This document shows, in pieces, positions 1-64,000 of a DNA stretch of 64,000 bases (the stretch's first letter is position 1; each line of letters starts with the position of its first letter). The notes under the pieces are model-generated. The model ran no database searches. It was not told the origin of the DNA and was given only the letters and a program-made list of their open reading frames with translations. Made by a program: the position numbers and the translations under genes. The stretch lies in the NCBI GenBank assembly GCA_964613185.1, contig CAZTIP010000001.1, positions 52,716 to 116,715 of the forward strand. The letters are read 5' to 3'. The DNA is from Candidatus Woesearchaeota archaeon. GTDB lineage: Archaea > Nanobdellota > Nanobdellia > Pacearchaeales > GW2011-AR1.

Positions 1-419
1 GGGCCAATACCTTTTGTTATTTTTGCAATTTCATATACTTCTGACGAAATAATTTCGGTATCGTGTGCAAATTCCAAACATTCATCAAAATTTTCATTCA
101 AATCACAATAATTTTCGCACAGTTCCTTAGTTTTGCAACTTCCAGGAGAAGTCCCTTCTTCTAAAAAAGGCAACACTTTTCTTGCCTCTTCAATATTTAT
201 TTTAGACATTAAATTATTTTTTTCAGCATAATCTAAACACACTCCAATATTTTCAACATCATCACAATAACTCTTGCATTCGCTTTGAGAATTGCAACCA
301 CCTAATTCTAAAACAGGATACTGAACTTCAGATAAATCTGCTAAAACATTTTCAGTTATTCCAAAAAAGATTCCAAATAATAAAAATAAAAAAAAGAGAA
401 ATTTAAATCTTACTTCCAT
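1..419 (-). CDS. Partial CDS running off the window start: secreted Cys-rich protein with two tandem Cys motifs. It begins with a signal peptide, MEVRFKFLFFLFLLFGIFFG, from an ATG at 417-419.
   Basis: Open frame translated by hand on the minus strand. Hydrophobic N-terminus. Two repeats of the pattern C-x5-C-x3-C-x7-C. The ATG overlaps the TGA of the upstream ORF (ATGA). Absent from the ORF track because it has no stop inside the window. Confidence 0.45.
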   Translation of the reverse strand, partial: MEVRFKFLFFLFLLFGIFFGITENVLADLSEVQYPVLELGGCNSQSECKSYCDDVENIGVCLDYAEKNNLMSKINIEEARKVLPFLEEGTSPGSCKTKELCENYCDLNENFDECLEFAHDTEIISSEVYEIAKITKGIG

Positions 420-622
420 CATCCACTCACCTCAAAAGGATTTGTTTGAATTCCAAAAGGATTGATATCTGTAACATTTAACACAGATGCAGTAGTTTTA
501 AATCCTACACCGTAATTAATTTGTTCATCTTCTTCAACATCAGAATTAAACATAAAGACTATTAAGAAAATACATATTATTAAAATCAGTGATAAAACTA
601 TCAGAGTAATTCTCCGCTTCAT
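419..622 (-). CDS. Small membrane protein (67 aa, one N-terminal TM), hypothetical.
   Basis: ORF-track ORF with a hydrophobic N-terminus. Translationally coupled to the downstream Cys-rich protein. Confidence 0.35.
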   Translation of the reverse strand: MKRRITLIVLSLILIICIFLIVFMFNSDVEEDEQINYGVGFKTTASVLNVTDINPFGIQTNPFEVSG

Positions 623-705
623 TATAAAACTACCTCTTTCAAATTTATAAACTTTGTTAAAACTAGGAAAAAGTTATTAATTTCATTAATCTATAATATA
701 TTGTC

Positions 706-1905
706 ATGGAATTAACCATTACTCCTTTAATTGTCATATTTTTAGGGATTTTGGCAGGAACATTCACAGGTTTAATTCCAGGAATCCATATAAATTTAGT
801 TGCATCAATATTCTTTACATCGGTATTTTTAAGTGGAATTCCTGGAGAAAAAATTTTAATTTTTATAGTTGCAATGGCAATCACGCACACCTTCATAGAT
901 TTTATACCTTCAATATTTTTCGGAGCACCAGACGAAGACACAGGACTTTCTGCACTTCCGGGACACAAATTTTTACTTAAAGGCCTCGGACATGAAGCAG
1001 TAACTTTAACAGTTTTGGGTTCTTCAATTGCAATAATTTCCCTAATTTTCTTAATACCTTTTTTCTTCTTAATAATTCCAAAAATTTATCCGTTCATAAA
1101 TCAGATGATGGCATGGTTTTTAATTTGGATTTCGGTTTTCCTAATTTTTAACGAAAAAGAATCAAAATCAAATTCATTTATTATTTTTTCACTTGCAGGA
1201 TTTCTAGGCATAGCCTCCCTAAATCTTCCCCTAAACCAACCACTTTTCCCACTACTTACAGGTCTTTTTGGTTCATCAACATTAATCTATTCATTAAAAA
1301 CAAACGCAAAAATTCCGGAGCAAACAATTGATAAACCAAATATTTCAAAAAAAGAGTTAATTAAGCCCTCAATCATAACTATTTTAATTTCTCCAATTTG
1401 TGGACTCTTGCCCGGTTTAGGGAGTAGTCAGGCAGCAATAATTGGTTCAACAATGACCCGAAAATTAAACAGGGAACAATTTTTAATTCTTTTAGGTTCA
1501 ATAAATACTTTAATTATGGCAATTTCTTTTATCACATTATTAGTTCTTGGAAAATCAAGGACCGGTGCAGCAAATGCAATTTCAAAATTAGACATTTTAA
1601 AAGAAAATATAATTGTGCCCATAACATTAACGATAATTTTCACCTCGATAATCGCAATAATTATCACAATAAAATTATCTAAATTTTTTTCAAAAAAAAT
1701 TCATAAAATCAATTATTCAAAAATTTCTTTAATGATTTTAATTTTCTTAACAATAATAGTATTCATATTCTCAGGAATATTTGGACTAATAACCTTCATT
1801 ATAGCAACAATTTTAGGATTAACAGCTACAGAAATAGGTGTCAGAAAAGGTTTTCTTATGGGTGCACTTTTAATCCCTACAATAATTTTTTATTTCCCAT
1901 TCTAA
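706..1905 (+). CDS. TctA-family (DUF112) multi-pass membrane transporter.
   Basis: 399 aa, about 10 TM segments, with repeated G-x-x-PG(I/L) motifs and a GLIPGIH motif typical of TctA/DUF112 permeases. Confidence 0.55.
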   Translation: MELTITPLIVIFLGILAGTFTGLIPGIHINLVASIFFTSVFLSGIPGEKILIFIVAMAITHTFIDFIPSIFFGAPDEDTGLSALPGHKFLLKGLGHEAVTLTVLGSSIAIISLIFLIPFFFLIIPKIYPFINQMMAWFLIWISVFLIFNEKESKSNSFIIFSLAGFLGIASLNLPLNQPLFPLLTGLFGSSTLIYSLKTNAKIPEQTIDKPNISKKELIKPSIITILISPICGLLPGLGSSQAAIIGSTMTRKLNREQFLILLGSINTLIMAISFITLLVLGKSRTGAANAISKLDILKENIIVPITLTIIFTSIIAIIITIKLSKFFSKKIHKINYSKISLMILIFLTIIVFIFSGIFGLITFIIATILGLTATEIGVRKGFLMGALLIPTIIFYFPF

Positions 1906-1937
1906 ACATTTATTAACCCAAAAAAATAAAATAAAAT

Positions 1938-2099
1938 ATGTTCAAGGAAGAAATTCTTTTAGGCATAACAGGAATTATAATTGGTGTTAGTATTTACTTC
2001 AAAACATCTTCAATACTTCCTTCGTTGGTTCCAACATTTCTAGGGATAGGGTTAATATTTTTCTATAAACGAGATGAATTGGTTAAGGCAGATTATTAA
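1938..2099 (+). CDS. Small 2-TM membrane protein (53 aa), a possible TctB-like accessory subunit.
   Basis: Hand-translated ATG..TAA ORF (MFKEEILLGITGIIIGVSIYFKTSSILPSLVPTFLGIGLIFFYKRDELVKADY) lying directly downstream of the TctA-like gene. It is below the ORF-track size cutoff. Confidence 0.3.
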   Translation: MFKEEILLGITGIIIGVSIYFKTSSILPSLVPTFLGIGLIFFYKRDELVKADY

Positions 2100-2115
2100 A
2101 TAAACCTTATAAAAT

Positions 2116-5100
2116 TTAAAACCATTTTTTCAAATCTTCTTGTTTCTCGTTATCTTTTCCAAAAATACTTTCAATATACATTTTGGTCAATTCCATACCT
2201 TCTTTCGTATAATGGGAAATATTATAATTTTCTGCCAAATTCATTGCGGGCTCCAAATATTTCTTAATAGACCCCTCACTAATTGTGAAAATTATTTTTC
2301 CCTTACAATTTGTACAAACCCCGGACAAGGGAGGTCTTCTAAATTTATTATTACATGCAACACATCTAAATTGTTGTTTAGCAAACTTTCTTAGATTACC
2401 TCTAATATCTCGGATAAAATGTCTTTCGATAATTAGTCTTGCAACATCTTCCGTATCTACTGCACGAATTTTAGAAACAATTTCCATTTGACCATTAACT
2501 TTATCTTTCATAGTGGGCAAAATTTTGTAAGCCCCATTCAAAACACCAATATTAAAATCAGAAGAATCATGAGTAAATCCCAAATTTACAAAAGGGTTTT
2601 TTCCAGAATTCAATCTATTTTTAACATTATCAATTTTGCATTCGCTAGAGTGTTTTTCTTTTTCGGCTAATTCATAAACTTCCAAAGGATAATGGTCACA
2701 AACCTCCAAATTTAAAATCTGGTCATCGACTTCTCCTGCCCTAATTCTTGCATTTAAAACAAGAGGTGCATCTTGAGTTCCTCCACGATGACTTGGCAAA
2801 AATTTTCTAGAAAAATTAATCAACACATCCATCAACATCATTACGGCAGCCTCATCTCCATCACAATCTCTTCTCATTGCAGCATGCATATAAGGACTGG
2901 CAGTCAATCCTTGAAGCTCATTAAAACCAATTATTCTTCCAATAACTCCTGCACAATTATGAGGTGCCATACAAACAACTAATTGGCCAACCAAATCTTC
3001 ACTAGATTTCAGATTATAATAAGAAGGTAATTTATAAAATTTTTCCAACTCTTCATCAACAAATTTTGAGATATGTAAAAAAATCTTGTCTGCCTTTTCA
3101 TCTGCAGTAACAGGACATGAAGGCAAAACAACATCATGGGGCCTCAATTCTAAAATTTGATCATCTTTAGATAAGATTTCTCCATTTATGTCATGAGTAT
3201 ATCCCAATTCTATTAATTTTTCAACACTTGTTCGAATCTCAAAAGGTTTAAAATGAGTCAAGGGAATTTCAGTACCATCATAACGTATTGTTCCATCTTT
3301 ATTAACAGCTAAATTATATTTCGCTCTCAAAATACCTTTAGATAAATGCTCAAAGTCCCTCCCATCACTACTAGTTCCTCTAATCCCTTTAATCAACGGA
3401 GGTACATCATAAGAATTATAATCCAAAAATTCTGTGGCCTGTTTAAAAAAACTTTTTGAATCAATTTTACGGTAAGTATAATTAACACTAACTTCATGTT
3501 TTTCGCAAGGTTCTTTCAATGTTGTTCTACATTCCCTACAATAATATTTCCGAACAGTTTTATCACCACATTTTTCACAAAGGGAATAGATTGTTTCATT
3601 ACCACACTTACAATAAAAGAGAGGCCAGTCAGATTTTATAAATCCGACCTTAACGGCATCCTGAATACTTCTAAAACGGCCACCTTGTTCTGAAACTGGA
3701 AAAAGCATATTTGGACTCCCAGTCAATTTACGAAGTTTAGCTTTCTCTGGACGACCCATTCTTGTCCCAATAAAATCTCCACTTTTATCCTTAATCCTAT
3801 ATTTAGACAGGCCATTTACAATTTTTAAAACATCGACTTCATCAACCGGATTATTTTTTATTTTCAAAATTTGTTCTTTTAAAGATTCATCTTCAGAAAA
3901 TTCTATACCTAAATTTTTCAGAAAAGGTAATGCATCTTTATTTAGCACAACATTATCCAAAACAACTTCGTGCTCAATTCCTAAAATTTCAAGAGCCCGT
4001 TTAGCTTTCGAATAATTTTCTCTAACCGAATTTTCCCAAGGCAAAACAAGTTTTCCATTTTCATTAAAAGAAATTTCTTTATCTGAAATATTTTCTCTCC
4101 AAACAGCTTTTTGAATCCAATCAATCAAAAAATAAAAGTCATCCTTAGAAATTTGATTCCAATAAAATATATATTTTGGATGTAAGGGTAATAAATATTT
4201 TTCACTTAATTTAATAGCTTCTTCAAAGGAAACATCAAAAGAATCCAAACAAATTTCTTCACCAGTAACTTCCAACTTTTTATCTAATTCCAGTTTCCAC
4301 CATTCTTCAACATAACCAGGTTTTACCAAATTTGCATTACGATCCATAACATCTCCCAAGGGAAATAAAATATCTCCCAAATATATTATTTCTTCAACTT
4401 CTGGATAAATTTTTTTAGATTCTTCAAAATTAGAAATTTTTCTAACAGATCCATCAATTAATTTAACTATAGGTCCATCAATTTGGTCACAGGAAGTAAT
4501 AATACATCCTTTAGTGGGTTTTTCAATCTTTAATTGAGTCCCATGAGATAAAAAACCATTTGAAATCCCCATAGTTGCAGGATGGATTGATGCAGCACTA
4601 AAACCTGCAACTCGGCTTCGCCCATATCGAAATCTAAATCCTCCAGAAACACTTGGATGTCCATAGACTGGACGGCCAGCAACTAAATCTTTGATATAAG
4701 TTGCAACAACATCTGAACTTCCCTTTTCTCTCTTATTATGGATGACCAAATATTCCTCCAAAAAATCCCATCCAGTACACTTCATTCCATTCTTTTTTGG
4801 AGATTTTAAACGGCCCCACCCTTTTCCAGCCTTTTGAGCAAGTCCTTCGCTAAAAGTCAGACACATTCCTCCACGGATAAAATTAGTATGAACTCTTTCC
4901 AAATCCTTAAAATTAGAAACTTCAAATTTTTCAGTAGGGTCACCAGAAATCTGTATAGGTAAGTTCTTTGCTAAAAAATACATTTCTTCTTCAGTTGGAA
5001 AATATTGTAAATTAGTAACTCTTTCATGATAATCTGTATTTTCAGTAATGTATCTTTTAATTTCATCTTCACTCGGATCATATTTAGCATAACCAAAATG

Positions 5101-5652
5101 TTCTCTTAAATAATCAATTAACATCAAAACTAAACATGTTGCAGTCGTTCCAGCAGAACGGATAGGTCCGCTAAAATTAACAATAAAATAATCTTCTCCT
5201 TTTTTCGTTTTTCCAAGCTGAACGCCAGTATAACCTTCAATAGGAGATGCAACAACTCCCAAAGTTAAATATGCAAACCCTACCCTAATCCCTGCATCAA
5301 TAGCTTCAATTTGATTTTCAAATTTATGAAATTTTTCTTCTGCAATTTCACGGGCAATAACAAAACTAACTGAAGTATCTAATTGTCCATGTTCTTTTTC
5401 CAATTCCAACATTCTTTTTGTAATTTCTTTAATTGGCAAATCCGGATAAATTGTCGTTATCAACCCAACAGATTTTTCAGCCATAGTCATTGCCAAAGGA
5501 ATTTCAACTTTATTCTCAGGATCCAACCCCTTAGACCTTGCCTCATTAGCAATTTTATATTCTTCATCAACTTTTTTAATTAAATTATTAAAATAAGTCT
5601 CATCATCCCATCCACAAATAACTTTTTCATTATCTACCATTTTATTTTCCAT
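2116..5652 (-). CDS. polC: DNA polymerase II (PolD) large subunit DP2, with no intein.
   Basis: 1178 aa. The N-terminus MENKMVDNEKVICGWDDETYF is typical of DP2. It carries a Cys-cluster zinc finger (CKCGNETIYSLCEKCGDK...CRECRTT) and a conserved C-terminal catalytic region. It overlaps the DP1 gene at its start, so the two form an operon. Confidence 0.95.
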   Translation of the reverse strand: MENKMVDNEKVICGWDDETYFNNLIKKVDEEYKIANEARSKGLDPENKVEIPLAMTMAEKSVGLITTIYPDLPIKEITKRMLELEKEHGQLDTSVSFVIAREIAEEKFHKFENQIEAIDAGIRVGFAYLTLGVVASPIEGYTGVQLGKTKKGEDYFIVNFSGPIRSAGTTATCLVLMLIDYLREHFGYAKYDPSEDEIKRYITENTDYHERVTNLQYFPTEEEMYFLAKNLPIQISGDPTEKFEVSNFKDLERVHTNFIRGGMCLTFSEGLAQKAGKGWGRLKSPKKNGMKCTGWDFLEEYLVIHNKREKGSSDVVATYIKDLVAGRPVYGHPSVSGGFRFRYGRSRVAGFSAASIHPATMGISNGFLSHGTQLKIEKPTKGCIITSCDQIDGPIVKLIDGSVRKISNFEESKKIYPEVEEIIYLGDILFPLGDVMDRNANLVKPGYVEEWWKLELDKKLEVTGEEICLDSFDVSFEEAIKLSEKYLLPLHPKYIFYWNQISKDDFYFLIDWIQKAVWRENISDKEISFNENGKLVLPWENSVRENYSKAKRALEILGIEHEVVLDNVVLNKDALPFLKNLGIEFSEDESLKEQILKIKNNPVDEVDVLKIVNGLSKYRIKDKSGDFIGTRMGRPEKAKLRKLTGSPNMLFPVSEQGGRFRSIQDAVKVGFIKSDWPLFYCKCGNETIYSLCEKCGDKTVRKYYCRECRTTLKEPCEKHEVSVNYTYRKIDSKSFFKQATEFLDYNSYDVPPLIKGIRGTSSDGRDFEHLSKGILRAKYNLAVNKDGTIRYDGTEIPLTHFKPFEIRTSVEKLIELGYTHDINGEILSKDDQILELRPHDVVLPSCPVTADEKADKIFLHISKFVDEELEKFYKLPSYYNLKSSEDLVGQLVVCMAPHNCAGVIGRIIGFNELQGLTASPYMHAAMRRDCDGDEAAVMMLMDVLINFSRKFLPSHRGGTQDAPLVLNARIRAGEVDDQILNLEVCDHYPLEVYELAEKEKHSSECKIDNVKNRLNSGKNPFVNLGFTHDSSDFNIGVLNGAYKILPTMKDKVNGQMEIVSKIRAVDTEDVARLIIERHFIRDIRGNLRKFAKQQFRCVACNNKFRRPPLSGVCTNCKGKIIFTISEGSIKKYLEPAMNLAENYNISHYTKEGMELTKMYIESIFGKDNEKQEDLKKWF

Positions 5653-7252
5653 TTTTCACAACTTCCTCAATTTTATTCTTATTAAGTTCCTTAACTTTTG
5701 AAGTTTCTCCCTCGCCAGGCAAATCATCTGAAAAATCTAAAATTTTTATTTCCCTAGTTTTTAAATTAAACAAAGGAACTTTACAAGGGTCTGGAACATT
5801 TCCAACTTTTTCTTCAAATGGTGTGATAGATTGCCAACAAGAACTAGCAATTAATAAAATATTATTATAATTTGAAATTTCCAATCGGTGTTGGTCTCCG
5901 GTAGTCACAATATCTGGAATAATATCTATAACCAAAGGGTCTTTATTCTCACAAGGGATATAATCCATTAAACCATGCATAGGTGCCAAATGCCTTCTCT
6001 TCAAAATTTCTTTAACAACAGTAGTAGGGGAACTATGCCCAAAAGTAGTTCTAATAAAAGGAATTTCATCAATTATCCTATTAATACTTCCTCCATGATA
6101 CATTAAAATTTTAAATCCTCCATCAATTTCTACAAGCGAAGGATTTGGAACTAAATGCAGATTTTCAATCTCGTGTAACCCTGGGGCCCATCTATCTCCA
6201 ATAATTGGTTGAGGTTCTCCAACCCAAACAGAATCATGTTGACCAGGACTCATAATCATTTGAACATCTTTCCTAACTAATTTAAAAATTTCTTCAACTT
6301 TCTTATATTGACCTAGTGAAGTTTTTTCAATTAAATGTTTTTCTTGCCCAGGGTAATGACTAACACCATCAATATTATCTCCATTAATAAACAAATATTT
6401 AACCTTTTTAGCAAGTTCTCTCTGTTTTTCATCACCTTCTTCTCCATTCAACCATTTAATAAATTTCAAAATATTTTTTTCCAAAAACATAGTAGAACCT
6501 GCATGTAAATCACTAATAAATGCGACATATTCATCAAATTCACTATATCTTTTCTCAACTAAAGCAGCTTCTGGATAAATAATTTCATTAGCAAAAAGAA
6601 TATCTGAAGTTCCAGTAACATTAAACGCAACAATATCATCTAAAAGAACCTCTTTTGTTTTATCAAATACTTCTTTCTTATTTTGATTAACTAAAACAAC
6701 TGAATTTCCCGTTAAATCTTCAACTTCTAAAAGTAAATTTTTATTTTTAGTAATTCTTTTATTAACTATAGAAACTATGATTGTATAACTTCCCCTATTT
6801 GTTCCTATTTTTCTTATAGAGCTCAAATTTTCAAAATCTTTTTTTTCCAAAATAGATTTCATAGATTCATAGCGCGCACGAAAATGATTTACGAAATCTT
6901 TCACAACCACTTTCTTTTGAGGAAATGCAGGTGCAGAAATTAATTTTAAACGACCATTTTGAACATCGCCAGTCAAATCATTTTTATTCAAATTTTCAGT
7001 TGGTTCAGTATTTTCAATTCCTCCAAATAAATTTTTAATTTCGTCAACATCTTCAATCAAAAAATTCTTAAATTTATCAAAATGTTTTGAAAACAAACTT
7101 TTAGTAATTACTCTTTCACCAATATCTAAATTTCCCAGAACCTCAATAACTCTTTTAGCTCCAGCTTCGTTCAATGTAGATAGTAAATCTAACATTTCCT
7201 TATCTAAAAGAAACCCTTTTCCCATACAAAGTTTTAATATTTCTGATGCCAT
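5642..7252 (-). CDS. polB: DNA polymerase II (PolD) small subunit DP1, a calcineurin/Mre11-like phosphoesterase.
   Basis: 536 aa with phosphoesterase motifs (DLHAGS, GDNIDG, GHHD-like). Its position between orc1 and DP2 matches the conserved archaeal oriC-orc1-DP1-DP2 arrangement. Confidence 0.9.
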   Translation of the reverse strand: MASEILKLCMGKGFLLDKEMLDLLSTLNEAGAKRVIEVLGNLDIGERVITKSLFSKHFDKFKNFLIEDVDEIKNLFGGIENTEPTENLNKNDLTGDVQNGRLKLISAPAFPQKKVVVKDFVNHFRARYESMKSILEKKDFENLSSIRKIGTNRGSYTIIVSIVNKRITKNKNLLLEVEDLTGNSVVLVNQNKKEVFDKTKEVLLDDIVAFNVTGTSDILFANEIIYPEAALVEKRYSEFDEYVAFISDLHAGSTMFLEKNILKFIKWLNGEEGDEKQRELAKKVKYLFINGDNIDGVSHYPGQEKHLIEKTSLGQYKKVEEIFKLVRKDVQMIMSPGQHDSVWVGEPQPIIGDRWAPGLHEIENLHLVPNPSLVEIDGGFKILMYHGGSINRIIDEIPFIRTTFGHSSPTTVVKEILKRRHLAPMHGLMDYIPCENKDPLVIDIIPDIVTTGDQHRLEISNYNNILLIASSCWQSITPFEEKVGNVPDPCKVPLFNLKTREIKILDFSDDLPGEGETSKVKELNKNKIEEVVKNGK

Positions 7253-7347
7253 TTTATAAAATCGGAGATACTACATTCCTAAGGGAATTGTCTCCAGTTT
7301 TTGAATACTTTTTAACAAGATTCTTAATTTAAATTAATTTATATTAT

Positions 7348-8556
7348 TTAAAGACAAAGAGCTTCAATTAAAATATCTTCAACTTTATTAAATAAATTAT
7401 TAGGTATTGATAGTTTAATTTCTCTAGTTCTACCATGTCTTCCTTTTGAAATAACCTTTGCATTAATCAAACCCAACATATCAATTTCTGCGATAATATC
7501 TGAAATTCTCCGTTGAGTTAGCTTATCTGTTTTAGTTTGGTTACACAATATACCATAATAATTATAGACATCTCCGGTAAAAAAACTAGATTTATCTTTT
7601 TCCTCTTTAGTTAATTGTAATATTGAATAAAGAACTAATTGGAATTGTTTGGGTTCGCTTTCAACAATATCTAAAATTTTATCTCTTTCCATTTTATTAT
7701 TCGCTAAATCTATATAATCTTCTGAAACAGTTTTCTCACCATCTCTTTCTGAAAGTTCTCCTGCAATTCTAAACAAATCTAAGGCTCGCCTAGCATCTCC
7801 ATGTTCTCTAGCTGCATAAGCAGCACATTTTGCAACAACACCTTCATCAATAACACCCTCATTAAACGCTTCTTCACAACGCCCGTTCAAAATATCTTGA
7901 AGTTGAATTGCATTATAAGGTGGAAAAACAAATTCTTCTTCACCCAATGAAGATCTTACTCGAGGATCTATATTTTCTAAAAAAGTAACATCGTTAGAAA
8001 TTCCTATAATCGAAAGCTGTGCATTTTCAAGCTCTTGATTAAGACGCGTAATAGAATACAAAAAACTATCTCCCATTTTCTTAACTGCCTGGTCAACTTC
8101 ATCAAAAATAAAAACAATTAATTGTTTTTTACTATCAACTAATTCTATAAATTTAGACCAAACCTTGTCAGTAGGGAGTCCTGTTGCAGGAACACTACCA
8201 CCTAATTTTTTAATTAATGCTGCTAAAATCCTATATTCTGTATCTGCAACCTTTCTCAGTTTACAATTAATATATTCAAATCGAACTTCAACATTCAATT
8301 CATTAGCTTTTTTAATAATTTCTTCCATAACATATTGAACAGAAAGAGTCTTACCAGTTCCTGTTTTTCCATAAACAAATAAATTACTAGGTCTATCACC
8401 TCTAAGGGTTGATCCTAAAATACTTGCAATAGACTTAATTTGTTCATCACGGTGAGGAATTGAATCAGGATTATAACGGACTTGTAAAACTTCTTTATTA
8501 TTAAAAAGACTGTTATTTATTGCAGAATCAAAAATATCCCCAAGTTCAACACCCAT
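7348..8556 (-). CDS. orc1: Orc1/Cdc6 replication initiator.
   Basis: 402 aa. Walker A motif GKTGTGKT, Walker B motif IFDEVD, an AAA+ core, and a C-terminal winged helix. Confidence 0.93.
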   Translation of the reverse strand: MGVELGDIFDSAINNSLFNNKEVLQVRYNPDSIPHRDEQIKSIASILGSTLRGDRPSNLFVYGKTGTGKTLSVQYVMEEIIKKANELNVEVRFEYINCKLRKVADTEYRILAALIKKLGGSVPATGLPTDKVWSKFIELVDSKKQLIVFIFDEVDQAVKKMGDSFLYSITRLNQELENAQLSIIGISNDVTFLENIDPRVRSSLGEEEFVFPPYNAIQLQDILNGRCEEAFNEGVIDEGVVAKCAAYAAREHGDARRALDLFRIAGELSERDGEKTVSEDYIDLANNKMERDKILDIVESEPKQFQLVLYSILQLTKEEKDKSSFFTGDVYNYYGILCNQTKTDKLTQRRISDIIAEIDMLGLINAKVISKGRHGRTREIKLSIPNNLFNKVEDILIEALCL

Positions 8557-9109
8557 AAAACCACCTTTTATTTAACATAATAAAAAAAATAAACAATACT
8601 ATTTAAATTCTCATATACTTAAAAAATAATAAAATAATTTAATCCTAAAATTCTCTGACCCCTCTATTTCACTTCCAAATAAAATAAATTATAATTTAAT
8701 TTTTATTTTTAATTATATCATTATATAAATTTTTTATTTTAGTTTTTACATTTGCATTAATAATTGATTATTTTACAATTATATACTAGAATATGTATTT
8801 TAGATAATATATAATAGATAATAGATATTTTAATATAACTATTATAAACTAACTATCTTAATATATATAATATATAATATAAATACTTATAAATAAAAAT
8901 TAAAAATAAAAAACAAAAACTTAAGAAAACATTTATAAATTTTTCCAAAAGAAACCATAGGGTCACACTAAAACAAGAATTAAAAAAAAAGAAATCTAAA
9001 ACAAACAAACAAACAATAAATTAGTAAAACAATCAAACAAAACATTCACTACTTAAAATCAATAAAAATTTAAAAGAAACATTTATAAATAATTTCAATT
9101 TAAACTAGT
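8557..9109. promoter_or_regulatory. Candidate replication origin (oriC). The ~550-bp ORF-free, extremely AT-rich intergenic region immediately upstream of orc1 is a likely DNA-unwinding element. It also holds BRE/TATA-like elements.
   Basis: The position is upstream of orc1-polB-polC. It contains long A/T runs and (TA)n / TAATAGA repeats. The motif AGAAA(A)CATTTATAAAT occurs twice, at about 8925-8941 and 9079-9094. The second copy sits about 20 bp before the ATG at 9110 and is a probable BRE/TATA promoter for a leaderless mRNA. Confidence 0.45.
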
Positions 9110-9364
9110 ATGGACAAAAAACCCTTCAAAGCTCTCCTCGGAAAACAATTAGTTACAAAAGAAGGAAGAAAGTTAGGGATAGTAAAAGATATTACTTTTG
9201 AAGCAAGAACCGGAGAACTTATACAAATAATTCTTAAAGATTTAACAACATATACCTCAAATTTATCCTTAGAAAGGACAAAAGACAGGGAGGCATTAAT
9301 ACCTTATAATTCTGTAATCGCCGTTGGCGATTTCATAGTAGTTTCAGAAGAAGATTTATTATAA
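9110..9364 (+). CDS. PRC-barrel domain protein (84 aa).
   Basis: The pattern ...KEGRKLGIVKDITFEARTGELIQIIL... is typical of small archaeal PRC-barrel proteins. Confidence 0.5.
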   Translation: MDKKPFKALLGKQLVTKEGRKLGIVKDITFEARTGELIQIILKDLTTYTSNLSLERTKDREALIPYNSVIAVGDFIVVSEEDLL

Positions 9365-9419
9365 ATCTAAGATTAACAAATTACATAAATTTATAAAGCA
9401 TTTTTATTAAAATAATATC

Positions 9420-9824
9420 ATGGAAGAATTAAGACTAGCGGGATCAAAAATATTGAAGATAGAAGCAGAAAGAAATCCAGAGTTCAGTGGACAAGTGACT
9501 ATGGAAACAAATATAAAACTTCAAGAAGTGGAGTCTATAAAAGAAGTAAAAGATACTCTAAAAGCAGCATATACTTTTGAAGTAAATTATGCAGATTTAG
9601 GAAAAGTAAAAATTGAAGGACAATTATTCATAAAAACAACTTCAAAAGTTGCAAAAGAGCTTCAAAAATCAATAAAAGACAAAAAATATGACAGTCCAGA
9701 AAATATTGCAATAACTAACTTAATAATTCAAAAAGCTTCAATAAAAGCCTTTGAAATAGAAGAAGAATTAGGATTACCAATCCATATAAGACTTCCAACA
9801 GTAGAATTTAAGAAAAAAGAATAA
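9420..9824 (+). CDS. Hypothetical protein (134 aa).
   Basis: Clean ORF with no recognisable motif. Confidence 0.5.
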   Translation: MEELRLAGSKILKIEAERNPEFSGQVTMETNIKLQEVESIKEVKDTLKAAYTFEVNYADLGKVKIEGQLFIKTTSKVAKELQKSIKDKKYDSPENIAITNLIIQKASIKAFEIEEELGLPIHIRLPTVEFKKKE

Positions 9825-9907
9825 TTTTTGACAGTTTAACTAAGAAAATTTATAATAATTTTAATATACTAAACATATTTATACTAAATCATTACTAAGA
9901 TCTTAAA

Positions 9908-9988
9908 GCTCACATCGCATAATGGTATTGCACCAGGTTCGAACCCTGGGTCTTTCGAGACATCCCCGTTCGATTCGGGGTGTGAGCG
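9908..9988 (+). tRNA. tRNA-Ser (anticodon CGA), class II with a long variable arm. No CCA is encoded.
   Basis: Folded by hand. Acceptor GCTCACA/TGTGAGC with discriminator G. Anticodon stem CCAGG/CCTGG with loop TTCGAAC. Variable arm GTCTTTCGAGAC. T-arm CCCCG-TTCGATT-CGGGG. Confidence 0.85.
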
Positions 9989-10035
9989 TAATAATAAATC
10001 CAAAAACATATAAAACAATTAAACTAAAGAGTGAT

Positions 10036-10305
10036 ATGCCAAAAATATCTTCACAAAAAATAGAAAAAATTTCTGAACAAATTTTGTTACATTTATTTAA
10101 ATCATTTCCAAAACAAATTTTTACATCTGAAATAGCGAAAGAGCTTGCAAGAGATGAAGAATTTACAAAAAAATTACTTTTAGAATTAGAAAAAAAGAAA
10201 TTAATTATAAAAATTAATAAAAATTCTAAAGGATTGGAATATTCTAGAAGGTTGAGATGGAGAATTTCAAATAAAACTTATGAAATATACAAAAAACACC
10301 AATAA
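10036..10305 (+). CDS. Small winged-helix DNA-binding protein (89 aa).
   Basis: The ORF-track ORF 9922..10305 overlaps the tRNA, so the start was moved to the internal ATG at 10036 (MPKISSQK...). The pattern ...FTSEIAKELARDEEFTKKLLLELEKKKLI... resembles a MarR/PadR-type wHTH. Confidence 0.55.
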   Translation: MPKISSQKIEKISEQILLHLFKSFPKQIFTSEIAKELARDEEFTKKLLLELEKKKLIIKINKNSKGLEYSRRLRWRISNKTYEIYKKHQ

Positions 10306-10384
10306 TTAACTTTTATTTTTAAAAAATTTAAAATATATTTCTCAAAACAACTAATAATATAAAGTAAATCCCTTTTATTTAATA

Positions 10385-11005
10385 ATGGACCTAATAAAAG
10401 AGGCATTTTTAAAAATAAAAGAAGATATTTCAGAGTTAAGAGATGAAATTACAAAAATTAATAAAAAAATAAACATTTTACATTCTAAAAACAACATTCA
10501 GACAACTCCAACAGACAGACAAACACAAAATCAGACAATTCAGACACAAAATTCACAATTAAACAAAAATTTACACTTAAATCATCAATTCTCCATAGGA
10601 AATGAAGGGGTTCCAACAGACAGACAGACAAACCAACAGACAGACAAACACATAAAAAAAGACCCTATTTCTGAATTTAAACAAGCAAATGAGGTTCTAA
10701 ATTCATTAGATACTATAAAAAAAGGAATAATGTTTAAATTTAAGAGTTTAACACCCCAAGAAATGTTAGTTTTTAGCACATTATATAGTTTGGAAAGTCA
10801 AAACAACGAAACAACTTACAAAACTCTTGCAAAAGAAATAAATCTCAGTGAGTCCTCTATAAGAGATTATATTAATAAATTGATCAAAAAGGGCGTACCT
10901 ATAGAAAAAATAAGACTAAATAATAAAACTATTTTGTTAAAAATCTCTGAAGATCTAAAAACCGTGACTACTTTAGACACAATCATAAAACTACGTGATT
11001 TGTGA
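10385..11005 (+). CDS. Coiled-coil + low-complexity linker + C-terminal winged-helix DNA-binding protein. It is a paralog of 11287..11958.
   Basis: N-terminal heptad-like MDLIKEAFLKIKEDISELRDEITKINKKI. PTDRQT peptide repeats. C-terminal LTPQEMLVFSTLYSLESQNNETTYKTLAKEINLSESSIRDYINKLIKKG. Confidence 0.6.
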   Translation: MDLIKEAFLKIKEDISELRDEITKINKKINILHSKNNIQTTPTDRQTQNQTIQTQNSQLNKNLHLNHQFSIGNEGVPTDRQTNQQTDKHIKKDPISEFKQANEVLNSLDTIKKGIMFKFKSLTPQEMLVFSTLYSLESQNNETTYKTLAKEINLSESSIRDYINKLIKKGVPIEKIRLNNKTILLKISEDLKTVTTLDTIIKLRDL

Positions 11006-11082
11006 CTTCTCGGAACGTTTAATTTAAACGTTACTTTAGACACAATCATTTTATATCAAAAATTCATCAAAATCAATTTAAT

Positions 11083-11105
11083 GTTATTCGGTTAAACGAT
11101 TAACT
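11083..11105. promoter_or_regulatory. Degenerate copy of the dif-like recombination site: GTTATTCGGTTAAACGATTAACT.
   Basis: It aligns with the palindromic site at 14210-14233, including the shared flank AACTAAA..GG. One arm has diverged (GATTAAC versus GAATAAC). Confidence 0.35.
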
Positions 11106-11286
11106 AAAGGCATTAAACTTTCTCTTTTTCATTTTCCAATTTAACCCTGAATCTTACTTATTCAGGCCCGTTATTTTAGCTATTTTTTACGAAAAAACCG
11201 CCGTTTTCAAAAAACTAAACTTTTTAGGTTTTGATAAACTCACTTTTCTGAAAAAATAAGTAAAATTAAATATTAGATTTTTAATA

Positions 11287-11958
11287 TTAATCCTCACTTT
11301 TTCGGTTTTTATGGTTTTTTTCACTCGCAACTTTAACTTTAATGCTCTTTAGTATGTTTGAGCTGATTTCTTCAGGAATATAAAGCCTTTTTTTACCATT
11401 TGATTCTCTAGATTCCCTTACTAAACCCTCACTTTTCTGTTTTATAGTATTTATTTGCCCCCTCACAGTACTTTTATCCTTTCCAAGCAATGCTGCAAGA
11501 TCTTCATAACTTAACCTCATATCTGCATTTAACAATGTCCATACAATTGCCCTTTCCATTACGGTTAAATTCTCTAAAACATCTGTTTGAACGGCTGTTT
11601 GCACAGGTGTTTGGACAGCACTGGACAATGGTTGTTTATTCACTTTTGTTGAAGGTTGTTTGGACAATCCCTGTCCAAAGAAAGAAATAAAGTCTTTCAT
11701 TTCCAAAATATCATTTTGAATTGATAATAATTGGTCCTTAACTTCCAATAATTCACTTTCACGTGTGTCGTGTTTATCGTCTATATGTTTAATCCATTGA
11801 CCCACTTTTCCAAAATCCTCTTTGACCCGATTAAAGGAATCTTGCACTTCATCCTTAAGATCTTCAACTCTTTTTTTATGTCCAAATAATCCAAACATCT
11901 TACTTAAACTTAATAAAATATCTTTATAAATGTTTCGTGCTGTCCAAACAACAAACAA
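11287..11958 (-). CDS. Coiled-coil + Q/T/V-rich linker + winged-helix DNA-binding protein, possibly a Rep-like iteron-binding protein or an autoregulator.
   Basis: 223 aa. C-terminal LTVMERAIVWTLLNADMRLSYEDLAALLGKDKSTVRGQINTIKQKSEGLV aligns with the C-terminus of 10385..11005. TGTCCAAAC-type repeats lie inside the gene's 5' end and upstream of it. Confidence 0.6.
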   Translation of the reverse strand: MFVVWTARNIYKDILLSLSKMFGLFGHKKRVEDLKDEVQDSFNRVKEDFGKVGQWIKHIDDKHDTRESELLEVKDQLLSIQNDILEMKDFISFFGQGLSKQPSTKVNKQPLSSAVQTPVQTAVQTDVLENLTVMERAIVWTLLNADMRLSYEDLAALLGKDKSTVRGQINTIKQKSEGLVRESRESNGKKRLYIPEEISSNILKSIKVKVASEKNHKNRKSED

Positions 11959-12180
11959 CTAAAACAACAAAAACATCCAACAAAACAACCAAAAACTCTT
12001 GTTTAAACAAAATTCTCTCGCCATTGTCCAAACCCTAAACACTAACTTTTATAGACGATAAATTTTAAAAAACACTCTTTTAGTGTCCAAAAAACTTTAA
12101 ACACCTGTCCAAACACCCAAAGATCACTCCAAACACTTAAACACACATAATTTAAATTAAACACCTGTCCAAACAAACAA
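11600..12180. repeat. Iteron-like array of at least 7 copies of TGTCCAAAC (core CTGTCCAAACA). It includes two identical 19-mers TTAAACACCTGTCCAAACA and one inverted pair TTTGGACA-n6-TGTCCAAA.
   Basis: Read directly from the sequence. Copies sit at about 11607 (reverse), 11659/11673 (inverted pair), 11941, 12035, 12086, 12111 and 12168. Most lie in the 340 bp upstream of the minus-strand coiled-coil/wHTH gene. Confidence 0.6.
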
Positions 12181-12302
12181 CTAAAATTAATAACTTTTTC
12201 AAAAATCTTTAAAAAAACTCCTCAAATTAACAAAAAACTATCCAAAATTTGACAAAATAGGCCAAACAAAAAAGTTATAAACTAACCTCCCTAAGGGAAT
12301 TT

Positions 12303-12593
12303 ATGCAATTTCAAAAAAAAGTGGTAGATTCAATGTTAATTTCTTCAGCAACATTAATCACTTCTTTCATTCTTCCAATAATTCCATGTCGTATTGCTCC
12401 TACCGTTCCCAACCCAGATTACAAATGGTCATTATGTGATATGAATCCAGATTTAGCGTCAGAAACAAATTCAATAAAAGAATATTTAGGATATTCAACA
12501 TCCCTCACAGAATCATATTTTTTAGTACTTTTAATAACATTCATAGCAGTAATGATTTTTTTTCATTACACTACGAAAACTAAAAAAGAATAG
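12303..12593 (+). CDS. Small membrane protein (96 aa), hypothetical.
   Basis: ORF with two predicted TM segments. Confidence 0.4.
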   Translation: MQFQKKVVDSMLISSATLITSFILPIIPCRIAPTVPNPDYKWSLCDMNPDLASETNSIKEYLGYSTSLTESYFLVLLITFIAVMIFFHYTTKTKKE

Positions 12594-12603
12594 GAGGTAA
12601 AAA

Positions 12604-12792
12604 ATGGAAGAAAACTCTTTAATGGGGATATTTGCATGGGGTGTCGGAATACTAGTTTCACTTGCAGTAGGTTCTGGAATGATTGACGGGACTTTAGTAA
12701 TTCCCGGACTTAATCAAATAACAGTTGTTGCCGGATGGGCAGTTGTTGTTGGTGCAATCCTTAGCGTAATCCTAGCAATTTTCAACAAATAA
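12604..12792 (+). CDS. Small membrane protein (62 aa), hypothetical.
   Basis: The ORF is preceded by a GGAGGT Shine-Dalgarno-like motif and is Gly/Ala/Val-rich with 2 TM segments. Confidence 0.4.
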   Translation: MEENSLMGIFAWGVGILVSLAVGSGMIDGTLVIPGLNQITVVAGWAVVVGAILSVILAIFNK

Positions 12793-12796
12793 TTTT

Positions 12797-12845
12797 ACCA
12801 AAGATTTATTTTTATTTTTATTTTTATTTTTATTTTTATTTTTTC
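12797..12845. repeat. Simple tandem repeat (TTTTTA)n, about 7 units.
   Basis: Read directly from the sequence. Confidence 0.85.
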
Positions 12846-12966
12846 AAAACACTTTCAAAACACTTAGTAACTAAGGTAACCTTAGTGCACGACATCAAAC
12901 CAACAACAGAATTTGAAAACCCCTAAACACCAAAATTATTATAAACTTAGGAGTATTTAATATAAA

Positions 12967-13338
12967 ATGGCGCCATACATTTTTATTCGTCAGGAAGGTC
13001 ATAACGATAATTATCAAATCACAACCGATTTATCAAAAGCTGATGCACAAAAATTGATGCAAAAAACATTAAATTGCTTTGGCACAGAAACAGTTCAAAA
13101 TCCAACATCAAGGAATTATCCGAGGGGAGAAAACCTATTAATTGAAGAAGTGAGCCAAACAGATTATAACTCGAGGAATTATTTCACTGGAGAGGAGCAG
13201 ATAGAAGTTCAATACACTTTAAAATCTAATCGCCCACCAAACCAAATAAAATCTATAATTCAAAAAGGATTAATTTTAATCGAAACTTCAAATCAAAAAT
13301 GGCCAAGCGATCTCAAGGGAATGGAGTTACGAGAGTGA
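12967..13338 (+). CDS. Hypothetical protein (123 aa).
   Basis: Clean ORF with no motif recognised. Confidence 0.45.
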   Translation: MAPYIFIRQEGHNDNYQITTDLSKADAQKLMQKTLNCFGTETVQNPTSRNYPRGENLLIEEVSQTDYNSRNYFTGEEQIEVQYTLKSNRPPNQIKSIIQKGLILIETSNQKWPSDLKGMELRE

Positions 13339-13495
13339 TTAACAAAAGTTCGCACAATAAAAAAACAATCAAAAAACAATCAAAAAATCACAAAAGTTCG
13401 CACAATATACATTGTATGACGTTCTTATATTAAAAAACGAACGGAAATAGCCCGTTTGCACAAAGTTTTTATATGCGAACGGCTTTTTTTGGAAA

Positions 13496-13975
13496 ATGAT
13501 TAAAGAATGTGTTAATTGCAAAAACGAAAAGGAGCACCATGCAAAAGGGCTATGTTACCAATGTTACAAAAAATTAAAATGGGCCCCAAAAATTCTGAAA
13601 TGTAAAAGGTGCCAAAAGAAAAGGGCAATCCATGCAAAAAACCTCTGCGCAAGTTGTTATAATTATACATTTCATTTAGATAAAAATCGCGCGTACAATC
13701 ATCGAAAATCAAATAATGTTGATCTTAAAACTTATCGAAGGACTACAAAAGCCTGCGTAATCTGTGGATTTGACAAAATAGTCGATTTGCACCACATAGA
13801 TTCAAACAAGGAAAACAACTCTCCAAAAAATTTAATTGGATTGTGCCCCAATCACCACAGGATGATAAATAATTATAATTTTCGGCAGGGAATCTTCCAA
13901 ATTCTAAAAGAAAAAGGATTTGACTTGCCTTTGGATGAAAAACTCAATTTCCATAAGAATCAGGACTCTTTGTAG
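13496..13975 (+). CDS. HNH endonuclease with two N-terminal zinc-ribbon modules.
   Basis: HNH motif DLHHIDSNKENNSPKNLIGLCPNHHRMIN. The upstream module CxxC...HAK(G/N)LCxxCY occurs twice. A TATA-like TTTTTATAT sits about 28 bp upstream. The gene ends with TAG. Confidence 0.75.
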   Translation: MIKECVNCKNEKEHHAKGLCYQCYKKLKWAPKILKCKRCQKKRAIHAKNLCASCYNYTFHLDKNRAYNHRKSNNVDLKTYRRTTKACVICGFDKIVDLHHIDSNKENNSPKNLIGLCPNHHRMINNYNFRQGIFQILKEKGFDLPLDEKLNFHKNQDSL

Positions 13976-14209
13976 AACTATCTTTAAATCAAATTTAAGG
14001 CAATTTAAACCTCTAATTCTATTTTTTTGAACAAATAGTCATACAATTCACAAAAACTATCAAAATAAGCAATTTTATTTAAAAAATTAATTCAAAAAGT
14101 GAGAGTTAATCTTTAAAATTTTTTAAAAACAAACAGAAGAGACTAGCTTAAAACCAAATTTTGCCGACGATAAAAAATTCAAGAAAAACCTAAAAAAAAA
14201 GAAATAAAT

Positions 14210-14233
14210 AGTTATTCGTTAAACCGAATAACT
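14210..14233. promoter_or_regulatory. Perfect palindromic dif-like site AGTTATTCG-TTAAAC-CGAATAACT, 62 bp upstream of the tyrosine recombinase gene. It has two 9-bp inverted arms and a 6-bp spacer.
   Basis: Read directly from the sequence. The architecture matches Xer-type core sites: inverted arms around a 6-bp central region. Confidence 0.45.
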
Positions 14234-14295
14234 AAAAAAGGTTTTTAACCCCAAAAATTATAAACTCTTCAAGATTTCAAAGAAAGAAAAAGCAG

Positions 14296-15114
14296 GTGAT
14301 GGAACTTCAAGAATTTTTAAAAAAAATTGAAATAGAATTAAAAATATCTAAAAACTCAGATTATACCTTGAGAAATTATCTTAAATCAAATAAGGATTTT
14401 TTAGAATTTACAAAAAAATCTCCCGAAAATTCAGAACAAGAAGATGTAAAACATTTTATAGCAGAAAATCTCGCAGACAAATCTTCAAACTCTATAATCC
14501 TTTTTTTATCTGCAATAAAATATGCATATTCTTCTGTTTTACAAAAAGACATAACTTCAAATATTAAAAGACCAAGAAAAGAAAAGAGAATTCCAAAAGT
14601 TTTGTCAAAAGAGGAAATAAAAAATTTTTTAGAAGTTCTTCAAAATGAAAAATCAAAATTAATGGTAAGTTTAATTTATGCATGCGGACTTCGAGTTTCA
14701 GAATTAACAAATTTAAAAATTTCTGATTTAAATTTTCCCGAAAAAATTGGATACATTAAACAATCAAAAGGGAAAAAAGACCGATTATTTAATATTCCCA
14801 ATTTTCTATTCGAAGAATTAAAAGACTATACGGAAAAACAAAAAGGAAAAGAATTTTTATTTACTGGAAAAAATGGGAAACTTTCATCAAGAAATTTACA
14901 AAAAATAGTTTCCTCTGCATCAAAAAGGGCAGGGCTTGAAGGAGTCCATTGTCACACCCTAAGACATAGTTTCGCAACACATTTACTCGAGGCAGATACA
15001 GATATAAGGAAAATTCAAGAACTTTTAGGGCACTCCGATTTATCTACTACTCAAATTTATACTCATGTATCTGCAGAAGAATTAAAAAAAATAAAATCTC
15101 CAATAGATTTTTAA
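14296..15114 (+). CDS. Tyrosine site-specific recombinase, XerA/XerC/XerD family.
   Basis: 272 aa. Catalytic signature ...GLRVSEL... then HTLRHSFATHLL... then LLGHSDLSTTQIYTHV, giving the R, HxxR and H/Y residues. Confidence 0.9.
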   Translation: MMELQEFLKKIEIELKISKNSDYTLRNYLKSNKDFLEFTKKSPENSEQEDVKHFIAENLADKSSNSIILFLSAIKYAYSSVLQKDITSNIKRPRKEKRIPKVLSKEEIKNFLEVLQNEKSKLMVSLIYACGLRVSELTNLKISDLNFPEKIGYIKQSKGKKDRLFNIPNFLFEELKDYTEKQKGKEFLFTGKNGKLSSRNLQKIVSSASKRAGLEGVHCHTLRHSFATHLLEADTDIRKIQELLGHSDLSTTQIYTHVSAEELKKIKSPIDF

Positions 15115-15134
15115 ATTAAAATTTAATTAAAAGT

Positions 15135-15377
15135 TTATCTTCGTTTCTTTTTAGAAGAACTTTTTTTAGTAGTTTTTTTAGACTCAACACTACAACAACT
15201 TCCACAAGAATGGGATTTTATTGAAGCAATTATAAAAATAATTACGAACCACCAAACACTGATTCCAAAGAACATGTCTGCAAGTGTTGTCCACAAACTT
15301 AAAACTGCAATTGTAAGCGAAATAGTAGCAATCTTTCCAGTAAATCCGCTCCAACAACCATCATCTTTATTTTTCAT
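15135..15377 (-). CDS. Small 2-TM protein with a CGSCC motif and a polybasic C-terminal tail, hypothetical.
   Basis: ORF-track ORF. Two hydrophobic helices followed by KK/KR-rich residues. Confidence 0.35.
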   Translation of the reverse strand: MKNKDDGCWSGFTGKIATISLTIAVLSLWTTLADMFFGISVWWFVIIFIIASIKSHSCGSCCSVESKKTTKKSSSKKKRR

Positions 15378-15427
15378 AGTTTCACCTCATTTAATTAAGC
15401 AAAAAAAGAAAAACAACTATAAAAACA

Positions 15428-15898
15428 TTACTTTTTCAAAAGTTTGAATATTTCAAAAACATCTTTTCCTTTAATATCTGTAGAAAGTGTTTTCTCTGAT
15501 TCAGAGCAATCTTTCAGTACGCGATTTCCAATATAGGTTGAATCGAAACCTTCTATAGAACGAACTTTACAAACACCATCACAAGAAACCAACTCATCTG
15601 AAAATTCAAAAAGTTTTTCTTTGGCAAAATCCGGAAACTCAGAAAAATTACCATAATCTCCAAAATCAGAAAAATTAGTTTCATTAAAATTTTCTTCATA
15701 ATTTTCAAAGAGGTTCAAACAATCGTCCACGTTTTCACAAGAGTGCTCCAGTTCAGTATAATTTCCAACACAAATTTCAACAGTTTCAAAAACATAATAA
15801 TTATAAAAATAAAATCCTGCCAAAAAAACAATCAATAAAAGGACAACAAAAGAAATAAAAAAAATTTTTAAAATATTTCTCTTAGCCATAAAAATCAA
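15428..15898 (-). CDS. Membrane-anchored Cys-rich secreted protein, hypothetical.
   Basis: N-terminal TM segment. Several Cys pairs and an acidic domain. Confidence 0.45.
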   Translation of the reverse strand: MIFMAKRNILKIFFISFVVLLLIVFLAGFYFYNYYVFETVEICVGNYTELEHSCENVDDCLNLFENYEENFNETNFSDFGDYGNFSEFPDFAKEKLFEFSDELVSCDGVCKVRSIEGFDSTYIGNRVLKDCSESEKTLSTDIKGKDVFEIFKLLKK

Positions 15899-15938
15899 AA
15901 TACGAAATAATTTATAAATTCTTTCCTTTTAGAATTAT

Positions 15939-16472
15939 ATGGTTTGTGCAAAATGCGATTATCAAGATTTAAAAGAATTAAAATTTTTTAACAAAACTCT
16001 TTGTCAAATTTGTGCAAAATTCGCTCCAAAAGAAAAAGAAAAATTAAATGAGTATCTCGATGAAAAAATAGATTGGAAACTTTTAGAAACTTTTAGGAAA
16101 AATAGTCAGGAATCTGGAAAATCAAAGAAAGAGGGAATGGGTAAAAAAGCAAGTGGAGGCGATTTGGTAACTCGTCCTCCAAAAGGTTATGAAGTCATCT
16201 CTGGAAAGTTAATTCCAAATAAGGATGCATCAAAAATACATTCACTATTCAGGACATTTATCAATAGGAACTATTCCCTAAACTCTTTAGCAAGAAATTT
16301 CACACTTTCTACAAATGGTGTAAAAAAAATTCTAACTAATCGGACCTATCTTGGAGAAATAAAATTCAATGGGAAAATCCATAAGGGAAATCATCAAAGC
16401 ATAATCTCTCCAGAAATTTTTTACGCAACTCAAAGGAAGTTGAAAGGTTATCTAAAACCAAGAAAAAAATAA
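15939..16472 (+). CDS. Serine-recombinase remnant. It has an N-terminal zinc ribbon and a large-serine-recombinase 'recombinase' domain but no resolvase catalytic domain.
   Basis: ...PPKGYEVISGKLIPNKDASKIHSLFRTFINRNYSLNSLARNFTLSTNGVKKILTNRTYLGEIKFNGKIHKGNHQSIISPEIFYATQRKL matches the recombinase-domain pattern (PxGY ... iL.N..Y.G ... H.piI..e.F..vQ). No S/R catalytic core is seen. Confidence 0.55.
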   Translation: MVCAKCDYQDLKELKFFNKTLCQICAKFAPKEKEKLNEYLDEKIDWKLLETFRKNSQESGKSKKEGMGKKASGGDLVTRPPKGYEVISGKLIPNKDASKIHSLFRTFINRNYSLNSLARNFTLSTNGVKKILTNRTYLGEIKFNGKIHKGNHQSIISPEIFYATQRKLKGYLKPRKK

Positions 16473-16477
16473 AAAAT
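16451..16477. repeat. Left copy of the 27-bp perfect direct repeat TCTAAAACCAAGAAAAAAATAAAAAAT. It overlaps the stop codon of the recombinase remnant.
   Basis: Identical copy at 17040-17066. Confidence 0.85.
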
Positions 16478-16508
16478 AAAAAAAATTTAATTTGCCCAAA
16501 TAATTTTA

Positions 16509-16997
16509 TTAAATTTCTATTTCAAAAGCACCAACATAGCTTTGTGACCCGTGGTCAGAATTACTTACCAGCGTAGGTATTGTGTAAACTGTTACAACAT
16601 AGTTTCCAGAATCGTGAAAGCCGGTTGAGGTAGAAATTTCTTCAAGAGCCGAACTAACAATATTTCCCGAAGTTCTTGTACTTATCACTGAATTTTCTCC
16701 ATCTGAAATGACTATCTTGACATACGCTGCACCTGTTGTATCACCTATATTTCTAAGGTCCATACTTAATAATCGATTACATTTCAAATCACTTGTACGG
16801 CATCCATATTCTCCTCTTGAATAAAGGGGGTCGGTAACTACATTTTCAGCAATAAAATAAGGGGGGGATACGGCAGGAGAGCCCTGAGGTTCAGAGTTAT
16901 TTGAAACCACTAAGGAAACTATCACTGCAACTATCACCGAAATTAATATTGTTGTTAAAACTTGATTTTTATCCATTTTTTTTAAACCCCCTTTCAA
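16509..16997 (-). CDS. Secreted/membrane-anchored protein, hypothetical. It is the cargo of the DR-flanked cassette.
   Basis: N-terminal TM segment followed by a Ser/Thr/Gly-rich domain. It looks GC-richer than its surroundings by eye. Confidence 0.5.
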   Translation of the reverse strand: MKGGLKKMDKNQVLTTILISVIVAVIVSLVVSNNSEPQGSPAVSPPYFIAENVVTDPLYSRGEYGCRTSDLKCNRLLSMDLRNIGDTTGAAYVKIVISDGENSVISTRTSGNIVSSALEEISTSTGFHDSGNYVVTVYTIPTLVSNSDHGSQSYVGAFEIEI

Positions 16998-17030
16998 ATT
17001 ACTTTCTTTTTAAAGGGGGGGTATTTATAC
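16985..17030. terminator. G/C-clamped hairpin: CCCCCTTT - 17-nt loop - AAAGGGGG. Poly-G runs are otherwise very rare in this sequence.
   Basis: Inverted repeat read from the sequence. It lies between two minus-strand genes. Confidence 0.3.
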
Positions 17031-17039
17031 TTTTTGATT

Positions 17040-17066
17040 TCTAAAACCAAGAAAAAAATAAAAAAT
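17040..17066. repeat. Right copy of the 27-bp perfect direct repeat.
   Basis: Identical to 16451-16477. Confidence 0.85.
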
Positions 17067-17488
17067 CAGGGGTTGTACTTATTTTTTAAAAGATCTAAAA
17101 GAAGACTATCTGTAGTTGCAAGACTTAGGGAATTCCGAACCTTGTAAATTTCTTCATCAAGGTCTTCAAAAAGAATATTTAAATTGGGGGAATGTTCTTG
17201 AAAAACACTTTTTGGAATCAATTCTCCAAAAATTTTTAAAAAACTTCTTTTTTCTACAAGAGAGTCATAGTAATTAAAAGTTGCATTGATATGGTCTTCC
17301 AAATTTTTTTCAAGATTTAATGTTGATTGGTCTGTTAAAGTGTTTTCTAGATATTTTTCAAGAAAATTTTCAATTTCTCCATTAATAGAATAAATTTCAG
17401 AAAGCTCATATTTCATAGAAGAAATTTCATGAGACTCTTTTATCAATTTTCCAATCTTTCCAAAAATAATTTCATACTTTTCTTCCAT
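17066..17488 (-). CDS. Hypothetical protein (140 aa).
   Basis: Clean ORF with no motif. Confidence 0.45.
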   Translation of the reverse strand: MEEKYEIIFGKIGKLIKESHEISSMKYELSEIYSINGEIENFLEKYLENTLTDQSTLNLEKNLEDHINATFNYYDSLVEKRSFLKIFGELIPKSVFQEHSPNLNILFEDLDEEIYKVRNSLSLATTDSLLLDLLKNKYNP

Positions 17489-17502
17489 AAAAATAAATAA
17501 TT

Positions 17503-17904
17503 TTAACGGAAACTCGTTTGTCGCATACTTCGAGCTTTAGAGTCTCCAGGTTTACAAACTTCTTTTCTCCGAGTATCTGCAACAACCAAATTTCTGTCAT
17601 AAGCAACAAAAATCTTTTTTAATTCGTCATCACCTGTAAATTTAAGGATAGCCTTTGCAATCGCAAGTCTTCCTGCTTCAATTTGGCTAGCATTCCCACC
17701 ACCCTTAACATTCAAACGAATATCAAAATTCAATTTTCCCAAAAAATCATCTGCAATGACTAAAGGTTCGTTAATTTCGAGTTGTTGTAAATCAGATAAA
17801 AAAGCTAATGGTCGTTTATTAAAAGTTACTTTTCCAGTCCCTTCTGTAATTGTGGCCTTTGCGATGGCAGTCTTCCGTTTTCCAGAAACAACTATATTAT
17901 TCAT
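17503..17904 (-). CDS. rps9: Ribosomal protein uS9.
   Basis: MNNIVVSGKRKTAIAKATI... and a C-terminal ...KARSMRQTSFR. Confidence 0.9.
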   Translation of the reverse strand: MNNIVVSGKRKTAIAKATITEGTGKVTFNKRPLAFLSDLQQLEINEPLVIADDFLGKLNFDIRLNVKGGGNASQIEAGRLAIAKAILKFTGDDELKKIFVAYDRNLVVADTRRKEVCKPGDSKARSMRQTSFR

Positions 17905-18314
17905 TTAATCAACTCCATAATTTCTTTAATTGTCGAATATTTCATTAGTTTTTTATGGTCAAAAGTTTTAACATTTTTCAAATCAGATTCTTTCAAATCT
18001 CCATTTCCAATATGGCATTTCAATCTCTTAAATGCCTCTCTTCCCTTAGCTCTATCTCTAGGCAACATTCCACGAATCATTCGTTTCAACAACCTATCTT
18101 CTTTACGAATATATTTTGGGCCTTTCAACGAACTTCCACCACCCATTTCTCTTTTTGCAAGAATTTTTTTAGCAAAGACTCTCTTATCTCCAGAAACAAT
18201 TACCTTTTCAGAATTCAAAATATCTACAGAACCACCCTTCAAAAGTTCTTTGGCAACAAAACTTGACATTCGTCCAAAAATTGCACCTTCTCCATCAACA
18301 ATTAATTTATTCAT
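17901..18314 (-). CDS. rpl13: Ribosomal protein uL13.
   Basis: MNKLIVDGEGAIFGRMSSFVAKELLKG... Overlaps the rps9 start in an ATGA arrangement. Confidence 0.9.
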   Translation of the reverse strand: MNKLIVDGEGAIFGRMSSFVAKELLKGGSVDILNSEKVIVSGDKRVFAKKILAKREMGGGSSLKGPKYIRKEDRLLKRMIRGMLPRDRAKGREAFKRLKCHIGNGDLKESDLKNVKTFDHKKLMKYSTIKEIMELIK

Positions 18315-18667
18315 TTTAAAATATTAAAACCATTTAATTCAGGATTTTTCTTCATTTCATCAACAATATAAACAAAACTAGATTTTGCATCTTTAATTTT
18401 TTGGATTGCTTTTTCAGAGGCAGACCAAGCAACAATTTTTTTAGAACTTCCCAAATCCCCTGCACTTAAAATTTTTCCAGCAACTAAAATATCTCCCTCA
18501 ACCATATCCGCTTCTTTCAAATTAATAACTGGCCATCTCCTTTTAGGTCTTGCAAGTTCTTTAGCAACTTCAGGATTAGTTTTTTTTAATTTAATGATAG
18601 TGCTAACTAGTTCAGCATTCATTTTATGCTTCATTCTCTTTTCAATTTTGGTTTTATTTATTTCCAT
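18311..18667 (-). CDS. rpl18e: Ribosomal protein eL18 (L18e).
   Basis: Size, basic composition, and the conserved position upstream of rpl13-rps9. Confidence 0.8.
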   Translation of the reverse strand: MEINKTKIEKRMKHKMNAELVSTIIKLKKTNPEVAKELARPKRRWPVINLKEADMVEGDILVAGKILSAGDLGSSKKIVAWSASEKAIQKIKDAKSSFVYIVDEMKKNPELNGFNILK

Positions 18668-18799
18668 ATTATTTTTTAATTAAATTTTGATTTTCCGACA
18701 ACCGAATTAACGGAGATGGATTCATTGAGAGCCTGCGAACGATGAGTGAACCTTTTCAAAGGTACTTTCGAACCAAGTTCGAATTCTTCGACAACCGAA

Positions 18800-18883
18800 T
18801 GGGCGGAGAAGGATTCGAACCCTCGTAGGCACTAAGCCAATGCGCCCTTAACGCACCCCGTTTGACCACTCCGGCATCCGCCC
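18800..18883 (-). tRNA. tRNA-Leu, class II, copy A. The anticodon loop as written is TTAAGGG, which gives an unusual anticodon AAG.
   Basis: Hand fold of the minus strand. Acceptor GGGCGGA/TCCGCCC with discriminator A. Long variable arm GGCTTAGTGCC. T-arm GAGGG-TTCGAAT-CCTTC. The body is identical to the tRNA-Leu at 32986-33069 except for the 16-nt anticodon stem-loop. Confidence 0.75.
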
Positions 18884-18967
18884 GCGAATTTAATGAAAGG
18901 ATGTTGGACTCGAAGCGATTTCCCATCGCTACTTTCCGGCATCCGCCCGCGAATTTAATCAAACGAA

Positions 18968-19687
18968 TTATTTCAATACTTTAGAGACTTCAGAAAGATC
19001 AACTTTCAAAGCCTTACATGCCTCGGAAAAAATTTCCTTAGCTTCAATTTGTCCCCAAGATTCAATTGCAAAAAACAAATTCTTAGTAGGTTCAACTTCA
19101 ACCCCAGGAAATGTCTCAACATCTTCAGAATCTAAATCTGCAGTTATTGTTTCTTGAATTTTTAAATTTCCAGAAGAATCTAATTTAAATGCCTCTGGAT
19201 AAATCTCTGCGAGTTCATTTTGGAGTTCTCCTTCTTTTGAAATTTTAATTTTAGGAACATGGTGGTAAAAAATTAATCCAGGAATATACTTTGAGTGGAT
19301 AGATCCAGTTCCAATTTTAGCCTTGGCAACAATTTTAAGTTCCTGACCTTCCCCCAATAAAACAATTGGAATTTCAGGATATGTAACAATATCTCCGGAC
19401 AAATCTCCAGAAAGAACCATTGTCCCATCGGCCTTACTTTTTACATGAAGTTTAAATTCAAGAACATCATCTTTCTTAAGTTTTTGATTTTTTAAAGGAA
19501 TAAGACCTAGCCTGTGAGCGATAATTTCATCATAAAGAGAGGAATCATTTTTATAAATATCAACCTCTTCAATTGCCAAAACATTTATCTTTCCAACACT
19601 CCTTCGAACAGCATTAGCTAAACTAATATCTAAATCAGTAATTACTGAAAATCTTTCTCTGTTCTCTTCAATTAATTTTGAAACCAT
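18968..19687 (-). CDS. rpoD: RNA polymerase subunit Rpo3 (D).
   Basis: ...ANAVRRSVGKINVLAIEEVDIYKNDSSLYDEIIAHRLGLIPL... Confidence 0.9.
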   Translation of the reverse strand: MVSKLIEENRERFSVITDLDISLANAVRRSVGKINVLAIEEVDIYKNDSSLYDEIIAHRLGLIPLKNQKLKKDDVLEFKLHVKSKADGTMVLSGDLSGDIVTYPEIPIVLLGEGQELKIVAKAKIGTGSIHSKYIPGLIFYHHVPKIKISKEGELQNELAEIYPEAFKLDSSGNLKIQETITADLDSEDVETFPGVEVEPTKNLFFAIESWGQIEAKEIFSEACKALKVDLSEVSKVLK

Positions 19688-19747
19688 TTTATTTTATCCG
19701 TATATTAGTTTATAAGTTTAGTCATTTAGGCAAACAAATAATTTAAA

Positions 19748-20134
19748 CTATACTCTCCTCCCTCTTCGTCCATGAGGTTTTTTAGGTCCGCCCCGTGGAA
19801 TTGAAGTAATATCTGCCATACTTAAAATTTTAAAACCTTCTTTTGTTAATGTTCTTGAAATTGCAAAAGCTCCGGGACCAATTCCAGTTGCACCAGTTTG
19901 ACCTTTCATACGGATATAAAGTGTATTCATCCTATAATCTCTACAAATATCTTGAATTTTTTTTGCTATAAACATTGCAATTGTGGGGTTTGCCCTCATC
20001 CTATCATGTTTTGTGATTTGTCCACCAGAAACTCGTCCAATGGTATTTCCGGCCAAATCTGTGACTGTTGCGATAGTATTATTAAAACTAGCATAAATAT
20101 TCAAAATTCCTACATTGTCTTCATTTTTTGCCAT
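19748..20134 (-). CDS. rps11: Ribosomal protein uS11.
   Basis: Conserved C-terminus ...TGIGPGAFAISRTLTKEGFKI...PRGGPKKPHGRRGRRV. Confidence 0.9.
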   Translation of the reverse strand: MAKNEDNVGILNIYASFNNTIATVTDLAGNTIGRVSGGQITKHDRMRANPTIAMFIAKKIQDICRDYRMNTLYIRMKGQTGATGIGPGAFAISRTLTKEGFKILSMADITSIPRGGPKKPHGRRGRRV

Positions 20135-20691
20135 TATTTTTTATCCCCCTCATCTGAAACAACATCTTCATTAATTTCCTCAACATCACTTTCATTAACA
20201 TCTTCAGAAATTTCTCCAGTTTTTGGAGTTTTAATTTTCTTTTCTTTCAATAAAATTTTATTTTCTAAATCTAAAGTAACTATAAATGAAGGGACATTAA
20301 CTACCGAGCCATCAACAAGAACATTTTTATGAACAATTAATTGTCTTGCCTGTTTTGGGGTATTTGCTAAACCTTTTTTGAAAACAAAAGTTTCTAATCT
20401 TCTTTCCAACAAATTTTCTTCAGTAAGTGCAAGAACATCAGAGATTGTCACAACTTTAATTCCCATTTTTCCAAGCTTATCAAAAAATACTTGTTGAACT
20501 TCTGGCTCAGAACTAATCAATTGTTTAGCTCTTCTACGAAATCTAGAAATGGAAGACTTAGCTTTCCAAATTTCTCTTTTATTCTTAAGGCCATACTTTT
20601 TAACTAAAACATTTTCTTCTTTAATTCGAGTACTATCAAAAAGTTTCTTTGGCCGATTAAATAATTTCCTTTTCTTTTTTATATCTCCCAT
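20134..20691 (-). CDS. rps4: Ribosomal protein uS4, with an acidic C-terminal tail.
   Basis: ...RKLFNRPKKLFD...ISRFRRRAKQL... and an S4 domain. Confidence 0.85.
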   Translation of the reverse strand: MGDIKKKRKLFNRPKKLFDSTRIKEENVLVKKYGLKNKREIWKAKSSISRFRRRAKQLISSEPEVQQVFFDKLGKMGIKVVTISDVLALTEENLLERRLETFVFKKGLANTPKQARQLIVHKNVLVDGSVVNVPSFIVTLDLENKILLKEKKIKTPKTGEISEDVNESDVEEINEDVVSDEGDKK

Positions 20692-20692
20692 T

Positions 20693-21193
20693 TTATTTCT
20701 TTTTACCTGTCACCCCAGACTTCTTCCGATTTTTACGGAAATTAGATTTAGTTTTTTGACCCCTCACTGGAAGACCTACAGCATGACGAACCCCTCTATA
20801 AGATTTTATTTTTCTCAATCTCTTGATATCAAAATCTTTTCTCAGTTTTAGATCTGCACCGGAAATATGTTTATCCTTACCCTCTTCAAAATCTTTTTGG
20901 CGATTTTTCATAAAAGCAGGAACTGAAGGATTTTTAACAAAATCTTCAAGAGATTTTAGTTCATCCGAACTCATTTCCTGGATCTTTTTCTTTTTATCCA
21001 ATTTTAAAATTTTACAAATTGCATTAGCAAAAGACCATGAAATTCCACGAATTTTTGTCAATCCGGCAAATAACACCTTATCTCCTCGAATGTCCTTTCC
21101 AAGAACTCTTATGAGATTAACATCATCATATTCCTTTTTCTGATATTTCGCTTTCTTTTCTTCATTAGTTTCCATGTTTTTTTCGGTTGCCAT
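20693..21193 (-). CDS. rps13: Ribosomal protein uS13.
   Basis: ...IRVLGKDIRGDKVLFAGLTKIRGI...YRGVRHAVGLPVRGQKTKSNFR. Confidence 0.9.
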   Translation of the reverse strand: MATEKNMETNEEKKAKYQKKEYDDVNLIRVLGKDIRGDKVLFAGLTKIRGISWSFANAICKILKLDKKKKIQEMSSDELKSLEDFVKNPSVPAFMKNRQKDFEEGKDKHISGADLKLRKDFDIKRLRKIKSYRGVRHAVGLPVRGQKTKSNFRKNRKKSGVTGKKK

Positions 21194-21194
21194 T

Positions 21195-21737
21195 TTATGA
21201 TATGAACAGATTATTTCTCTGTATTTCTGTTAGTTCTTCCAAGATTCTTTTTTCAATAGTTTTTGCAGGGTCAGGCATATTATGAACTCTTTCCTTAATA
21301 TCTTCAAAAGATTCAAAAGGTTTTTCTTCTCGAGCATCAAGAATTGCTTGGGTATGTTTTTTGCCAAGCCCAGGAAGTAATTCAAATTGATGAAGTCGAG
21401 TATTTATAGCTTGCGCTTCATTAAAAAATTTAACAAATCGTTCCTCCCTATCTTGGATAGATTTTTCAATAATTTCTTGTAATTGAAGTTTTGCAGTTTC
21501 AGTTAACTTTTCACGGGGACATCTCCCTAAAATATATTGGACCTTTTCACGTTTGCCTTCTCCAATATAAACTTCCTCGCCAACTTCAAACTTTTCACCC
21601 CTTCGAGGAACAATTTGCAAAAGTGTAAAATTTTCAGGTCCAACTGCCTGAGCCAAAGGCATCATTTTATTTTCCAAAGGATAGCCATAGGGAAGGAAAT
21701 CTAAGATTGTTACAGTTTCTTCTTTTACCATATTCAA
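21195..21737 (-). CDS. DUF655/COG1491-like nucleic-acid-binding protein (OB-fold + HhH), in its conserved position next to rpoF.
   Basis: ...LLPGLGKKHTQAILDAREEKPFESFEDI... HhH motif. Gene order is rpl21e-rpoF-DUF655. Confidence 0.5.
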   Translation of the reverse strand: MNMVKEETVTILDFLPYGYPLENKMMPLAQAVGPENFTLLQIVPRRGEKFEVGEEVYIGEGKREKVQYILGRCPREKLTETAKLQLQEIIEKSIQDREERFVKFFNEAQAINTRLHQFELLPGLGKKHTQAILDAREEKPFESFEDIKERVHNMPDPAKTIEKRILEELTEIQRNNLFIS

Positions 21738-22036
21738 TATTTCTTGACAACATCAAGAATTTTAGTTATTTCTTCTTGTTCAAAAGAAACTTCACTAATT
21801 ACCTTATTTAATTCAGATGCATCACCTGGCATAAAATCTACAATTTTTACAATATGCGAATCCTTTAATCTTATCAAATCTAATTTTTTAAGTTCTTCAA
21901 CAAGACTCTTAGCTTTTTCAGCTGAAAGAACGTCAAAATTTTTAATGAAATCTTTGATTAATTTAGCACTATCTGAATCTCCTACGATGGAGGAAACTTC
22001 TGCCATAGTAATTGGTCTATTTTCTTGTACTACCAT
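21734..22036 (-). CDS. rpoF: RNA polymerase subunit Rpo4 (F).
   Basis: ...LSAEKAKSLVEELKKLDLIRLKDSHIVKIVDFMPGDASELNKVI... matches the Rpo4 HRDC-like pattern. Confidence 0.7.
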   Translation of the reverse strand: MVVQENRPITMAEVSSIVGDSDSAKLIKDFIKNFDVLSAEKAKSLVEELKKLDLIRLKDSHIVKIVDFMPGDASELNKVISEVSFEQEEITKILDVVKKY

Positions 22037-22284
22037 TATAATTTTTTTAGGTGAACTGGATGAATAATAAATTTTTTCTTCTTGTTCCCATCATTTAATT
22101 CAACAATTTTGAATCGTCCCCTATCTCCAATAATTTTCCCACTTTTTCCCTGGATTCTTTTTGGGAAAGCAGCACGAACACTTTTTTCAACAACAACTGC
22201 AACATCCTCTCCAATTCCAATTTTTTTAAAGTAACCACTAAGACTTATTTTTCCCTTTTTTCTAACATTTTTCCCTTTAGCCAT
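22036..22284 (-). CDS. rpl21e: Ribosomal protein eL21 (L21e).
   Basis: MAKGKNVRKKGKISLSGYFKK...IHPVHLKKL. The start was moved to the internal ATG; the ORF-track ORF begins 6 codons earlier. Confidence 0.85.
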   Translation of the reverse strand: MAKGKNVRKKGKISLSGYFKKIGIGEDVAVVVEKSVRAAFPKRIQGKSGKIIGDRGRFKIVELNDGNKKKKFIIHPVHLKKL

Positions 22285-22406
22285 TTTATAATAATACAAC
22301 ACAGAAATTCCTGCGCTGTTTCCAACTCGGACAAAATTATCCTAACAAATCAAGAAAAAGTCCATTTAAAAATGTTTTCAATGAAAAAAAACAAAAAAAA
22401 TTAAAA

Positions 22407-22667
22407 CTAAATTCCCTCAAGTTTTTCTGAGGGAGGAATTTCAACAACAACCTCTTTGGGTTCAAAACGTTTTTCCACTTCAACATTATTTTTTCCAACT
22501 TCTCCAAGGTTTAAATTCCCCTTATCTCGTTCACTTTCCATACTCTCAACAATTGCCTTAGCCATTTTTTCTCCCCAGACCTGATACATACACTTAGAAC
22601 ACATATCAACAACCGAATCAGACTGAACTTCCACAGAACAATAAATACAACATTTCACCATCTTCAT
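22407..22667 (-). CDS. Small zinc-ribbon protein (CxxC...CxxC), hypothetical.
   Basis: [14 protein letters not shown]...[11 protein letters not shown]. Confidence 0.4.
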
Positions 22668-22746
22668 TAATTCTGTTAATTACTCTTTTTAAACTTTTAT
22701 GGTTTGATAAAGATAATTTTAAAAAGAAGAAGGACATAACACTCTT

Positions 22747-23565
22747 ATGAAAAAATTAATCATTTTAATGTTAATTCTTCCAATAATAAATTTCGCAAGC
22801 GCAGAGACATGTACCCCGGAAATAGTTTTATTAAATCAAGACCCATATCCTGCAATTCCGGGAGAATACGTCAAACTAGTTTTCCAAATAAGTAATTTAG
22901 AAAGTTCAGAATGTGGAGACATTGCATTTAAATTAAAAGAAGAGTATCCTATAATCTTCAACCCCGGAGAATCGGGGATAAGAAATTTTCAGGAAGTAGA
23001 TTATATTAAAGATTACAAATCAACAATCCAAATTCCTTATGAGGTAAGAATTGACGAAGATGCATTAGATGGAGAAAATTTCATCGAAGTTTTATTAAAA
23101 AACAAGAATAATGCAGAAATTTTAGAAAATTTTAATATAGAGGTAGATGATCCAAAATCTGATTTTGAAATTTATGTAACTGAGTACGACTATCAGGAAA
23201 AAAAATTAACAATAGAAATTTTGAATGTAGGAGATTCAGACATCGAAGCACTAACTTTAGAAATTGAAAAACAAAAAAACATAATCATAAAAGGTTCAAA
23301 CAGGATGGTTGCAGGAGATTTAGATTCAAATGAATACACTACGGTGGATTTTGAAGCAACCCCCTTAGATGGAGAAATTTTATTAAACATAATTTATTCA
23401 GATCCACTAAATAAAAGAAGGACGATAGAAAAAAATATAATTTTTGATTCAAACTATTTTATTGATAGGGCAAACGGAGAAGAACCAACCTCAAAAAGCA
23501 CTTACGTTTTATGGACAATTTTAATTTTAGGAGTAATTTACTGGTTTCGTAAAAGGAAAAAATAA
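22747..23565 (+). CDS. Secreted CARDB/DUF11-like repeat-domain protein, with a signal peptide and a C-terminal TM segment plus basic tail.
   Basis: Signal peptide MKKLIILMLILPIINFASA. Beta-rich tandem domains. C-terminal LWTILILGVIYWFRKRKK anchor. It neighbours the FtsX permeases, a conserved archaeal COG1361-COG0577-COG1136 context. Confidence 0.55.
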   Translation: MKKLIILMLILPIINFASAETCTPEIVLLNQDPYPAIPGEYVKLVFQISNLESSECGDIAFKLKEEYPIIFNPGESGIRNFQEVDYIKDYKSTIQIPYEVRIDEDALDGENFIEVLLKNKNNAEILENFNIEVDDPKSDFEIYVTEYDYQEKKLTIEILNVGDSDIEALTLEIEKQKNIIIKGSNRMVAGDLDSNEYTTVDFEATPLDGEILLNIIYSDPLNKRRTIEKNIIFDSNYFIDRANGEEPTSKSTYVLWTILILGVIYWFRKRKK

Positions 23566-23570
23566 GTTAT

Positions 23571-24764
23571 TTATTCATATCTTAAGGCATCTACAACATT
23601 AATTTTTGAAGCCTGCATTGCGGGAAAAACGCCTGAGATTGCCCCCGTAATTATTGCAAAAAATAAACAACCTATAAATAAAATTGGGGGAAAGGAAGGA
23701 GATAAAAAACCCCAACCGAGTTTTTCTAAAATGTTTCCTCCAAAAATAGAGACTCCCATCCCTAAGAGAATGCCCAGAACTCCCGCAACTAATCCAAGAA
23801 AACTAGATTCAAAAAGGAAAATTGAAAAAATTTCAGAGTTTTTAGAACCTAAAGCTTTCATAACTCCAATTTCCTTAATTCTTTCAAGAACTGAAGTAAT
23901 CATTGTATTTGCAGTATTCACAACAGAAACAAAAACCGAAACAAGAGCAATCAAAATTATAAAACCTATAATAATATTTAAAGAACCCATATAAGAAGAA
24001 ATCATTTCTTGAAAAGATTGGACGAAAAAATCTTCTTTGCCCTCATCTAAATTACGAACTTTTCGAAGGTTTTTTTCTAGTTTCTCAATTACTCTCTCGA
24101 TGTTTAAGGGATTAATTCTTGCAACAATCCATCCATAAGAATTATTTTCGTCAGGATAAATGTTATCTAGATAATTTTCAGATACATAAACATTCGAGTC
24201 ATCTTGAGGATTTCCTACAGGCTCATAAAAACCAACAACTTTTAGAGAAACACCCTGGACGTCAATTCTTTGATTTAATTCAACAGGCTTTGAAAAAATT
24301 TTATTGGGAATTTGATAGTTTGATCCAAGAACAACACTTTTAGAATCTCCCTTTCGAAGTTCACGACCTTCAGAGATTCCAATACCAAAAATCTCTATAA
24401 TTAAAGGAGATTCAGGATTATATGCGACAAGATAGGTATAAACACTTTCTTTTCGAGATTCCGTTTTCGCAACCTTAAAATAACTCCCACTAGCTTCAAG
24501 AACTCCGGGAGTTTTTTGAATAGTTCTCAAATCTTTATCTTCAAGTTTAAATGTAGTATCCAATCCAGGAGCCCCAATACCTCTTGCTTGAATAATCAAC
24601 TTATCTGCAGAAGAATCGAGGACAGCCTCCTGAACATAATCGTAGAGTCCAAGGCCAAAACTAATAAAGATAAAGATTGTGGAAATTCCAATAAGAATCG
24701 ACAGAATAGTTAGAGAATTCCGAGTTTTCCTATGCCATAAATTTCGCAAAGAATAGTTTATCAT
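23571..24764 (-). CDS. ABC transporter permease, FtsX/MacB-like.
   Basis: N-terminal TM, large extracytoplasmic domain, and C-terminal FtsX 3-TM block (...GVMKALGSKNSEIFSIFLFES...). Confidence 0.85.
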   Translation of the reverse strand: MINYSLRNLWHRKTRNSLTILSILIGISTIFIFISFGLGLYDYVQEAVLDSSADKLIIQARGIGAPGLDTTFKLEDKDLRTIQKTPGVLEASGSYFKVAKTESRKESVYTYLVAYNPESPLIIEIFGIGISEGRELRKGDSKSVVLGSNYQIPNKIFSKPVELNQRIDVQGVSLKVVGFYEPVGNPQDDSNVYVSENYLDNIYPDENNSYGWIVARINPLNIERVIEKLEKNLRKVRNLDEGKEDFFVQSFQEMISSYMGSLNIIIGFIILIALVSVFVSVVNTANTMITSVLERIKEIGVMKALGSKNSEIFSIFLFESSFLGLVAGVLGILLGMGVSIFGGNILEKLGWGFLSPSFPPILFIGCLFFAIITGAISGVFPAMQASKINVVDALRYE

Positions 24765-24780
24765 CTCAATTCCCTCCATT

Positions 24781-25992
24781 TTAGGAAAGTGCCTCAACCG
24801 GATTTTGTTTAGATGCGCGAAATGCAGGAATTATTCCAGAAATAGAACCAATAAGAAAACTCCCAATTAAAGATAAAAAAATTAAAAGATAATCGATTTT
24901 TAGAGATATTTCGGAACCTATAAAATTATTTATTCCCAAAATACCAAGATAACCCAAAATTAATCCAAACAAAACACCTCCAATTCCCCCTACAAGTCCA
25001 AGCAACCCAGATTCAATAAAGAATTGGAAAAAGATTTGAGAGTTTTTTGCCCCAATTGCTTTCATAACTCCGATTTCTTTTTTCCTTTCAAGAACAGATG
25101 TAGTCATCGTATTAACAATCCCAATAGCCCCGACAAAAATAGAAATAAATGCAATAATCAAAACAAAAATTTGAACCCCATTAAGAATTTCATTAACAGT
25201 TCCAAGGACTGCATCAGGAGTAGAAACTTCAAAATCTTCTTCTCCAAGTTTAACATTTCGAGAATCCCGAAGTTCATTTTCAATCTCAATCCTTGCACGC
25301 TCCATCAAATCCTTATTTTTAACCTTAACAACTATTGCATCAACCTTATCACCATAATCCATTAAATCTCTCAAAGTTTCTTCATTAACCATCACAAAAT
25401 TATCCCACAAAAAACTACCTTTCTTTTTAGCAATACCAATTACCTTGAATTTTTTATCTTGGATTAAAATCTTATCTCCAACTTTCAAAGACTTTCCAAA
25501 ATGTTCTTCATTAGAATAAAAATTACTTCCAAGGAAAACAGAGTTTGTATCTCCATCCTTTAATAACCGTCCATATTCTGCTTCAATATTAACTGCATCA
25601 TAAGCAAACTTTCTATATTTTCCAGAAGGTATAGAAACAGAAATTTTAAAATCAACCTTATCATTAAATTCTAATTTTGCAGAAGGGAGAATTCTAGAAA
25701 AAGCAAGTTCAACAGAAGGTAATTTATCAATCCTTTCAACATCATCTTCTGAAAGTGGATTGGTAACTCCACTCCCTGGAGGGCCAACATTATTCAATCC
25801 ACCTGCCTGAACCATTATGACTTCAGTAGTGCTAATCCCGAATTGAGATGCAACAGCCAATTTCAATCCAGAACCCAAACTAACCAACGAAACAACAGCC
25901 ATAACCCCAATAAGGATTCCTAAGAGAGTTAACCAAGACCTAGCACCACGATGTTTCAAATTTCCCAAAGCAAGAAAAAAATAATCCTTCAT
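24781..25992 (-). CDS. ABC transporter permease, FtsX/MacB-like. Paralog of the previous permease.
   Basis: ...GVMKAIGAKNSQIFFQFFIESGLLGLVGG... Confidence 0.85.
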   Translation of the reverse strand: MKDYFFLALGNLKHRGARSWLTLLGILIGVMAVVSLVSLGSGLKLAVASQFGISTTEVIMVQAGGLNNVGPPGSGVTNPLSEDDVERIDKLPSVELAFSRILPSAKLEFNDKVDFKISVSIPSGKYRKFAYDAVNIEAEYGRLLKDGDTNSVFLGSNFYSNEEHFGKSLKVGDKILIQDKKFKVIGIAKKKGSFLWDNFVMVNEETLRDLMDYGDKVDAIVVKVKNKDLMERARIEIENELRDSRNVKLGEEDFEVSTPDAVLGTVNEILNGVQIFVLIIAFISIFVGAIGIVNTMTTSVLERKKEIGVMKAIGAKNSQIFFQFFIESGLLGLVGGIGGVLFGLILGYLGILGINNFIGSEISLKIDYLLIFLSLIGSFLIGSISGIIPAFRASKQNPVEALS

Positions 25993-26077
25993 AAATTAAA
26001 ATGCCCGAAAGACTTTTTATATTTTCCCGATAACAATCAGAAGATAAATTAATAAACTAGGAGATACAAAACAAGAT

Positions 26078-26740
26078 ATGGGGAGATTTATAAAACAAAA
26101 CTTTTGGGTAGGGATTTTTTCAATAACCATCTTATTTTTAACAAAATCTCTTCACTCAAATATTCCAGGACATAGTCTTTGGAGGGCGTTGGGAGATACA
26201 AGCTTTATTCTTCTGGCAATAACTCTGGTAATTGGACCTCTTTCAAAAATATGGACCCAAATGGGAAAATTAATTCCTTGGAGAAGAACTTTTGGGGTTT
26301 GGTTTTTTATAACAGCTCTCTTTCACACACTTTTAATTTTTAATGGATGGTTAGAGGGAGATTTAATGAAATTTTTAGGATATACCCTAAGAAAAGGAGA
26401 GTATATCTTAACACAACCCGGATTTGCGTTGGCAAATCTTTTAGGATTGGCCGCATTAATTTTCGCATTAATTTTGACAATAACTTCATTTGACAGGTCA
26501 ATCAAATCACTAGGATATCCTTCGTGGAAATGGATACAAAATTTCATATATGTAATATTTTACCTAACAATTTTCCATATAATTTATTTCATGTTTTTTC
26601 ATTTTGCAAACAAAAGAGATTTGGTGAGTTGGTTTTCTGGAACAAGTTTAATTATAATTTTCATTGTAATCTTTTTACAAATAATCGCATTTTCAAAAAT
26701 TGTAACTCGGAAAAATAAGCTCAAAAAAGTGAAAAGTTAA
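26078..26740 (+). CDS. Polytopic membrane protein, hypothetical (5-6 TM, His-rich helices).
   Basis: ORF with multiple hydrophobic segments. Confidence 0.45.
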   Translation: MGRFIKQNFWVGIFSITILFLTKSLHSNIPGHSLWRALGDTSFILLAITLVIGPLSKIWTQMGKLIPWRRTFGVWFFITALFHTLLIFNGWLEGDLMKFLGYTLRKGEYILTQPGFALANLLGLAALIFALILTITSFDRSIKSLGYPSWKWIQNFIYVIFYLTIFHIIYFMFFHFANKRDLVSWFSGTSLIIIFIVIFLQIIAFSKIVTRKNKLKKVKS

Positions 26741-26757
26741 TGTTCTCGGAAAATTCC

Positions 26758-27048
26758 CTATAATTTTTTCTGGGAATGATATGCATCAAAAGTTAAAAGA
26801 AAAATTGCGAATAATAACAAAGAATCTTTAAAAAATCCAAGGTGGATAAAACGGAAAATTTCAAGAAATTCAACAAAGAAATAAGAAGAAAATAAAATAA
26901 ATGAAATTATGTTTTTTTTAGGTTTGAGACCTTTTTTCTTAAAATTATTAATTTTCAAATAACAAGTAACAGAAAACAAAGATAAAAGTAAACCAACTAT
27001 TACAAAAAGTTTAGCAAAGAACATGTTTAATAAAAGTTGGTGAACCAT
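26758..27048 (-). CDS. Small membrane protein, hypothetical.
   Basis: ORF with 3 TM segments. Confidence 0.35.
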   Translation of the reverse strand: MVHQLLLNMFFAKLFVIVGLLLSLFSVTCYLKINNFKKKGLKPKKNIISFILFSSYFFVEFLEIFRFIHLGFFKDSLLLFAIFLLTFDAYHSQKKL

Positions 27049-27092
27049 AGTGTAACTTATTAAATATAATTCAATATAAAAACATTTCTATT

Positions 27093-27623
27093 TTAAGAGG
27101 GGTGAAATTTTTTATGAACATTATAAAATAAAATTAAAAAAATTAAAAAAATTAAAAACATTAAGATAAAAATCCAAAGAATAAAATTAAGTTCATAATC
27201 GCCCATTTTTTCAACATAAATCATCAACCTAGAAGAACCAAAAAAATTATTTTCAGAAACAGAAACTTCAACATAATAAAATCCTTCATCCACATTTTCT
27301 TGAAGAGTTAACTTATGAGTTTTAGTTAATGTATGGTGAAGTGCAGCGGTTTCCCTAAATTCATAAATCTTTTCAGTCATTTTTTCATTCCAAATAATAT
27401 AATCAATAAAAACATCTCTAACAATTTCTGTTCCTCCAACTCTTTTTACATTTAAAATAACGATAAATTCATCACCTACATTTACACTTTTTTCAGGGAA
27501 TATTTTCAAACCAACATCAAAATACTCTCCATTTCCTTCAGGAGAGACACTATTAGAGCTAACAAGTGTACTAAAAAATAAAATTCCAAATATAAATAAG
27601 TACACAAATTTTTTAAATTCCAT
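27093..27623 (-). CDS. Secreted protein with a C-terminal TM anchor, hypothetical.
   Basis: Signal peptide plus a C-terminal hydrophobic segment. Confidence 0.45.
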   Translation of the reverse strand: MEFKKFVYLFIFGILFFSTLVSSNSVSPEGNGEYFDVGLKIFPEKSVNVGDEFIVILNVKRVGGTEIVRDVFIDYIIWNEKMTEKIYEFRETAALHHTLTKTHKLTLQENVDEGFYYVEVSVSENNFFGSSRLMIYVEKMGDYELNFILWIFILMFLIFLIFLILFYNVHKKFHPS

Positions 27624-27624
27624 T

Positions 27625-29241
27625 TTAGCTACTCTTTTGAAGACTTTTATGATTTAAAACTTTTCTATATATGTTTTTTAAAATTTTAAAGAGAAAAATT
27701 GATAAAATCAACAATAAGATAACGGTTACTATATAGATTCTATTAAATGGAGATTTACCGTCTTCAGAAATCCTTTGTAAAACTTTAAATTGGGAAGTGC
27801 TTTGAGCAAATCTTCCATTTTTATATGTTAATCCTACCTCTAAAGTGTAAATGCCCTCATCCAGATTATTAGGAAAATTTATTGTTTTGATAAATTCCTG
27901 TCCAAGTTCTATATTTAAGATTTCAGTTTCATTATAGATTGTTGTATTTTCTTTAGAAATAAGATAATTAATTGAAGCATTGGTGGTTTCATTTGAAGCA
28001 TAAATTTTTAACAAATCGACTTCAAAAAAAAGTTCATTTTCTCCAAAAGACAATTCCTTACTTATTTCAAGAATATTTATTGAAACATCAAAAAGCGCAA
28101 TAGGGGGTGAAGCCAAAATTTCACATTCTCTCTCAGTTTCGGGAGGATTATTAGTTGATGAACAACTCCCCAAATTTTCACATTCTCTAATTTGAATATT
28201 TTTAATTAAATCACATTCTCCCCATTCACCACAACTCCAATTAAAGTTACATGAGCCAGAACCACCCCCTCCAGAAGATCCTGAAGAGGGAGTTTCAGGT
28301 TCGGTAAAATTATAATCAATACTAACATTATAAAGTTCTGGAGAATAAGTTACGTTATCAGTTTCAAACAAAAATTTGTATTGGAAGTATTGGTTATCTA
28401 CAACACTTAAGGAAAGAGAGGAATCTCCGGTTATATCTGTAAAATTTTCCCCATCACAAGAAGAATCGTCACAACTTCTAACACTTAAATTCAACTCAAG
28501 AATTCCACGTTTATAATGTTCTAATATTTCTCCAGAAGATAATGTCCGGTTATAAATTGCAACTTCATCTAACAACCCATCCCAAGAAGTTGTAGGGGGG
28601 TTTCGAGTATTTGCTCCAATACTAGTTTTTTGATTTCCACAACCGGAAGGTATTGAAGAAGTAGTAGTGCTATTTGTTGCAAGAACCCCATCGATATATA
28701 TTTTTTTCTCTACATTGTGTTCTAAGGTATAGGCGAGGTGATACCACCTACCTGTAGATAAAGTTTCTGTAGATTTTAATCCAACAGAACTGCCTCCACA
28801 AGTTTCATAAGTGCTAAAAAGAACGGTATTATCTGTTTGCATTCCCACTTGAAAATTCTTTTTAGCAGAAGCCTCCTGTCTAGCTACAATTAATTTATTA
28901 TTGCCTGGATTAATATTATTTAGGTATGCCCATGCAGAAATTGTAAGGTTTTCTCCACCAAAACTATCATCATTTATAGAACCTTCAACGTAATCTCCAG
29001 CACCATCAAAACTCATTGAAGAGGCTCCAAATATTTTATTAGAAGTATCTGGGGCAACATCTCCTACGATAGTCCCATTATTTCCATTTCCAGAAAAATC
29101 ATAAATATGTGTTGAATTTTCTCCAAAATCTGAATCGTTATTAAAATGCATTAACAAAATATTTTTAGACATATTACTCAAATTAATAAAATCTCCATTG
29201 TCGGTTCCCTGATTATTTGGAAGTTCAGAATTATAAATCAA
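27625..29241 (-). CDS. Cell-surface LamG-like (concanavalin-A-like lectin) domain protein with a Cys-rich module and a C-terminal TM anchor. The ORF-track start is TTG. The frame continues upstream across an in-frame TAG into 29305..29532.
   Basis: LamG-type pattern ...SMSFDGAGDYVEG...TISAWAY...WYHLAYT...IYIDGVL...LDEVAIYNRTLSSGEI... Gly/Ser linker, Cys cluster, and a C-terminal hydrophobic helix. Confidence 0.65.
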   Translation of the reverse strand: MIYNSELPNNQGTDNGDFINLSNMSKNILLMHFNNDSDFGENSTHIYDFSGNGNNGTIVGDVAPDTSNKIFGASSMSFDGAGDYVEGSINDDSFGGENLTISAWAYLNNINPGNNKLIVARQEASAKKNFQVGMQTDNTVLFSTYETCGGSSVGLKSTETLSTGRWYHLAYTLEHNVEKKIYIDGVLATNSTTTSSIPSGCGNQKTSIGANTRNPPTTSWDGLLDEVAIYNRTLSSGEILEHYKRGILELNLSVRSCDDSSCDGENFTDITGDSSLSLSVVDNQYFQYKFLFETDNVTYSPELYNVSIDYNFTEPETPSSGSSGGGGSGSCNFNWSCGEWGECDLIKNIQIRECENLGSCSSTNNPPETERECEILASPPIALFDVSINILEISKELSFGENELFFEVDLLKIYASNETTNASINYLISKENTTIYNETEILNIELGQEFIKTINFPNNLDEGIYTLEVGLTYKNGRFAQSTSQFKVLQRISEDGKSPFNRIYIVTVILLLILSIFLFKILKNIYRKVLNHKSLQKSS

Positions 29242-29304
29242 TTCCTGAAACCAGGTAATATTATTCCAGGTTGCAGTAGCAGTTGCATCAAAAATTTTAC
29301 TAGT

Positions 29305-29532
29305 CTAATTTCCAGCAGAATAAGTAGCATTAAGTTTAACCAAAGAAGAATCGGAATCATAAAAAACATTGGAGTAAGTTCCTTCATTAAAACTAGTCAA
29401 ATTAATTGTTTGAAAAATAGAAGCTCCGGTAATTGATAGAAGAAGGATAAAAACAAAAGAAAAAAACAAAATAAAAATTATTCCCAAATTATTTCTCCCC
29501 CAGCTAAAAATCTTCATCAACAAATAATGCAA
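29305..29532 (-). pseudogene. N-terminal signal-peptide fragment, in the same frame as the LamG protein and separated from it only by TAG (29305-29307). The gene is either disrupted by a nonsense mutation or read through.
   Basis: The frame was checked by hand. ...YSAGN-TAG-TSKIFDATATATWNNITWFQE-LIYNSELP... Confidence 0.45.
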
Positions 29533-29566
29533 ATTACATATTTAAAGATAGTGATATTTCTAAAGG

Positions 29567-30277
29567 TTAAATCTTCTTACCCTTGCGAGTAACTTTTTCA
29601 AGTTTTCCATCCCGTAACCAATAAACAACATCTGCGTGCCTATTTGCAATAACTGCATCGTGAGTAATCATAATAACTGTTTTTCCTTGACGATTCAAAT
29701 TATCCAAAAACTTCAAAACAATTTCCCCAGTTTTTGTATCCAAATTTCCTGTAGGTTCGTCTGCTAAAATAACTTCAGGGTCATTCGCCAAACTACGAGA
29801 AATCGCAACCCTTTGCATCTGTCCTCCAGAAAGTTGATTGGGATAATGGTTTGCACGGTCATCTAATTTTACTAATTTCAACAATTTTAATGCCCTTTTC
29901 TCACGTTCTTCAAAAGTTTGACCCATAAACATCATCGGAAGCATCACATTTTCTTTAGCAGTAAGATTTGGAATTAAATTAAACGATTGGAAAATGAAAC
30001 CAATTTTCTTTCCCCTTATTTGAGCCAAATCAGATTCTCCAAATTTAGAAACATCTTCATTTTCCAAATAAATATCTCCACTAGTTGGGACATCAAGACT
30101 CCCGACCAAATTCATTGCAGTAGATTTTCCAGAACCGCTCGGACCCATTATCGCAACAAACTCTCCCCTATAAATCTTAAAATCCAAGTGGTCAAGCGCT
30201 TTAACGACAGAATCCCCCATAAAATAGTGTTTAGAAACATCTCTCAACCGGATAAGTTCCTCTTTTTTAGAAGCCAT
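29567..30277 (-). CDS. ABC transporter ATP-binding protein, MacB/LolD-like.
   Basis: Walker A GPSGSGKST, signature LSGGQMQRVAISRSLA, Walker B ILADEPTGNLD. Confidence 0.9.
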   Translation of the reverse strand: MASKKEELIRLRDVSKHYFMGDSVVKALDHLDFKIYRGEFVAIMGPSGSGKSTAMNLVGSLDVPTSGDIYLENEDVSKFGESDLAQIRGKKIGFIFQSFNLIPNLTAKENVMLPMMFMGQTFEEREKRALKLLKLVKLDDRANHYPNQLSGGQMQRVAISRSLANDPEVILADEPTGNLDTKTGEIVLKFLDNLNRQGKTVIMITHDAVIANRHADVVYWLRDGKLEKVTRKGKKI

Positions 30278-30358
30278 AAAATAAACAAAAAAACGAGATA
30301 TATAAATTTTTTCAAACCAAACAATAAACTTTAAATAGCCAAATTTCGCTACTCAATT

Positions 30359-30556
30359 ATGATAATCCCCATAAGATGCTTCAGTTGTGGAAAACCAATA
30401 GCACATTTATACACAAAATACAAAGAATTAGTGGAATCTGGGAAAACCCAAAAAGAAGCTTTAGATGAACTTTCTGTAAAAAGATATTGTTGCAGGGCAC
30501 AATTCCTGGGACAAACAGATACCTTAGAGTTAATTAATAAATTCAAAAAATTCTAA
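30359..30556 (+). CDS. rpoN: RNA polymerase subunit Rpo10 (N).
   Basis: MIIPIRCFSCGKPIAHLY...RYCCRAQFLGQTD matches Rpo10/RPB10. Confidence 0.85.
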   Translation: MIIPIRCFSCGKPIAHLYTKYKELVESGKTQKEALDELSVKRYCCRAQFLGQTDTLELINKFKKF

Positions 30557-30582
30557 TATTTTATTAAAAAATAAAATTTAAA

Positions 30583-30948
30583 TTACATACTTTTATCTAT
30601 TTTTCTTTTAAGAATTTCTTCAATATTTCTTGCAATATGCTCGGCCCTAGAACGGGCAGAATGATTAACGATATTTTCAATAGGTCCTGGTTGAAAATTA
30701 TAGCTCATAAAATCTATGACTTTCCCATCACGGATTAAAACATGACCTGTTCTTTCAATTTCGCCCTCATAAAGCCCCCCGTCTTCGCGAAAAATTTCAT
30801 AACGAAAGCCCATATCACCAGATTTCATATCTCCATTCCAATAATTAGTTTCATTTAACAAATCTCTAGATAATCTGATATAGGCATTTTTATCAAAATC
30901 TTTTCCAAGTTCCTCGGAGCAAGGCTCTTCAAAATCATAAGATTTCAT
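30583..30948 (-). CDS. Hypothetical protein (121 aa).
   Basis: Clean ORF. Confidence 0.4.
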   Translation of the reverse strand: MKSYDFEEPCSEELGKDFDKNAYIRLSRDLLNETNYWNGDMKSGDMGFRYEIFREDGGLYEGEIERTGHVLIRDGKVIDFMSYNFQPGPIENIVNHSARSRAEHIARNIEEILKRKIDKSM

Positions 30949-31028
30949 ATAAAAAAATAGGATTCAAAGTTTATAAATAATTCGTAGGAAAAATACCTTA
31001 ATTATTTTAAGAAAAATAAATAAAAAAT

Positions 31029-31135
31029 AGACAGCTCCGTGTTTTCCCATCAAAGACAGTACAGACACGAACATAACAAGCTTAACTTCTGAGTTCGGAA
31101 CGGGATCAGGTGTAACCAAGTTATTATGGCCGTCT
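31029..31135 (-). rRNA. 5S rRNA, stand-alone. The ends are approximate, within a few nt.
   Basis: Minus strand ...CACCTGATCCCGTTCCGAACTCAGAAGTTAAGC... is the 5S loop B/helix III signature. The terminal helix is AGACGGC/GCTGTCT. A TTTATAAAT TATA box sits about 25 nt upstream. Confidence 0.8.
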
Positions 31136-31177
31136 AATTCTAAGACAAAATTTCAATTTATAAATCTTACTACTTGG

Positions 31178-32581
31178 CTAATTTTTATCTAAATCTTCTT
31201 CAACAACTTTTCCAGTAATCCTTTCAGAAAACAATGAATTTCCAAAATCAGAAATAATTCCAACCATCAAAGAAAAAAGACTTTGTCGAACGATTGGCTC
31301 ATCCGATACCTTTTCATCAACATTATCTTTTTCATCAAGAATACCCTTTCCATCATCAAAAATTTTATCATCCTCTAAATTCAAATCGTCACCAATTTCG
31401 TTAATTTTTATAACTTTTCGTTCAAAATATTTAAAATCTGGCTTTCCAAATTTGTTAACATCTTCTAAAGAAAGTTTTTCATCAACTCTTTTTTCAAAAA
31501 GATGTTTATTTTCATCCGTCAAAATTGCCAAATCAGTACTCCTTAATTTAATCCCGTCTTTAATTTTACTAACAGGGATTTTTAAAAAAATATCTCTATC
31601 GGCTTCATAAGTTTTCCCATTAATTTCTCCGGCAGGATTGGGGAGTGTTGTAAAAATCAAATCCTTATTATATTCTCCTTTCAAAAAAACAGAATCATCT
31701 TCAGCAAGTACTAAATATTCCGTATCTCCATATCCAGAGGTTCCAGAACAGCCACTATGAATCGATTTAGAAATTTTTCCTTTTTCCAGTTCCACAAGAT
31801 AATACTCGCTTTCAGAACAATCAAAATCTGAAGAAATAGCATTACCTGTAATGAAAAGATTAGATTCAATAACTTCGTCACCAATTCTTTCAAGGATAAA
31901 ATTATTATTCAAAAAACCATAATCACGAACATTTAGGGTTCTCATAACAGATTCAAATGAAGAACGATAATAATTAGATTTAGTGCATCCTTCAAAACAT
32001 TCAACTTCTTCCTCAAAATCTGTGCATGAAGAAACACAATTCTTAGCCTTCGAAGGAATTTTCGCACTTTCATCTACATATTCTTCAGCAAAGTTAGCAA
32101 AAACATGGCCAAATTCATGCAAGAAAACGGATTTTGGATGATTCGAATTAATACTCATAACATTCATAAAAGCAGAACTTCTAATCTGCGGAGGGTGATC
32201 TTCCAAAACAATAATATAGTCATTAGGGCAAATGGAAGATTTTTTAACTAATTCCCGAGAATAACAATAAAAAATTTCCCCATCATATAATTCACATTCA
32301 GGAAAATAATCTTCAATATAAAAAAAATTAAAACTATCTAATTTACTATTAAATGGTTCGGATTCAAGAAAATAATCCATATAATCCTTAGCAATTTTCT
32401 TTTCGGAAAAAAACAAGAGATTAATACCTTCCCCATTTTTTTGAAGAGTATTGCATCCCTCAAGAATTTCAGATTTAGAAGAATCTGGAGAAAGAGAAGG
32501 AGAGTCACCTATAAAAATTCCATAAATTAAGAAAGAAAATAGGACTACAATCCAAAAAAACAAAAATAATTTTTTATTCAT
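31178..32581 (-). CDS. Secreted zinc metalloprotease (HExxH).
   Basis: Signal peptide MNKKLFLFFWIVVLFSFLIYG (start moved to the internal ATG). Motif VFLHEFGHVF. Confidence 0.6.
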   Translation of the reverse strand: MNKKLFLFFWIVVLFSFLIYGIFIGDSPSLSPDSSKSEILEGCNTLQKNGEGINLLFFSEKKIAKDYMDYFLESEPFNSKLDSFNFFYIEDYFPECELYDGEIFYCYSRELVKKSSICPNDYIIVLEDHPPQIRSSAFMNVMSINSNHPKSVFLHEFGHVFANFAEEYVDESAKIPSKAKNCVSSCTDFEEEVECFEGCTKSNYYRSSFESVMRTLNVRDYGFLNNNFILERIGDEVIESNLFITGNAISSDFDCSESEYYLVELEKGKISKSIHSGCSGTSGYGDTEYLVLAEDDSVFLKGEYNKDLIFTTLPNPAGEINGKTYEADRDIFLKIPVSKIKDGIKLRSTDLAILTDENKHLFEKRVDEKLSLEDVNKFGKPDFKYFERKVIKINEIGDDLNLEDDKIFDDGKGILDEKDNVDEKVSDEPIVRQSLFSLMVGIISDFGNSLFSERITGKVVEEDLDKN

Positions 32582-32631
32582 AAATTTAATTAGAAAATTG
32601 GATTTATATAATTTAACCTTAGTAAATAAAT

Positions 32632-32760
32632 CGTTAGCTTCTTTGAAGTGCACCCTTGTCCTTTAGGATACGCCCTGGCGGAACCGTTAGTTCAAATCCA
32701 ACGCTCTCGGCAGGATTCGTTGCGAGCCTGAGAGAAACGAGTTAGCTTCTTTGAAGCGCC
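32632..32760. repeat. ~107-bp tandem duplication containing a partial tRNA-Arg 3' end plus its trailer (CCGTTAGTTCAAATCCAACGCTCTCGGCAGGA, x2). It is a pseudo-tRNA/minihelix remnant.
   Basis: Direct repeats read from the sequence: TTAGCTTCTTTGAAG(T/C)GC and GAACCGTTAGTTCAAATCCAACGCTCTCGGCAGGA each occur twice. Confidence 0.6.
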
Positions 32761-32785
32761 TCTTGAACCGTTAGTTCAAATCCAA

Positions 32786-32861
32786 CGCTCTCGGCAGGAT
32801 TTGAACCTGCGACTTCTTCCTTAGGAGGGAAGCACTCTAATCCAGGCTGAGTTACGAGAGC
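32786..32861 (-). tRNA. tRNA-Arg (anticodon CCT).
   Basis: Hand fold. Acceptor GCTCTCG/CGAGAGC. D-stem ACTC/GAGT. Anticodon stem CTTCC/GGAAG with loop CTCCTAA. T-arm GCAGG-TTCAAAT-CCTGC. Confidence 0.85.
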
Positions 32862-32985
32862 AATAAAGTTCGAATTCTCCAACAACCGAATTAACGGAGC
32901 AGGATTCATCGAGGGCCTGCGAACGATGAGTGAACCTTTTTCAAAGGTACTCTCGAATCAAGTTCGAATTCTTCGACAACCGAAT

Positions 32986-33069
32986 GGGCGGAGAAGGATT
33001 CGAACCCTCGTAGGCACTAAGCCAACAGATCTTGAGTCTGCCCCGTTTGACCACTCCGGCATCCGCCCG
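32986..33069 (-). tRNA. tRNA-Leu (anticodon CAA), class II, copy B.
   Basis: Same body as 18800-18883. Anticodon stem-loop GCAGA-CTCAAGA-TCTGT. Confidence 0.85.
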
Positions 33070-33209
33070 CGAATTTAAATGAAGGATGTTGGACTCGAAG
33101 CGATTTCCCATCGCTACTTTCCGGCATCCACTCACGAATTCAAGAGGGGACATTGGACCTGAAGAGATTTTTTCTCGCTACTTTCTGGCATCCCCCAACA
33201 AAAACAAAA
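33070..33209. repeat. Two tandem ~60-nt tRNA-5'-like structured units upstream of tRNA-Leu. Minus strand: GGGGGATGCCAGAAAGTAGCGAGAAAAAATCTCTTCAGGTCCAATGTCCCC and GGATGCCGGAAAGTAGCGATGGGAAATCGCTTCGAGTCCAACATCC.
   Basis: The units share GGATGCC(A/G)GAAAGTAGCGA...TTC(A/G)(A/G)GTCCAA. The terminal stems (GGGGGA/TCCCCC versus GGATG/CATCC) and the internal hairpins (GAGA/TCTC versus AGCGAT/ATCGCT) differ in sequence but preserve pairing. Confidence 0.5.
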
Positions 33210-33280
33210 TGCGCGGACGGGGATTCGAACCCCGGTCATTTGGTTGGAAGCCAAAGATTCTGCCACTAAACTATCCACGC
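33210..33280 (-). tRNA. tRNA-Gly (anticodon TCC).
   Basis: Acceptor GCGTGGA/TCCGCGC with discriminator A. Anticodon stem TTTGG/CCAAA with loop CTTCCAA. T-arm CGGGG-TTCGAAT-CCCCG. Confidence 0.85.
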
Positions 33281-33456
33281 AGTTTTGCCTTTAGCGAAGA
33301 TTATTTTTGAAACGATTTCAAATCGAGTAACTAAACATCAACGCACAAAATAATCACCTAATTTAGGGTTTTAAAGTTTATGTTTTAGAGAAAAATAAAC
33401 AATAAGTATAAATACTAAAAAATCATTAAAATAATACTATTTGAAAGGAGGATACA

Positions 33457-33906
33457 ATGAACAAAAATCAAACATTAAAAACAATAGCGATAGTAATTGC
33501 AACAGTAATTATAGTTTCAATCGCATTAAATGTTTTCAGTGGGGAGCCCCAGACATCTCCTCCCTCATCACCTGATTTAATTATAAGTGATTTTTACAAA
33601 GAATCCTCAAGTTGTACAGGGGGGGTTAATTCCATTTGCAATTTTACATTGTCAGCAATTGTAGAAAATATAGGTGGAAATTCCGCAGAAAGAAATGTTC
33701 TTGAAGCCTCAATAAACGGGGGATTACATAAAGATTATGGACAAATCCCCTCATTAGAGAGCGGACAATCAGCAAAAGTTTTCACAGGATTCTTAAACGT
33801 TCCTCGGGGAAGTTATAATGCAGATTCAAAAGCAGATTATTTAGGTCAGGTAAGTGAATCGGATGAAAACAATAATGAAAGAACATTAAACTTTCAATTA
33901 CCCTAA
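33457..33906 (+). CDS. Membrane-anchored CARDB-like secreted protein.
   Basis: N-terminal TM. ...DLIISDFYKESSSCTGGVNSICNFTLSAIVENIGGNSAERNV... has a CARDB-like pattern. Confidence 0.45.
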   Translation: MNKNQTLKTIAIVIATVIIVSIALNVFSGEPQTSPPSSPDLIISDFYKESSSCTGGVNSICNFTLSAIVENIGGNSAERNVLEASINGGLHKDYGQIPSLESGQSAKVFTGFLNVPRGSYNADSKADYLGQVSESDENNNERTLNFQLP

Positions 33907-33964
33907 TTAATTTTATTTTTTTATTTCCACAAACATTTAAAACACCTTTTTTTCTAAAGATTAT

Positions 33965-34984
33965 ATGAAAAATTTTGAACCCTGGTATGATAAAAACTAT
34001 AAAAAGTTGTTAATCGCTCCAATAGTTGTATTAACAATTTCTTTAATTTTTTTAGCATTTTTTTATTCTTCAACAGGAGATATAATTCACAAAGATGTTT
34101 CTCTTACAGGGGGTACAACAATTACAATTTCAACGGAAATTTCTTCAGAAGATTTAGAAGAGTTTATTTCAAAAACAATCTCTGATTTTGAAATAAAAAC
34201 AATTTCGGATAATTCTGGGAATCAAATAGAGTTGATAGTCACTGTAGGCGAGGGAGATTCAGAATCCTTAGAAATTGTTTTGGAAGAATTTTTAGGGTAT
34301 GAATTGAATTCAGAAAACTCTTCAAGAGAAACAACAAGTGCAAGCTTATCTTCAGATTTCTATAAACAATTAATTGTTGCAATCCTTCTAGCATTTTTCT
34401 GGATGGCCGCAGTAGTTTACCTAATTTTTAAAAAAGGTAGGAAAACAAAGGCAAAAATAATTTTTGTGAACATTCTTTTTGGATTCTTCATGGGGAATTA
34501 TTTTTTATCAATAAATAAATTTCTTTCAGGATTAATTTTCCTAATATTCACAATTTATTTAATTTCAACATACATAAAAAATTCAGTTCCAGCTTTCGCA
34601 GTAATGTTTTCTGCTTTCGCAGATATTGTAATGACCTTGGCAGTAGTAGATTTAATCGGGATGAAAATCTCCACTGCAGGAATTGTAGCATTTTTAATGT
34701 TAATTGGTTATTCGGTTGATACAGACATCCTTCTAACTACCAGATTACTTAAGAAAAAAGGAAAGGGAATAAATGAGGCATTATTTGAAGCATTCAAGAC
34801 AGGAACTACAATGACCTTAACATCTATAATCGCAATAACATTCGCATTAATTTCTATCTACTCATTTTCCTCAGTTCTTAATCAAATTTTCACAATCCTA
34901 TTAATAGGTTTAGGATTTGACCTATTCAATACATGGATAACTAATGCTTCAATAATTAAATGGCACGTAGAAACAAAACAATGA
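33965..34984 (+). CDS. secF: Protein-export membrane protein SecF.
   Basis: N-terminal TM, then ...VSLTGGTTITI..., then a C-terminal 5-TM block. Confidence 0.8.
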   Translation: MKNFEPWYDKNYKKLLIAPIVVLTISLIFLAFFYSSTGDIIHKDVSLTGGTTITISTEISSEDLEEFISKTISDFEIKTISDNSGNQIELIVTVGEGDSESLEIVLEEFLGYELNSENSSRETTSASLSSDFYKQLIVAILLAFFWMAAVVYLIFKKGRKTKAKIIFVNILFGFFMGNYFLSINKFLSGLIFLIFTIYLISTYIKNSVPAFAVMFSAFADIVMTLAVVDLIGMKISTAGIVAFLMLIGYSVDTDILLTTRLLKKKGKGINEALFEAFKTGTTMTLTSIIAITFALISIYSFSSVLNQIFTILLIGLGFDLFNTWITNASIIKWHVETKQ

Positions 34985-36528
34985 AAATAACTTTTAGGAT
35001 TTGGATCTTAATTATTTTTGCAAGTCTTTCATTAATTTCTATTTTTTCAATTCCTCCAATATTTTTAGAGGAAGGTTTAAAGGTTAGTCGGGTATCCCCA
35101 GATTCAAAGATTTTCTTAGAAGGGTTAAGGGAAGGAATGACAATTCAAGAAATTAACGGAATCAAAATAAATTCGCTAGAAGATTATTCAAATTCAATTG
35201 AACCATTTAGTAGTTTAAATGACAACGAAACTTTAAAATTGATTTTAAAAACAAAAGAGTTAGAAATAATAAATCTTTTTGATTCAAGAATTCTAGAAGA
35301 CATAACTGTAAATTCAATTCCGTTAACAAACATAAAAACAGGATTAGATTTGCAAGGAGGGGCAAGAGCATTCATAAAAGCAGAAATTCCATTAGACGAT
35401 TCACAATTAGATGATTTGATTGCAGTGTCTGAACAAAGGTTAAATATTTATGGACTTTCAGATGTAAAATTATTCAGAGTAAAAACATCAAGCCAAGAAA
35501 ATTTAATGGGTGTAGAAATTGCAGGCTCCTCTCCAGAAGATTTAGAAGAGTTAATTGCAAAACAAGGAAAATTTGAAGCAAAAATTGGGGAAGAAGTAGT
35601 TTTTAGGGGTGGTTCAGAAGATGTAGTTTATGTTGCAAGAACTGGTGCAGATGCGATTATTTCAGAATGTTTTGCAACACAAAATGGCGAGGCCTGCAAC
35701 TTCCAATTTGTAATTTTCTTAAGCGAGGATGCAGCAGAAAGACATGCAGAGATAACTGATAGATTATCCATAAACGGGTCATATTTAAGTGAACAATTAG
35801 ATTTTTTTATAGATGAAAAATTAACATCCTCATTAAATATTGGGGCAGGATTAAAGGGAAATGTTGCAACTCAAATCCAAATTTCAGGTTCAGGTTCTGG
35901 GGCTACACGACAAGAAGCGATTGAAGATGCAGAGCTTGAAATGAAAAGGTTACAAACAATTTTAATAACCGGCTCATTGCCTTACAAATTAGAAATTGTA
36001 AAATTAGATAAAATTTCCCCAAATCTTGGAGAAGAATTTACAAAACAACTTTTAATTGCAGGTCTTTTAGCCATTCTTTCAGTCTCAATAATTATCTTTC
36101 TAAGATATAGAAGAATAAAAATTTCTCTTGCATTAGTTACCGTTTCATTATCCGAAGTTTTGATTATTTTAGGATCAGCTTCCCTGATAGGGTGGAATTT
36201 AGATTTACCCTCTATTGCAGGAATTATTGCAGCAATAGGAACTGGAATAGATTCCCAAATAATTATATTAGACGAAGCAAGAGATAAAAATGAATCAGTA
36301 AAAAAAAGAATCAAAAAAGCACTATTTATCATAGTAACCGCATTCACAACAACCTTTATGGCATTAATACCTTTAACAGGATTTTTAGGATTTATGGGGA
36401 TTGGAGCAACATCTGCAGGACTTCTAAAAGGATTTGCAGTAACAACATTGATTGGAATAACAACAGGAGTTCTAATTTCTAGACCGGCTTTCGCAGATAT
36501 TGCGAGACAATTAGAATCTGAAGATTAA
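34981..36528 (+). CDS. secD: Protein-export membrane protein SecD.
   Basis: ...GLDLQGGARAFI... motif, a large extracytoplasmic domain, and a C-terminal TM block. The start was moved to the ATG in the ATGA overlap with secF. Confidence 0.8.
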   Translation: MKITFRIWILIIFASLSLISIFSIPPIFLEEGLKVSRVSPDSKIFLEGLREGMTIQEINGIKINSLEDYSNSIEPFSSLNDNETLKLILKTKELEIINLFDSRILEDITVNSIPLTNIKTGLDLQGGARAFIKAEIPLDDSQLDDLIAVSEQRLNIYGLSDVKLFRVKTSSQENLMGVEIAGSSPEDLEELIAKQGKFEAKIGEEVVFRGGSEDVVYVARTGADAIISECFATQNGEACNFQFVIFLSEDAAERHAEITDRLSINGSYLSEQLDFFIDEKLTSSLNIGAGLKGNVATQIQISGSGSGATRQEAIEDAELEMKRLQTILITGSLPYKLEIVKLDKISPNLGEEFTKQLLIAGLLAILSVSIIIFLRYRRIKISLALVTVSLSEVLIILGSASLIGWNLDLPSIAGIIAAIGTGIDSQIIILDEARDKNESVKKRIKKALFIIVTAFTTTFMALIPLTGFLGFMGIGATSAGLLKGFAVTTLIGITTGVLISRPAFADIARQLESED

Positions 36529-36987
36529 ATGAAATTTAGGCACCATATTTTAATTGGCTTATTGGCATCATTTTTAATTGTAAATTTTTCAAGAGTAACT
36601 TCGTTAGAAGGGGTAATAATTTTTTTAGCATCTATATTGATTGATTTTGATCATTATATTTGGTATGGCGCAGTAACAAAAGATTGGAATCCATTTAACG
36701 CAATTAGGTGGTATATAAAAAGAAATCCGGAGTGGAAAAACATTTCCCAAAAAGAAAAAAACAAATTCAAAAAAGGAGTATTTATTTTTCACAGTATAGG
36801 ATTTTGGATAGTTTTATATTTCCTTTCGCTAATAAATGAACTTTTTTTATTCGTATTAATCGGAATCGGAATACACATCTTTGCAGACTATTTTCATATG
36901 ATAAAAAATAAAGAACCAATTTACAATAAAGTTTCTGCATTATACACTTGGAAAAGAAATAAAAACAAGAAAGAATTCATTAATTAA
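36529..36987 (+). CDS. Membrane protein, possibly a DUF457-like membrane-bound hydrolase, hypothetical.
   Basis: MKFRHHILIGLLASFL... with 4 TM segments. Confidence 0.3.
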   Translation: MKFRHHILIGLLASFLIVNFSRVTSLEGVIIFLASILIDFDHYIWYGAVTKDWNPFNAIRWYIKRNPEWKNISQKEKNKFKKGVFIFHSIGFWIVLYFLSLINELFLFVLIGIGIHIFADYFHMIKNKEPIYNKVSALYTWKRNKNKKEFIN

Positions 36988-38366
36988 TGATATCTTCAAA
37001 AATTAACCGAGAAATAAGGGAAGAAAAAGAAGGGATAAAAAATATTTTAAGAAGAATTAAAACAAAAGATTTTTCTGGAGAATCAGGGCAGGCAATCAAG
37101 AATTCAAGTTACCAATTAGCACAGAATTTAATTTTCAAATTTGGCTCATTAATTTTCACAATAGTTATTGCAAGAATGCTTTTGCCAGATTTGTTTGGAC
37201 TTTACAGCTTAGCACTTTCAACAATTGTTTTATTCGCATCATTTAGCGATTTAGGTATTAGTTCAGCATTAATAACCTTCGTAGCAAAAGGTTTAGGAAA
37301 CAAGGATTTTAGAAAAGCAAAGGCATATTCAAAAAAACTTTTAAAATGGAAGATAAAACTTGTAACAATTTCATCATTAGCACTTTTAGCAAGTGCATAT
37401 CCAATTTCAGAAGTTTATTATTCCAAACCAATATTTTATGCCCTTTTAGTCGGGGGATTTTATTTACCTATAGTCTCATTAATAGGATTCATTAGTCGGT
37501 TATTCAAAACAGGAGAAGACTTCAAAACACCAATGATTCAAGAGATTTTATTCCAAGTAACCAGATTTACATTAGTGCCTTTAAGCATTTTCTTAGTTTT
37601 GAAAAGTGGAATTTCAGATCAGGGAATAATAGCAATAATTTTGTTTTCAATAACTTTAAGTCATTTAATTTCATTAATATTTTTAAAAATTAAAATAAAA
37701 CAAAAATTAAAATTTTTAAAGATAAAAGAAGAAAAGTTAACTAGTAGTGAAATAAAAAATTTAAAAAAATTTATTTATCCATTAAGTGCAACAGCGATGG
37801 CAGGAATGTTTTTCGGTTATGTAGATACTTTAATGCTAGGTCATTTTGTAGCAAGCGAATTTATAGCATACTACGGAGCCGCATTTAATTTAGTGGGTGC
37901 AGCAAGTGCAATTATAGGATTTATGGCAGTTTCAATAATGCCAATCCTTGCAAGAAATTCAGGAAAAGAACTAGAATCAATTTTCAGAAAAACATTAAGT
38001 TTAACAATTTTAATTTCCATTTTTTCAGGAATATTTACTTATTTAGTATCAAAATATGTCGTTTTAATTGCTTATGGGGAAGAATATCTTCAAGCAGTCC
38101 CAATTTTAGAATGGTTTTCCATAATGATTATCCTCTTGCCAATTATTGGGATTTACATAAGCTATTACACCGTAAGAAAAAAAACAAAGAAATTAGCATG
38201 GTTAATATTCTGGTCAGCAATGTTGAATATTTTCCTCAATTATTTTGCAATAGTTTATGGGTTAACAAATTATGGCGAACTCGGAGCAGTTTTCGGAGCT
38301 GTTGGGGCAACAATTTTTAGTAGGATTTTATATTTGGGTGGATTGGTTATTTTTAGAAGGAGATAA
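36987..38366 (+). CDS. Wzx-like oligosaccharide flippase (MOP superfamily polysaccharide biosynthesis protein).
   Basis: 459 aa, about 12 TM segments. The N-terminal pattern ...QLAQNLIFKFGSLIFTIVIARMLLPDLFGLYSLALS... is typical of Wzx. Confidence 0.7.
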   Translation: MISSKINREIREEKEGIKNILRRIKTKDFSGESGQAIKNSSYQLAQNLIFKFGSLIFTIVIARMLLPDLFGLYSLALSTIVLFASFSDLGISSALITFVAKGLGNKDFRKAKAYSKKLLKWKIKLVTISSLALLASAYPISEVYYSKPIFYALLVGGFYLPIVSLIGFISRLFKTGEDFKTPMIQEILFQVTRFTLVPLSIFLVLKSGISDQGIIAIILFSITLSHLISLIFLKIKIKQKLKFLKIKEEKLTSSEIKNLKKFIYPLSATAMAGMFFGYVDTLMLGHFVASEFIAYYGAAFNLVGAASAIIGFMAVSIMPILARNSGKELESIFRKTLSLTILISIFSGIFTYLVSKYVVLIAYGEEYLQAVPILEWFSIMIILLPIIGIYISYYTVRKKTKKLAWLIFWSAMLNIFLNYFAIVYGLTNYGELGAVFGAVGATIFSRILYLGGLVIFRRR

Positions 38367-38376
38367 TTTTAAGAGG

Positions 38377-38646
38377 TTAAAGACCAAAATTTTCAATCAA
38401 ATTTTCAATCACACGATATTCTAATAAAAACTCTTTTCCCTTTTTTGTAAGTGAAAATGAACGTTTTCCTTTAATAAATTCTTCATTAACAAAATTTTTT
38501 TGAAGCAACATATTCACGTATTCCTTAAACATTTGAGGAGACAAATTAGAAGAAGATAATAATTTCGTAGGCTTAATTAAACGAGATTTATTTATAGTCG
38601 AAAGGATATCTCTAATAATTTCAAGTTTCTCCCGTTTTCTAGTCAT
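38377..38646 (-). CDS. Winged-helix transcriptional regulator (89 aa).
   Basis: ...KLEIIRDILSTINKSRLIKPTKLLSSSNLSPQMFKEYVNMLLQKNFV... Confidence 0.5.
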   Translation of the reverse strand: MTRKREKLEIIRDILSTINKSRLIKPTKLLSSSNLSPQMFKEYVNMLLQKNFVNEEFIKGKRSFSLTKKGKEFLLEYRVIENLIENFGL

Positions 38647-39325
38647 TTTTATTTCCAGTTATTTTTATAATTGCATAAAGAAAGAAAACAAAAAATAAGA
38701 TGTTTAGGCCATAAATTCCAATTTGAACAACGGAATTCTCAATAGGAAAATATCTAAGGGATAAATTGAGTATCCAGGAAGTTAATCCAACAAGAATAAT
38801 TATAAAATAATTTTTCAAAAAGTTAGAAGAGTTTTTATTACTAGAAAAATTAAGATAGCTTATTATTACCATAATCAAAAACAAGATAATTTGAGAAAGA
38901 TACATAAGTATCGGAGATTTGAGAATAAAATCAAAAAACCCAATAAGAAACCCACTAAAATAAAAGAACCCGGCATTCAAATTAAATAATGAATTGTGTA
39001 ATTTCTTTTTTTCAAAATTTTTCCAAACAAGACTATATAGTAGGAAGAACCCAGCGACAATTATAAAAAATTCAAAAAGAAAGTGAGTATTTAAAAAATA
39101 AAAAGATTTTTCAGAAATATTTGGGATAACACCGAGTATAAATCTAAAGAAGAAAGCAAGACCGTAAAAGAAAAATGAATTTCTAAAATACCTTAATCCT
39201 TGATAATCGCTAAGTTTGAATAGTCGGTCCGTTTTAAGAACGACAATAGAACAGATAAAAAGAACAAGAAGGGCATAAACTATTTTTAAATTTTCTTTAT
39301 TTAATAAAATCCACTCAAGTAACAT
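38639..39325 (-). CDS. Polytopic membrane protein, hypothetical.
   Basis: 228 aa, 6-7 TM segments. Confidence 0.45.
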   Translation of the reverse strand: MLLEWILLNKENLKIVYALLVLFICSIVVLKTDRLFKLSDYQGLRYFRNSFFFYGLAFFFRFILGVIPNISEKSFYFLNTHFLFEFFIIVAGFFLLYSLVWKNFEKKKLHNSLFNLNAGFFYFSGFLIGFFDFILKSPILMYLSQIILFLIMVIISYLNFSSNKNSSNFLKNYFIIILVGLTSWILNLSLRYFPIENSVVQIGIYGLNILFFVFFLYAIIKITGNKND

Positions 39326-39425
39326 AATCTTAAATAAATTTTAGATATTTAAGTCTTTACAATTTAAGAAATAAAATATAGTTATCCTACCCACTATTTA
39401 TAAACAATATTTTTATGATAATTAA

Positions 39426-40427
39426 ATGGAAATAGGAAATAAAAAAACTGCATTAGTTTGTGGGGCAGGAGGGTTTATAGGAAGCCACCTTGTCAGGAGA
39501 TTAAAAAAAGAAGGTTATTGGGTAAGGGGAGTAGATATAAAATATCCCGAATTTTCAGAATCAGATGCAGACGATTTTTTAAAATTAGATTTAAGGAGTG
39601 AAGATAACTGTAAGAGATCTTTAGAACTCTCCGAAGGAAAAAAATTTGATGAAGTTTACCAGTTAGCTGCAGATATGGGTGGTGCAGGATATATTTTTTC
39701 AGGGGAACACGATTTTGAGGTAATGCATAATTCTGCAATGATTAATTTAAATTTTGCAAATTTATCCAATAGGTACAAAAAATTATTTTATTCATCTTCT
39801 GCCTGCATTTATCCTGAAGAGATTCAATTAGAAACTTCAAATCCCGGATTAAAAGAAAATATGGCTTATCCTGCGAATCCCGATTCAGAATATGGATGGG
39901 AGAAATTATTTAGTGAAAGACTATATCTTTCAATGATGAGGAATAAGAGAGTTCCAGTAAGAATTGCAAGGTTTCACAATATTTTTGGACCGGAGGGAAC
40001 CTGGGAGGGGGGAAAAGAAAAAGCACCTGCTGCAATGTGCAGGAAAGTTTCAGAATGTTCAGAAGGTGGAGAAATAGAAATTTGGGGAGATGGAGAGCAA
40101 ACAAGATCCTTCTTATATATTGACGACTGTTTAGAGGGTGTAAGAAGACTAATGGATTCAGAGTTTACAGGACCGGTCAATATAGGGTCTGAGGAAATGG
40201 TTACAATAAATAAGCTTGCACAAATTGCAACAGATATTTCTGGGAAAAAAATAGATTTTAAACACATAGAGGGCCCATTAGGGGTAAGGGGAAGAAATTC
40301 AGAAAATTCTTTAATTAAAGAAAAATTAGGATGGTCTCCAAATTTTAAGTTAATGGATGGAATGGGAAGAACTTACAATTGGATTTCTGAACAAGTTAGA
40401 AAAAAGAAAGAAAATAAAATAGAATAA
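39426..40427 (+). CDS. GDP-mannose 3,5-epimerase (GME) homolog, an NAD-dependent epimerase of the SDR family.
   Basis: Rossmann motif GAGGFIGSHLVRRL. Long GME-type identities: LAADMGG.G.I.S...V...N..I..N......KK.FY.SSACIYPE...LET....LKE....PA.P...YG.EKL..E.....M......R..RFHNI.GP.GTW.GG.EKAPAA.CRK.....WGDG.QTRSF..ID.C.EG..RL..S.F..PVNIGS.EMV......GPLGVRGRNS.N.LIKEKLGW.PN. Confidence 0.85.
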   Translation: MEIGNKKTALVCGAGGFIGSHLVRRLKKEGYWVRGVDIKYPEFSESDADDFLKLDLRSEDNCKRSLELSEGKKFDEVYQLAADMGGAGYIFSGEHDFEVMHNSAMINLNFANLSNRYKKLFYSSSACIYPEEIQLETSNPGLKENMAYPANPDSEYGWEKLFSERLYLSMMRNKRVPVRIARFHNIFGPEGTWEGGKEKAPAAMCRKVSECSEGGEIEIWGDGEQTRSFLYIDDCLEGVRRLMDSEFTGPVNIGSEEMVTINKLAQIATDISGKKIDFKHIEGPLGVRGRNSENSLIKEKLGWSPNFKLMDGMGRTYNWISEQVRKKKENKIE

Positions 40428-40463
40428 AGAACACCTTAAAAAGTTTAATTAATTAAAATTACT

Positions 40464-41183
40464 ATGAAAAAAATAATTTTTCAATCAATAAATGAAGGAG
40501 ATGTTTTTGAATTTTTAAAAAGAAATAAGTCTAGAAGAATATTTAATTTTTTAAATCTTCACGACCTTTATCAATTTTCTAGGGAAATGAAATTCAAAAA
40601 TTCAATTTTAGATAAACAAAATATGAATTTTGTTGATGGATTTGTAATCTCGGTATATTTATCTATTTTAAATTTAAGGAAAATTTCAAGAATAAGTGGG
40701 CCAACATTTACAGAGAGGGTTTTATCCAATAAAGAATTATCTGGAAATAAAAAACATTTTTTTATTGGGCCAGAAAGGGAAGATATTAGGGAATTAAAAA
40801 AAAAATTTGGACACTTAAAAAATGTAGGTTTTTATAATCCGCCATATGTCCAAGGTATAAGTTTTTCAAGGGAAGAAATAGAAGAAATATCAAATAGGAT
40901 TAATGAAAAAAAATCAGATTATGTTTGGGTAGGGGTTGGGTGTCCAAAACAAAACATCTTGTCATCATCATTAATTAAAAAAACAAATGCAAAATATTTT
41001 ATGAATGTAGGTGCGGCATTAGATTTTGTTTTAGGGAAAAAGAAACAGGCTCCAAAAATTATTAGGTCGTTGGGGATTGAATGGATTTATAGGCTAATTA
41101 CAGATTTTAAACATTCTAGAAAAAAGGTTTGGAGAAGCTTAAAAGGGTTAGGAAATTTAAATTTAGTAGGGATTTCCAGATGA
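40464..41183 (+). CDS. WecG/TagA/CpsF-family glycosyltransferase (GT26).
   Basis: ...DYVWVGVGCPKQN... and ...FMNVGAALDF... motifs. Confidence 0.75.
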   Translation: MKKIIFQSINEGDVFEFLKRNKSRRIFNFLNLHDLYQFSREMKFKNSILDKQNMNFVDGFVISVYLSILNLRKISRISGPTFTERVLSNKELSGNKKHFFIGPEREDIRELKKKFGHLKNVGFYNPPYVQGISFSREEIEEISNRINEKKSDYVWVGVGCPKQNILSSSLIKKTNAKYFMNVGAALDFVLGKKKQAPKIIRSLGIEWIYRLITDFKHSRKKVWRSLKGLGNLNLVGISR

Positions 41184-42286
41184 AGAAGAAGATTTTGTTC
41201 TTAAGTCCACTTCCAGAACCTCATTATGGGAGTGCCTTATCAAGTAGATTATGTTTAGAAATATTAAAAGGGAATAATAATTTTGAGATTAGAAATATAA
41301 AATTAAATTATTCTAAGGAAATTAGTGATGTAGGGAGGTTAAATTTAAAAAAAATTAGGGGGTTTTTTAAAGTTATGAGTAACATAAGAAAAACTTTAAT
41401 AAAATTCAGACCAGATCAAGTTTATTTTGTTCCAGCAACCTCTGGATTAGGGCTGTTACGGGATTTTTATTTTGTAAAACAAATAAAAAAATATTGGGAA
41501 GGGAAAATAATCTTTCATATAAGGAGTAGAATTTTAAAAGAAGATTGGGATTCTAAATTTAATGGAAAAAAACTCTTCAAAATGTTAAAGGGGCAAAAAG
41601 TAATAATTTTGGGGAGAGGATTAATCAAAGATTTAAATGGAATAATTGTTAAGAGAGATATATTTATTCTTCCAAATACAATAAAAAATGAAGTTTCAAA
41701 GGAACAGTTCGAAAAGATCAGAATAAAGAGGTTTAAAAATAAGGGATTAAAAATTATTTTTCTTTCAAATATGGATCGGTCAAAAGGATGGCCAAAATTA
41801 TTAAATGCTTGTAAATTGCTAAATGAAAATAAAATAGATTTTGAATGTGTTTTTGTAGGTCCATGGAGGCTTAAGAAAGATAAAATAGCCTTTAAAAAGT
41901 ATATATTAAAAAACAATTTGGAAGAAAAAGTTTTTTCAGTTGGAAAAAAAACAGGAGAAGAAAAGAAAAAATTTTTGGAAGAATCAAATGTTCTAGTATT
42001 CCCAACAGAGTACAAATTAGAAACTTTTGGAAGGATAATTCTAGAGGGGATGATGTTCGGGATGCCCATAATTGCCAATGGAATCGCTACAATTCCAACA
42101 ATAATTGAAGATAGGAAAACTGGATTTATTTTAAGGAAAAATTCACCTGAAGAGATTTCAGATTATCTAATAAAATTAACTGATGAAAAGTTAAGGGTAT
42201 CTATGGGGAATGAAGGGAGAAAAAGATTTCTCAAAGAATATTCATTGAGAGATTATAAGGAAGAATTTTTTAAAATTTTTAAATAA
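41180..42286 (+). CDS. Glycosyltransferase family 4 (GT-B).
   Basis: The C-terminal motif ...FPTEYKLETFGRIILEGMMFGMPIIAN... has the E-x7-E pattern. The start was moved to the internal ATG (MKKKILFLS). Confidence 0.8.
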   Translation: MKKKILFLSPLPEPHYGSALSSRLCLEILKGNNNFEIRNIKLNYSKEISDVGRLNLKKIRGFFKVMSNIRKTLIKFRPDQVYFVPATSGLGLLRDFYFVKQIKKYWEGKIIFHIRSRILKEDWDSKFNGKKLFKMLKGQKVIILGRGLIKDLNGIIVKRDIFILPNTIKNEVSKEQFEKIRIKRFKNKGLKIIFLSNMDRSKGWPKLLNACKLLNENKIDFECVFVGPWRLKKDKIAFKKYILKNNLEEKVFSVGKKTGEEKKKFLEESNVLVFPTEYKLETFGRIILEGMMFGMPIIANGIATIPTIIEDRKTGFILRKNSPEEISDYLIKLTDEKLRVSMGNEGRKRFLKEYSLRDYKEEFFKIFK

Positions 42287-44078
42287 TTTTCCAATATTTA
42301 CACCATCCATGAAATAAAAATAATCTGATTTTATAATTATTTGAAACAACAGAATCTGAATTAAGAATTTTCATCTTATAAAAAGTCTCCCATTCTTTAG
42401 AGATTATTTTAGCATGAACTAAAGTTTCTAAACAATTTTCCAAATTTTCAATATTTTGACGTTCACTAATCCAATCACCCAAGGGAGGAGTAAATCCGCA
42501 CTTCTTTTTATTAATTATTTTTTTTGGTAAAAATTTAGAAATCATTTTTCTAAAAAAATTCTTTTCCCCAAAAAAAGAAATTTTATAGTTGGTAGGCAAG
42601 TTCATAGAATATTCAAGAAGTCTATAATCTAAAAAGGGGCATCGAACCTCTAAAGAGTTTATCATTGAAGAAATATCTACCTTATTCAAAAAGTTATTCG
42701 GTAATGTATAAAATTCAATATCCATTAATCTAACCGCCTCGATTAAATTTCCCCCAGTTTTTTTCAGACAAGAATTTAATTTTTCAGAGAGAATTTTTTT
42801 TGTAATTTGAGGTTTATAATAATCTTTTCTAGCTTCGGAATAAAATTTATTTTTTGGGAGTAAACTTAACAATAATCCCTCCTTAAGTTTTGATGTAGAT
42901 AATTTAGATAAAAATTTTCTTAAAAATTTAGGAAATTTTCTTAAAATTTCCATTTGGTATGCAAATTTATATCTTTGATATCCTCCAAAGATTTCATCCC
43001 CCCCATCTCCACTCAAGGAAACAGTTAACTTTTCTTTTGCAAATTTCGAAAGCATCCTTGTAGGGAACATAGAACTATCTGAAAAAGGCTCATCATAATA
43101 ATAATAGATGTCTTTTAACATCTTCTCAAAATCAACTTTCCTAAAATATTTATGATGGTGATTTGTTTTAAAATGGTTTTTTAATATATTAATTTGTGGA
43201 GTTTCATCAAAATTTCCATCAAAACCTATTGAATAGGTATTTATATTTTTATTAAAATTCATCATATATTTAACAATTGTTGAAGAATCTAAACCTCCTG
43301 AAAGAAAAGCTCCGAGAGGGACATCCGAGATCATTCTGAGCCTTACAGAATCTGTAATCAAATTTTCCAAGTCTCTTTTAATCTTCAATTTATTATTTGA
43401 AGGACTAAAATTTGGAAAGTCATAGTATGCCTTAATGCTCAAACTTTTTTTCTTAAGGTCGAATAAAAGATTATGTTTTTGTTCTAACTTGTGAATATTT
43501 TTGTAAATAGAATAAGGGGCAGGAATAAAACCCAATGAGAAATATAAATCAATAGAATTTTTATCTAGTTCATGAAAGATTTCATGTTTTAAAATCCCTT
43601 TTATTTCTGAAGAAAAGATAAACTTCCCATTTTCAAAATAGTAGTAAAGTGGTTTTTGCCCTAGACGATCTCTGCTCAAAAAAATAGTTTCATTTTGAAG
43701 ATCATATATTGCAAATGCCCACATACCATTAAATTTTTTTACACAATTTTCCCCCCATTCAAGATAGCTTGCACAAATAACTTCGGTATCTGTATTAGAT
43801 TTAAAAGAATAACCTTTTTCTAGGAGAGATTTTTTCAATTCTTGAAAATTATAGATTTCTCCATTAAAAACAATCACAACCTTTTTATTATCAAAACTGT
43901 AATTCATGGGTTGGGATCCGTTTTTTGAAAGGTCAATTATTGAAAGTCTTCGATGGCCAAATGAAATTTTTTTTGTAGAAAATATCCCCTCTGAATCGGG
44001 GCCACGATGTTTAAGTGAATTGTTCATCTGATTAAGGAGCTCTTTATTTTGAAAGTTAAATCCATTTATTCCACACAT
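42279..44078 (-). CDS. asnB: Asparagine synthase (glutamine-hydrolysing), AsnB-like amidotransferase.
   Basis: N-terminal MCGI nucleophile, SGGLDSS PP-loop, 599 aa. Confidence 0.9.
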   Translation of the reverse strand: MCGINGFNFQNKELLNQMNNSLKHRGPDSEGIFSTKKISFGHRRLSIIDLSKNGSQPMNYSFDNKKVVIVFNGEIYNFQELKKSLLEKGYSFKSNTDTEVICASYLEWGENCVKKFNGMWAFAIYDLQNETIFLSRDRLGQKPLYYYFENGKFIFSSEIKGILKHEIFHELDKNSIDLYFSLGFIPAPYSIYKNIHKLEQKHNLLFDLKKKSLSIKAYYDFPNFSPSNNKLKIKRDLENLITDSVRLRMISDVPLGAFLSGGLDSSTIVKYMMNFNKNINTYSIGFDGNFDETPQINILKNHFKTNHHHKYFRKVDFEKMLKDIYYYYDEPFSDSSMFPTRMLSKFAKEKLTVSLSGDGGDEIFGGYQRYKFAYQMEILRKFPKFLRKFLSKLSTSKLKEGLLLSLLPKNKFYSEARKDYYKPQITKKILSEKLNSCLKKTGGNLIEAVRLMDIEFYTLPNNFLNKVDISSMINSLEVRCPFLDYRLLEYSMNLPTNYKISFFGEKNFFRKMISKFLPKKIINKKKCGFTPPLGDWISERQNIENLENCLETLVHAKIISKEWETFYKMKILNSDSVVSNNYKIRLFLFHGWCKYWKII

Positions 44079-44144
44079 AAGTTAATAAGGGTATTCGGTG
44101 TTTTTATTTATTATCATTTAAAAATTTTAAGTAAATTTTTTTAT

Positions 44145-45449
44145 TTAATTTTTCCACAAATCATTTAATTCAATAAAATAAACGCCCCTTTTACCTTCAT
44201 GAATCGAATCAAAACAAATTTTACTATTATCAAAACTCCAGCGAGGGTGCAAATCAACCCTAAATGGGCTGTTCCCAAAATCTTCAATTGGAGAATTAAG
44301 GTAACTTTTACTTGGAAGGGAATAGAAATTCCCTAAGATTATTCGCTTATGCTTTTTAGAGTCATAAAGGATTAATTTCCTGTAATTTTTTGAATTGGGG
44401 TAGGTATCTGTTAAAATAAATCTTTTATTTTTTGAAAAACTCGGATGACCATCATCATCGTAAATATTAATTTTTTTGGATATGCGCGATTTATCTTTTA
44501 AAAGATAATAGCCTATGGGGAGGGTCTTTTTTCGGATAAACCTTGGGAAAATTTTTTTATAGATTGGACGAATAAACTTAATTAGGAGTTGAGGTAATCT
44601 GCCAACACCCCTAAGTTTTCCAAATTTTTCAGAAAGACTACAAAACATTAAAATTTCTTTAGAGTTTTTCCATGCAAAATGTGAATAAAAACCACTATCT
44701 GGAAACATAAAAATATTTTCACCATTAAAGTCAATACTAAAAAATCTCGTATGGAAAAGCCCACCTTCTAAACTCCATCGATGCAGGAAGCAGAGACGAT
44801 CTCCACAAGTATTAAAAATGGGTTGATCAACCCAATGTAGTCCAGATTCCATAGATTTGAGATTCTTAAAATTAATAAGACTTTTGAGATTAATAATGAG
44901 TTTCTTATCTCCTGTCATAAGGTTTATCATATAAATTCCTTCTGTTTCAGGAATATTTTTTTCAAATTTATTTGAAAAAAATCCTGAATATCCGTAACCT
45001 TCCCTTACCAAATTAAGTCTTTCATAACTTATAGAAAGGGCATATTTTCCCGAAGGATGAATATCATAAATAGGAGAGTTAATAATTTTTTCATCACCGG
45101 ATTCGACATCAAGAATTCTTGAAATAAACTTTCCATTTTTCCTATCATTGAAGATTATTTTAGATCCATAACATTTTGGCATCCATTGAATCATACACCC
45201 TTGTTGCCAATTCCAAGTTTTTGTTTCTGCAATTTTCTTCTTTTTACCAGTTTTACAATTAATTAAGATAATCCCTGCAGAATCATATTGGGAGGGGTGC
45301 CTGTCAATAAAATCAGTTTCCAAAACAATTGCATAATTTCCATCATGATTCCAGGGAGACTTCCCATAATATCCAAAATAGTAATGTTTAGACCCATTAA
45401 TGAGCTTATGAATTTCAACCTTTTGATTTAAAATTTTTTTAATTTTCAT
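44145..45449 (-). CDS. Hypothetical protein, possibly a beta-propeller of the oligogalacturonide-lyase-like fold.
   Basis: 434 aa, W/Y/G-rich, with no catalytic motif recognised. Confidence 0.35.
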   Translation of the reverse strand: MKIKKILNQKVEIHKLINGSKHYYFGYYGKSPWNHDGNYAIVLETDFIDRHPSQYDSAGIILINCKTGKKKKIAETKTWNWQQGCMIQWMPKCYGSKIIFNDRKNGKFISRILDVESGDEKIINSPIYDIHPSGKYALSISYERLNLVREGYGYSGFFSNKFEKNIPETEGIYMINLMTGDKKLIINLKSLINFKNLKSMESGLHWVDQPIFNTCGDRLCFLHRWSLEGGLFHTRFFSIDFNGENIFMFPDSGFYSHFAWKNSKEILMFCSLSEKFGKLRGVGRLPQLLIKFIRPIYKKIFPRFIRKKTLPIGYYLLKDKSRISKKINIYDDDGHPSFSKNKRFILTDTYPNSKNYRKLILYDSKKHKRIILGNFYSLPSKSYLNSPIEDFGNSPFRVDLHPRWSFDNSKICFDSIHEGKRGVYFIELNDLWKN

Positions 45450-45608
45450 CTCAATATATTTTTACAAAAATTTAATAAAACTCGGATCTTAAAATCAATT
45501 AAATTAAGGTTAATCCTTTTAAGATCTTTCTTGAGGGTATAATCTGTGAATTCAACATAGAATGGGGTAATCCTCTTTTCTAAAGTTAAATTTTTTTGAA
45601 AGTTAGTT

Positions 45609-46790
45609 TTATTTTTCATTTTTAGAAACATAATTGAGTGAATTTAATATAGCTTCGACATCTTCCTCGACATTCCATTTAGATACAATTTTTAAGGATT
45701 CTCTTCCCATAACTGTCCGAAGTTCCTTATTAGATATAAGTTTTTCCATAGCTCTTTGAAGTTCAGAGATAACTCCTTTTGAAAAAATAATCCCATTAAT
45801 ATTATTTTTAACTAAATCTCTTGCAGTACCAACTCCAGTAGAAGAAATTATGGGGAGTGAAAAATTCATTGCTTCATTTAAAACTTTGGGTGATGGATCT
45901 GAAATAGATGCCATGATGAAAATATCTGCAGCAACATAATATTCGGATAATTTTTTTGGATCCGGTAAAAAATTTATAAATCTTACGTTTTTTAAATTTA
46001 GGGTTTTTTGATACTTTTGGAGGTTTATTTTATCTGGACCATCACCCACAAAGATTAAATAAACGTTTTCATTTTTTAAATTTTTAAAAGCTTTTAATGT
46101 ATTGAATGAACCTTTTCTTTCATCTAGTGTACCGACGCAAAGTAACACGATAGATTTTGAAGGGATATTTAGAGACTTCCTAATTTTTTTGTAATTAAGT
46201 TTTTTCGATAATTTGTTATAAAATTCATTATCCACAGAACAGGGATGGAAGAATAGTTTAGAATTTTTAACGCCATATTTCAGGTAGAATTCCTTATTTT
46301 TAGTATAGCTATAAAGAAATGCTGAAGGAATTTTAAAAAGAAATTTATAAAAATTATGTTTAAAAAAATTTTTAATTTTTTTTGGAGACATTTCATTAAT
46401 TTCTTCTCGAAATATTATAGGGGTTCTGCCAAATTTTGCCCCAATATAAGACAATTTTTTAAAAGTTGAAGAGTACCCATAAATAATTACGGCATCATAT
46501 TTATTTTTAAACAAAATTGGTATTATCTCAAAATTCCATAATTTCCACAAATCTTTTGGAATGAAGGAAAATTTAAAAGGGTAATAATTTTTTAAAAAAA
46601 CATGATTAAATTTTTTCTTTTTAAAAAATTCATTATTTTTCGAGTTAAAATTATTTGAACCTCTAAAAGGTTCAGAAAAATATACTTTAAAATCAATTTT
46701 TTTAGATTTAAAAAGTTCCCTATAAATTGGGAGGCGATAAGTAACTGGATTATCCTCTACAATTGCGATACGGTATTTTTTAGGAACCAT
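45609..46790 (-). CDS. Glycosyltransferase family 4.
   Basis: ...ASISDPSPKVLNEAMNFSLPIISS... Confidence 0.75.
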   Translation of the reverse strand: MVPKKYRIAIVEDNPVTYRLPIYRELFKSKKIDFKVYFSEPFRGSNNFNSKNNEFFKKKKFNHVFLKNYYPFKFSFIPKDLWKLWNFEIIPILFKNKYDAVIIYGYSSTFKKLSYIGAKFGRTPIIFREEINEMSPKKIKNFFKHNFYKFLFKIPSAFLYSYTKNKEFYLKYGVKNSKLFFHPCSVDNEFYNKLSKKLNYKKIRKSLNIPSKSIVLLCVGTLDERKGSFNTLKAFKNLKNENVYLIFVGDGPDKINLQKYQKTLNLKNVRFINFLPDPKKLSEYYVAADIFIMASISDPSPKVLNEAMNFSLPIISSTGVGTARDLVKNNINGIIFSKGVISELQRAMEKLISNKELRTVMGRESLKIVSKWNVEEDVEAILNSLNYVSKNEK

Positions 46791-46916
46791 AATAATAGAT
46801 TATAAATATCCTTTAAAAAATTTACCTCTTTTAAAAACTTATTAAATATCTACCAATTAATAAAATCAAAAAGATTTTTGAGATATATTTAAAAGGCCTA
46901 TTAATTTAAAACTTTA

Positions 46917-47756
46917 ATGAGGAGGGAAATCCATGATTATTTAAAAAAGATATATTTAATGTTCCCTGAGAAATATAAAAAAAATGCAAAAGATTTCTAT
47001 TATGGGCCACTTTACATTGCTTCTTGGATGCCTAAAAATCTTTTTGTAGGTGTCATCAGAAGATTTTATAGGGATAAAACTATAAAAAATTTAAATTTTT
47101 TTGAACAAACATTTTATTCACAAAGCGGAGAAGATGGAATAATAAAGACTATTTTTGATAAAATTGGGACAACAAATAAATTTTGCATAGAATTTGGAAT
47201 TTCCAAAAATCAGGGAAATACAATTAATCTTAAACGTAATGGGTGGGATTGCTTATGGATGGACTGGGAAGGGGACGGGGAAATAATTAAAAAAGAATAT
47301 ATAACTAGGGAAAATATAGAGTTTCTTTTTAGGAAGTGGGGAGTTCCAAAGGAACCAGATTTATTATCAATAGATTTAGATTCAAATGATTATTGGATTT
47401 GGGATTCAATTAAAAATTACTCCCCAAGAGTAATTTTAATAGAATACAATGCAAATATCTCGATTAAGAAAAGTGTTAGTGTAGGTTATGATTTAAAAAA
47501 TTGTTGGAATAAGGTAGATGATTATTATGGTGCAAGTTTATTAGCTCTTTATAAATTAGGGAAAATTAAGGGCTATACTCTTATTGGGTGTAATGAGTTG
47601 GGAGTAAATGCATTCTTCTTGAGAGATGATTTAATCAAAAATAATTTCAAAATAAAAAGTTTAGAAAAAACTTATCGTAAGCCAAAATATGGGAAGAAAA
47701 TTAATGGAATTTATTCAGGATACAAAAGAAGTAAAAGGAAAATGGTCAAAGTTTAG
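46917..47756 (+). CDS. Hypothetical protein, weakly FkbM-methyltransferase-like.
   Basis: YSQSGEDGII resembles the FkbM-family N-terminal motif. Otherwise unassigned. Confidence 0.35.
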   Translation: MRREIHDYLKKIYLMFPEKYKKNAKDFYYGPLYIASWMPKNLFVGVIRRFYRDKTIKNLNFFEQTFYSQSGEDGIIKTIFDKIGTTNKFCIEFGISKNQGNTINLKRNGWDCLWMDWEGDGEIIKKEYITRENIEFLFRKWGVPKEPDLLSIDLDSNDYWIWDSIKNYSPRVILIEYNANISIKKSVSVGYDLKNCWNKVDDYYGASLLALYKLGKIKGYTLIGCNELGVNAFFLRDDLIKNNFKIKSLEKTYRKPKYGKKINGIYSGYKRSKRKMVKV

Positions 47757-47760
47757 GTAA

Positions 47761-48372
47761 ATGGGGGTTAAAAAAATTTTTTTCACAGGAAGAGATATGA
47801 TAAACAACCTTTTTTTAAGATTTATGGGCATTTGCTTTATTAAACCATTTCCAAAACACTCCATAAGGTTTTGTAAGAGCTATTTTAAATCAAAACCAAT
47901 TAATGTTATAGAAATAGGAACTTTCAAAGGAATTAATGCAAAATACATTTTAAATAATTTAAATATAAAAAAAATATATCTTATAGATCCTTATGACAAA
48001 TATACTTGCCAAGATAATTATAAAATAAAACAGATAACTAAGTTAGATTTAAAAAAACCAAAAAACCAGGCACATAAGATATTAAAAAAATATAATTTTG
48101 GGGGAAAACTAAATTGGATTGAAGAATATTCAGATAGTGCAGTTAGAAAGGTTCCCAAGGCAGATTATATTTATCTTGATGGAGAACATACCTATGGACA
48201 GGTGATAAAAGATTTAGAGAACTATTACCCTAAATTAAGGGGATTCGGAATAATGGCAGGACATGATATTCATATAGAAGGGGTTTTAAATGCAGTACAA
48301 GATTTTACAAGGAAAAAAGATTTAAATTTTAGGGTGAGTGGTCAAGATTGGTGGTTCATTAAAAATAAATAA
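47761..48372 (+). CDS. Class I SAM-dependent methyltransferase, TylF/MycF (macrocin O-methyltransferase)-like.
   Basis: ...VIEIGTFKGINAKY... and ...YIYLDGEHTYGQV... match the TylF-family pattern. Confidence 0.6.
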   Translation: MGVKKIFFTGRDMINNLFLRFMGICFIKPFPKHSIRFCKSYFKSKPINVIEIGTFKGINAKYILNNLNIKKIYLIDPYDKYTCQDNYKIKQITKLDLKKPKNQAHKILKKYNFGGKLNWIEEYSDSAVRKVPKADYIYLDGEHTYGQVIKDLENYYPKLRGFGIMAGHDIHIEGVLNAVQDFTRKKDLNFRVSGQDWWFIKNK

Positions 48373-48398
48373 CTGGAAATCTTATTTTAAGAATGGCC

Positions 48399-49268
48399 TC
48401 ATCTTTTTTCCCAAATATTAAACTTAATTAGGCTCTCTTTTAAAATTCTTTTAATTCTTAAAAATCTCAAAAATTCTAGAGTTAGACTTTCTATAATGGG
48501 GAATTTTTTCCTTCTCAAATAATGGTGGGATGCTAGATAATCAAAACCTAAAAATTTAAAAATTAAAATCCATTTTAAATTAAAATAAGGGAAATTAATA
48601 TATTTTAACTTACGAAGTTTTATTTTAGAAGGGTATTTATTCAACATAAAATTAAAATAAGTTTCTTGTTCAGAAAAACCGGCCTCAGTTTTTAAATCAA
48701 TATTTTCCATGACTCTTTTCCATAATTCTCCATCAACCAATTTAAAAAGTTTTTGGATATAAGGTCTTTGATAAATCATATGATGGACAGTCCCAGAGAG
48801 TGTAGGTAAATATTTTCCAAAACAAAAAAGTTCTTCTAAAATTTGATAATAAGGTTCATGATGACCTGTTTCAAAGCTATAGAGGGGGGTAGAATTCTCA
48901 AAGAATTTAGTGGGCCGAAGGAACATAACATCCGCATCAATAATTAACAAATTATCTAACACCTTCCTATCAATGACATTTAAAAAATATAATTTTAGGA
49001 ATTGCTGATAATACCATCCTCCCCGATCCTTAGGGGAATATTTTGAAATAGTTTTTTTATTAAATGGAAAATTTTTTTCACTTATAAAATGGATATTTGG
49101 GTCATTAGGGAAATAATTATTTTCACTCAAAACAAAAATTTTACGATAACCTAAAATATTTTTTTTAGCATAATCTATACTTTTTTTTAGGATATTTATA
49201 TCCTTCTTATGGCAAAGAAATAAAATATCAAAATTTTTATTTTTAAGAGGGTCTTCTAGGTTCTTCAT
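48399..49268 (-). CDS. Hypothetical protein, a possible nucleotide-sugar transferase (DxD-like IIDADVMF).
   Basis: 289 aa. Context within the glycosylation island. Confidence 0.35.
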   Translation of the reverse strand: MKNLEDPLKNKNFDILFLCHKKDINILKKSIDYAKKNILGYRKIFVLSENNYFPNDPNIHFISEKNFPFNKKTISKYSPKDRGGWYYQQFLKLYFLNVIDRKVLDNLLIIDADVMFLRPTKFFENSTPLYSFETGHHEPYYQILEELFCFGKYLPTLSGTVHHMIYQRPYIQKLFKLVDGELWKRVMENIDLKTEAGFSEQETYFNFMLNKYPSKIKLRKLKYINFPYFNLKWILIFKFLGFDYLASHHYLRRKKFPIIESLTLEFLRFLRIKRILKESLIKFNIWEKR

Positions 49269-50312
49269 TCATCCCAATTTTTTTAAATCAGATTCAACCA
49301 TCATAATTACCAATTTCTCAAATTTAATTTTTGGATCCCATTTTAAATTTTGTCGAGCTTTTTCATAGTTTCCTATTAACAAATCAACTTCTGCAGGACG
49401 ATAAAATTTAGGGTGTTGAACAACAAATATTTTATTTCTTTCTTTTTTAAGTTCTTGAATTTTCAAATCAGCATCTTCAATACTTTTATTATGCAGGTCT
49501 ACAATTTCATAACTCTTTTTTAAATAAGAGAATGCAGAATCAATAAAATCACGAATACTGTGGGTTTCTCCAGTGCAAATAATATAATCTTCAGGGTTTT
49601 CTTGTTGTAACATCATCCACATTGCCCTAACATAATCTTTAGCATGGCCCCAATCTCTTTTTGCATCAAGATTTCCCAATGAAAGGATATTAGTTTTTTC
49701 CTTAGAGATTTTTGAAATTCCTGCAGTTATTTTTCGGGTAACAAACTCTTTTCCCCTTCTAGGAGATTCATGATTAAATAAGATTCCAGAGCAGGCAAAA
49801 ATCCCATAAGATTCCCTATAATTTCGAGTTAATTCAAATCCCGTAACCTTGCTGATTCCATAAGGTGAACGGGGATGAAAAGGTGTTTTTTCAGTTTGAG
49901 GAACTTCAGTTACCTTTCCAAACATTTCAGAAGACGCTGCAAAATAGAATTTACAATTGGGAGACTTTTCCTTAAGTGCAGAAAGCATATGATGGGTTCC
50001 TTCAACATTTGTCTTCATTGTAGAAAAGCTATCTTCAAAAGATTCGTGAACAAAACTTTGGGCAGCAAGATGGTAACATTCATCAGGTTGAATTTTTTCA
50101 AAAAGTTCAATTAATCTAGAATAACTTTCCAAAGTCCCCGGATGGAGGATTAACTTATCTTTAAGATGATAAATTCTTCCAAGACGGTCCCTAGGATCTT
50201 CAATAGCCACACGTCTAACAAGTCCATGAACTTCGTATCCCTTTTCAAGTAAAAATTCTGCAAGATAACTTCCATCTTGCCCTGTTATTCCTGTGATAAA
50301 AGCCCTTTTCAT
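49269..50312 (-). CDS. gmd: GDP-mannose 4,6-dehydratase.
   Basis: MKRAFITGITGQDGSYLAEFLLEKGYEVHGLVRR... is the canonical GMD N-terminus, with a conserved downstream SDR catalytic region. Confidence 0.93.
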   Translation of the reverse strand: MKRAFITGITGQDGSYLAEFLLEKGYEVHGLVRRVAIEDPRDRLGRIYHLKDKLILHPGTLESYSRLIELFEKIQPDECYHLAAQSFVHESFEDSFSTMKTNVEGTHHMLSALKEKSPNCKFYFAASSEMFGKVTEVPQTEKTPFHPRSPYGISKVTGFELTRNYRESYGIFACSGILFNHESPRRGKEFVTRKITAGISKISKEKTNILSLGNLDAKRDWGHAKDYVRAMWMMLQQENPEDYIICTGETHSIRDFIDSAFSYLKKSYEIVDLHNKSIEDADLKIQELKKERNKIFVVQHPKFYRPAEVDLLIGNYEKARQNLKWDPKIKFEKLVIMMVESDLKKLG

Positions 50313-50368
50313 TAAAAATTTAATTAAAAAAGACTTTTAAATTTATGGATAACCTACCTTTTTATAAA

Positions 50369-51493
50369 TTATTTTTTCATGGCATCAAAATAAATTTTCC
50401 CTAACTTTTTATTTCTTTCTTTAATTGAGAATTTTCCATTTAAAATTTGAGTTTTAGCATTTTTAGACATTTCATTTCTAAGGCTCCTTTCACAAATTAA
50501 GGTTTCACATTTTTTTAAGATTGAATTTAATGTCTTAGGGTCCATTACCCTATTTTCTCCACTAGCTTTTAGGTTATTTATAATAAATCCTGTTTTTCCT
50601 TCAATAATTGTTTCAGAAATCGTGTGAGTAGATTTTGTCTTTTGGGAGATGACAGGTATCCCAAAACTTTGAGCTTCAAGAATTGCAAATCCAAGGGTAT
50701 CTGAAAATGTAGGGTACAGGAGAATATCTGAAGAGGGATATATTTTAGTGAACAATGATTCTCGCGGTAATAATTTTAGGAAACGGATTCTTTTATTTTT
50801 AGAATATTTCATTATAAATTTCTCAGGAACTTCAGAGACAATCACTCCATCTACTTGGGGATACTTTTTAGTGAGTGTATTAAGGATTTTTAAGAAAATT
50901 TCTCCTCCTTTAATTTCAAAGTCTCGACCAACAAATAAGAATCTAACCTTTTTTTTATGGAGATTTTTGGAAAAAGTTTGAATTGGAACTGCAGGAAAGA
51001 CAACCTCGATTTTATTTTTCAATTCTGGAAATTCTCTTAAAATATTTTTTTTAGACCATTCACTCCAAGGCATGATTTTTTTACAATATTCTGAATTTAA
51101 ATATTTTCGAACAGTTTTTTTAGATTTATTATTAAATTTATTTGAATTTCCACCAAACCAAAATTGATTAATATATTCAAAATCCGCAACCCAGGGGAAT
51201 CTGTTTTTACTTAGACAACGTGTACAATGGATTAGCCCTGAGTCTCCAATGTTATTTGAGTAATAGGCATTCGGAAAAGAAACTTTTAAAACTTTTAAAA
51301 CTTTTTTTAAAAACAATTTTAACAAAAAAGTTTTTTTAAAAAGATTTCCTTTAATTAAAATTTTAAAATTATTAAATCCAGAATAACTAATTTTTTTCGG
51401 GGGATTTTTGACTAAAGATTCATAATAGGATGAATCTACGATTCCAAGAGGTTTTTGAAAAAAAACATTTAAGTTTCCCATTTTATTTAACAA
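50369..51493 (-). CDS. Glycosyltransferase family 4.
   Basis: ...YPTFSDTLGFAILEAQSFGIPVIS... Confidence 0.75.
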   Translation of the reverse strand: MLNKMGNLNVFFQKPLGIVDSSYYESLVKNPPKKISYSGFNNFKILIKGNLFKKTFLLKLFLKKVLKVLKVSFPNAYYSNNIGDSGLIHCTRCLSKNRFPWVADFEYINQFWFGGNSNKFNNKSKKTVRKYLNSEYCKKIMPWSEWSKKNILREFPELKNKIEVVFPAVPIQTFSKNLHKKKVRFLFVGRDFEIKGGEIFLKILNTLTKKYPQVDGVIVSEVPEKFIMKYSKNKRIRFLKLLPRESLFTKIYPSSDILLYPTFSDTLGFAILEAQSFGIPVISQKTKSTHTISETIIEGKTGFIINNLKASGENRVMDPKTLNSILKKCETLICERSLRNEMSKNAKTQILNGKFSIKERNKKLGKIYFDAMKK

Positions 51494-52022
51494 CTTTCAA
51501 TTCAAATTCAATCTCAGAAGAGGGAATTATGCCTGAAAGAAATTTACAATAAAATCGATGGTTAAAATTTATTAAAGGGTTAAGGAAGAGGTTCAATATT
51601 TTTGAACGCCCTAGGCTAAAATTAATTTTAACCATTTTAACTTCAAACATTTTTTCACTACAATTTACTTCATGTGAAAAAACCCCTATTTGGGTTTTAG
51701 GATTAAAATAATCAAAACTAAATGGGGTAAAAAATCTTACATAGGTTGGATCGCTAAATTGTTCACATGAAGAATAAAAAGGGACTCTAATTTTAATTAA
51801 AGAACCATTTTTACAAACTCTTCTTAACTCGTGCATCATTTCAATAAAATTTTTAACATGTTCAAATACGTGTTCTGCCAATATGAAATCTACACTATTA
51901 GATTTAAATGGCAATTTTTTTTCTAAATCAACGATTTTATCGGGACCAACATTCTTAGAGATGTCACAATTAAGATAACCTTTTAATTTATTTTGTCCAC
52001 ACCCTAAATGAAGCTTCATCAA
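51483..52022 (-). CDS. Class I SAM-dependent methyltransferase (Methyltransf_11-like).
   Basis: MMKLHLGCGQNKLKGYLNCDI...SVDFILAEHVFEHV. Confidence 0.75.
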   Translation of the reverse strand: MMKLHLGCGQNKLKGYLNCDISKNVGPDKIVDLEKKLPFKSNSVDFILAEHVFEHVKNFIEMMHELRRVCKNGSLIKIRVPFYSSCEQFSDPTYVRFFTPFSFDYFNPKTQIGVFSHEVNCSEKMFEVKMVKINFSLGRSKILNLFLNPLINFNHRFYCKFLSGIIPSSEIEFELKVVK

Positions 52023-54664
52023 TAAAATACCTCATCAAATTTTGCATATTGTCCATTTAAAACTTCCTTAAATTCGTCAATTACTAAAGTTTCCTTGGGA
52101 TAATTGACTTCCCAAATTTTTATTGGGCCTCTAAAACCGCCATAATAAATAAATTCACTTCCCGAATATCCATAATTTCGAAGTTGTTCAACTAAGGGGT
52201 CTGATGTTTCGTGAGCTAAGTTTAATGTAGGATAATTTTCAAGGACATCATCCATTAAGAATAATTGGGCGAACAAACTTTTAGAAACTTTTGGAGAAAG
52301 ATAAATCGCAGAACCTAGGGGATTAACTTGTTGACCGTCAAAAGAGGGAATAATAAATGCTACTGCATCAATCCCAGTTTTATGATCAACTAATTGGCCT
52401 TCATAATAGGTGTATCTCAGAGGGATTTTTGTTTGAAGATTATTGTAAAGGTAAACTGCAGAAGGTTGGCTAATAAATGTCAGGCCTTCATCACTGGTTT
52501 TAAGATTGACTATTATTCCAACAATTGCAGCATTGCCAGAAGGAAGAAAAATAGGGTTACCTTCCAATTCATACAAAATATCTTCAAAAATATAGCTACC
52601 ACCTTGGAAAATAATTTGTTTTCCATCGGTTGTTTCTTTAATCTGTTTTTCATTAGACACCATTACAGGAATTGAAGAAAGACGATCATTTGCATTTTCA
52701 TTTCCTCCTCCAATTCGGCTATATGCAGGATATTTTCCAAGGTCGGTAGGATCTATCAAAAGGTATGAAACATTCCATGTTTTCATATAACTAAGTGCAC
52801 TTTTAGGAGAAGGGGTTGTTAAAACATATCTTCCAATATAATGGTCTGTTTGAATTCCGCCAGAATGTCCTCCATCAGTGACTGTTGGTCTCTCTCCGAG
52901 GGTTTGAATCCAATACCCATAATCCCACCAATGTATAAATATCTCTCCCCTAACTGTATTTTCTCGAACCCAGGACATGGATTTTTGCCATTGAATTCCT
53001 GCAGATGGGCCAGTAAGCTTTGCCTGATTTTTAATCTCGACATAATCTCCGGCTACAGAAAAAATTCCTCCAATAAAAATTAAGATAAAAATTCCTCCAA
53101 GGATAACTTTCGAAAGTTCACCATTACTTTTCAAAAAATAATCGTAAATTTTCCTAAGTGCATATGCAGAAGAAAAAAAGACGAATGGGGCTACCAAAAA
53201 GAAGACTCTTGAAGCACTTCGTCCGTTAATCAAGGTAAAAAATAAGATTGAAAAAATTAAAATTGTAGGGATTTCTGATTTAAATTTTCCATGAATAAAA
53301 GTTTTCAAAAGAATAATTCCAAAAATTAGAAGACTTATTAAATAAAAAGATTTACTCACAAGATTAACTCCATTAAATAATGATGTGGGGGAAATTCGGC
53401 TAAATAATATACCGGAAACTACCAAAATCCAGGAAGAAATAAAAACATATTTTTGTCTCCTTTTTTGCATATTTTTTACAAGTTCAATGCCTGAAATAAA
53501 AACTCCAACAACAAATAGGAAAAATAAAATTTTTCCACTTTGGCCAATCCACTGGATCAGATAAGGTTGAGAATTTTCAGCAACAGTAGATCCAAGACGA
53601 TCACTTCCTCCAAAAGGGTTAATTAGTTTAATCAACACATCTCTTAAAATTTCAAAGACATTTTTATCAAAAATTGTTAATCCCATAATGCCTAAAAAGA
53701 TCGTAGAAATAAATGCATAAATGGTTTTATATTTTTTGAATAATATTTTCCCAAAATCATTATTTATTTTTGAAAACAAAAAATCAATCAAAATAAATAA
53801 GAAAACAAATGGGACCAATAAGCCATAGGAACTAATCATTCGATTTGGCATTTCACGGAGAGAATAGCCAAAGATTATTGGAGAAAAAACGGAAGATAAT
53901 ATTAGGAAAAAATAGAATATTAAGGATTTTAAAGAATTATTTTTTGAAAAGAACCAATATAAAAGAAATGCGAAAGGCATAACTGTTAAAACAAAAGTGA
54001 CTGCACCTCCCCAGGTTGCAAGAACAAATGCAATTGAAATCCCGGTAAGGATAGAGAATAAATAAACATTTTTCCAATTTTTTTCAAAATTCTTTAAGCT
54101 AAATAAATAAACAATAAAAAACAAGAAAATCCCAATCATTCCAATCGCTTCATGATCTGAAAATCCTGCCATTGTCCGGTATAGGTAGGATGGGGAAAAT
54201 GCAAGAAATCCGGTTGCAAAAATAGCAACACTCTTCTTCCCAGATAAAAAGAAACTCAAAAAGAAGAACAAAATTATCCCAACTATAAAAAATATTACTG
54301 GAGAGATAACAGAAATTTGTCGGAGAGTAATTTCACTATCAAAAAATTTAGCAAAATTATATATTGAAATGAGGGTATTAGGTAAAATTTCCGGAAGCCA
54401 TCCAATATTAGCAGAAGGGCTCCTCATCTCATCAAATTCAGGATACTCTCCCTCATTTTCCACCAAAGTTTCAGCAAGTCTAAGAAAGTAAAAAGGGTCT
54501 AAGGCCAAAGGGATTTTTTCACCAGTAGTTTGATCTGTTAAAAGTTCCCAATTAGATAATCGAATAGAAGAACTCATCATCAAAACAACAAATAGCACCA
54601 TCAGAGTAGCAATCCATTGAATCTTCCGATTATTTAAAATCTTAAAAACGTCTTCTTTATTCAT
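52019..54664 (-). CDS. aglB: Archaeal oligosaccharyltransferase AglB (STT3 family).
   Basis: 881 aa. About 13 N-terminal TM segments. WWDYGYWI catalytic motif. C-terminal soluble domain. Confidence 0.92.
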   Translation of the reverse strand: MNKEDVFKILNNRKIQWIATLMVLFVVLMMSSSIRLSNWELLTDQTTGEKIPLALDPFYFLRLAETLVENEGEYPEFDEMRSPSANIGWLPEILPNTLISIYNFAKFFDSEITLRQISVISPVIFFIVGIILFFFLSFFLSGKKSVAIFATGFLAFSPSYLYRTMAGFSDHEAIGMIGIFLFFIVYLFSLKNFEKNWKNVYLFSILTGISIAFVLATWGGAVTFVLTVMPFAFLLYWFFSKNNSLKSLIFYFFLILSSVFSPIIFGYSLREMPNRMISSYGLLVPFVFLFILIDFLFSKINNDFGKILFKKYKTIYAFISTIFLGIMGLTIFDKNVFEILRDVLIKLINPFGGSDRLGSTVAENSQPYLIQWIGQSGKILFFLFVVGVFISGIELVKNMQKRRQKYVFISSWILVVSGILFSRISPTSLFNGVNLVSKSFYLISLLIFGIILLKTFIHGKFKSEIPTILIFSILFFTLINGRSASRVFFLVAPFVFFSSAYALRKIYDYFLKSNGELSKVILGGIFILIFIGGIFSVAGDYVEIKNQAKLTGPSAGIQWQKSMSWVRENTVRGEIFIHWWDYGYWIQTLGERPTVTDGGHSGGIQTDHYIGRYVLTTPSPKSALSYMKTWNVSYLLIDPTDLGKYPAYSRIGGGNENANDRLSSIPVMVSNEKQIKETTDGKQIIFQGGSYIFEDILYELEGNPIFLPSGNAAIVGIIVNLKTSDEGLTFISQPSAVYLYNNLQTKIPLRYTYYEGQLVDHKTGIDAVAFIIPSFDGQQVNPLGSAIYLSPKVSKSLFAQLFLMDDVLENYPTLNLAHETSDPLVEQLRNYGYSGSEFIYYGGFRGPIKIWEVNYPKETLVIDEFKEVLNGQYAKFDEVFY

Positions 54665-54709
54665 AAACCAACAAACAACACACTATTTAAAAAACCTTTC
54701 CCAACAAAT

Positions 54710-55702
54710 TTACATCATTAAAAATCCAATTAAAATAAATATTATCTGAAATAAATAAATCAAATAAACCACTTTCTTTTCAGTAGCATGTCCAAATTTA
54801 TTCAAAATAGAAATTGAAAGATGCTCCAATCCATAAATTTTCTTGTAAGGCATTTTCAAATAACCATTTTTATCTGGAATTCCAAAAGATTGTTTTTTCA
54901 GACCTCCACGAAGTTTTAAGAAGAATTCAATAATGTAAGGTATAAAAACAATAACTGCAATTTTTTCAAAATTTCCTAAAATCGCCATTCCTGCAATTAA
55001 GGCACCAACCGAATAAGTCATTATATCTCCCGGGAAAACTTTTGCTGGAAATTTATTAAATAAGTAAAATCCAAGAAGCGCAAAAACCATACAAAGTCCA
55101 ACAATTGCCAGCCAAGGGGAACCCGTAGCATAAGAAACAAAAGACAAAAAAGACAAGATCAAAATTCCCTGTCCAGCTTCAAGTCCGTTAAATCCTGCAA
55201 GAAAATTATAGGTGGTGGTGGCCCCAGCAATCCCAAGAGGAACTAAAACGAGAGGGTAAAGAATTCCAAAATTTACAGCACCAAAAAATGGAAGACTCAT
55301 TTCATGAACCCCGACATTAATAACTATTAAAGGAATTGAAGCAACAAATGCCATCAATATTCTAAAATTATTTGAGAGGCCACCTCTTTTCCATCCAAGT
55401 AAATCATCTACCAACCCGGTAATTCCAAGAATTAAAACAACACTAATCAATGAAAAAATTTCCAATGTTTTTTCAGAACCCCCAAATAAAAAAGTTTTGA
55501 AAGCAATATAGATAAAAAGAGATAAAATAAAAGCCATAACCACAACAACACCTCCAGAGGATGCAATATTTTTAGGCCGATTAAATTTATTCATATCCTC
55601 CCATACAAGTCCAGTATTTTTACATTTACGAATCCAAAAAGGTAAAAATTGCACGACTAAAAGAAAACTAATTACAAGTGAGATTCCCAATAAATAACTC
55701 AT
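54710..55702 (-). CDS. Polyprenyl-phosphate N-acetylhexosamine-1-phosphate transferase (AglH/WecA/MraY family).
   Basis: 330 aa, 10 TM segments. ...NFLAGFNGLEAGQG... motif. Confidence 0.8.
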   Translation of the reverse strand: MSYLLGISLVISFLLVVQFLPFWIRKCKNTGLVWEDMNKFNRPKNIASSGGVVVVMAFILSLFIYIAFKTFLFGGSEKTLEIFSLISVVLILGITGLVDDLLGWKRGGLSNNFRILMAFVASIPLIVINVGVHEMSLPFFGAVNFGILYPLVLVPLGIAGATTTYNFLAGFNGLEAGQGILILSFLSFVSYATGSPWLAIVGLCMVFALLGFYLFNKFPAKVFPGDIMTYSVGALIAGMAILGNFEKIAVIVFIPYIIEFFLKLRGGLKKQSFGIPDKNGYLKMPYKKIYGLEHLSISILNKFGHATEKKVVYLIYLFQIIFILIGFLMM

Positions 55703-55766
55703 AATTTTAACTATCTCAGCTTCCTTAAAAGTCTTTCCAATTTATTAAAAAACAAAAATCACATCC

Positions 55767-56621
55767 CTAAAACAAAAGGGGAGTTAGGTAAACTTCCATC
55801 AGGGCAGAGATAACAAGAACAAAAACCGCAATCAAAATTAAAATCAAAGAGTCCTGGAGAATTCCCCATTGACGACCATTCCGGAGATCTTTTCGAATCA
55901 CCGCCACAGAAATAATTCCTCCTGCAAGGGCTCCAATAAAATACGCACTTATTTCAGGAATCCCATGAATCATATATCTCAGAATTCCAAAAGGTAGGTT
56001 AGAAATATTTTGTTGAGCGAAAATTCCAATCGCCGCAGCAATTACAGTTGCATTCCAAACAAGAATAAAAATCGCACCCGCACCAAATGCAAGAGAAAAT
56101 AAAATTGTAAAAATCAACACATAAATATTATTTGAAAAAATCCCCATAACAATATTTTTTCCAGTAACAGCGCCAGTCACTGAAGGAATTCCATGACTTT
56201 CTAAACAATAATCATAATTAGTGGGACTATTAATTGTACAAAAAGTCTTTATTTGAAAATTAAAATTTTGCCCCGCTTGTTCAGGTATGAGGATATACCA
56301 AAAAGAAAAACCAATAATTAATCCAATGAATAACCAAATCAAAGAACGAATTGCTTTAGAATGTTCTTTAATCAAAACACCCTCCTCACTAATTTCAACA
56401 TCTTTTCCCTCCTCTAACTTAATTAAGTAATACATAAAAGGTAAACAACAAATAACTGTAAAGACAACTAACAAAAGCCCTGAACCTTCACGAAGAACAG
56501 AATCCTTTCCAAAAACAAAAGAAACCAGTAACAAAGAAGCAGTTGCATAAAAGAGTCCAATAAAAAACATTTCCCAAGGTCTTCTCTCTGCACGTTTAGG
56601 TTTAACCAACATTTCTATCAT
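55767..56621 (-). CDS. DUF95/SpoIIM-like membrane protein.
   Basis: ...IHGIPEISAYFIGALAGG... motif. The start was moved to the internal MIEMLV. Confidence 0.5.
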   Translation of the reverse strand: MIEMLVKPKRAERRPWEMFFIGLFYATASLLLVSFVFGKDSVLREGSGLLLVVFTVICCLPFMYYLIKLEEGKDVEISEEGVLIKEHSKAIRSLIWLFIGLIIGFSFWYILIPEQAGQNFNFQIKTFCTINSPTNYDYCLESHGIPSVTGAVTGKNIVMGIFSNNIYVLIFTILFSLAFGAGAIFILVWNATVIAAAIGIFAQQNISNLPFGILRYMIHGIPEISAYFIGALAGGIISVAVIRKDLRNGRQWGILQDSLILILIAVFVLVISALMEVYLTPLLF

Positions 56622-56709
56622 CTTCTTTTTCTCCTTAACAAAATACCAAACATCTTTTTTAAATCTTATCAAACAGAAGTTATTTATATAGCCCAAAGTT
56701 AATTATTAA

Positions 56710-57516
56710 ATGAAAGGAGAGGGTAAAAAATTCGAAAAGATTTTAGAGGATATAAAATCTATAAAAATTCAAGGTGCAGAGAATATTGCAAAGGCAGGAA
56801 TTAAAGCATTTTTAATTAATCCTACCAAACAGGGTGCAAAAAAAATTATAAAAACTCGTCCAACGGAACCTTTAATGCAAAACGCAATAAAGATTTTATT
56901 AAATTCTAAAAATCCAAAAACTTCTGCAAAAAAATTCTTAAAAAATTTAGAAAAATCTCACAAGTCAATTTCAAAGAAGGGTGCGAAATTAATAAAAAAA
57001 GATATGAATGTTTATGTTCATTGCCATTCCTCGACGGTAATAGATATTTTAAAATATGCTAGAAAAAAACAAAAGAAAAATTTTGTAGTTTATACTACCG
57101 AAGTAGTTCCAATTTTACAGGGACGTTTAACTGCAAATGATTTAGCAAAATCAAAAATAAAGGTAATCATTTCTCCCGATTTAGCGGCAGAACAAGCATT
57201 AAGAAATTGCGACATATTTTTATTTGGTGCTGACGCATATACAAACGATTCTGTGGCAAATAAGCTAGGGACAAGTACACTTTGCAAACTCGCAAAAATA
57301 TACCAAATTCCGCGATATTCTTGCGGAGTTTCTTCAAAATTCACAAAAAAAATAAAGATAGAAAAGCGACCTTCAAGAGAATTATGGTTTAGAAGGAATA
57401 AAAACATTGAAATAAAAAATCCTGCTTTTGATAAAACAAATTATAAATTAATTACAGGGATTATCTCGGAATTAGGAATTTTAAAACCAAAAGATTTTTT
57501 AAAAAAATTAAAATAA
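56710..57516 (+). CDS. eIF-2B alpha/beta/delta-family protein (aIF-2BII / ribose-1,5-bisphosphate isomerase family).
   Basis: ...VYVHCHSSTVIDIL... and ...FLFGADAYTNDSVANKLGTSTLCKLAKIYQIP... match the IF-2B pattern. Confidence 0.65.
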   Translation: MKGEGKKFEKILEDIKSIKIQGAENIAKAGIKAFLINPTKQGAKKIIKTRPTEPLMQNAIKILLNSKNPKTSAKKFLKNLEKSHKSISKKGAKLIKKDMNVYVHCHSSTVIDILKYARKKQKKNFVVYTTEVVPILQGRLTANDLAKSKIKVIISPDLAAEQALRNCDIFLFGADAYTNDSVANKLGTSTLCKLAKIYQIPRYSCGVSSKFTKKIKIEKRPSRELWFRRNKNIEIKNPAFDKTNYKLITGIISELGILKPKDFLKKLK

Positions 57517-57518
57517 AC

Positions 57519-57914
57519 TTAGGCAACTTTCAAAACCTTTCTAATAAACATGCTAGAGAGGATGCTAAATCCTAAATAGTACCAAATCCATGAATCTAAA
57601 ATTGGAGAATAAACTCCTCTAAGCCAATTAAATAATAAAAGAAAGGGGATAATAGTAACAAACATAGGTTTCATAGAAGATTTAAACATCACTCCAGTAA
57701 GTTGAAGAAGTTCAGAATTTAATTCCTTTAATAAATCCGGATCCTTACAACCTTTAAGCTCTTTCTGAATTTCTTTTTGTCGAGATTTCAAGTTTTTCAT
57801 ATGTTCTTGATTAGTCAACCATTTATGTGCAAAGGTAGAAATTAAAGTAACTATGACCGAAATTCCAATCAGAGAATAAATAGGGTAAAGTTGAACAATA
57901 TTTTCTGCACTCAT
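57519..57914 (-). CDS. DUF106 (EMC3/YidC-like) membrane insertase homolog.
   Basis: 131 aa, 3 TM segments with a coiled-coil loop. Conserved position next to secY. Confidence 0.5.
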   Translation of the reverse strand: MSAENIVQLYPIYSLIGISVIVTLISTFAHKWLTNQEHMKNLKSRQKEIQKELKGCKDPDLLKELNSELLQLTGVMFKSSMKPMFVTIIPFLLLFNWLRGVYSPILDSWIWYYLGFSILSSMFIRKVLKVA

Positions 57915-57916
57915 AT

Positions 57917-59287
57917 TTATCCTCCAAAGAATCCTTTCAATGCAGGATTCATATCAACAGCGTGTTGTTGAGCGATATTTTGATATAATTGATAAAGAAT
58001 CATAATGGCTAAAAGAATTGCAGTTCCTCCAACTAATGCTCCAAGAAGATTTGCAAAAGATGCAAGAATACCAATAGCAGCACCACCCATAATTGTAAGG
58101 GGAGAAACATATCTTTTCAAAATAGATTCCAAAACCCTCTCATCTTTCCGAAAACCTGGCATACTCATTCCAGAACTTACGATTTTTTTTGCTTGACTTC
58201 TCGCATCCATTCCAGAGGTTTGAACCCAGAAGAAAGAAAACAAAATAGAGAAAATTGTATAAAATAAAACGTGGGAAAATGCTTGTAATGTATAAGGGAG
58301 TCCGACACTTCGAGTAATAATTGCATCAACCAATGGAGCAGGACTAGAGAGCCAAAATGCCAGACCAGAAATTGCTTGTCCATTTGAAAATCCTCCAAGA
58401 AACGTGGAATGTCCAAGCCAGTTTTCAATAAGGGAACCAAACAATTGTAAATTAGCAACAAGAGCAGAAACTAAAATAACCGGAATAACTCCTGCATAGA
58501 AAAATTGTAAAGGCCATTTAACTGAATGTCCACGAACTCTATCAAATGCCAGAGGGATTTCAACCTTCAAACTTTGTGCAAAAACAACAATCAAAAATAA
58601 TGCAGAGGTAACAAGAATTGGAAAAATGGCCCTTCCTGCGCCTGCCCCCTCTCCCCTTGCAACAGACATAACAAAAGACATAACAAGTCCGCTTTCTATA
58701 TTGAAGATTCCTGTTGGGTCAAGGAATCTAAATAATTGGGTGAACAATTGAAGACCGATACCTCCTGCAATGAATAAAGAAACTCCGCTTCCAAATCCCC
58801 ATTTCTGAATTACCTCATCCATAAATATTATTAAAATTCCTCCAAGACAAAGTTGGAAAATAACAAGCCCCGTAAATCCGGGTTCTGCAGCAATTCCTTT
58901 CATCAAAACATAAACCATTGCCTCAAAAAGAACAAAAGCAAAAGCAAGAAGTTTTTGCATTCCCTGAAAAAATTTCTTTCCTTCAATCGTATTGGTATCA
59001 ATATTCAAAATCTGAGCACCTTGAAGTAACTGTAAAATAATAGAAGACATTACAATTGGACCGATACCCAAAGAAATAACCGAACCAAAACTAGTACCTA
59101 AAAGAATTGCAAGAAATTCAAAACGAGAAAGAGAACCTTCGGTAATTCCAAAAAGGGGGATATGATATAAGACAAAATAAGCCACCAAAATAACTAAAGT
59201 CCATTTAAGTTTTATGTTAAAACTAACTTTCTTCTCAGTCGGTCCACGAACTTCAGGAAGATTATGTAAAATGTCTCTTAATCCCAT
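57917..59287 (-). CDS. secY: Preprotein translocase SecY.
   Basis: 456 aa, 10 TM segments. Conserved position at the end of the spc operon. Confidence 0.92.
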   Translation of the reverse strand: MGLRDILHNLPEVRGPTEKKVSFNIKLKWTLVILVAYFVLYHIPLFGITEGSLSRFEFLAILLGTSFGSVISLGIGPIVMSSIILQLLQGAQILNIDTNTIEGKKFFQGMQKLLAFAFVLFEAMVYVLMKGIAAEPGFTGLVIFQLCLGGILIIFMDEVIQKWGFGSGVSLFIAGGIGLQLFTQLFRFLDPTGIFNIESGLVMSFVMSVARGEGAGAGRAIFPILVTSALFLIVVFAQSLKVEIPLAFDRVRGHSVKWPLQFFYAGVIPVILVSALVANLQLFGSLIENWLGHSTFLGGFSNGQAISGLAFWLSSPAPLVDAIITRSVGLPYTLQAFSHVLFYTIFSILFSFFWVQTSGMDARSQAKKIVSSGMSMPGFRKDERVLESILKRYVSPLTIMGGAAIGILASFANLLGALVGGTAILLAIMILYQLYQNIAQQHAVDMNPALKGFFGG

Positions 59288-59331
59288 ATTTTATGAAGAG
59301 AGAATTGTTTTATAAAGTTTTGTAAGGTCAT

Positions 59332-59808
59332 TTATTTCTTATCGATTTTTTCTTCTTTCTTGGCCAATTGCTTAACATTCTTTTTACCTGCACCAACCAA
59401 AATAATCTTTCCACCTGCCTTTTCCATTTTTTCAATAGCTCCTTTAGTCGCACTCAAAGCGTGAATTTCGGCTTTGAATCCTTCACCCTCACCAAGAATT
59501 TTATGTTTAGAAAAATCCAATTTATCTCCAATTTTCTTGAAAAAATTATCTTTCAATGAAAACAAATTAATTTTTTCATATTTCTTAATTGCCGTTCTTC
59601 GTGAAGTTGCACCTTGTTTTCCAAAATATCTTTTTTTAGGATCGCTTTCTAAAGCAGATTGCTTTTTGTGGTCTGCACGTTTTCCTGTCCCTGCTTTTCC
59701 AAAACCACCTTTATTTCCATGACCTTTGTGTTTCTGCCTAAATCCCCAACCAACTGTTCGAGCTCCACGAATCCGGCTATTTTTTTTACGCTTATGAATC
59801 TTCACCAT
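59332..59808 (-). CDS. rpl15: Ribosomal protein uL15.
   Basis: MVKIHKRKKNSRIRGARTVGWGFRQKHKGHGNKGG... The start was moved so it does not overlap rpl30. Confidence 0.88.
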   Translation of the reverse strand: MVKIHKRKKNSRIRGARTVGWGFRQKHKGHGNKGGFGKAGTGKRADHKKQSALESDPKKRYFGKQGATSRRTAIKKYEKINLFSLKDNFFKKIGDKLDFSKHKILGEGEGFKAEIHALSATKGAIEKMEKAGGKIILVGAGKKNVKQLAKKEEKIDKK

Positions 59809-59809
59809 A

Positions 59810-60160
59810 TTATAACATTCTCCCAACTAATTTAACAATATCTTCATGTTTTCCAAGAATTCCCTTAGGCGTAGAAACTTTAGAACTTTTCTTAAATCCT
59901 CCGACAGGAGGATGTAAGTGGAAAATATTTTCCACTGTTCCAGACCGTTTATCTTTCAAATCCTTAATAAAATTTTCATCAACATTTCCGTAAGCAACCA
60001 TATGGCTAACCGATTTAACCATTCCTATTCTAATCAAATCATCACTATCAATCAAAGTAGATGCGAATTTTTTTCGAAGTTTTAATCGATTAAGAGTCTC
60101 ATTATCTTTCTTTTTATTTTTAACTTGTCCAGAAATTCGGACAACTAATATTGAACTCAT
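59810..60160 (-). CDS. rpl30: Ribosomal protein uL30.
   Basis: Pattern and operon position. Confidence 0.8.
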   Translation of the reverse strand: MSSILVVRISGQVKNKKKDNETLNRLKLRKKFASTLIDSDDLIRIGMVKSVSHMVAYGNVDENFIKDLKDKRSGTVENIFHLHPPVGGFKKSSKVSTPKGILGKHEDIVKLVGRML

Positions 60161-61038
60161 AATTTAACATCTCCTAATTTATTCAAAGCTTCCATACACG
60201 CCTTTGCAGTATTAAAAGTAGTTTTGACTTTTCCAGAACACCTACTATAAACATCATGAACTCCTGCCAAATTTAAAATTTTTTTCATCTCATCTCCGAT
60301 AACTAATCCCGTTCCCTGAGGTGCAGGCATTAGTTTTACAGTTACAGAAGAACATTTGCCAGAGGTTGCAAGAGGGATGCTGTGGTGTTCCTCGCAAGAA
60401 CAATCATAACTTGCACATCCACGATTAATCTTCATGATATTTAATTTAGCCTTTCTAAATGCTTTTTCTTTTGCTGGAAGAGTTTCAGAAGCACGGCCAT
60501 AACCAATACCAACATGACCTTGACCATCTCCAACAACTGCCATAACTCCAAAAGTCAAAACACTACCTTCTTTAGTTTTTTTCTGAGTTTGTCTAAATGC
60601 TCGTCGTTTTCCCCCACCGAATTTACCCTTTGCCTGTCCTATAAATAAAGTGTCTTTCCTCAAATGAGGGATAAGAATATCTACAATTTCTGGTTCCATG
60701 ATTTTTATTCCCATTTCAAGAACTTCATCAATATCTTTAATTTTTCTAGAATTCACATCTTTTCCAAGTTGTGTTTTGGGAATCCATGCTTCAAGTTTTT
60801 CACGTTCTTCACGAGCAAATCTTTCCTCCCTACTTTCCCGTTTATATTCTCCACGACCTTCCTCAATCTTAAAATTTTTGTCGGCGATTGCAGAAACTTT
60901 AGCATCAGCTTCCTTTTCCTTAGCATCAACTATTTTATTCATTTCCTTAAGTTGTTCTTCAGGTTTAATTTCTTCAACTTTCTCTTCAACAGGTTCTTCC
61001 ATAATTTCTTCAACAGGTTTTTTATTTTCTTCAGCCAT
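60157..61038 (-). CDS. rps5: Ribosomal protein uS5, with a ~90-aa E/K-rich N-terminal extension.
   Basis: C-terminal ...VVGDGQGHVGIGYGRASE... is the S5 core. Confidence 0.88.
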   Translation of the reverse strand: MAEENKKPVEEIMEEPVEEKVEEIKPEEQLKEMNKIVDAKEKEADAKVSAIADKNFKIEEGRGEYKRESREERFAREEREKLEAWIPKTQLGKDVNSRKIKDIDEVLEMGIKIMEPEIVDILIPHLRKDTLFIGQAKGKFGGGKRRAFRQTQKKTKEGSVLTFGVMAVVGDGQGHVGIGYGRASETLPAKEKAFRKAKLNIMKINRGCASYDCSCEEHHSIPLATSGKCSSVTVKLMPAPQGTGLVIGDEMKKILNLAGVHDVYSRCSGKVKTTFNTAKACMEALNKLGDVKL

Positions 61039-61039
61039 A

Positions 61040-61522
61040 TTATAGCGATTCTCCTACTTTTACAATAATTTCTTTTAATTCAGGGTTTAAATGTTCTCCC
61101 AATAGTCTTTCTTCTGAAGGAAAGACCTTTTCATTAGCCGAAATTTCTAGGCCTCCATCAATCAAACCCTTAACTACTGCAAAAATTCGAGACCCCTTAA
61201 GTGGACGAGTCATTCCAATATCTATAATGTAATTTCCCTTACCAATTTTTTTAGCAAGCAATTTTCCAGTCAAATAACCTGCAGGTATGGATTTCAAACT
61301 TCCTTCAAATTTCTTATTCCATCCGTTGTTCAATAAATCTTTAGAAGTGACCATCGATAAAACTCTATCTTGTGCCTCATTACTTTCAACAACCTGAACA
61401 ATATAATATTTGTTTGTTTGTCTAACTACAATTCTTGGAAGTCCAGATTTTAATAAATTCTTTCGAAGTTTATAATCCGTTTTATTTTCCCTTCTCCTAC
61501 GTTTCAATGTTCTTAATCCCAT
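61040..61522 (-). CDS. rpl18: Ribosomal protein uL18.
   Basis: MGLRTLKRRRRENKTDYKLRKNLLKSGLPRIVVRQTNKY... Confidence 0.88.
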   Translation of the reverse strand: MGLRTLKRRRRENKTDYKLRKNLLKSGLPRIVVRQTNKYYIVQVVESNEAQDRVLSMVTSKDLLNNGWNKKFEGSLKSIPAGYLTGKLLAKKIGKGNYIIDIGMTRPLKGSRIFAVVKGLIDGGLEISANEKVFPSEERLLGEHLNPELKEIIVKVGESL

Positions 61523-61523
61523 A

Positions 61524-61925
61524 TTATAATGTCTCCAAACTCTCCTTTAAATGTCTTTTACTTTTGAATTTTCTTGCACGAATCATTCTCCTAACTTCCC
61601 TATTCTTTTCCTTATCAATTTTACCAACACGAACAAGACCTCTAACAAACTTACGAAGTTTTCGAGTGATGATTACATATTCTTGTTTTCTATTATTAAC
61701 TTTCATTTTAATTTTTCCAGTTCTTCTCCGATGTTTTCTTCGAACAATTTTCTTACGGCCCTTAACTTCTCTAATTTCAATAGCGCCAGATTTATGAAGG
61801 TCTAAAATATCTTGACGAGTTATAGCTTCCTTAATCTCTTGTAAGTGAGTTTCAACAAAGATAATTCTCCCTTTTCCAACCCCTAAAACCTTCGCAGCCA
61901 ATGCTTTTTTCTTAGCCAATTGCAT
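61524..61925 (-). CDS. rpl19e: Ribosomal protein eL19.
   Basis: MQLAKKKALAAKVLGVGKGRI... Confidence 0.88.
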   Translation of the reverse strand: MQLAKKKALAAKVLGVGKGRIIFVETHLQEIKEAITRQDILDLHKSGAIEIREVKGRKKIVRRKHRRRTGKIKMKVNNRKQEYVIITRKLRKFVRGLVRVGKIDKEKNREVRRMIRARKFKSKRHLKESLETL

Positions 61926-61926
61926 T

Positions 61927-62340
61927 TTATTTTGAAACCTCCTGTATTCTTTTATATCTGTTTAATACAGAAATTTTCATTTCCTTAGCTTTAAGCAAAA
62001 TCTCTTCCTTCTTTTTCTTTCCAACCTTTCCAATAACTATCCCCATACCCTTTTTAACAGATTCCAAACCTTTCAAATTTTCAATTCTTAAAACTTCCAA
62101 TCCTTCAACCATATTTCTATTTTCTCCAGAAGAACCCCAACCAATCTTAGGTCTTTGTGTATGTCCCTTACGGTTTAATCTTAATTTATTATGTCTTCCT
62201 TTAGCCCCTTTCCATTTACGGTTTTTCTTGACAGTTCTACCTAGACGAATTTTTTTATGCCAATCATTCCTAAGAAATTTAGGTTTACTTCGCTTACCTG
62301 TTTCCTTATTTTCAGAACCCATTAGATTTCTCTCCCGCAT
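61927..62340 (-). CDS. rpl32e: Ribosomal protein eL32.
   Basis: ...KPKFLRNDWHKKIRLGRTVKKNRKWKGAKGRHNK... Confidence 0.85.
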   Translation of the reverse strand: MRERNLMGSENKETGKRSKPKFLRNDWHKKIRLGRTVKKNRKWKGAKGRHNKLRLNRKGHTQRPKIGWGSSGENRNMVEGLEVLRIENLKGLESVKKGMGIVIGKVGKKKKEEILLKAKEMKISVLNRYKRIQEVSK

Positions 62341-62867
62341 TTATTTGTAATGAAGATTCCATCCTGAAAAATTCTTCTATCCTTTCCAGTAAGCCTTGTA
62401 GCCTTCTCAATATTCGCAGCAGTTTGTCCAGCAGACTCAATATCATTTGAACTAACGGTAATCTCAGTTCCCTTGATATCTACCTTAACATTTTCAAGAA
62501 TTTTAGCATATCTCATAGTTGTTTCTCCCAAAAAAGATTTAATTGCCAATTTATTCCCTTCAAGTTTTACATTCATAGGAAAATGAACATTACAAATTTC
62601 CATTTTATAAACAAATTCATTTTCAATACCTTTAATCATGTTTTTCAAATGTGCATTAATTGTTCCCATCATCTTAGACTCTCTTCTGGTAGCTTTTTTA
62701 GAGGATAAAATTGCCTTGCCTTCTTTTGAAGTAGTTAGGGAAATTTTATGAAAATTAATTTTTTTAGATAGTTCCTTTCCATTACCTTTAACAGTCAAGA
62801 TATCTTTATTAAGATTAATTTCAATACCCTCAGGAACATCAATAATTCGTTCAATATCTAATTTCAT
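62322..62867 (-). CDS. rpl6: Ribosomal protein uL6.
   Basis: MKLDIERIIDVPEGIEINLNKDILTVKGNGKEL... The start was moved to the internal ATG, which abuts the rps8 stop. Confidence 0.88.
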   Translation of the reverse strand: MKLDIERIIDVPEGIEINLNKDILTVKGNGKELSKKINFHKISLTTSKEGKAILSSKKATRRESKMMGTINAHLKNMIKGIENEFVYKMEICNVHFPMNVKLEGNKLAIKSFLGETTMRYAKILENVKVDIKGTEITVSSNDIESAGQTAANIEKATRLTGKDRRIFQDGIFITNKCGREI

Positions 62868-62868
62868 T

Positions 62869-63246
62869 TTAATAAAAATAAGCAATTAAGCTTCCTCCAA
62901 CATTTTCTTTAAGAGCTTCTTTATGACCTAATAAACCATTATTTGTTGAAACAATCAAACTTCCCATATTTCTGGAGGGTAAGAACCTTCTAAGATACTT
63001 ATCAATTTTTCCAACACTTACATAATAACGAGGTTTAATTGCACGACATTCATTTAATCGGATAATTTTAACCTTGACTGAAAGTTCTTCTTCATTAACT
63101 TCATAATCTATATAACCTGAATTTTTCATTATTTCAAACAAATTCAAAAGAACTTTAGAGTATCTTCTAATTACAAGTTCTCTTTTCTCTACCCGTTTTG
63201 CATTCATTATTTGGTTCAACCCATCTGATATTATATCTTGACTCAT
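62869..63246 (-). CDS. rps8: Ribosomal protein uS8.
   Basis: MSQDIISDGLNQIMNAKRVEKRELVI... Confidence 0.9.
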   Translation of the reverse strand: MSQDIISDGLNQIMNAKRVEKRELVIRRYSKVLLNLFEIMKNSGYIDYEVNEEELSVKVKIIRLNECRAIKPRYYVSVGKIDKYLRRFLPSRNMGSLIVSTNNGLLGHKEALKENVGGSLIAYFY

Positions 63247-63255
63247 TTTTTACTC

Positions 63256-63495
63256 CTAACTATATTTTTTGAACCCAAGTTCAACTGCCAACTCTCTAAA
63301 ACAGTGTCGGCATAAATTTAGATTATAAGATGAAATATGTGCTCCATGTCTTCCACAAACTTCGCATTTCTTTGAAGCAACTCCAAAATCTCTAGATTTT
63401 GGTTTATTATGTTTCAAAAATTTCTTAAGCACGGCTGGCTTACTTCTCAATTGTTTTGTTATTTTTCTCCAATCACTTGCCGTCATTTTATTCAT
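63256..63495 (-). CDS. rps14: Ribosomal protein uS14, zinc-binding type. The true start may be a few codons downstream of the ORF-track start.
   Basis: ...[36 protein letters not shown]. Confidence 0.85.
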
Positions 63496-64000
63496 TTCCT
63501 CCGTCTTCGGAATTTTCTTTTGTTTGTTTTCTTAAAATTGTTGTGCCAAAATTATTTTCAAGATAATTTTCTATTTCCTTGCGAGTAACTGTTAATCTTC
63601 GAGCCTTTCCCCTTTTAACCTTTTTCTTTTCAACTGATTTCCCTGCTCGAGAAAATACAGCTGTAACTTCAAAGCCCATAATTCCAACTTCACGGATATA
63701 TTCCATTCCTGGAATTTCAATATATTCGGGAATTCCAAAAGAGAAGAAATTATTTTGAATTTGTTTTTCTTTCAAAGTATTATCTATGGAAGGGAGTAAT
63801 TTTTTAATCATGTTAAGTGCATCTTTTCCCCGAAGAGTGACCTTTGTCCCAACTTCCAAACCTGGACGAACGCTCCATGTGGGAATTCTTTTAGTTGCCT
63901 TAACTTTAATGGCTTTTTTTTCACTAACCTTTTCAAGAAGAATAACTCCCTTGTCAAGTTTTTCTCCGGTTCCTCCAATATTAAGGACGACTCTCTCAAG
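63488..64000 (-). CDS. rpl5: Ribosomal protein uL5, partial. It continues beyond the window end.
   Basis: The ORF-track ORF 63488..63859 begins at TTG. The same frame stays open to position 64000 and reads [58 protein letters not shown]..., which is the L5 N-terminal domain. Confidence 0.88.

Follow-up and report, generated by a model that had tools for sequence, protein, structure and literature searches.

A tRNA-Leu gene with an AAG anticodon in the rpoD-L18e spacer of Woese-, Pace- and Nanoarchaeota, and the scaffold it shares with tRNA-Leu(CAA)

Transfer RNA genes that encode adenosine at the wobble position (A34) are said to be absent from Archaea, in which G34 is always used (PMC6000648, PMC11066159, PMC8879553). 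The exception is Ferroplasma acidarmanus, where tRNA-Leu(AAG) replaces tRNA-Leu(GAG) through a G-to-A change, a single-species event among 167 genomes (PMC6000648). In eukaryotes and some bacteria (Lactobacillales, Oenococcus), tRNA-Leu(AAG), or IAG once modified, is a substrate of ADAT2/3 or TadA. Unmodified A34 occurs in reduced, AT-rich genomes, as in tRNA-Thr(AGU) of Mycoplasma and the yeast mitochondrial tRNA-Arg(ACG).

The gene described here belongs to a DPANN archaeon of Pace-/Woesearchaeota type (G+C ~30%) and was analysed in a 64-kb stretch of its DNA (the window) together with the rpoD and SecF neighbourhoods of related genomes. A preliminary description of this DNA had called A34 highly unusual for an archaeon, a view that the reports cited above support. 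A search of the literature for A34 or I34 in DPANN archaea returned no report of the clade-wide exception described below, for which F. acidarmanus is a single-species precedent (PMC6000648). The two have in common an archaeal tRNA-Leu with A34, the GAG gene being missing in F. acidarmanus; they differ in that the trait here is one of a whole clade, with evident signs of purifying selection. With the tRNA-Leu(AAG) of eukaryotes and bacteria the gene shares the amino acid, an encoded A34-A35-G36, a purine at position 37 and conservation throughout a clade, and it likewise appears to replace the G34 isoacceptor, GAG being found at 1 of the 72 tRNA-occupied rpoD loci. The host, in contrast, is an archaeon, and Archaea are reported to lack A34 genes and are not known to have any wobble adenosine deaminase. 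The resemblance to the Mycoplasma and yeast mitochondrial cases lies in the small AT-rich genome, in the dominance of U-ending codons (CUU:CUC ~5:1) and in the lack of a deaminase in the sequence searched (the window and 387 kb of related loci). Those lineages are narrow, however, whereas A34 here is fixed over a very broad radiation (RpoD identity 36-100%) and, as far as seen, in Leu only.

Two tRNA-Leu genes in near-identical blocks

The tRNA-Leu(AAG) gene (18800-18883, minus strand) is an 84-nt class II gene with discriminator A73, recognised by ARAGORN, the Rfam tRNA model, its cloverleaf fold and its orthologues. It lies in an operon whose order on the minus strand is S13-S4-S11-rpoD-[tRNA]-L18e-L13-S9. 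Directly upstream is rpoD, encoding RNA polymerase subunit D (18968-19687, minus strand; Pfam RNA_pol_A_bac and RNA_pol_L), homologues of which are annotated as subunit D in Pacearchaeota and Nanoarchaeota; the RpoD and SecF homologues carry the names Pacearchaeota, Nanoarchaeota or Woesearchaeota. Directly downstream of the tRNA and its trailer is the gene for ribosomal protein L18e (18311-18667, minus strand), which has a weak Pfam Ribosomal_L27A/L18e match and keeps its position ahead of L13 and S9 in all loci. The tRNA-Leu(CAA) gene (32985-33068, minus strand; 84 nt), identified by ARAGORN, Rfam, position-by-position comparison and orthologues in L090, L092 and L095, stands 14.2 kb away on the same strand within a Gly-Leu-Arg tRNA cluster. 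This cluster opens with tRNA-Gly(UCC) (33209-33281, minus strand; ARAGORN, Rfam 67.1 bits), and tRNA-Arg(CCU) is the next gene after tRNA-Leu (32785-32862, minus strand; ARAGORN, Rfam 64.6 bits). An AT-rich stretch upstream of tRNA-Gly(UCC) is, judged by eye, a possible promoter.

ARAGORN, which the preliminary description had proposed as a check, calls both genes Leu (aag and caa, at the coordinates just given), and both exceed the RF00005 gathering score of 29 bits, with 47.0 bits for the AAG gene and 55.2 bits for the CAA gene. The anticodon arm of the former is GUGCG-UUAAGGG-CGCAU, giving A34 and G37, and that of the latter is GCAGA-CUCAAGA-UCUGU. The AAG reading with G37 had been put forward from the letters alone; ARAGORN and the Rfam alignment uphold this register, and in the alignment the 5-bp stem GUGCG/CGCAU encloses a 7-nt loop, UUAAGGG, that has U33 and a purine at position 37. 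Leucine identity in archaea is associated with a long variable arm and discriminator A73. The AAG gene has both, with the extra arm uggcuuagugccua between its anticodon and T arms and the 3' end ...CCGCCCA. Both genes are contiguous, with no split, permuted or intron-bearing organisation.

The genes sit in paired blocks (18690-18950 and 32876-33135) that are ~95% identical outside a 15-nt patch. Between the two genes there are 12 differences, none of them outside tRNA positions 29-43, and the 69 positions beyond that span are identical. Identity continues into the leader (58/61) and the trailer (101 of 111 aligned columns), reaching 231/256 columns over the entire block and 228/241 outside the swapped patch. 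A repeat search of the window recovered the same two blocks as pairs D3, D4 and D6, whose members are spaced 14184-14185 apart, and similarity of this kind within 64 kb cannot be due to chance. ARAGORN, Rfam and the alignment thus agree with the initial account of two near-identical regions, each containing an 84-nt class II tRNA-Leu, and of one scaffold with different anticodon arms (12 changes, confined to positions 29-43). That account had a 16-nt arm that differed completely; the arms do differ, and the patch measures 15 nt with 12 changes.

An assembly artefact, by which the duplication would stem from the collapse or chimeric joining of a repeat when the contig was assembled from metagenome reads, could explain why contigs from other samples break here (L001, L003 and L006 end inside the repeat) and why contig L091 is a hybrid of both loci. 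Such breaks are expected of a true repeat, and each locus is found elsewhere with its own arm and unique outer flanks (the AAG locus, hereafter A, in L002 and L004; the CAA locus, B, in L090 and L092). With loci A and B recovered in independent assemblies (L001, L002, L090, L092), we consider an artefact exceedingly improbable.

Spacer units flanking the tRNA genes

The shared flanks are, from their sequences and predicted folds, structured and partly tRNA-derived spacer modules. Leader unit A (18884-18950, minus strand), defined by direct reading, folding, a five-unit consensus fold and nhmmer family matches, opens with a copy of tRNA positions 1-14 (GGGCGGAUGCCGGA), forms a long imperfect hairpin at 18899-18948 (GGAUG...CAUCC; inner GCGAU/AUCGC) and has the 15-nt linker UUUCAUUAAAUUCGC after the hairpin. 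The consensus fold of five leader units contains 17 pairs, three of them with compensatory change. At locus B, leader unit B1 (33069-33135, minus strand) is the 58/61 counterpart of unit A, and leader unit B2 (33136-33200, minus strand) is a diverged second leader hairpin recognised by sequence, fold and nhmmer (E=4.6e-15), with an outer GGGGG/UCCCC and an inner GAGA/UCUC stem.

Trailer module A (18690-18799, minus strand), delimited by repeat family D2 (spacing 93), alignment with the Arg trailers and a consensus fold, has three hairpins (UUCGAAC/GUUCGAA, CCUUU/AAAGG and UCAUCG/CAAUGA), followed by a decayed copy of the tRNA 3' end (AAUCCAUCUCCGUUA) and then by a repeated 3' flank (AUUCGGUUGUCGG); four pairs of the trailer consensus fold, Arg trailers included, show compensatory change. 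Trailer module B (32863-32984, minus strand) has the same three hairpins and a pseudo-3' end (AAUCCUGCUCCGUUA), and extends to tRNA-Arg. Trailer material is also found after tRNA-Arg (32615-32784, minus strand; repeat D14, alignment, consensus fold). Its first unit (32700-32784), which has an orthologue in L092, is a homologue of the Leu trailers that shows compensatory changes, and at its end the 3' end of tRNA-Arg and the flank are copied exactly, as a 37-nt perfect repeat (32681-32717 and 32765-32801). The second, partial unit (32615-32700) starts with the repeated flank, then diverges and has no further 3'-end copy. Neither the leader hairpin nor the trailer with its decayed tRNA 3'-end copy figured in the preliminary description. 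The ends of the leader and trailer units are able to pair at 6 of 7 positions.

Rfam searches of both regions at E<=10 matched no family, tRNA included, to the leader or trailer units. Inspected by eye, the spacer units show no box motifs of the C/D or H/ACA type, and the geometry of the leader hairpin is, again by eye, not bulge-helix-bulge. Close relatives have 0, 1, 2 or 3 leader units per locus. L052 carries two perfect 137-nt tandem units, which point to unequal recombination, and a pseudo-unit in L007 has a clean 54-nt insertion in its D loop. A nested or split tRNA, with the leader as 5' half and the trailer as 3' half, was rejected, as the leaders of L002 stand without any trailer and L004 lacks both kinds of unit. 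Only 4 of 70 distinct loci repeat the anticodon loop (ACGTTAAGGGC+TCCAATGC) upstream of their tRNA, and this copy is by its distribution a relic of one sub-clade. One of the closest parallels to these units is found in the fragmented tRNAs of archaea (split, tri-split, permuted or with non-canonical introns), where partial tRNA pieces likewise adjoin tRNA genes and isoacceptors may differ only in the anticodon region, the D-loop insertion of L007 being a further likeness. Unlike in those systems, the tRNA genes of the window are complete, and the flanking pieces form no tRNA and have no match to the tRNA model at E<=10.

The partial tRNA copies could instead be scars of mobile elements that integrated site-specifically in tRNA genes, which would make the flanks element-derived. 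Integrases typically cross over within the anticodon and T loops, and the recurring partial direct repeats cover the tRNA either from its 5' end as far as the D loop or anticodon loop, or from the T loop to its 3' end. Sequence is also shared between unlike contexts: the Leu trailer of L015 resembles the Arg trailer of L095, from a different tRNA and a different genome, and the upstream unit of L014 resembles the downstream unit of L019; a tyrosine-recombinase gene lies ~4 kb away. The repeats, however, bound only 50-80 nt, with no element body or integrase between them as expected of att sites, and the recombinase genes occur in conserved synteny, as chromosomal Xer genes do. Viral contigs scanned with the tRNA body, 3' end and unit core contained nothing related; searching them for the D-loop-insertion core and the tRNA 3' end yielded either no match or 22 that were unrelated and due to chance, and the scaffold pattern AAACGGGG-16 N-TGGCTT, which matches 14 related loci, had no match in viral contigs. 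As the modules covary in the manner of structured RNA and the perfect tandem units of L052 suggest unequal recombination, an origin from mobile elements seems unlikely.

The AAG gene among relatives and exchange between the two loci

The sequence following rpoD was compared across 89 rpoD loci from related Woese-, Pace- and Nanoarchaeota. A tRNA-Leu(AAG) gene is present at 68 of these, and 55 of the 68 share the strand of rpoD and L18e and lie strictly between the two. The remaining loci have tRNA-Leu(CAA) in place of AAG (two loci: L087, and L046 with a different arm), tRNA-Leu(GAG) or tRNA-Leu(UAG) (one each, L064 and L027 respectively), L18e directly after rpoD with no tRNA (12) or another arrangement (five). 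With 68 of 89 loci occupied by AAG and RpoD identity among them reaching down to 36%, tRNA-Leu(AAG) is the conserved occupant of the rpoD-L18e spacer, although the 12 loci without a spacer tRNA indicate that the gene can move from this position or be dispensed with there. Three of the 68 AAG genes (L054, L078 and L084) bear an intron at the canonical position and keep AAG, and one locus, L029, holds a decayed tRNA remnant. The operon context given for the AAG copy in the preliminary description, which had it placed inside the rpl18e-rpoD operon, was right; the implied insertion is not supported, since AAG is resident at most of these loci.

Twenty-six distinct AAG anticodon arms were compared. 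U33-A34-A35-G36 is invariant among them, stem cells are 100% paired, and compensatory change is seen in all five pairs, giving a stem covariation score of 1.005 against 0.216 in shuffles, a value reached by 0 of 500. Because the loop triplet and U33 are invariant and all five stem pairs covary, the AAG gene is, on this comparative evidence, a functional tRNA with a genomically encoded A34 and no pseudogene, and an A34 tRNA-Leu is by the same token fixed, under evident purifying selection, across a major archaeal radiation. Were the copy instead a decaying, nonfunctional paralogue, with AAG as a pseudogene mutation and CUU and CUC read by other tRNAs, one could point to its lower Rfam score (47 against 55 bits for the CAA copy), to A34 being otherwise almost unknown in archaea and to the remnant in L029. 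The 26 arms speak against such decay, as do the intact cloverleaf with A73 and a long variable arm and the canonical-position introns retained together with AAG in three orthologues. Covariation already refutes a pseudogene, which we take to be very improbable, and with it goes the earlier suggestion of a nonfunctional, diverging copy.

In a sister lineage (L002, L090, L092) these two loci are likewise occupied by AAG and CAA genes, on an identical scaffold, and CAA with the same arm also occurs in L095, a more distant relative (75% SecF identity). Leader units are shared across loci A and B in the sister lineage (Ua of L002 is close to Ua' of L092), its trailers differ from those of the window, and the two loci of the window have one leader type and one trailer type in common. 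Identity thus runs beyond the gene into the flanks, and flank variants are shared within lineages and differ between them, both marks of gene conversion. L001, which shares its RpoD protein with the window, has at locus A the linker variant seen at locus B of the window. Contig L091 joins B-upstream to A-downstream sequence through the repeat, a hybrid that a jump in the assembly, and not recombination, could have produced. The tRNA bodies of the window and of the sister lineage are identical and give no signal on within- versus between-genome likeness, so the case for concerted evolution comes only from the flanks, from variants in the population and from the hybrid contig. Since both genes exist in the sister lineage, and CAA in L095, the common body would reflect homogenisation of two old genes, and continuing gene conversion between these isoacceptors is, we infer, the best explanation of their identity.

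The preliminary description had favoured the birth of an isoacceptor, in which a recent segmental duplication was followed by a short conversion patch that swapped the anticodon arm, leaving the AAG copy as a newcomer in the operon. Identity of ~95% around a 15-nt patch with 12 changes accords with this, point mutation alone being too slow, and arm or loop swaps at the rpoD locus are known from L087 and L046. Alignment of orthologous loci, a comparison it had itself proposed, indicates that neither gene is new: AAG lies in the rpoD-L18e spacer at 68 of 89 loci, with RpoD identity down to 36%, and the sister lineage has both genes at both loci, the CAA gene with the same arm being present in L095. 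The orthologous loci thus largely refute a recent duplication, which we regard as quite improbable.

The pattern resembles concerted evolution and anticodon-shift remoulding of tRNA genes, with identical bodies, distinct arms and occasional arm replacement (L087, L046). Unlike in the usual cases, the homogenised tract takes in ~60 nt of leader and ~100 nt of trailer, flanks that are themselves tRNA-derived structured repeat units of variable number among close relatives. The overall reading that we consider probable is one of two working tRNA-Leu genes with structured spacers, homogenised by exchange while their anticodon arms are guarded, one of them with a functional A34. The AAG tRNA would presumably be co-transcribed with the rpoD-L18e operon and excised from its transcript. 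Gene conversion or unequal recombination, aided by the tandem tRNA-derived spacer units, would keep moving sequence between loci A and B, and selection would purge most exchanges that overwrite either anticodon arm, leaving a mosaic of identical scaffold and distinct arms.

Leucine decoding and the significance of A34

The AAG gene appears to hold the place of the tRNA-Leu(GAG) of other archaea, and its product would read CUU by an A:U (or I:U) pair. Leucine codons in the window number 433 CUU, 85 CUC, 124 CUA and 42 CUG, and the CUU/CUC ratio of 5.1 is inside the range of other NNU/NNC pairs (2.4-8.6). An encoded A34, the starting point of wobble-inosine tRNAs, is present in the window and at 68 related loci. 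Neither the window (64 kb) nor 387 kb of related loci contained a CDA-type deaminase motif ([HC]AE...PCxxC), and TadA was not found in the papers and supplements searched. The Woesearchaeota orthogroup tables of PMC8421398, which may be partial, have no entry for tadA/K11991, an absence that weakly disfavours inosine. A widespread comEB-like deaminase is listed in that study as OG0000034.

An unmodified A34, by analogy with Mollicutes and mitochondria, has in our judgement an even chance; CUC would then be read through weak A:C pairing or left to tRNA-Leu(UAG). Deamination of A34 to inosine by a deaminase yet to be recognised is a serious candidate at somewhat less than even probability, and some other state of position 34 is rather unlikely. 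More tentatively, Woese-, Pace- and Nanoarchaeota may make I34 in tRNA-Leu(AAG) with a deaminase that was acquired from bacteria or has yet to be recognised, a proposal paralleled by the bacterial queuosine pathway reported in some DPANN genomes (PMC8204110). If true, there would be wobble inosine in the domain Archaea, and CUU, CUC and CUA would be decoded by one tRNA.

Apart from decoding, the locus offers a clean example of recombination keeping isoacceptor genes identical while selection guards the anticodon arm, and repeats of this kind break or mis-join metagenome assemblies within a core operon. [quoted passage not shown] Should A34 be converted to inosine, Archaea would have both wobble inosine and a deaminase to match. 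Should it stay unmodified, no larger natural group that depends on such an A34 tRNA would be known, and the clade would provide a natural system for learning why A34 is otherwise avoided.

Two tRNA-Leu genes on a shared scaffold

The window has a G+C content of approximately 30%, and its nearest RpoD and SecF proteins belong to metagenomic archaea named Pacearchaeota, Nanoarchaeota, or Woesearchaeota; the host is accordingly assigned to the DPANN archaea. Both ARAGORN and the Rfam tRNA model identify, on the minus strand, tRNA-Leu(AAG) (copy A, 18800-18883), tRNA-Arg(CCU) (32785-32862), tRNA-Leu(CAA) (copy B, 32985-33068), and tRNA-Gly(UCC) (33209-33281), and Rfam places a 5S rRNA at 31026-31137. 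ARAGORN also calls a tRNA-Ser(CGA) at 9908-9988 (minus strand in the main list, plus in a side entry) whose D arm is short and odd and whose variable arm is long; it scores below the gathering score of the Rfam tRNA model and is without flanking pseudo-units.

The preliminary description had proposed a duplicated block carrying two tRNA-Leu genes that differ in the anticodon arm, and ARAGORN, Rfam, and comparison position by position bear this out. Both genes are 84 nt long, and their 12 differing positions all fall within tRNA positions 29-43. Identity between the two loci is 58/61 in the leader 5′ of the tRNA, 101 of 111 aligned columns in the trailer 3′ of it, and 231/256 columns over the whole block (228/241 without the swapped patch). 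In the Rfam alignment the copy A arm has the stem GUGCG/CGCAU around the 7-nt loop UUAAGGG, so the proposed AAG register with G37 is correct. The operon context likewise holds, the gene order around copy A being S13-S4-S11-rpoD-tRNA-L18e-L13-S9.

The tRNA gene between rpoD and L18e

Eighty-nine related rpoD loci were compared, of which L001-L009 came from exact-protein look-ups of close homologues (RpoD 65-100% identical) and L010-L089 from one scan of species-representative genomes with RpoD alignment (36-65%). tRNA-Leu(AAG) follows rpoD at 68 of the 89, lies strictly between rpoD and L18e on the same strand in 55 of these 68, and bears an intron in three (L054, L078, and L084). Elsewhere the position is taken by tRNA-Leu(CAA) at two loci (L046, 2288-2370; L087, 2278-2361), tRNA-Leu(GAG) at one (L064, 2232-2315), and tRNA-Leu(UAG) at one (L027, 2231-2315); at 12 loci L18e directly adjoins rpoD with no tRNA, and the remaining five comprise a decayed remnant (L029) and cases where the contig ends or L18e is not next. 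The UAG gene has the same stem as the AAG genes of L039 and L063, with a single A34-to-U34 change.

The 68 AAG genes contain 26 distinct 17-nt anticodon arms, across which U33, A34, A35, and G36 are invariant. All five stem pairs show double substitutions with pairing still at 100%, and the covariation score of 1.005, against 0.216 ± 0.042 in shuffles (0 of 500 reach 1.005), collapses once pairing partners are slid. This combination of an invariant anticodon and a compensated stem argues for a tRNA under purifying selection for the AAG anticodon and rules out a pseudogene, so that the earlier suggestion of a nonfunctional, diverging copy falls. Nor is copy A a newcomer to the operon, as had been supposed; tRNA-Leu(AAG) is, by the census, the conserved resident of the rpoD-L18e spacer.

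At a distance of 2-4 kb from the tRNA-Leu(AAG) operon are two plus-strand genes of recombinase type (window 14296-15114 and 15939-16472; L002 counterparts at 6582-7121 and 7949-8720). One is an Xer-like tyrosine-recombinase (Phage_integrase) gene; the other is small, with a weak match to the Pfam family 'Recombinase'. Both names come from precomputed Pfam hits on the syntenic L002 and L007 genes and are carried over to the window ORFs. Their synteny persists in relatives whose RpoD is as little as 65% identical, so they probably belong to the chromosome and not to a mobile element. A 589-bp cassette (16451-17066), bounded by perfect 27-nt direct repeats (TCTAAAACCAAGAAAAAAATAAAAAAT, 16451-16477 and 17040-17066), contains a 162-aa minus-strand ORF (16509-16997) with a hydrophobic N-terminus and no Pfam hit; it is no paralogue of the adjoining 156-aa ORF. 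The L002 and L007 loci, syntenic in other respects, lack this ORF; the cassette therefore resembles an insertion that duplicated its target, or else the product of a small tandem event.

Proposed exchange between the loci and the nature of their flanks

A sister lineage, 92% identical to the window in both RpoD and SecF, has both genes, on the same scaffold, at the corresponding two loci (L002 for locus A; L090 and L092 for locus B), and a more distant relative (L095, SecF 75%) also has Gly/Leu(CAA)/Arg, its CAA arm being identical. Both isoacceptor genes are thus old, and the birth of an isoacceptor through duplication, as first envisaged, is not supported. What speaks for continuing exchange is found in the flanks. 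In the window, loci A and B are alike in leader type and in trailer type. The sister lineage has leader units Ua-Ub at locus A and Uc-Ua′ at locus B, Ua and Ua′ being nearly identical, and its trailers are of other types. L001 has exactly the window's RpoD, yet its locus A linker variant is that of the window's locus B. The duplication is therefore interpreted as two old tRNA-Leu isoacceptor genes homogenized together with their repeat-rich spacers: two directly repeated loci would swap sequence by gene conversion or unequal recombination, and selection would normally purge conversion tracts overwriting an anticodon arm. Arm replacement does occasionally become fixed: the rpoD site is occupied in L087 by a gene whose CAA arm resembles that of copy B, and in L046 by one in which a CAA loop sits on a stem of the AAG type. 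Window and sister lineage have identical tRNA bodies, which therefore lend gene conversion no independent support.

On contig L091 (ENA ERZ24794639, NODE_68380; hybrid segment 2945-3310), the B side runs on into the A side, with tRNA-Gly and three leader units joined directly to tRNA-Leu(AAG) and L18e-L13-S9, omitting 14 kb that contain rpoD, S11, S4, and S13; either the assembly jumped across at the repeat, or the join reflects a genuine deletion or recombination. Three further contigs break off inside the repeat.

The first part of each leader unit repeats tRNA positions 1-14, and the unit is predicted to form one long imperfect hairpin (17 pairs, three with compensatory change among five units); L004 has none, window locus A one, window locus B and L002 two each, and L091 three. 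More distant lineages carry a longer form, a tRNA-Leu pseudo 5′ fragment whose D loop contains a structured insertion of 54-68 nt, upstream of AAG genes in L007 (4733-4830), L014 (2238-2346), L048 (2262-2425), and L052 (2808-3082), downstream of one in L019 (2336-2470), and upstream of the CAA gene in L095 (2456-2552). The insertion is a conserved, covarying hairpin (core CTGTTCGCRATT ... GCRAATYGYTCAGTCAAAC), and these lineages are only about 55-65% identical in RpoD. In L052 the fragment is present as two perfect tandem copies of 137 nt, and after each comes an AT-rich stretch similar to a TATA box. In only four of 70 distinct loci (L014, L015, L032, and L044), tRNA-Leu(AAG) is directly preceded, 16-19 nt upstream, by a duplicate of the anticodon 5′ stem and loop (ACGTTAAGGGC) together with an 8-nt linker; in L014 this belongs to a tandem array of 5′ halves.

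Trailers consist of three hairpins, a decayed copy of the host tRNA 3′ end (from the T loop), and a repeated 3′ flank. The Leu and Arg trailers are homologous and show compensatory changes at four pairs, and the terminal pseudo-3′ end of each matches its own tRNA. One such homologous pair (GGCGAAyrATTCGCTTTGAGCAAAA...TTTTGCGAAATGCAAATT...) follows tRNA-Leu(AAG) in L015 (1744-1858) and tRNA-Arg(CCU) in L095 (2170-2276), each ending in a copy of its own tRNA 3′ end, which suggests a module moving or copied between tRNA genes. Leader and trailer units match no Rfam family even at E ≤ 10. The flanks would be structured, partly tRNA-derived spacer modules that grow and shrink by unequal recombination and supply homology for exchange between loci; a role in processing punctuation is a guess. 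That the units are instead integration scars keeps some weight as an explanation; nothing related to them was found in viral contigs.

Decoding and significance of A34

Leucine codons in 67 long window ORFs number 433 CUU, 85 CUC, 124 CUA, and 42 CUG. At 5.1, the CUU/CUC ratio lies within the span of this genome's other NNU/NNC ratios (2.4 to 8.6), so CUC is not avoided. A34 pairs with U in Watson-Crick geometry, and reading CUC thus needs inosine, weak A:C pairing, or another tRNA. A CDA-type deaminase motif is absent from the window and from 387 kb of related loci. The orthogroup table of a Woesearchaeota comparative-genomics paper lists under Pfam PF00383 only a comEB-like deaminase and ribD (PMC8421398), and its supplements contain no tadA, K11991, or COG0590 entry; this and the motif result are weak negatives. 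Inosine stays plausible, since the bacterial queuosine pathway, whose target is likewise position 34, has been acquired by some DPANN genomes (PMC8204110), and bacterial TadA is known to modify tRNA-Leu(AAG) in some groups (PMC8266599; PMC13249217). In Ferroplasma acidarmanus Leu-AAG replaces Leu-GAG (PMC6000648), so an archaeon can tolerate a G34-to-A34 change. An unmodified A34 is given about an even chance, conversion to inosine is a serious possibility, and some other state of position 34 is improbable. The lineages of L027, L064, L046, and L087 offer natural controls for the decoding question.

Among 167 archaeal genomes surveyed in one study, tRNA-ANN genes were almost wholly missing and Leu-AAG was confined to Ferroplasma (PMC6000648), and a 2024 paper describes archaea as without A34 tRNA genes (PMC11066159). 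Literature searches of incomplete coverage found no description of an A34, I34, TadA, or Leu-AAG trait in DPANN, Woesearchaeota, or archaea at large, and prior knowledge is possible, for example in tRNA databases. The duplication is real but the less remarkable result; the notable one is the A34 tRNA-Leu, already known as a kind and new in its domain and breadth, which, as judged from the genes compared, is genomically encoded and fixed across a large archaeal radiation, against the accepted rule.

Follow-up and report, generated by a model that had tools for sequence, protein, structure and literature searches.

Two short repeated units lie between the tRNA-Gly and tRNA-Leu(CAA) genes of a DPANN archaeon (Woesearchaeota-like), and a third lies upstream of a second leucine tRNA gene, tRNA-Leu(AAG). 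Coordinates refer to the window, the whole 64,000-nt stretch of DNA that was analyzed, in which all units and both tRNA-Leu genes are on the minus strand; the tRNA cluster carrying units 1 and 2 is called locus B, and the rpoD/tRNA-Leu(AAG) site is called locus A (Table 1). tRNA-Leu(CAA) is intact, its positions 5 to 14 recur in units 1 and 2, and it does not differ from tRNA-Leu(AAG) outside the anticodon arm. We infer that tRNA-Gly, unit 1, unit 2, tRNA-Leu, its trailer, and tRNA-Arg are probably co-transcribed as a polycistronic precursor that starts at tRNA-Gly.

Table 1. Coordinates of the units, tRNA genes, and tRNA-end copies in the window
Feature	Coordinates	Strand	Evidence and remarks
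Unit 1 (array-distal, locus B)	33141..33198	-	Sequence GGGGGATGCCAGAAAGTAGCGAGAAAAAATCTCTTCAGGTCCAATGTCCCC; covariance model, 58.6 bits
Unit 2 (tRNA-adjacent, locus B)	33077..33134	-	Sequence GGATGCCGGAAAGTAGCGATGGGAAATCGCTTCGAGTCCAACATCC; covariance model, 83.4 bits
Locus A unit	18892..18949	-	Covariance model, 83.3 bits; between the rpoD stop codon (18968) and tRNA-Leu(AAG)
tRNA-Leu(CAA)	32985..33069	-	ARAGORN; Rfam tRNA, 55.2 bits, full alignment
tRNA-Leu(AAG)	18800..18884	-	ARAGORN; Rfam, 47 bits
tRNA-Gly(TCC), first in the cluster	33209..33281	-	ARAGORN; Rfam, 67.1 bits
tRNA-Leu trailer module	32863..32984	-	Direct-repeat families D1 and D3; pattern with 3 window matches
tRNA-Arg(CCT) 3' repeats	32681..32801	-	Repeat family D5, 100% identical; pattern search agrees
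Decayed tRNA-Gly 5' end copy (GCGTTGATGTTTAGTTA)	33328..33344	-	Upstream-region comparison; 12-mer scan

Each unit consists of a copied tRNA-Leu start (positions 5 to 14 at locus B; the leader plus positions 1 to 14 at locus A), followed by an irregular hairpin part of about 40 nt that pairs back onto the copied start; the copy ends in the D-stem, at position 14. The locus A unit opens with GGGCGGATGCCGGA in full and follows a leader, ATTAAATTCGC, that is the same as that of tRNA-Leu(AAG). Unit 2 is directly followed by the spacer TTCATTTAAATTCGC, and in unit 1 the copied tRNA-Leu 5' end ahead of the hairpin is degenerate. A preliminary description of this DNA had placed two units of about 60 nt between tRNA-Gly and tRNA-Leu and one upstream of the other tRNA-Leu copy, and all three were located there. 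The same description gave the unit start and the tRNA-Leu 5' end about 13 nt in common; the derivation from the tRNA-Leu 5' end holds, and the shared length is instead 10 nt at locus B and 25 nt at locus A (11 nt of leader and 14 nt of tRNA).

The repeat search returned units 1 and 2 as two 60-nt copies 64 nt apart (33084-33143 and 33148-33207), a three-member family that takes in the tRNA-Leu 5' end, and, at locus A, a 32-nt direct repeat (94% identity, 65-nt spacing). TRF called no array in the window because the two units are only 73% identical. The 19-mer GGATGCCGGAAAGTAGCGA occurred three times in the window at ≤1 mismatch, versus 0.00 expected. A covariance model built from nine unit copies matched exactly the three units in the window (58.6 to 83.4 bits) and gave no further matches in 199 kb (window plus relatives); the exact unit sequence GTAGCGATGGGAAATCGCTTCGAGTCCAACATCC is a candidate specific search pattern. 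Additional copies, which the preliminary description had proposed looking for, were sought with the covariance model and with motifs in the window and its relatives, and copies were found only at tRNA-Leu 5' flanks. The density is 3 units per 64 kb, each abutting tRNA-Leu. A dispersed MITE was rejected, as motif and covariance model searches located no parts of the unit at other sites, either in the window or across about 200 kb of related loci, and a small-ORF reading was rejected, as the only open reading frames at the units are spurious ones overlapping tRNAs. The same units are present in independent assemblies (Logan, ENA, TARA, and JGI) and are therefore no assembly artifact. A metagenome-wide DNA scan with GGATGCCRGAARGTRGYGA, a pattern that proved too degenerate, gave at least 120 loci, and L137 was the sole true unit among the matches listed.

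Related loci

Copy number at the orthologous rpoD/tRNA-Leu(AAG) spacer is 1 in the window, 2 in L014 (92% RpoD identity; TRF, 58-nt period and 2.2 copies), 1.5 in L019 (88%), where the distal copy is cut off exactly at the rpoD stop codon, 1 in L137, and 0 in L021 (87%). The window unit type (type 1) was absent from all relatives more distant than L021 in the covariance model search of related loci. The array-distal copies are degraded (unit 1 of the window, z = -1.6; L149_u1, z = 0.07, with a 3-nt deletion), and in L019 a microhomology deletion runs into a unit. A copy number of 0 to 2 among close relatives, together with distal decay, argues against an indispensable RNA gene. Mean column identity across units is 83%, which by eye seems no higher than that of the adjoining intergenic DNA. 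On the loci compared, the units are restricted to this sub-clade and to tRNA-Leu 5' flanks.

These are the features of a tandem repeat array. Like minisatellites, which change by unequal crossover and concerted evolution, the units have a constant period per genome (64 to 65 nt in the window, 58 nt in L014 and L149), are polymorphic in copy number, and degenerate at the edge; their spacers are homogenized within one genome and differ across genomes (TTCATTTAAATTCGC, TTCAAAAA/T, and CACGCTTGTGAACTTGTG). The distance from hairpin to tRNA 5' end is 8, 13, or 15 nt. Unlike in minisatellites, the final partial repeat is the start of a functional tRNA gene, and the array is therefore anchored to, and constrained by, that gene.

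More distant relatives carry a different, "type 2" insert (core GCAAATTGTTCGGTCAAACG), with the 5' end of the local tRNA-Leu on either side (GGGCGGATGCCGGAGC in L162, GAGGAGATGCC in L156). In the more distant relatives L004, L007, and L011, the same rpoD/tRNA-Leu spacer has unrelated hairpins.

Copies of tRNA ends are also found elsewhere in the window. The tRNA-Leu trailer module comprises ATTCGGTTGTCGAAGAATTCGAACTT, a hairpin (ACCTTT GAA AAAGGT), a stretch that repeats the tRNA-Leu 3' end in degenerate form (GAATCCTGCTCCG, 32895-32907), and a repeated trailer start; a second copy of the module lies at locus A (about 18700-18799). The trailer motif is kept in L149, L162, and L008, down to 52% RpoD identity, and its hairpins vary with compensation (CCTTT/AAAGG versus CCTCT/AGAGG). 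At tRNA-Arg(CCT), a 47-nt hairpin-containing insert is enclosed by perfect 37-nt direct repeats at 32765-32801 and 32681-32717, each of which joins the final 16 nt of the tRNA to 21 nt of trailer; L150, L156, and L168 have this architecture too. The decayed tRNA-Gly 5' end copy lies about 28 nt downstream of a promoter-like block, AAACTTTAAAAC (33368-33379), and the intact tRNA-Gly begins 64 nt beyond. This block adjoins the real tRNA-Gly in L166 and L168 and the partial copy in the window, L149, and L153; by this comparison, the partial copy sits at the ancestral gene start behind a conserved promoter block. The possibility that the unit at tRNA-Leu and the insert upstream of tRNA-Gly have a hairpin in common (CGATGGGAAATCGCTTC versus CGATTTGAAATCGTTTC) was rejected as not robust (p = 0.009, uncorrected, 78 comparisons).

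In a 12-mer scan of 33 tRNAs in DPANN loci, the 5' end recurred upstream for 14/33 and the 3' end downstream for 4/33, with 0 in all six control configurations. These 18 cases follow one orientation rule, with 5' end copies upstream and 3' end copies downstream, and there were no exceptions. The duplicated tRNA segment is mostly 14 to 18 nt long (range, 8 to 18 nt): 14 in the type 1 unit, 11 to 16 in type 2, 14 at tRNA-Gly, 16 to 18 in the Arg and Leu 3' copies, and 8 and 12 in L006 and L008. Judged from these sequence comparisons, the units are part of a wider pattern of tRNA-end copies in these genomes.

Relation to tRNA and other RNA classes

The units are matched by no tRNA model; the preliminary description had titled them tRNA-5'-like structured repeats. 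ARAGORN, with and without intron mode, called only the five true tRNAs in the window, and no Rfam tRNA-clan match to the units was obtained at E ≤ 10, so that a canonical tRNA gene was rejected; Rfam searches of the units (gathering threshold and E ≤ 10) found no tRNA, mascRNA, snoRNA/sRNA, or other family. The proposed T-loop-like 3' end did not survive either: it matches TTCGAATCC at 8/9 positions, a likeness expected by chance at a p of about 0.13 to 0.2 (local-alignment shuffle test), and a T-stem closing it is in no predicted fold, the TTCGAG lying in an internal loop and the TCC pairing with GGA. The structure expected of a t-element or mascRNA type, an acceptor-like stem stacked on a T-arm (5-bp stem and 7-nt TΨC-type loop), was not seen: the T-arm is absent from the folds, and there was no mascRNA match. 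The GAGA/TCTC stem of unit 1 was also rejected as a relic of the tRNA-Leu(CAA) anticodon stem (p about 0.5).

Split or permuted tRNA genes are reportedly found in Nanoarchaeum, Caldivirga, and Thermofilum (said to have been described by Randau in 2005, Fujishima in 2009, and Chan in 2011), some of them in the same broad DPANN/Nanoarchaeota grouping as this host, and in those genes, as here, tRNA pieces stand apart from the remainder of the gene. A split tRNA gene carries a full half up to the anticodon loop and a complementary joining sequence, without an intact gene. Here, just 10 to 14 nt are copied and the copy stops at position 14, with an intact tRNA-Leu following 8 to 15 nt downstream, and this class was rejected.

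The copy of leader and tRNA positions 1 to 14 at locus A is 100% identical, and the 40 nt that follow the copied start have no detectable similarity to the remainder of tRNA-Leu (p = 0.05 to 0.87, two scoring schemes), so the edge of homology is sharp at tRNA position 14/15. This edge bears on the view that slippage or unequal crossover generated tandem duplicates of whole or near-whole tRNA-Leu genes, which then decayed into the units as shrunken pseudo-tRNAs; on that view, the hairpin would descend from the anticodon or variable arm and TTCGAGTCC from the T-loop. We consider this origin improbable. A period of 58 to 65 nt, shorter than a tRNA plus spacer and on the same order, is consistent with it, as are a second colinear tRNA-Leu segment in the L162 type 2 unit (GGTCAAACGG, D-loop; p = 0.0015), the T-stem 5' strand plus 3' end held by elements downstream of tRNA-Arg and tRNA-Leu in L156 and L168, and the deletion-prone nature of DPANN genomes, including the L019 deletion described above. 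However, the type 1 40-nt part lacks significant similarity to tRNA-Leu positions 15 to 85 right beside an identical 25 nt, which makes the decay edge implausibly sharp without conversion or selection, and random decay should at times leave 3' ends upstream or 5' ends downstream, of which there were 0 among the 33 tRNAs.

That the units encode stable, independently functioning small RNAs (tRNA-derived sRNAs or guide RNAs) is very doubtful. Hairpin potential and inner-stem covariation (see below) would fit such RNAs; the Rfam result at E ≤ 10, the confinement of all three copies in 64 kb to tRNA-Leu flanks, and the loss in close relatives do not. A C/D-box or H/ACA guide sRNA was rejected on direct reading, in which C (RUGAUGA), D (CUGA), and ACA boxes and a K-turn were absent. 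No promoter of the units' own was seen where one would be expected: some 26 nt upstream of tRNA-Leu(CAA), the sequence reads GAGTCC, which is not TATA-like. A promoter within the unit spacer was rejected as well: TTTAAAT at -11 to -5 of tRNA-Leu(CAA) is not kept, and relatives have TTCAAAAA or CACGCTTGTGAACTTGTG there.

Folding and covariation

In the predicted fold of unit 2 (z = -2.8), a 5-bp outer stem leads through a 2x2 loop to 3 bp and, past an internal loop, to a 6-bp hairpin whose loop is GGGAA; unit 1 (-15.2 kcal/mol, z = -1.6) was predicted to have its inner hairpin in a shifted register. One common fold was found in 6/8 copies, the best of them with z values of -1.8 to -3.4; in the L019 copy the 3' strand differs, yet it pairs with the tRNA-like 5' strand in a 9+3-bp stem (z = -3.35). 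In the full locus B precursor, both units were predicted to fold independently, with tRNA-Leu forming a cloverleaf.

Across the nine copies, 86% of cells were paired, versus 38 to 49% in slid controls, and two-sided changes were seen at five pairs in all (4/6 inner-stem pairs). Two inner-hairpin pairs changed on both sides without intermediates (CG to UA, 4:3; GC to UA, 3:3). Between units 1 and 2, the inner-hairpin difference (GAGA/TCTC versus GCGAT/ATCGC) is a two-column register shift, and unit 1 read in register keeps 4/6 pairs; true two-sided compensation appeared only once relatives were added (GCGAT/ATCGC versus GTGAG/CTCAC). The outer stem is almost invariant, and the covariation signal comes from two paralogous inner-stem types. 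Its score was matched by 6/500 shuffles of these nine related copies, a level reached, by the covariation tool's own null rate, in 5 to 25% of unconstrained alignments. Covariation appears real for the inner hairpin only, and it is statistically underpowered. Part of the earlier claim of a fold with paired changes is upheld by these results, namely the hairpin shared by most copies and the two-sided inner-stem changes among relatives; the part drawn from the difference within the window and from the outer stem is not, and "classical signature" of selection on RNA structure was an overstatement.

The main rival to the reading that we favor (see below) is that the units are functional precursor-processing or insulator modules within the polycistronic pre-tRNA or the rpoD-tRNA-L18e operon transcript, and we regard it as possible, if rather unlikely. 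Such modules might direct where RNase P and tRNase Z cut or set the distance between their cuts, keep neighboring tRNAs correctly folded, or, once the tRNA is excised, protect the rpoD mRNA 3' end with the hairpin left there. The precedent is the t-element of Haloferax volcanii, a tRNA-like structure upstream of 5S rRNA that is cut by tRNase Z and RNase P (PMC4326828). Both t-elements and units are short structured elements of tRNA ancestry in a precursor beside a stable RNA, and either could plausibly act as a processing unit or be removed as one. The common fold, the excess of paired cells, the two-sided inner-stem changes, and the L019 copy that still closes its stem with an altered 3' strand favor such a role, as do the unrelated hairpins in the rpoD/tRNA-Leu spacer of L004, L007, and L011 and the retention of the tRNA-Leu trailer motif to 52% RpoD identity. 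Against it, the unit is missing from L021 and all farther relatives, copy number varies, distal copies decay, and conservation, by eye, is no higher than in neighboring intergenic DNA. Whereas a t-element lies directly against the RNA that it delimits, the units lie at no fixed distance from the tRNA (8 to 15 nt), have no T-arm, are unseen by tRNA and mascRNA-type models at E ≤ 10, and are dispensable in close relatives.

It is scarcely credible that one period is removed like an intron, with a transcript starting at the first partial copy and yielding a leaderless tRNA without RNase P, in the style of Nanoarchaeum. TATA-like blocks do lie about 24 to 28 nt upstream of the first partial copy at tRNA-Gly and tRNA-Leu(AAG), as for leaderless tRNAs (counted by hand), and excising exactly one period restores an intact tRNA. 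However, the internal loops in the predicted folds measure 2x2 and about 4x6, whereas a bulge-helix-bulge has two 3-nt bulges separated by 4 bp; splicing would be needless where an uninterrupted tRNA is present; and cluster-internal tRNAs (L168: Gly, 6 nt, Leu) require endonucleolytic 5' activity anyway. A bulge-helix-bulge reading was itself rejected, being seen in neither the sequences nor the predicted folds.

Origin of the units

We favor, with about even confidence, the reading that the units are lineage-specific non-coding tandem repeats that arose by recombination at the tRNA-Leu 5' boundary and are co-transcribed and discarded, and that they are not independent tRNA-like genes. Scars in the tRNA-Leu 5' region had been among the suggestions of the preliminary description, and they fit the sharp homology edge and the wider pattern of tRNA-end copies; of its suggestion of leader or processing elements, the position in the leader or spacer of the tRNA-Leu genes is borne out.

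Archaeal tRNA-integrated elements such as PYG1 of Pyrococcus yayanosii are 9 to 23 kb long (PMC9897764). Their att scars resemble the units in pairing an intact tRNA copy with a partial one as direct repeats, as in the 25-nt repeat with 14 nt of tRNA at locus A and the 10-nt repeat at locus B, each with the intact gene on one side. In both, the repeat has an edge within the tRNA (for 5' copies here this is the D-stem/loop, and for 3' copies the T-loop), the partial copy matches the local tRNA without differences, and identity gives way sharply to unrelated sequence. The PYG1-type scars enclose 9 to 23 kb and an integrase, whereas only 40 to 90 nt lie between the repeats here (about 40 nt in the units, without an integrase gene or element remnant); moreover, the scar itself is in tandem one to two times, at two loci, and the promoter-side 5' end is affected. 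Three IMG/VR viral-contig scans (unit 5' part, 3' part, and hairpin) gave chance matches in unrelated sequence and no attP.

Casposon/Cas1-type integration also targets tRNA gene ends and produces 14- to 15-bp target-site duplications. The segment duplicated here is of similar length (mostly 14 to 18 nt), but terminal inverted repeats and a casposase or Cas1 gene are lacking, the inserts are tiny, and the repeats often run into the leader or trailer (25 to 37 nt), which is not expected of a fixed stagger. An undescribed, dedicated DPANN insertion system is a speculative and decidedly unlikely source: mini-elements mobilized in trans by an integrase- or casposase/Cas1-like enzyme would insert at tRNA D-loop/T-loop boundaries, duplicating about 8 to 18 nt (mostly 14 to 18) and adding a hairpin cassette, and would account for the units, the type 2 inserts, the tRNA-Gly insert, and the tRNA-Arg and tRNA-Leu 3' elements alike.

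If the units are recombination by-products, an insertion-type event at tRNA position 14/15 would have restored a complete gene on its downstream side, with the former gene start remaining as the partial copy. The event may have been an integrase-like insertion with target duplication, its insert later whittled to a minimal scar, or a tandem duplication across the gene boundary. Unequal crossover or slippage between the 20- to 25-nt direct repeats would then have altered copy number, and gene conversion between the two near-identical tRNA-Leu modules may have spread the unit to both loci. The repeats would be transcribed within the pre-tRNA, from a promoter-like TATA element at the rpoD end or by read-through at locus A and from the tRNA-Gly promoter at locus B. 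Each would fold alone, its hairpin hiding the duplicated acceptor-strand sequence; without the hairpin, an unpaired copy of the acceptor 5' strand would act as a decoy and compete with the genuine strand, which would be why the hairpin is kept. At locus A, predicted decoy pairing was 0.65 with the native 40 nt, versus 0.97 in shuffles (0.7% of 300 shuffles were as low). Ordinary maturation of the tRNA 5' and 3' ends would release the repeats together with leader or spacer for degradation, and distal copies, which would matter least, would decay.

Some observations count against the by-product reading. The two-sided inner-hairpin changes and the compensating trailer hairpins might point to a positive function beyond the limitation of damage. 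The searches turned up no integrase gene, attP match, or remnant of an element, and a 40-nt insert is far below the size of known elements. At locus A, the decoy pairing still predicted is substantial (0.65). The downstream copies of the tRNA-Arg 3' end follow lineage-specific acceptor-stem changes across distant relatives (window, L156, and L168), which is unlike neutral scars unless the copies are homogenized by gene conversion.

If the units are scars, tRNA genes of streamlined DPANN genomes would be recombination hot spots, with debris trimmed to about 40 to 90 nt, amplified, and copied between isoacceptor genes. If they are functional, they would be the second archaeal case of tRNA-derived processing signals after the Haloferax t-element and the first reported in DPANN. 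Either reading is incremental for current understanding. The arrays are also a small natural experiment in how far a cell tolerates an acceptor-strand decoy in pre-tRNA.

Many short-read contigs end exactly at a unit or at tRNA-Leu, as expected because the module is repeated. Such repeats break short-read assemblies at essential operons, can give chimeric joins (L151 and L137), and are open to mis-annotation as tRNA fragments.

Repeat units in the window

The features studied all lie on the minus strand of the window (see table). At locus B the order on that strand is tRNA-Gly, ATTTTGTTTTTGTT, unit 1 (GGGGGATGCCAGAAAGTAGCGAGAAAAAATCTCTTCAGGTCCAATGTCCCC), a spacer, unit 2 (GGATGCCGGAAAGTAGCGATGGGAAATCGCTTCGAGTCCAACATCC), TTCATTTAAATTCGC, and tRNA-Leu(CAA) beginning GGGCGGATGCCGGAGTGG...; at locus A the rpoD stop codon is followed by ...GATTAAATTCGC, GGGCGGATGCCGGA-AAGTAGCGATGGGAAATCGCTTCGAGTCCAACATCC-TTTCATTAAATTCGC, and tRNA-Leu(AAG). 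We regard these repeats, first reported in a preliminary description, as real because a repeat search of the window recovered the locus B units as a 60-nt pair (73% identity, spacing 64) together with a 24- to 32-nt family that takes in the tRNA-Leu start, a 19-mer from the unit occurred three times in the window (none expected), and the same units were present in independent assemblies. The tRNA-Leu start of about 13 nt ascribed to each unit holds at locus A, where an 11-nt leader and tRNA positions 1 to 14 are 100% identical in the unit, but the locus B units carry positions 5 to 14 only. Similarity to tRNA-Leu was not detectable in the unit's next 40 nt. Across a nine-copy alignment the leading four acceptor-specific bases (GGGC) vary most, and the hairpin-forming GGATGCC is invariant.

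As tRNA-like genes the units failed every test applied; they are tRNA-derived only in their first 10 to 14 nt, and no Rfam family matched them at E ≤ 10. Their supposed T-loop-like 3′ motif was statistically indistinguishable from chance, and no T-stem closes it. C/D, H/ACA, K-turn, and bulge-helix-bulge features were looked for in the units, and none was seen.

RNA polymerase subunit D is encoded by the open reading frame with an end at 18968, with L18e, L13, and S9 downstream; the tRNA cluster at 33 kb neighbors a CARDB protein and SecF/SecD. Best RpoD matches among species-representative genomes were Woesearchaeota/Nanoarchaeota MAGs with identity of ≤60%, and the window therefore comes from a DPANN archaeon to which no reference genome is closely related.

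Features in the window and in related loci (L-numbers, contigs or loci of related genomes)
Feature	Source	Position	Strand	Detail
tRNA-Gly(TCC)	Window	33281-33209	-	ARAGORN, Rfam
tRNA-Leu(CAA)	Window	33069-32985	-	ARAGORN, Rfam
tRNA-Arg(CCT)	Window	32862-32785	-	ARAGORN, Rfam
tRNA-Leu(AAG)	Window	18884-18800	-	ARAGORN, Rfam
5S rRNA	Window	31137-31026	-	ARAGORN/Rfam
Perfect 37-nt direct repeat	Window	32681-32717, 32765-32801	-	84 nt apart
Promoter-like block plus partial tRNA-Gly copy	Window	33328-33379	-	Block precedes copy
tRNA-Leu trailer motif	Window	32960-32985, 18775-18800		
tRNA-Leu trailer motif	L008	2046-2190		
tRNA-Ser(CGA)	Window	9908-9988	+	ARAGORN; absent at Rfam gathering threshold
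PF07508 protein	Window	15939-16472	+	177 aa
Type 2 insert	L162	2233-2327		CTCACAATTCACWTTTGTGAG ... GCAAATTGTTCGGTCAAACG
Type 2 insert	L156	~1956-2050	-	CTCACAATTCACWTTTGTGAG ... GCAAATTGTTCGGTCAAACG
tRNA-Gly(TCC) with insertion	L166	~37-130	- (of locus)	
Cross-locus join	L151	2420-2995		Gly, three units, Leu(AAG), L18e
Cross-locus join	L137	1-450		rpoD, unit, Leu(AAG), Arg(CCT)
rpoD to tRNA-Leu(AAG) spacer	Window			1 unit
rpoD to tRNA-Leu(AAG) spacer	L014			2 units; period 58; TRF 2.2 copies, 85% matches
rpoD to tRNA-Leu(AAG) spacer	L019			1.5 units; distal copy ends exactly at rpoD stop codon
rpoD to tRNA-Leu(AAG) spacer	L137			1 unit
rpoD to tRNA-Leu(AAG) spacer	L021			0 units; stop codon-to-tRNA distance, 18 nt

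Distribution in relatives

Relatives were retrieved as contigs with the closest homologues of RpoD (92, 88, 87, and 65% identity) and of SecF (92, 83, 76, and 75%). The tRNA-Gly to tRNA-Leu(CAA) spacer holds two units in L149 and L150, the distal one badly decayed; in L168 (SecF identity, 76%) tRNA-Gly and tRNA-Leu are separated by 6 nt and the unit is absent. Within any one genome every unit is set off from the following unit or tRNA by the same spacer, which varies from genome to genome. In 199 kb of window and related loci, a nine-copy covariance model found no matches beyond these copies. The unit is thus of recent date; it is limited to a single sub-clade and, there, to the 5′ flanks of tRNA-Leu, its copy number varies, and its arrays erode from the distal edge.

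Many short-read contigs break off precisely at a unit or at tRNA-Leu. In two others the tRNA-Leu module links the upstream half of locus B (L151) or the rpoD side of locus A (L137) to the downstream half of the other locus. Such behavior is typical of a repeated module in assemblies; the two joins are either chimeras assembled through the repeat or real recombinants.

Copies of tRNA ends and origin of the units

Among 33 tRNAs scanned in the window and DPANN loci (cases partly non-independent), the 5′-end 12-mer was repeated ≤300 nt upstream in 14 and the 3′-end 12-mer downstream in 4, with zero matches for the same 33 in six control configurations (the 5′ end sought downstream, the 3′ end sought upstream, and every reverse complement).

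Of these cases tRNA-Gly is the most clear-cut. A conserved promoter-like block (AATAAACTTTAAAAC...TAAATTAGGT, also AAACTTTAAAAC...TAAATTAGGT) lies directly 5′ of the real tRNA-Gly gene in L166 and L168. At equal distance the block precedes a partial tRNA-Gly copy (first 14 to 17 nt) in the window, L149, and L153, with the intact gene 57 to 65 nt beyond; the partial copy thus marks the ancestral gene start. The L166 gene itself has a 16-nt insertion right after the anticodon (TAATCTTTTGAAGAGA) that looks like an intron, and was missed by ARAGORN without intron mode.

In more distant relatives, a three-hairpin insert (type 2), unrelated to the unit family, lies upstream of tRNA-Leu(AAG) in L162 and tRNA-Leu(CAA) in L156. 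The two inserts are ~85% identical, each preceded by its own tRNA's 5′ end (GGGCGGATGCCGGAGC and GAGGAGATGCC, respectively) and each holding an additional D-loop segment copy (GGTCAAACGG). At the 3′ side, the last 16 to 17 nt of tRNA-Arg(CCT) are copied ~50 to 90 nt downstream in the window, L150, L156, and L168, and the copy mostly follows lineage-specific acceptor-stem changes; the window's 37-nt repeat comprises the last 16 nt plus 21 nt of trailer. A T-run immediately follows the copy in L156 and L168. In L168 the final 17 nt of tRNA-Leu are also repeated without mismatch 1 nt before tRNA-Arg.

The copies end in or near the D-loop (5′ copies) or in the T-loop (3′ copies). These endpoints and the sharp boundary between identical and dissimilar sequence bring the units closer to integrase-type att duplications (PMC9897764) than to a decayed tandem duplication; unlike att duplications, 40 to 90 nt rather than kilobases lie between the repeats, and no integrase was found, nor an attP in IMG/VR pattern scans. 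The earlier suggestion of integration scars at the tRNA-Leu 5′ region fits the sharp boundary and the tRNA-end copies. Extra colinear tRNA segments in type 2 and 3′ elements fit boundary-spanning duplications. The unit may have arisen by insertion with a target duplication, later cut back to a minimal scar, or by boundary-spanning duplication plus conversion, each of which predicts the observed orientation rule. Later unequal crossover would account for the arrays. The two tRNA-Leu modules match each other in their flanks and everywhere except the anticodon arm, and gene conversion between them would account for the unit at both loci. The reading that suits the units best is a short recombination scar, amplified in tandem, in the pre-tRNA leaders of a single DPANN lineage; as such they join the tRNA-fragment duplications known from tRNA genes.

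Hairpin and proposed behavior

One irregular hairpin is predicted for six of eight unit copies, with an outer 5-bp stem (GGAUG/CAUCC), a 2×2 loop, GGA/UCC, an internal loop, and a 6-bp hairpin (loop GGGAA). Fold z-scores against dinucleotide shuffles were −1.8 to −3.4 for good copies and 0.07 to −1.6 for decayed ones, and 86% of cells in the nine-copy alignment were paired, versus 38 to 49% with partners slid. Compensatory change had been claimed between units 1 and 2; their inner hairpins in fact differ by a shift in register rather than by covariation at matching positions, and the outer stem of unit 1 is lengthened via changes on both sides. In the nine-copy alignment both sides have changed in four of six inner-stem pairs, and the outer stem is almost invariant. 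The covariation score was matched by 6 of 500 shuffles, a level reached by unconstrained alignments in 5 to 25% of the tool's trials. The inner-stem signal consists of two paralogous types (GCGAT/ATCGC versus GTGAG/CTCAC) whose place in the array changes from genome to genome, and therefore reflects one or few evolutionary events. In the L019 unit the 3′ strand is different (GAUAUCACGC) and nevertheless pairs with the tRNA-like 5′ strand over a long stem (z = −3.35). Hairpin formation is probably favored, with statistics short of establishing it, and selection for it is suggestive, if unproven.

A TATA-like element (TTGAAATAA) lies in the last rpoD codons at locus A, 20 to 28 nt upstream of the unit's first G, and its equivalent in L021, where the unit is absent, is equally far from the tRNA (hand counts). 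Judged by these positions, the locus A unit is most likely the first stretch of a pre-tRNA-Leu or rpoD read-through transcript. At locus B no TATA-like element was read ~26 nt upstream of tRNA-Leu, so the units there probably act as spacers inside a precursor that spans Gly, Leu, and Arg; in a thermodynamic model of the whole precursor, each unit forms its own hairpin and tRNA-Leu its correct cloverleaf. In the same type of model for locus A, the unit, which repeats the acceptor 5′ strand perfectly, is predicted to compete for the tRNA 3′ strand, with decoy pairing of 0.65 for the native 40 nt versus 0.97 for shuffles (as low in 0.7% of 300 shuffles). These observations are consistent with a hairpin retained because it neutralizes a potentially harmful decoy, and with a unit that is discarded in ordinary end processing of the precursor. 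The main alternative is that the units would have a positive role, as a processing spacer, an rpoD mRNA 3′ hairpin, or a t-element-like signal (PMC4326828).

Other observations

Orientation-consistent tRNA-end copies and an A34 tRNA-Leu may merit closer study than the units do. In the window the tRNA-Leu linked to rpoD reads AAG at its anticodon (A34, loop TTAAGGG), as does its counterpart after rpoD in L004 to L009, L011, L014, L019, L021, L137, and L162. Seven of eight Woesearchaeota/Nanoarchaeota species-representative loci with tRNA-Leu after rpoD have A34, the exception, Pacearchaeota locus L010, having GAG. Such conservation would imply an archaeal wobble deaminase or decoding by unmodified A34.

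In the predicted tRNA-Ser(CGA) the D-arm is short and the variable arm forms a hairpin. The PF07508 protein has the "Recombinase" domain alone (32.5 bits), with no resolvase catalytic domain, and is conserved in L014, L021, and L151, each time at this place after the S9 gene. The tRNA-Leu trailer motif TCGAAGARTTCGAA..CTT.ATTCG is common to the window and L008 despite 52% RpoD identity, and the stretch from tRNA-Leu to the L18e gene may hold a conserved structured element; the L008 trailer has three hairpins, each with a CGUAAG loop on a different stem.
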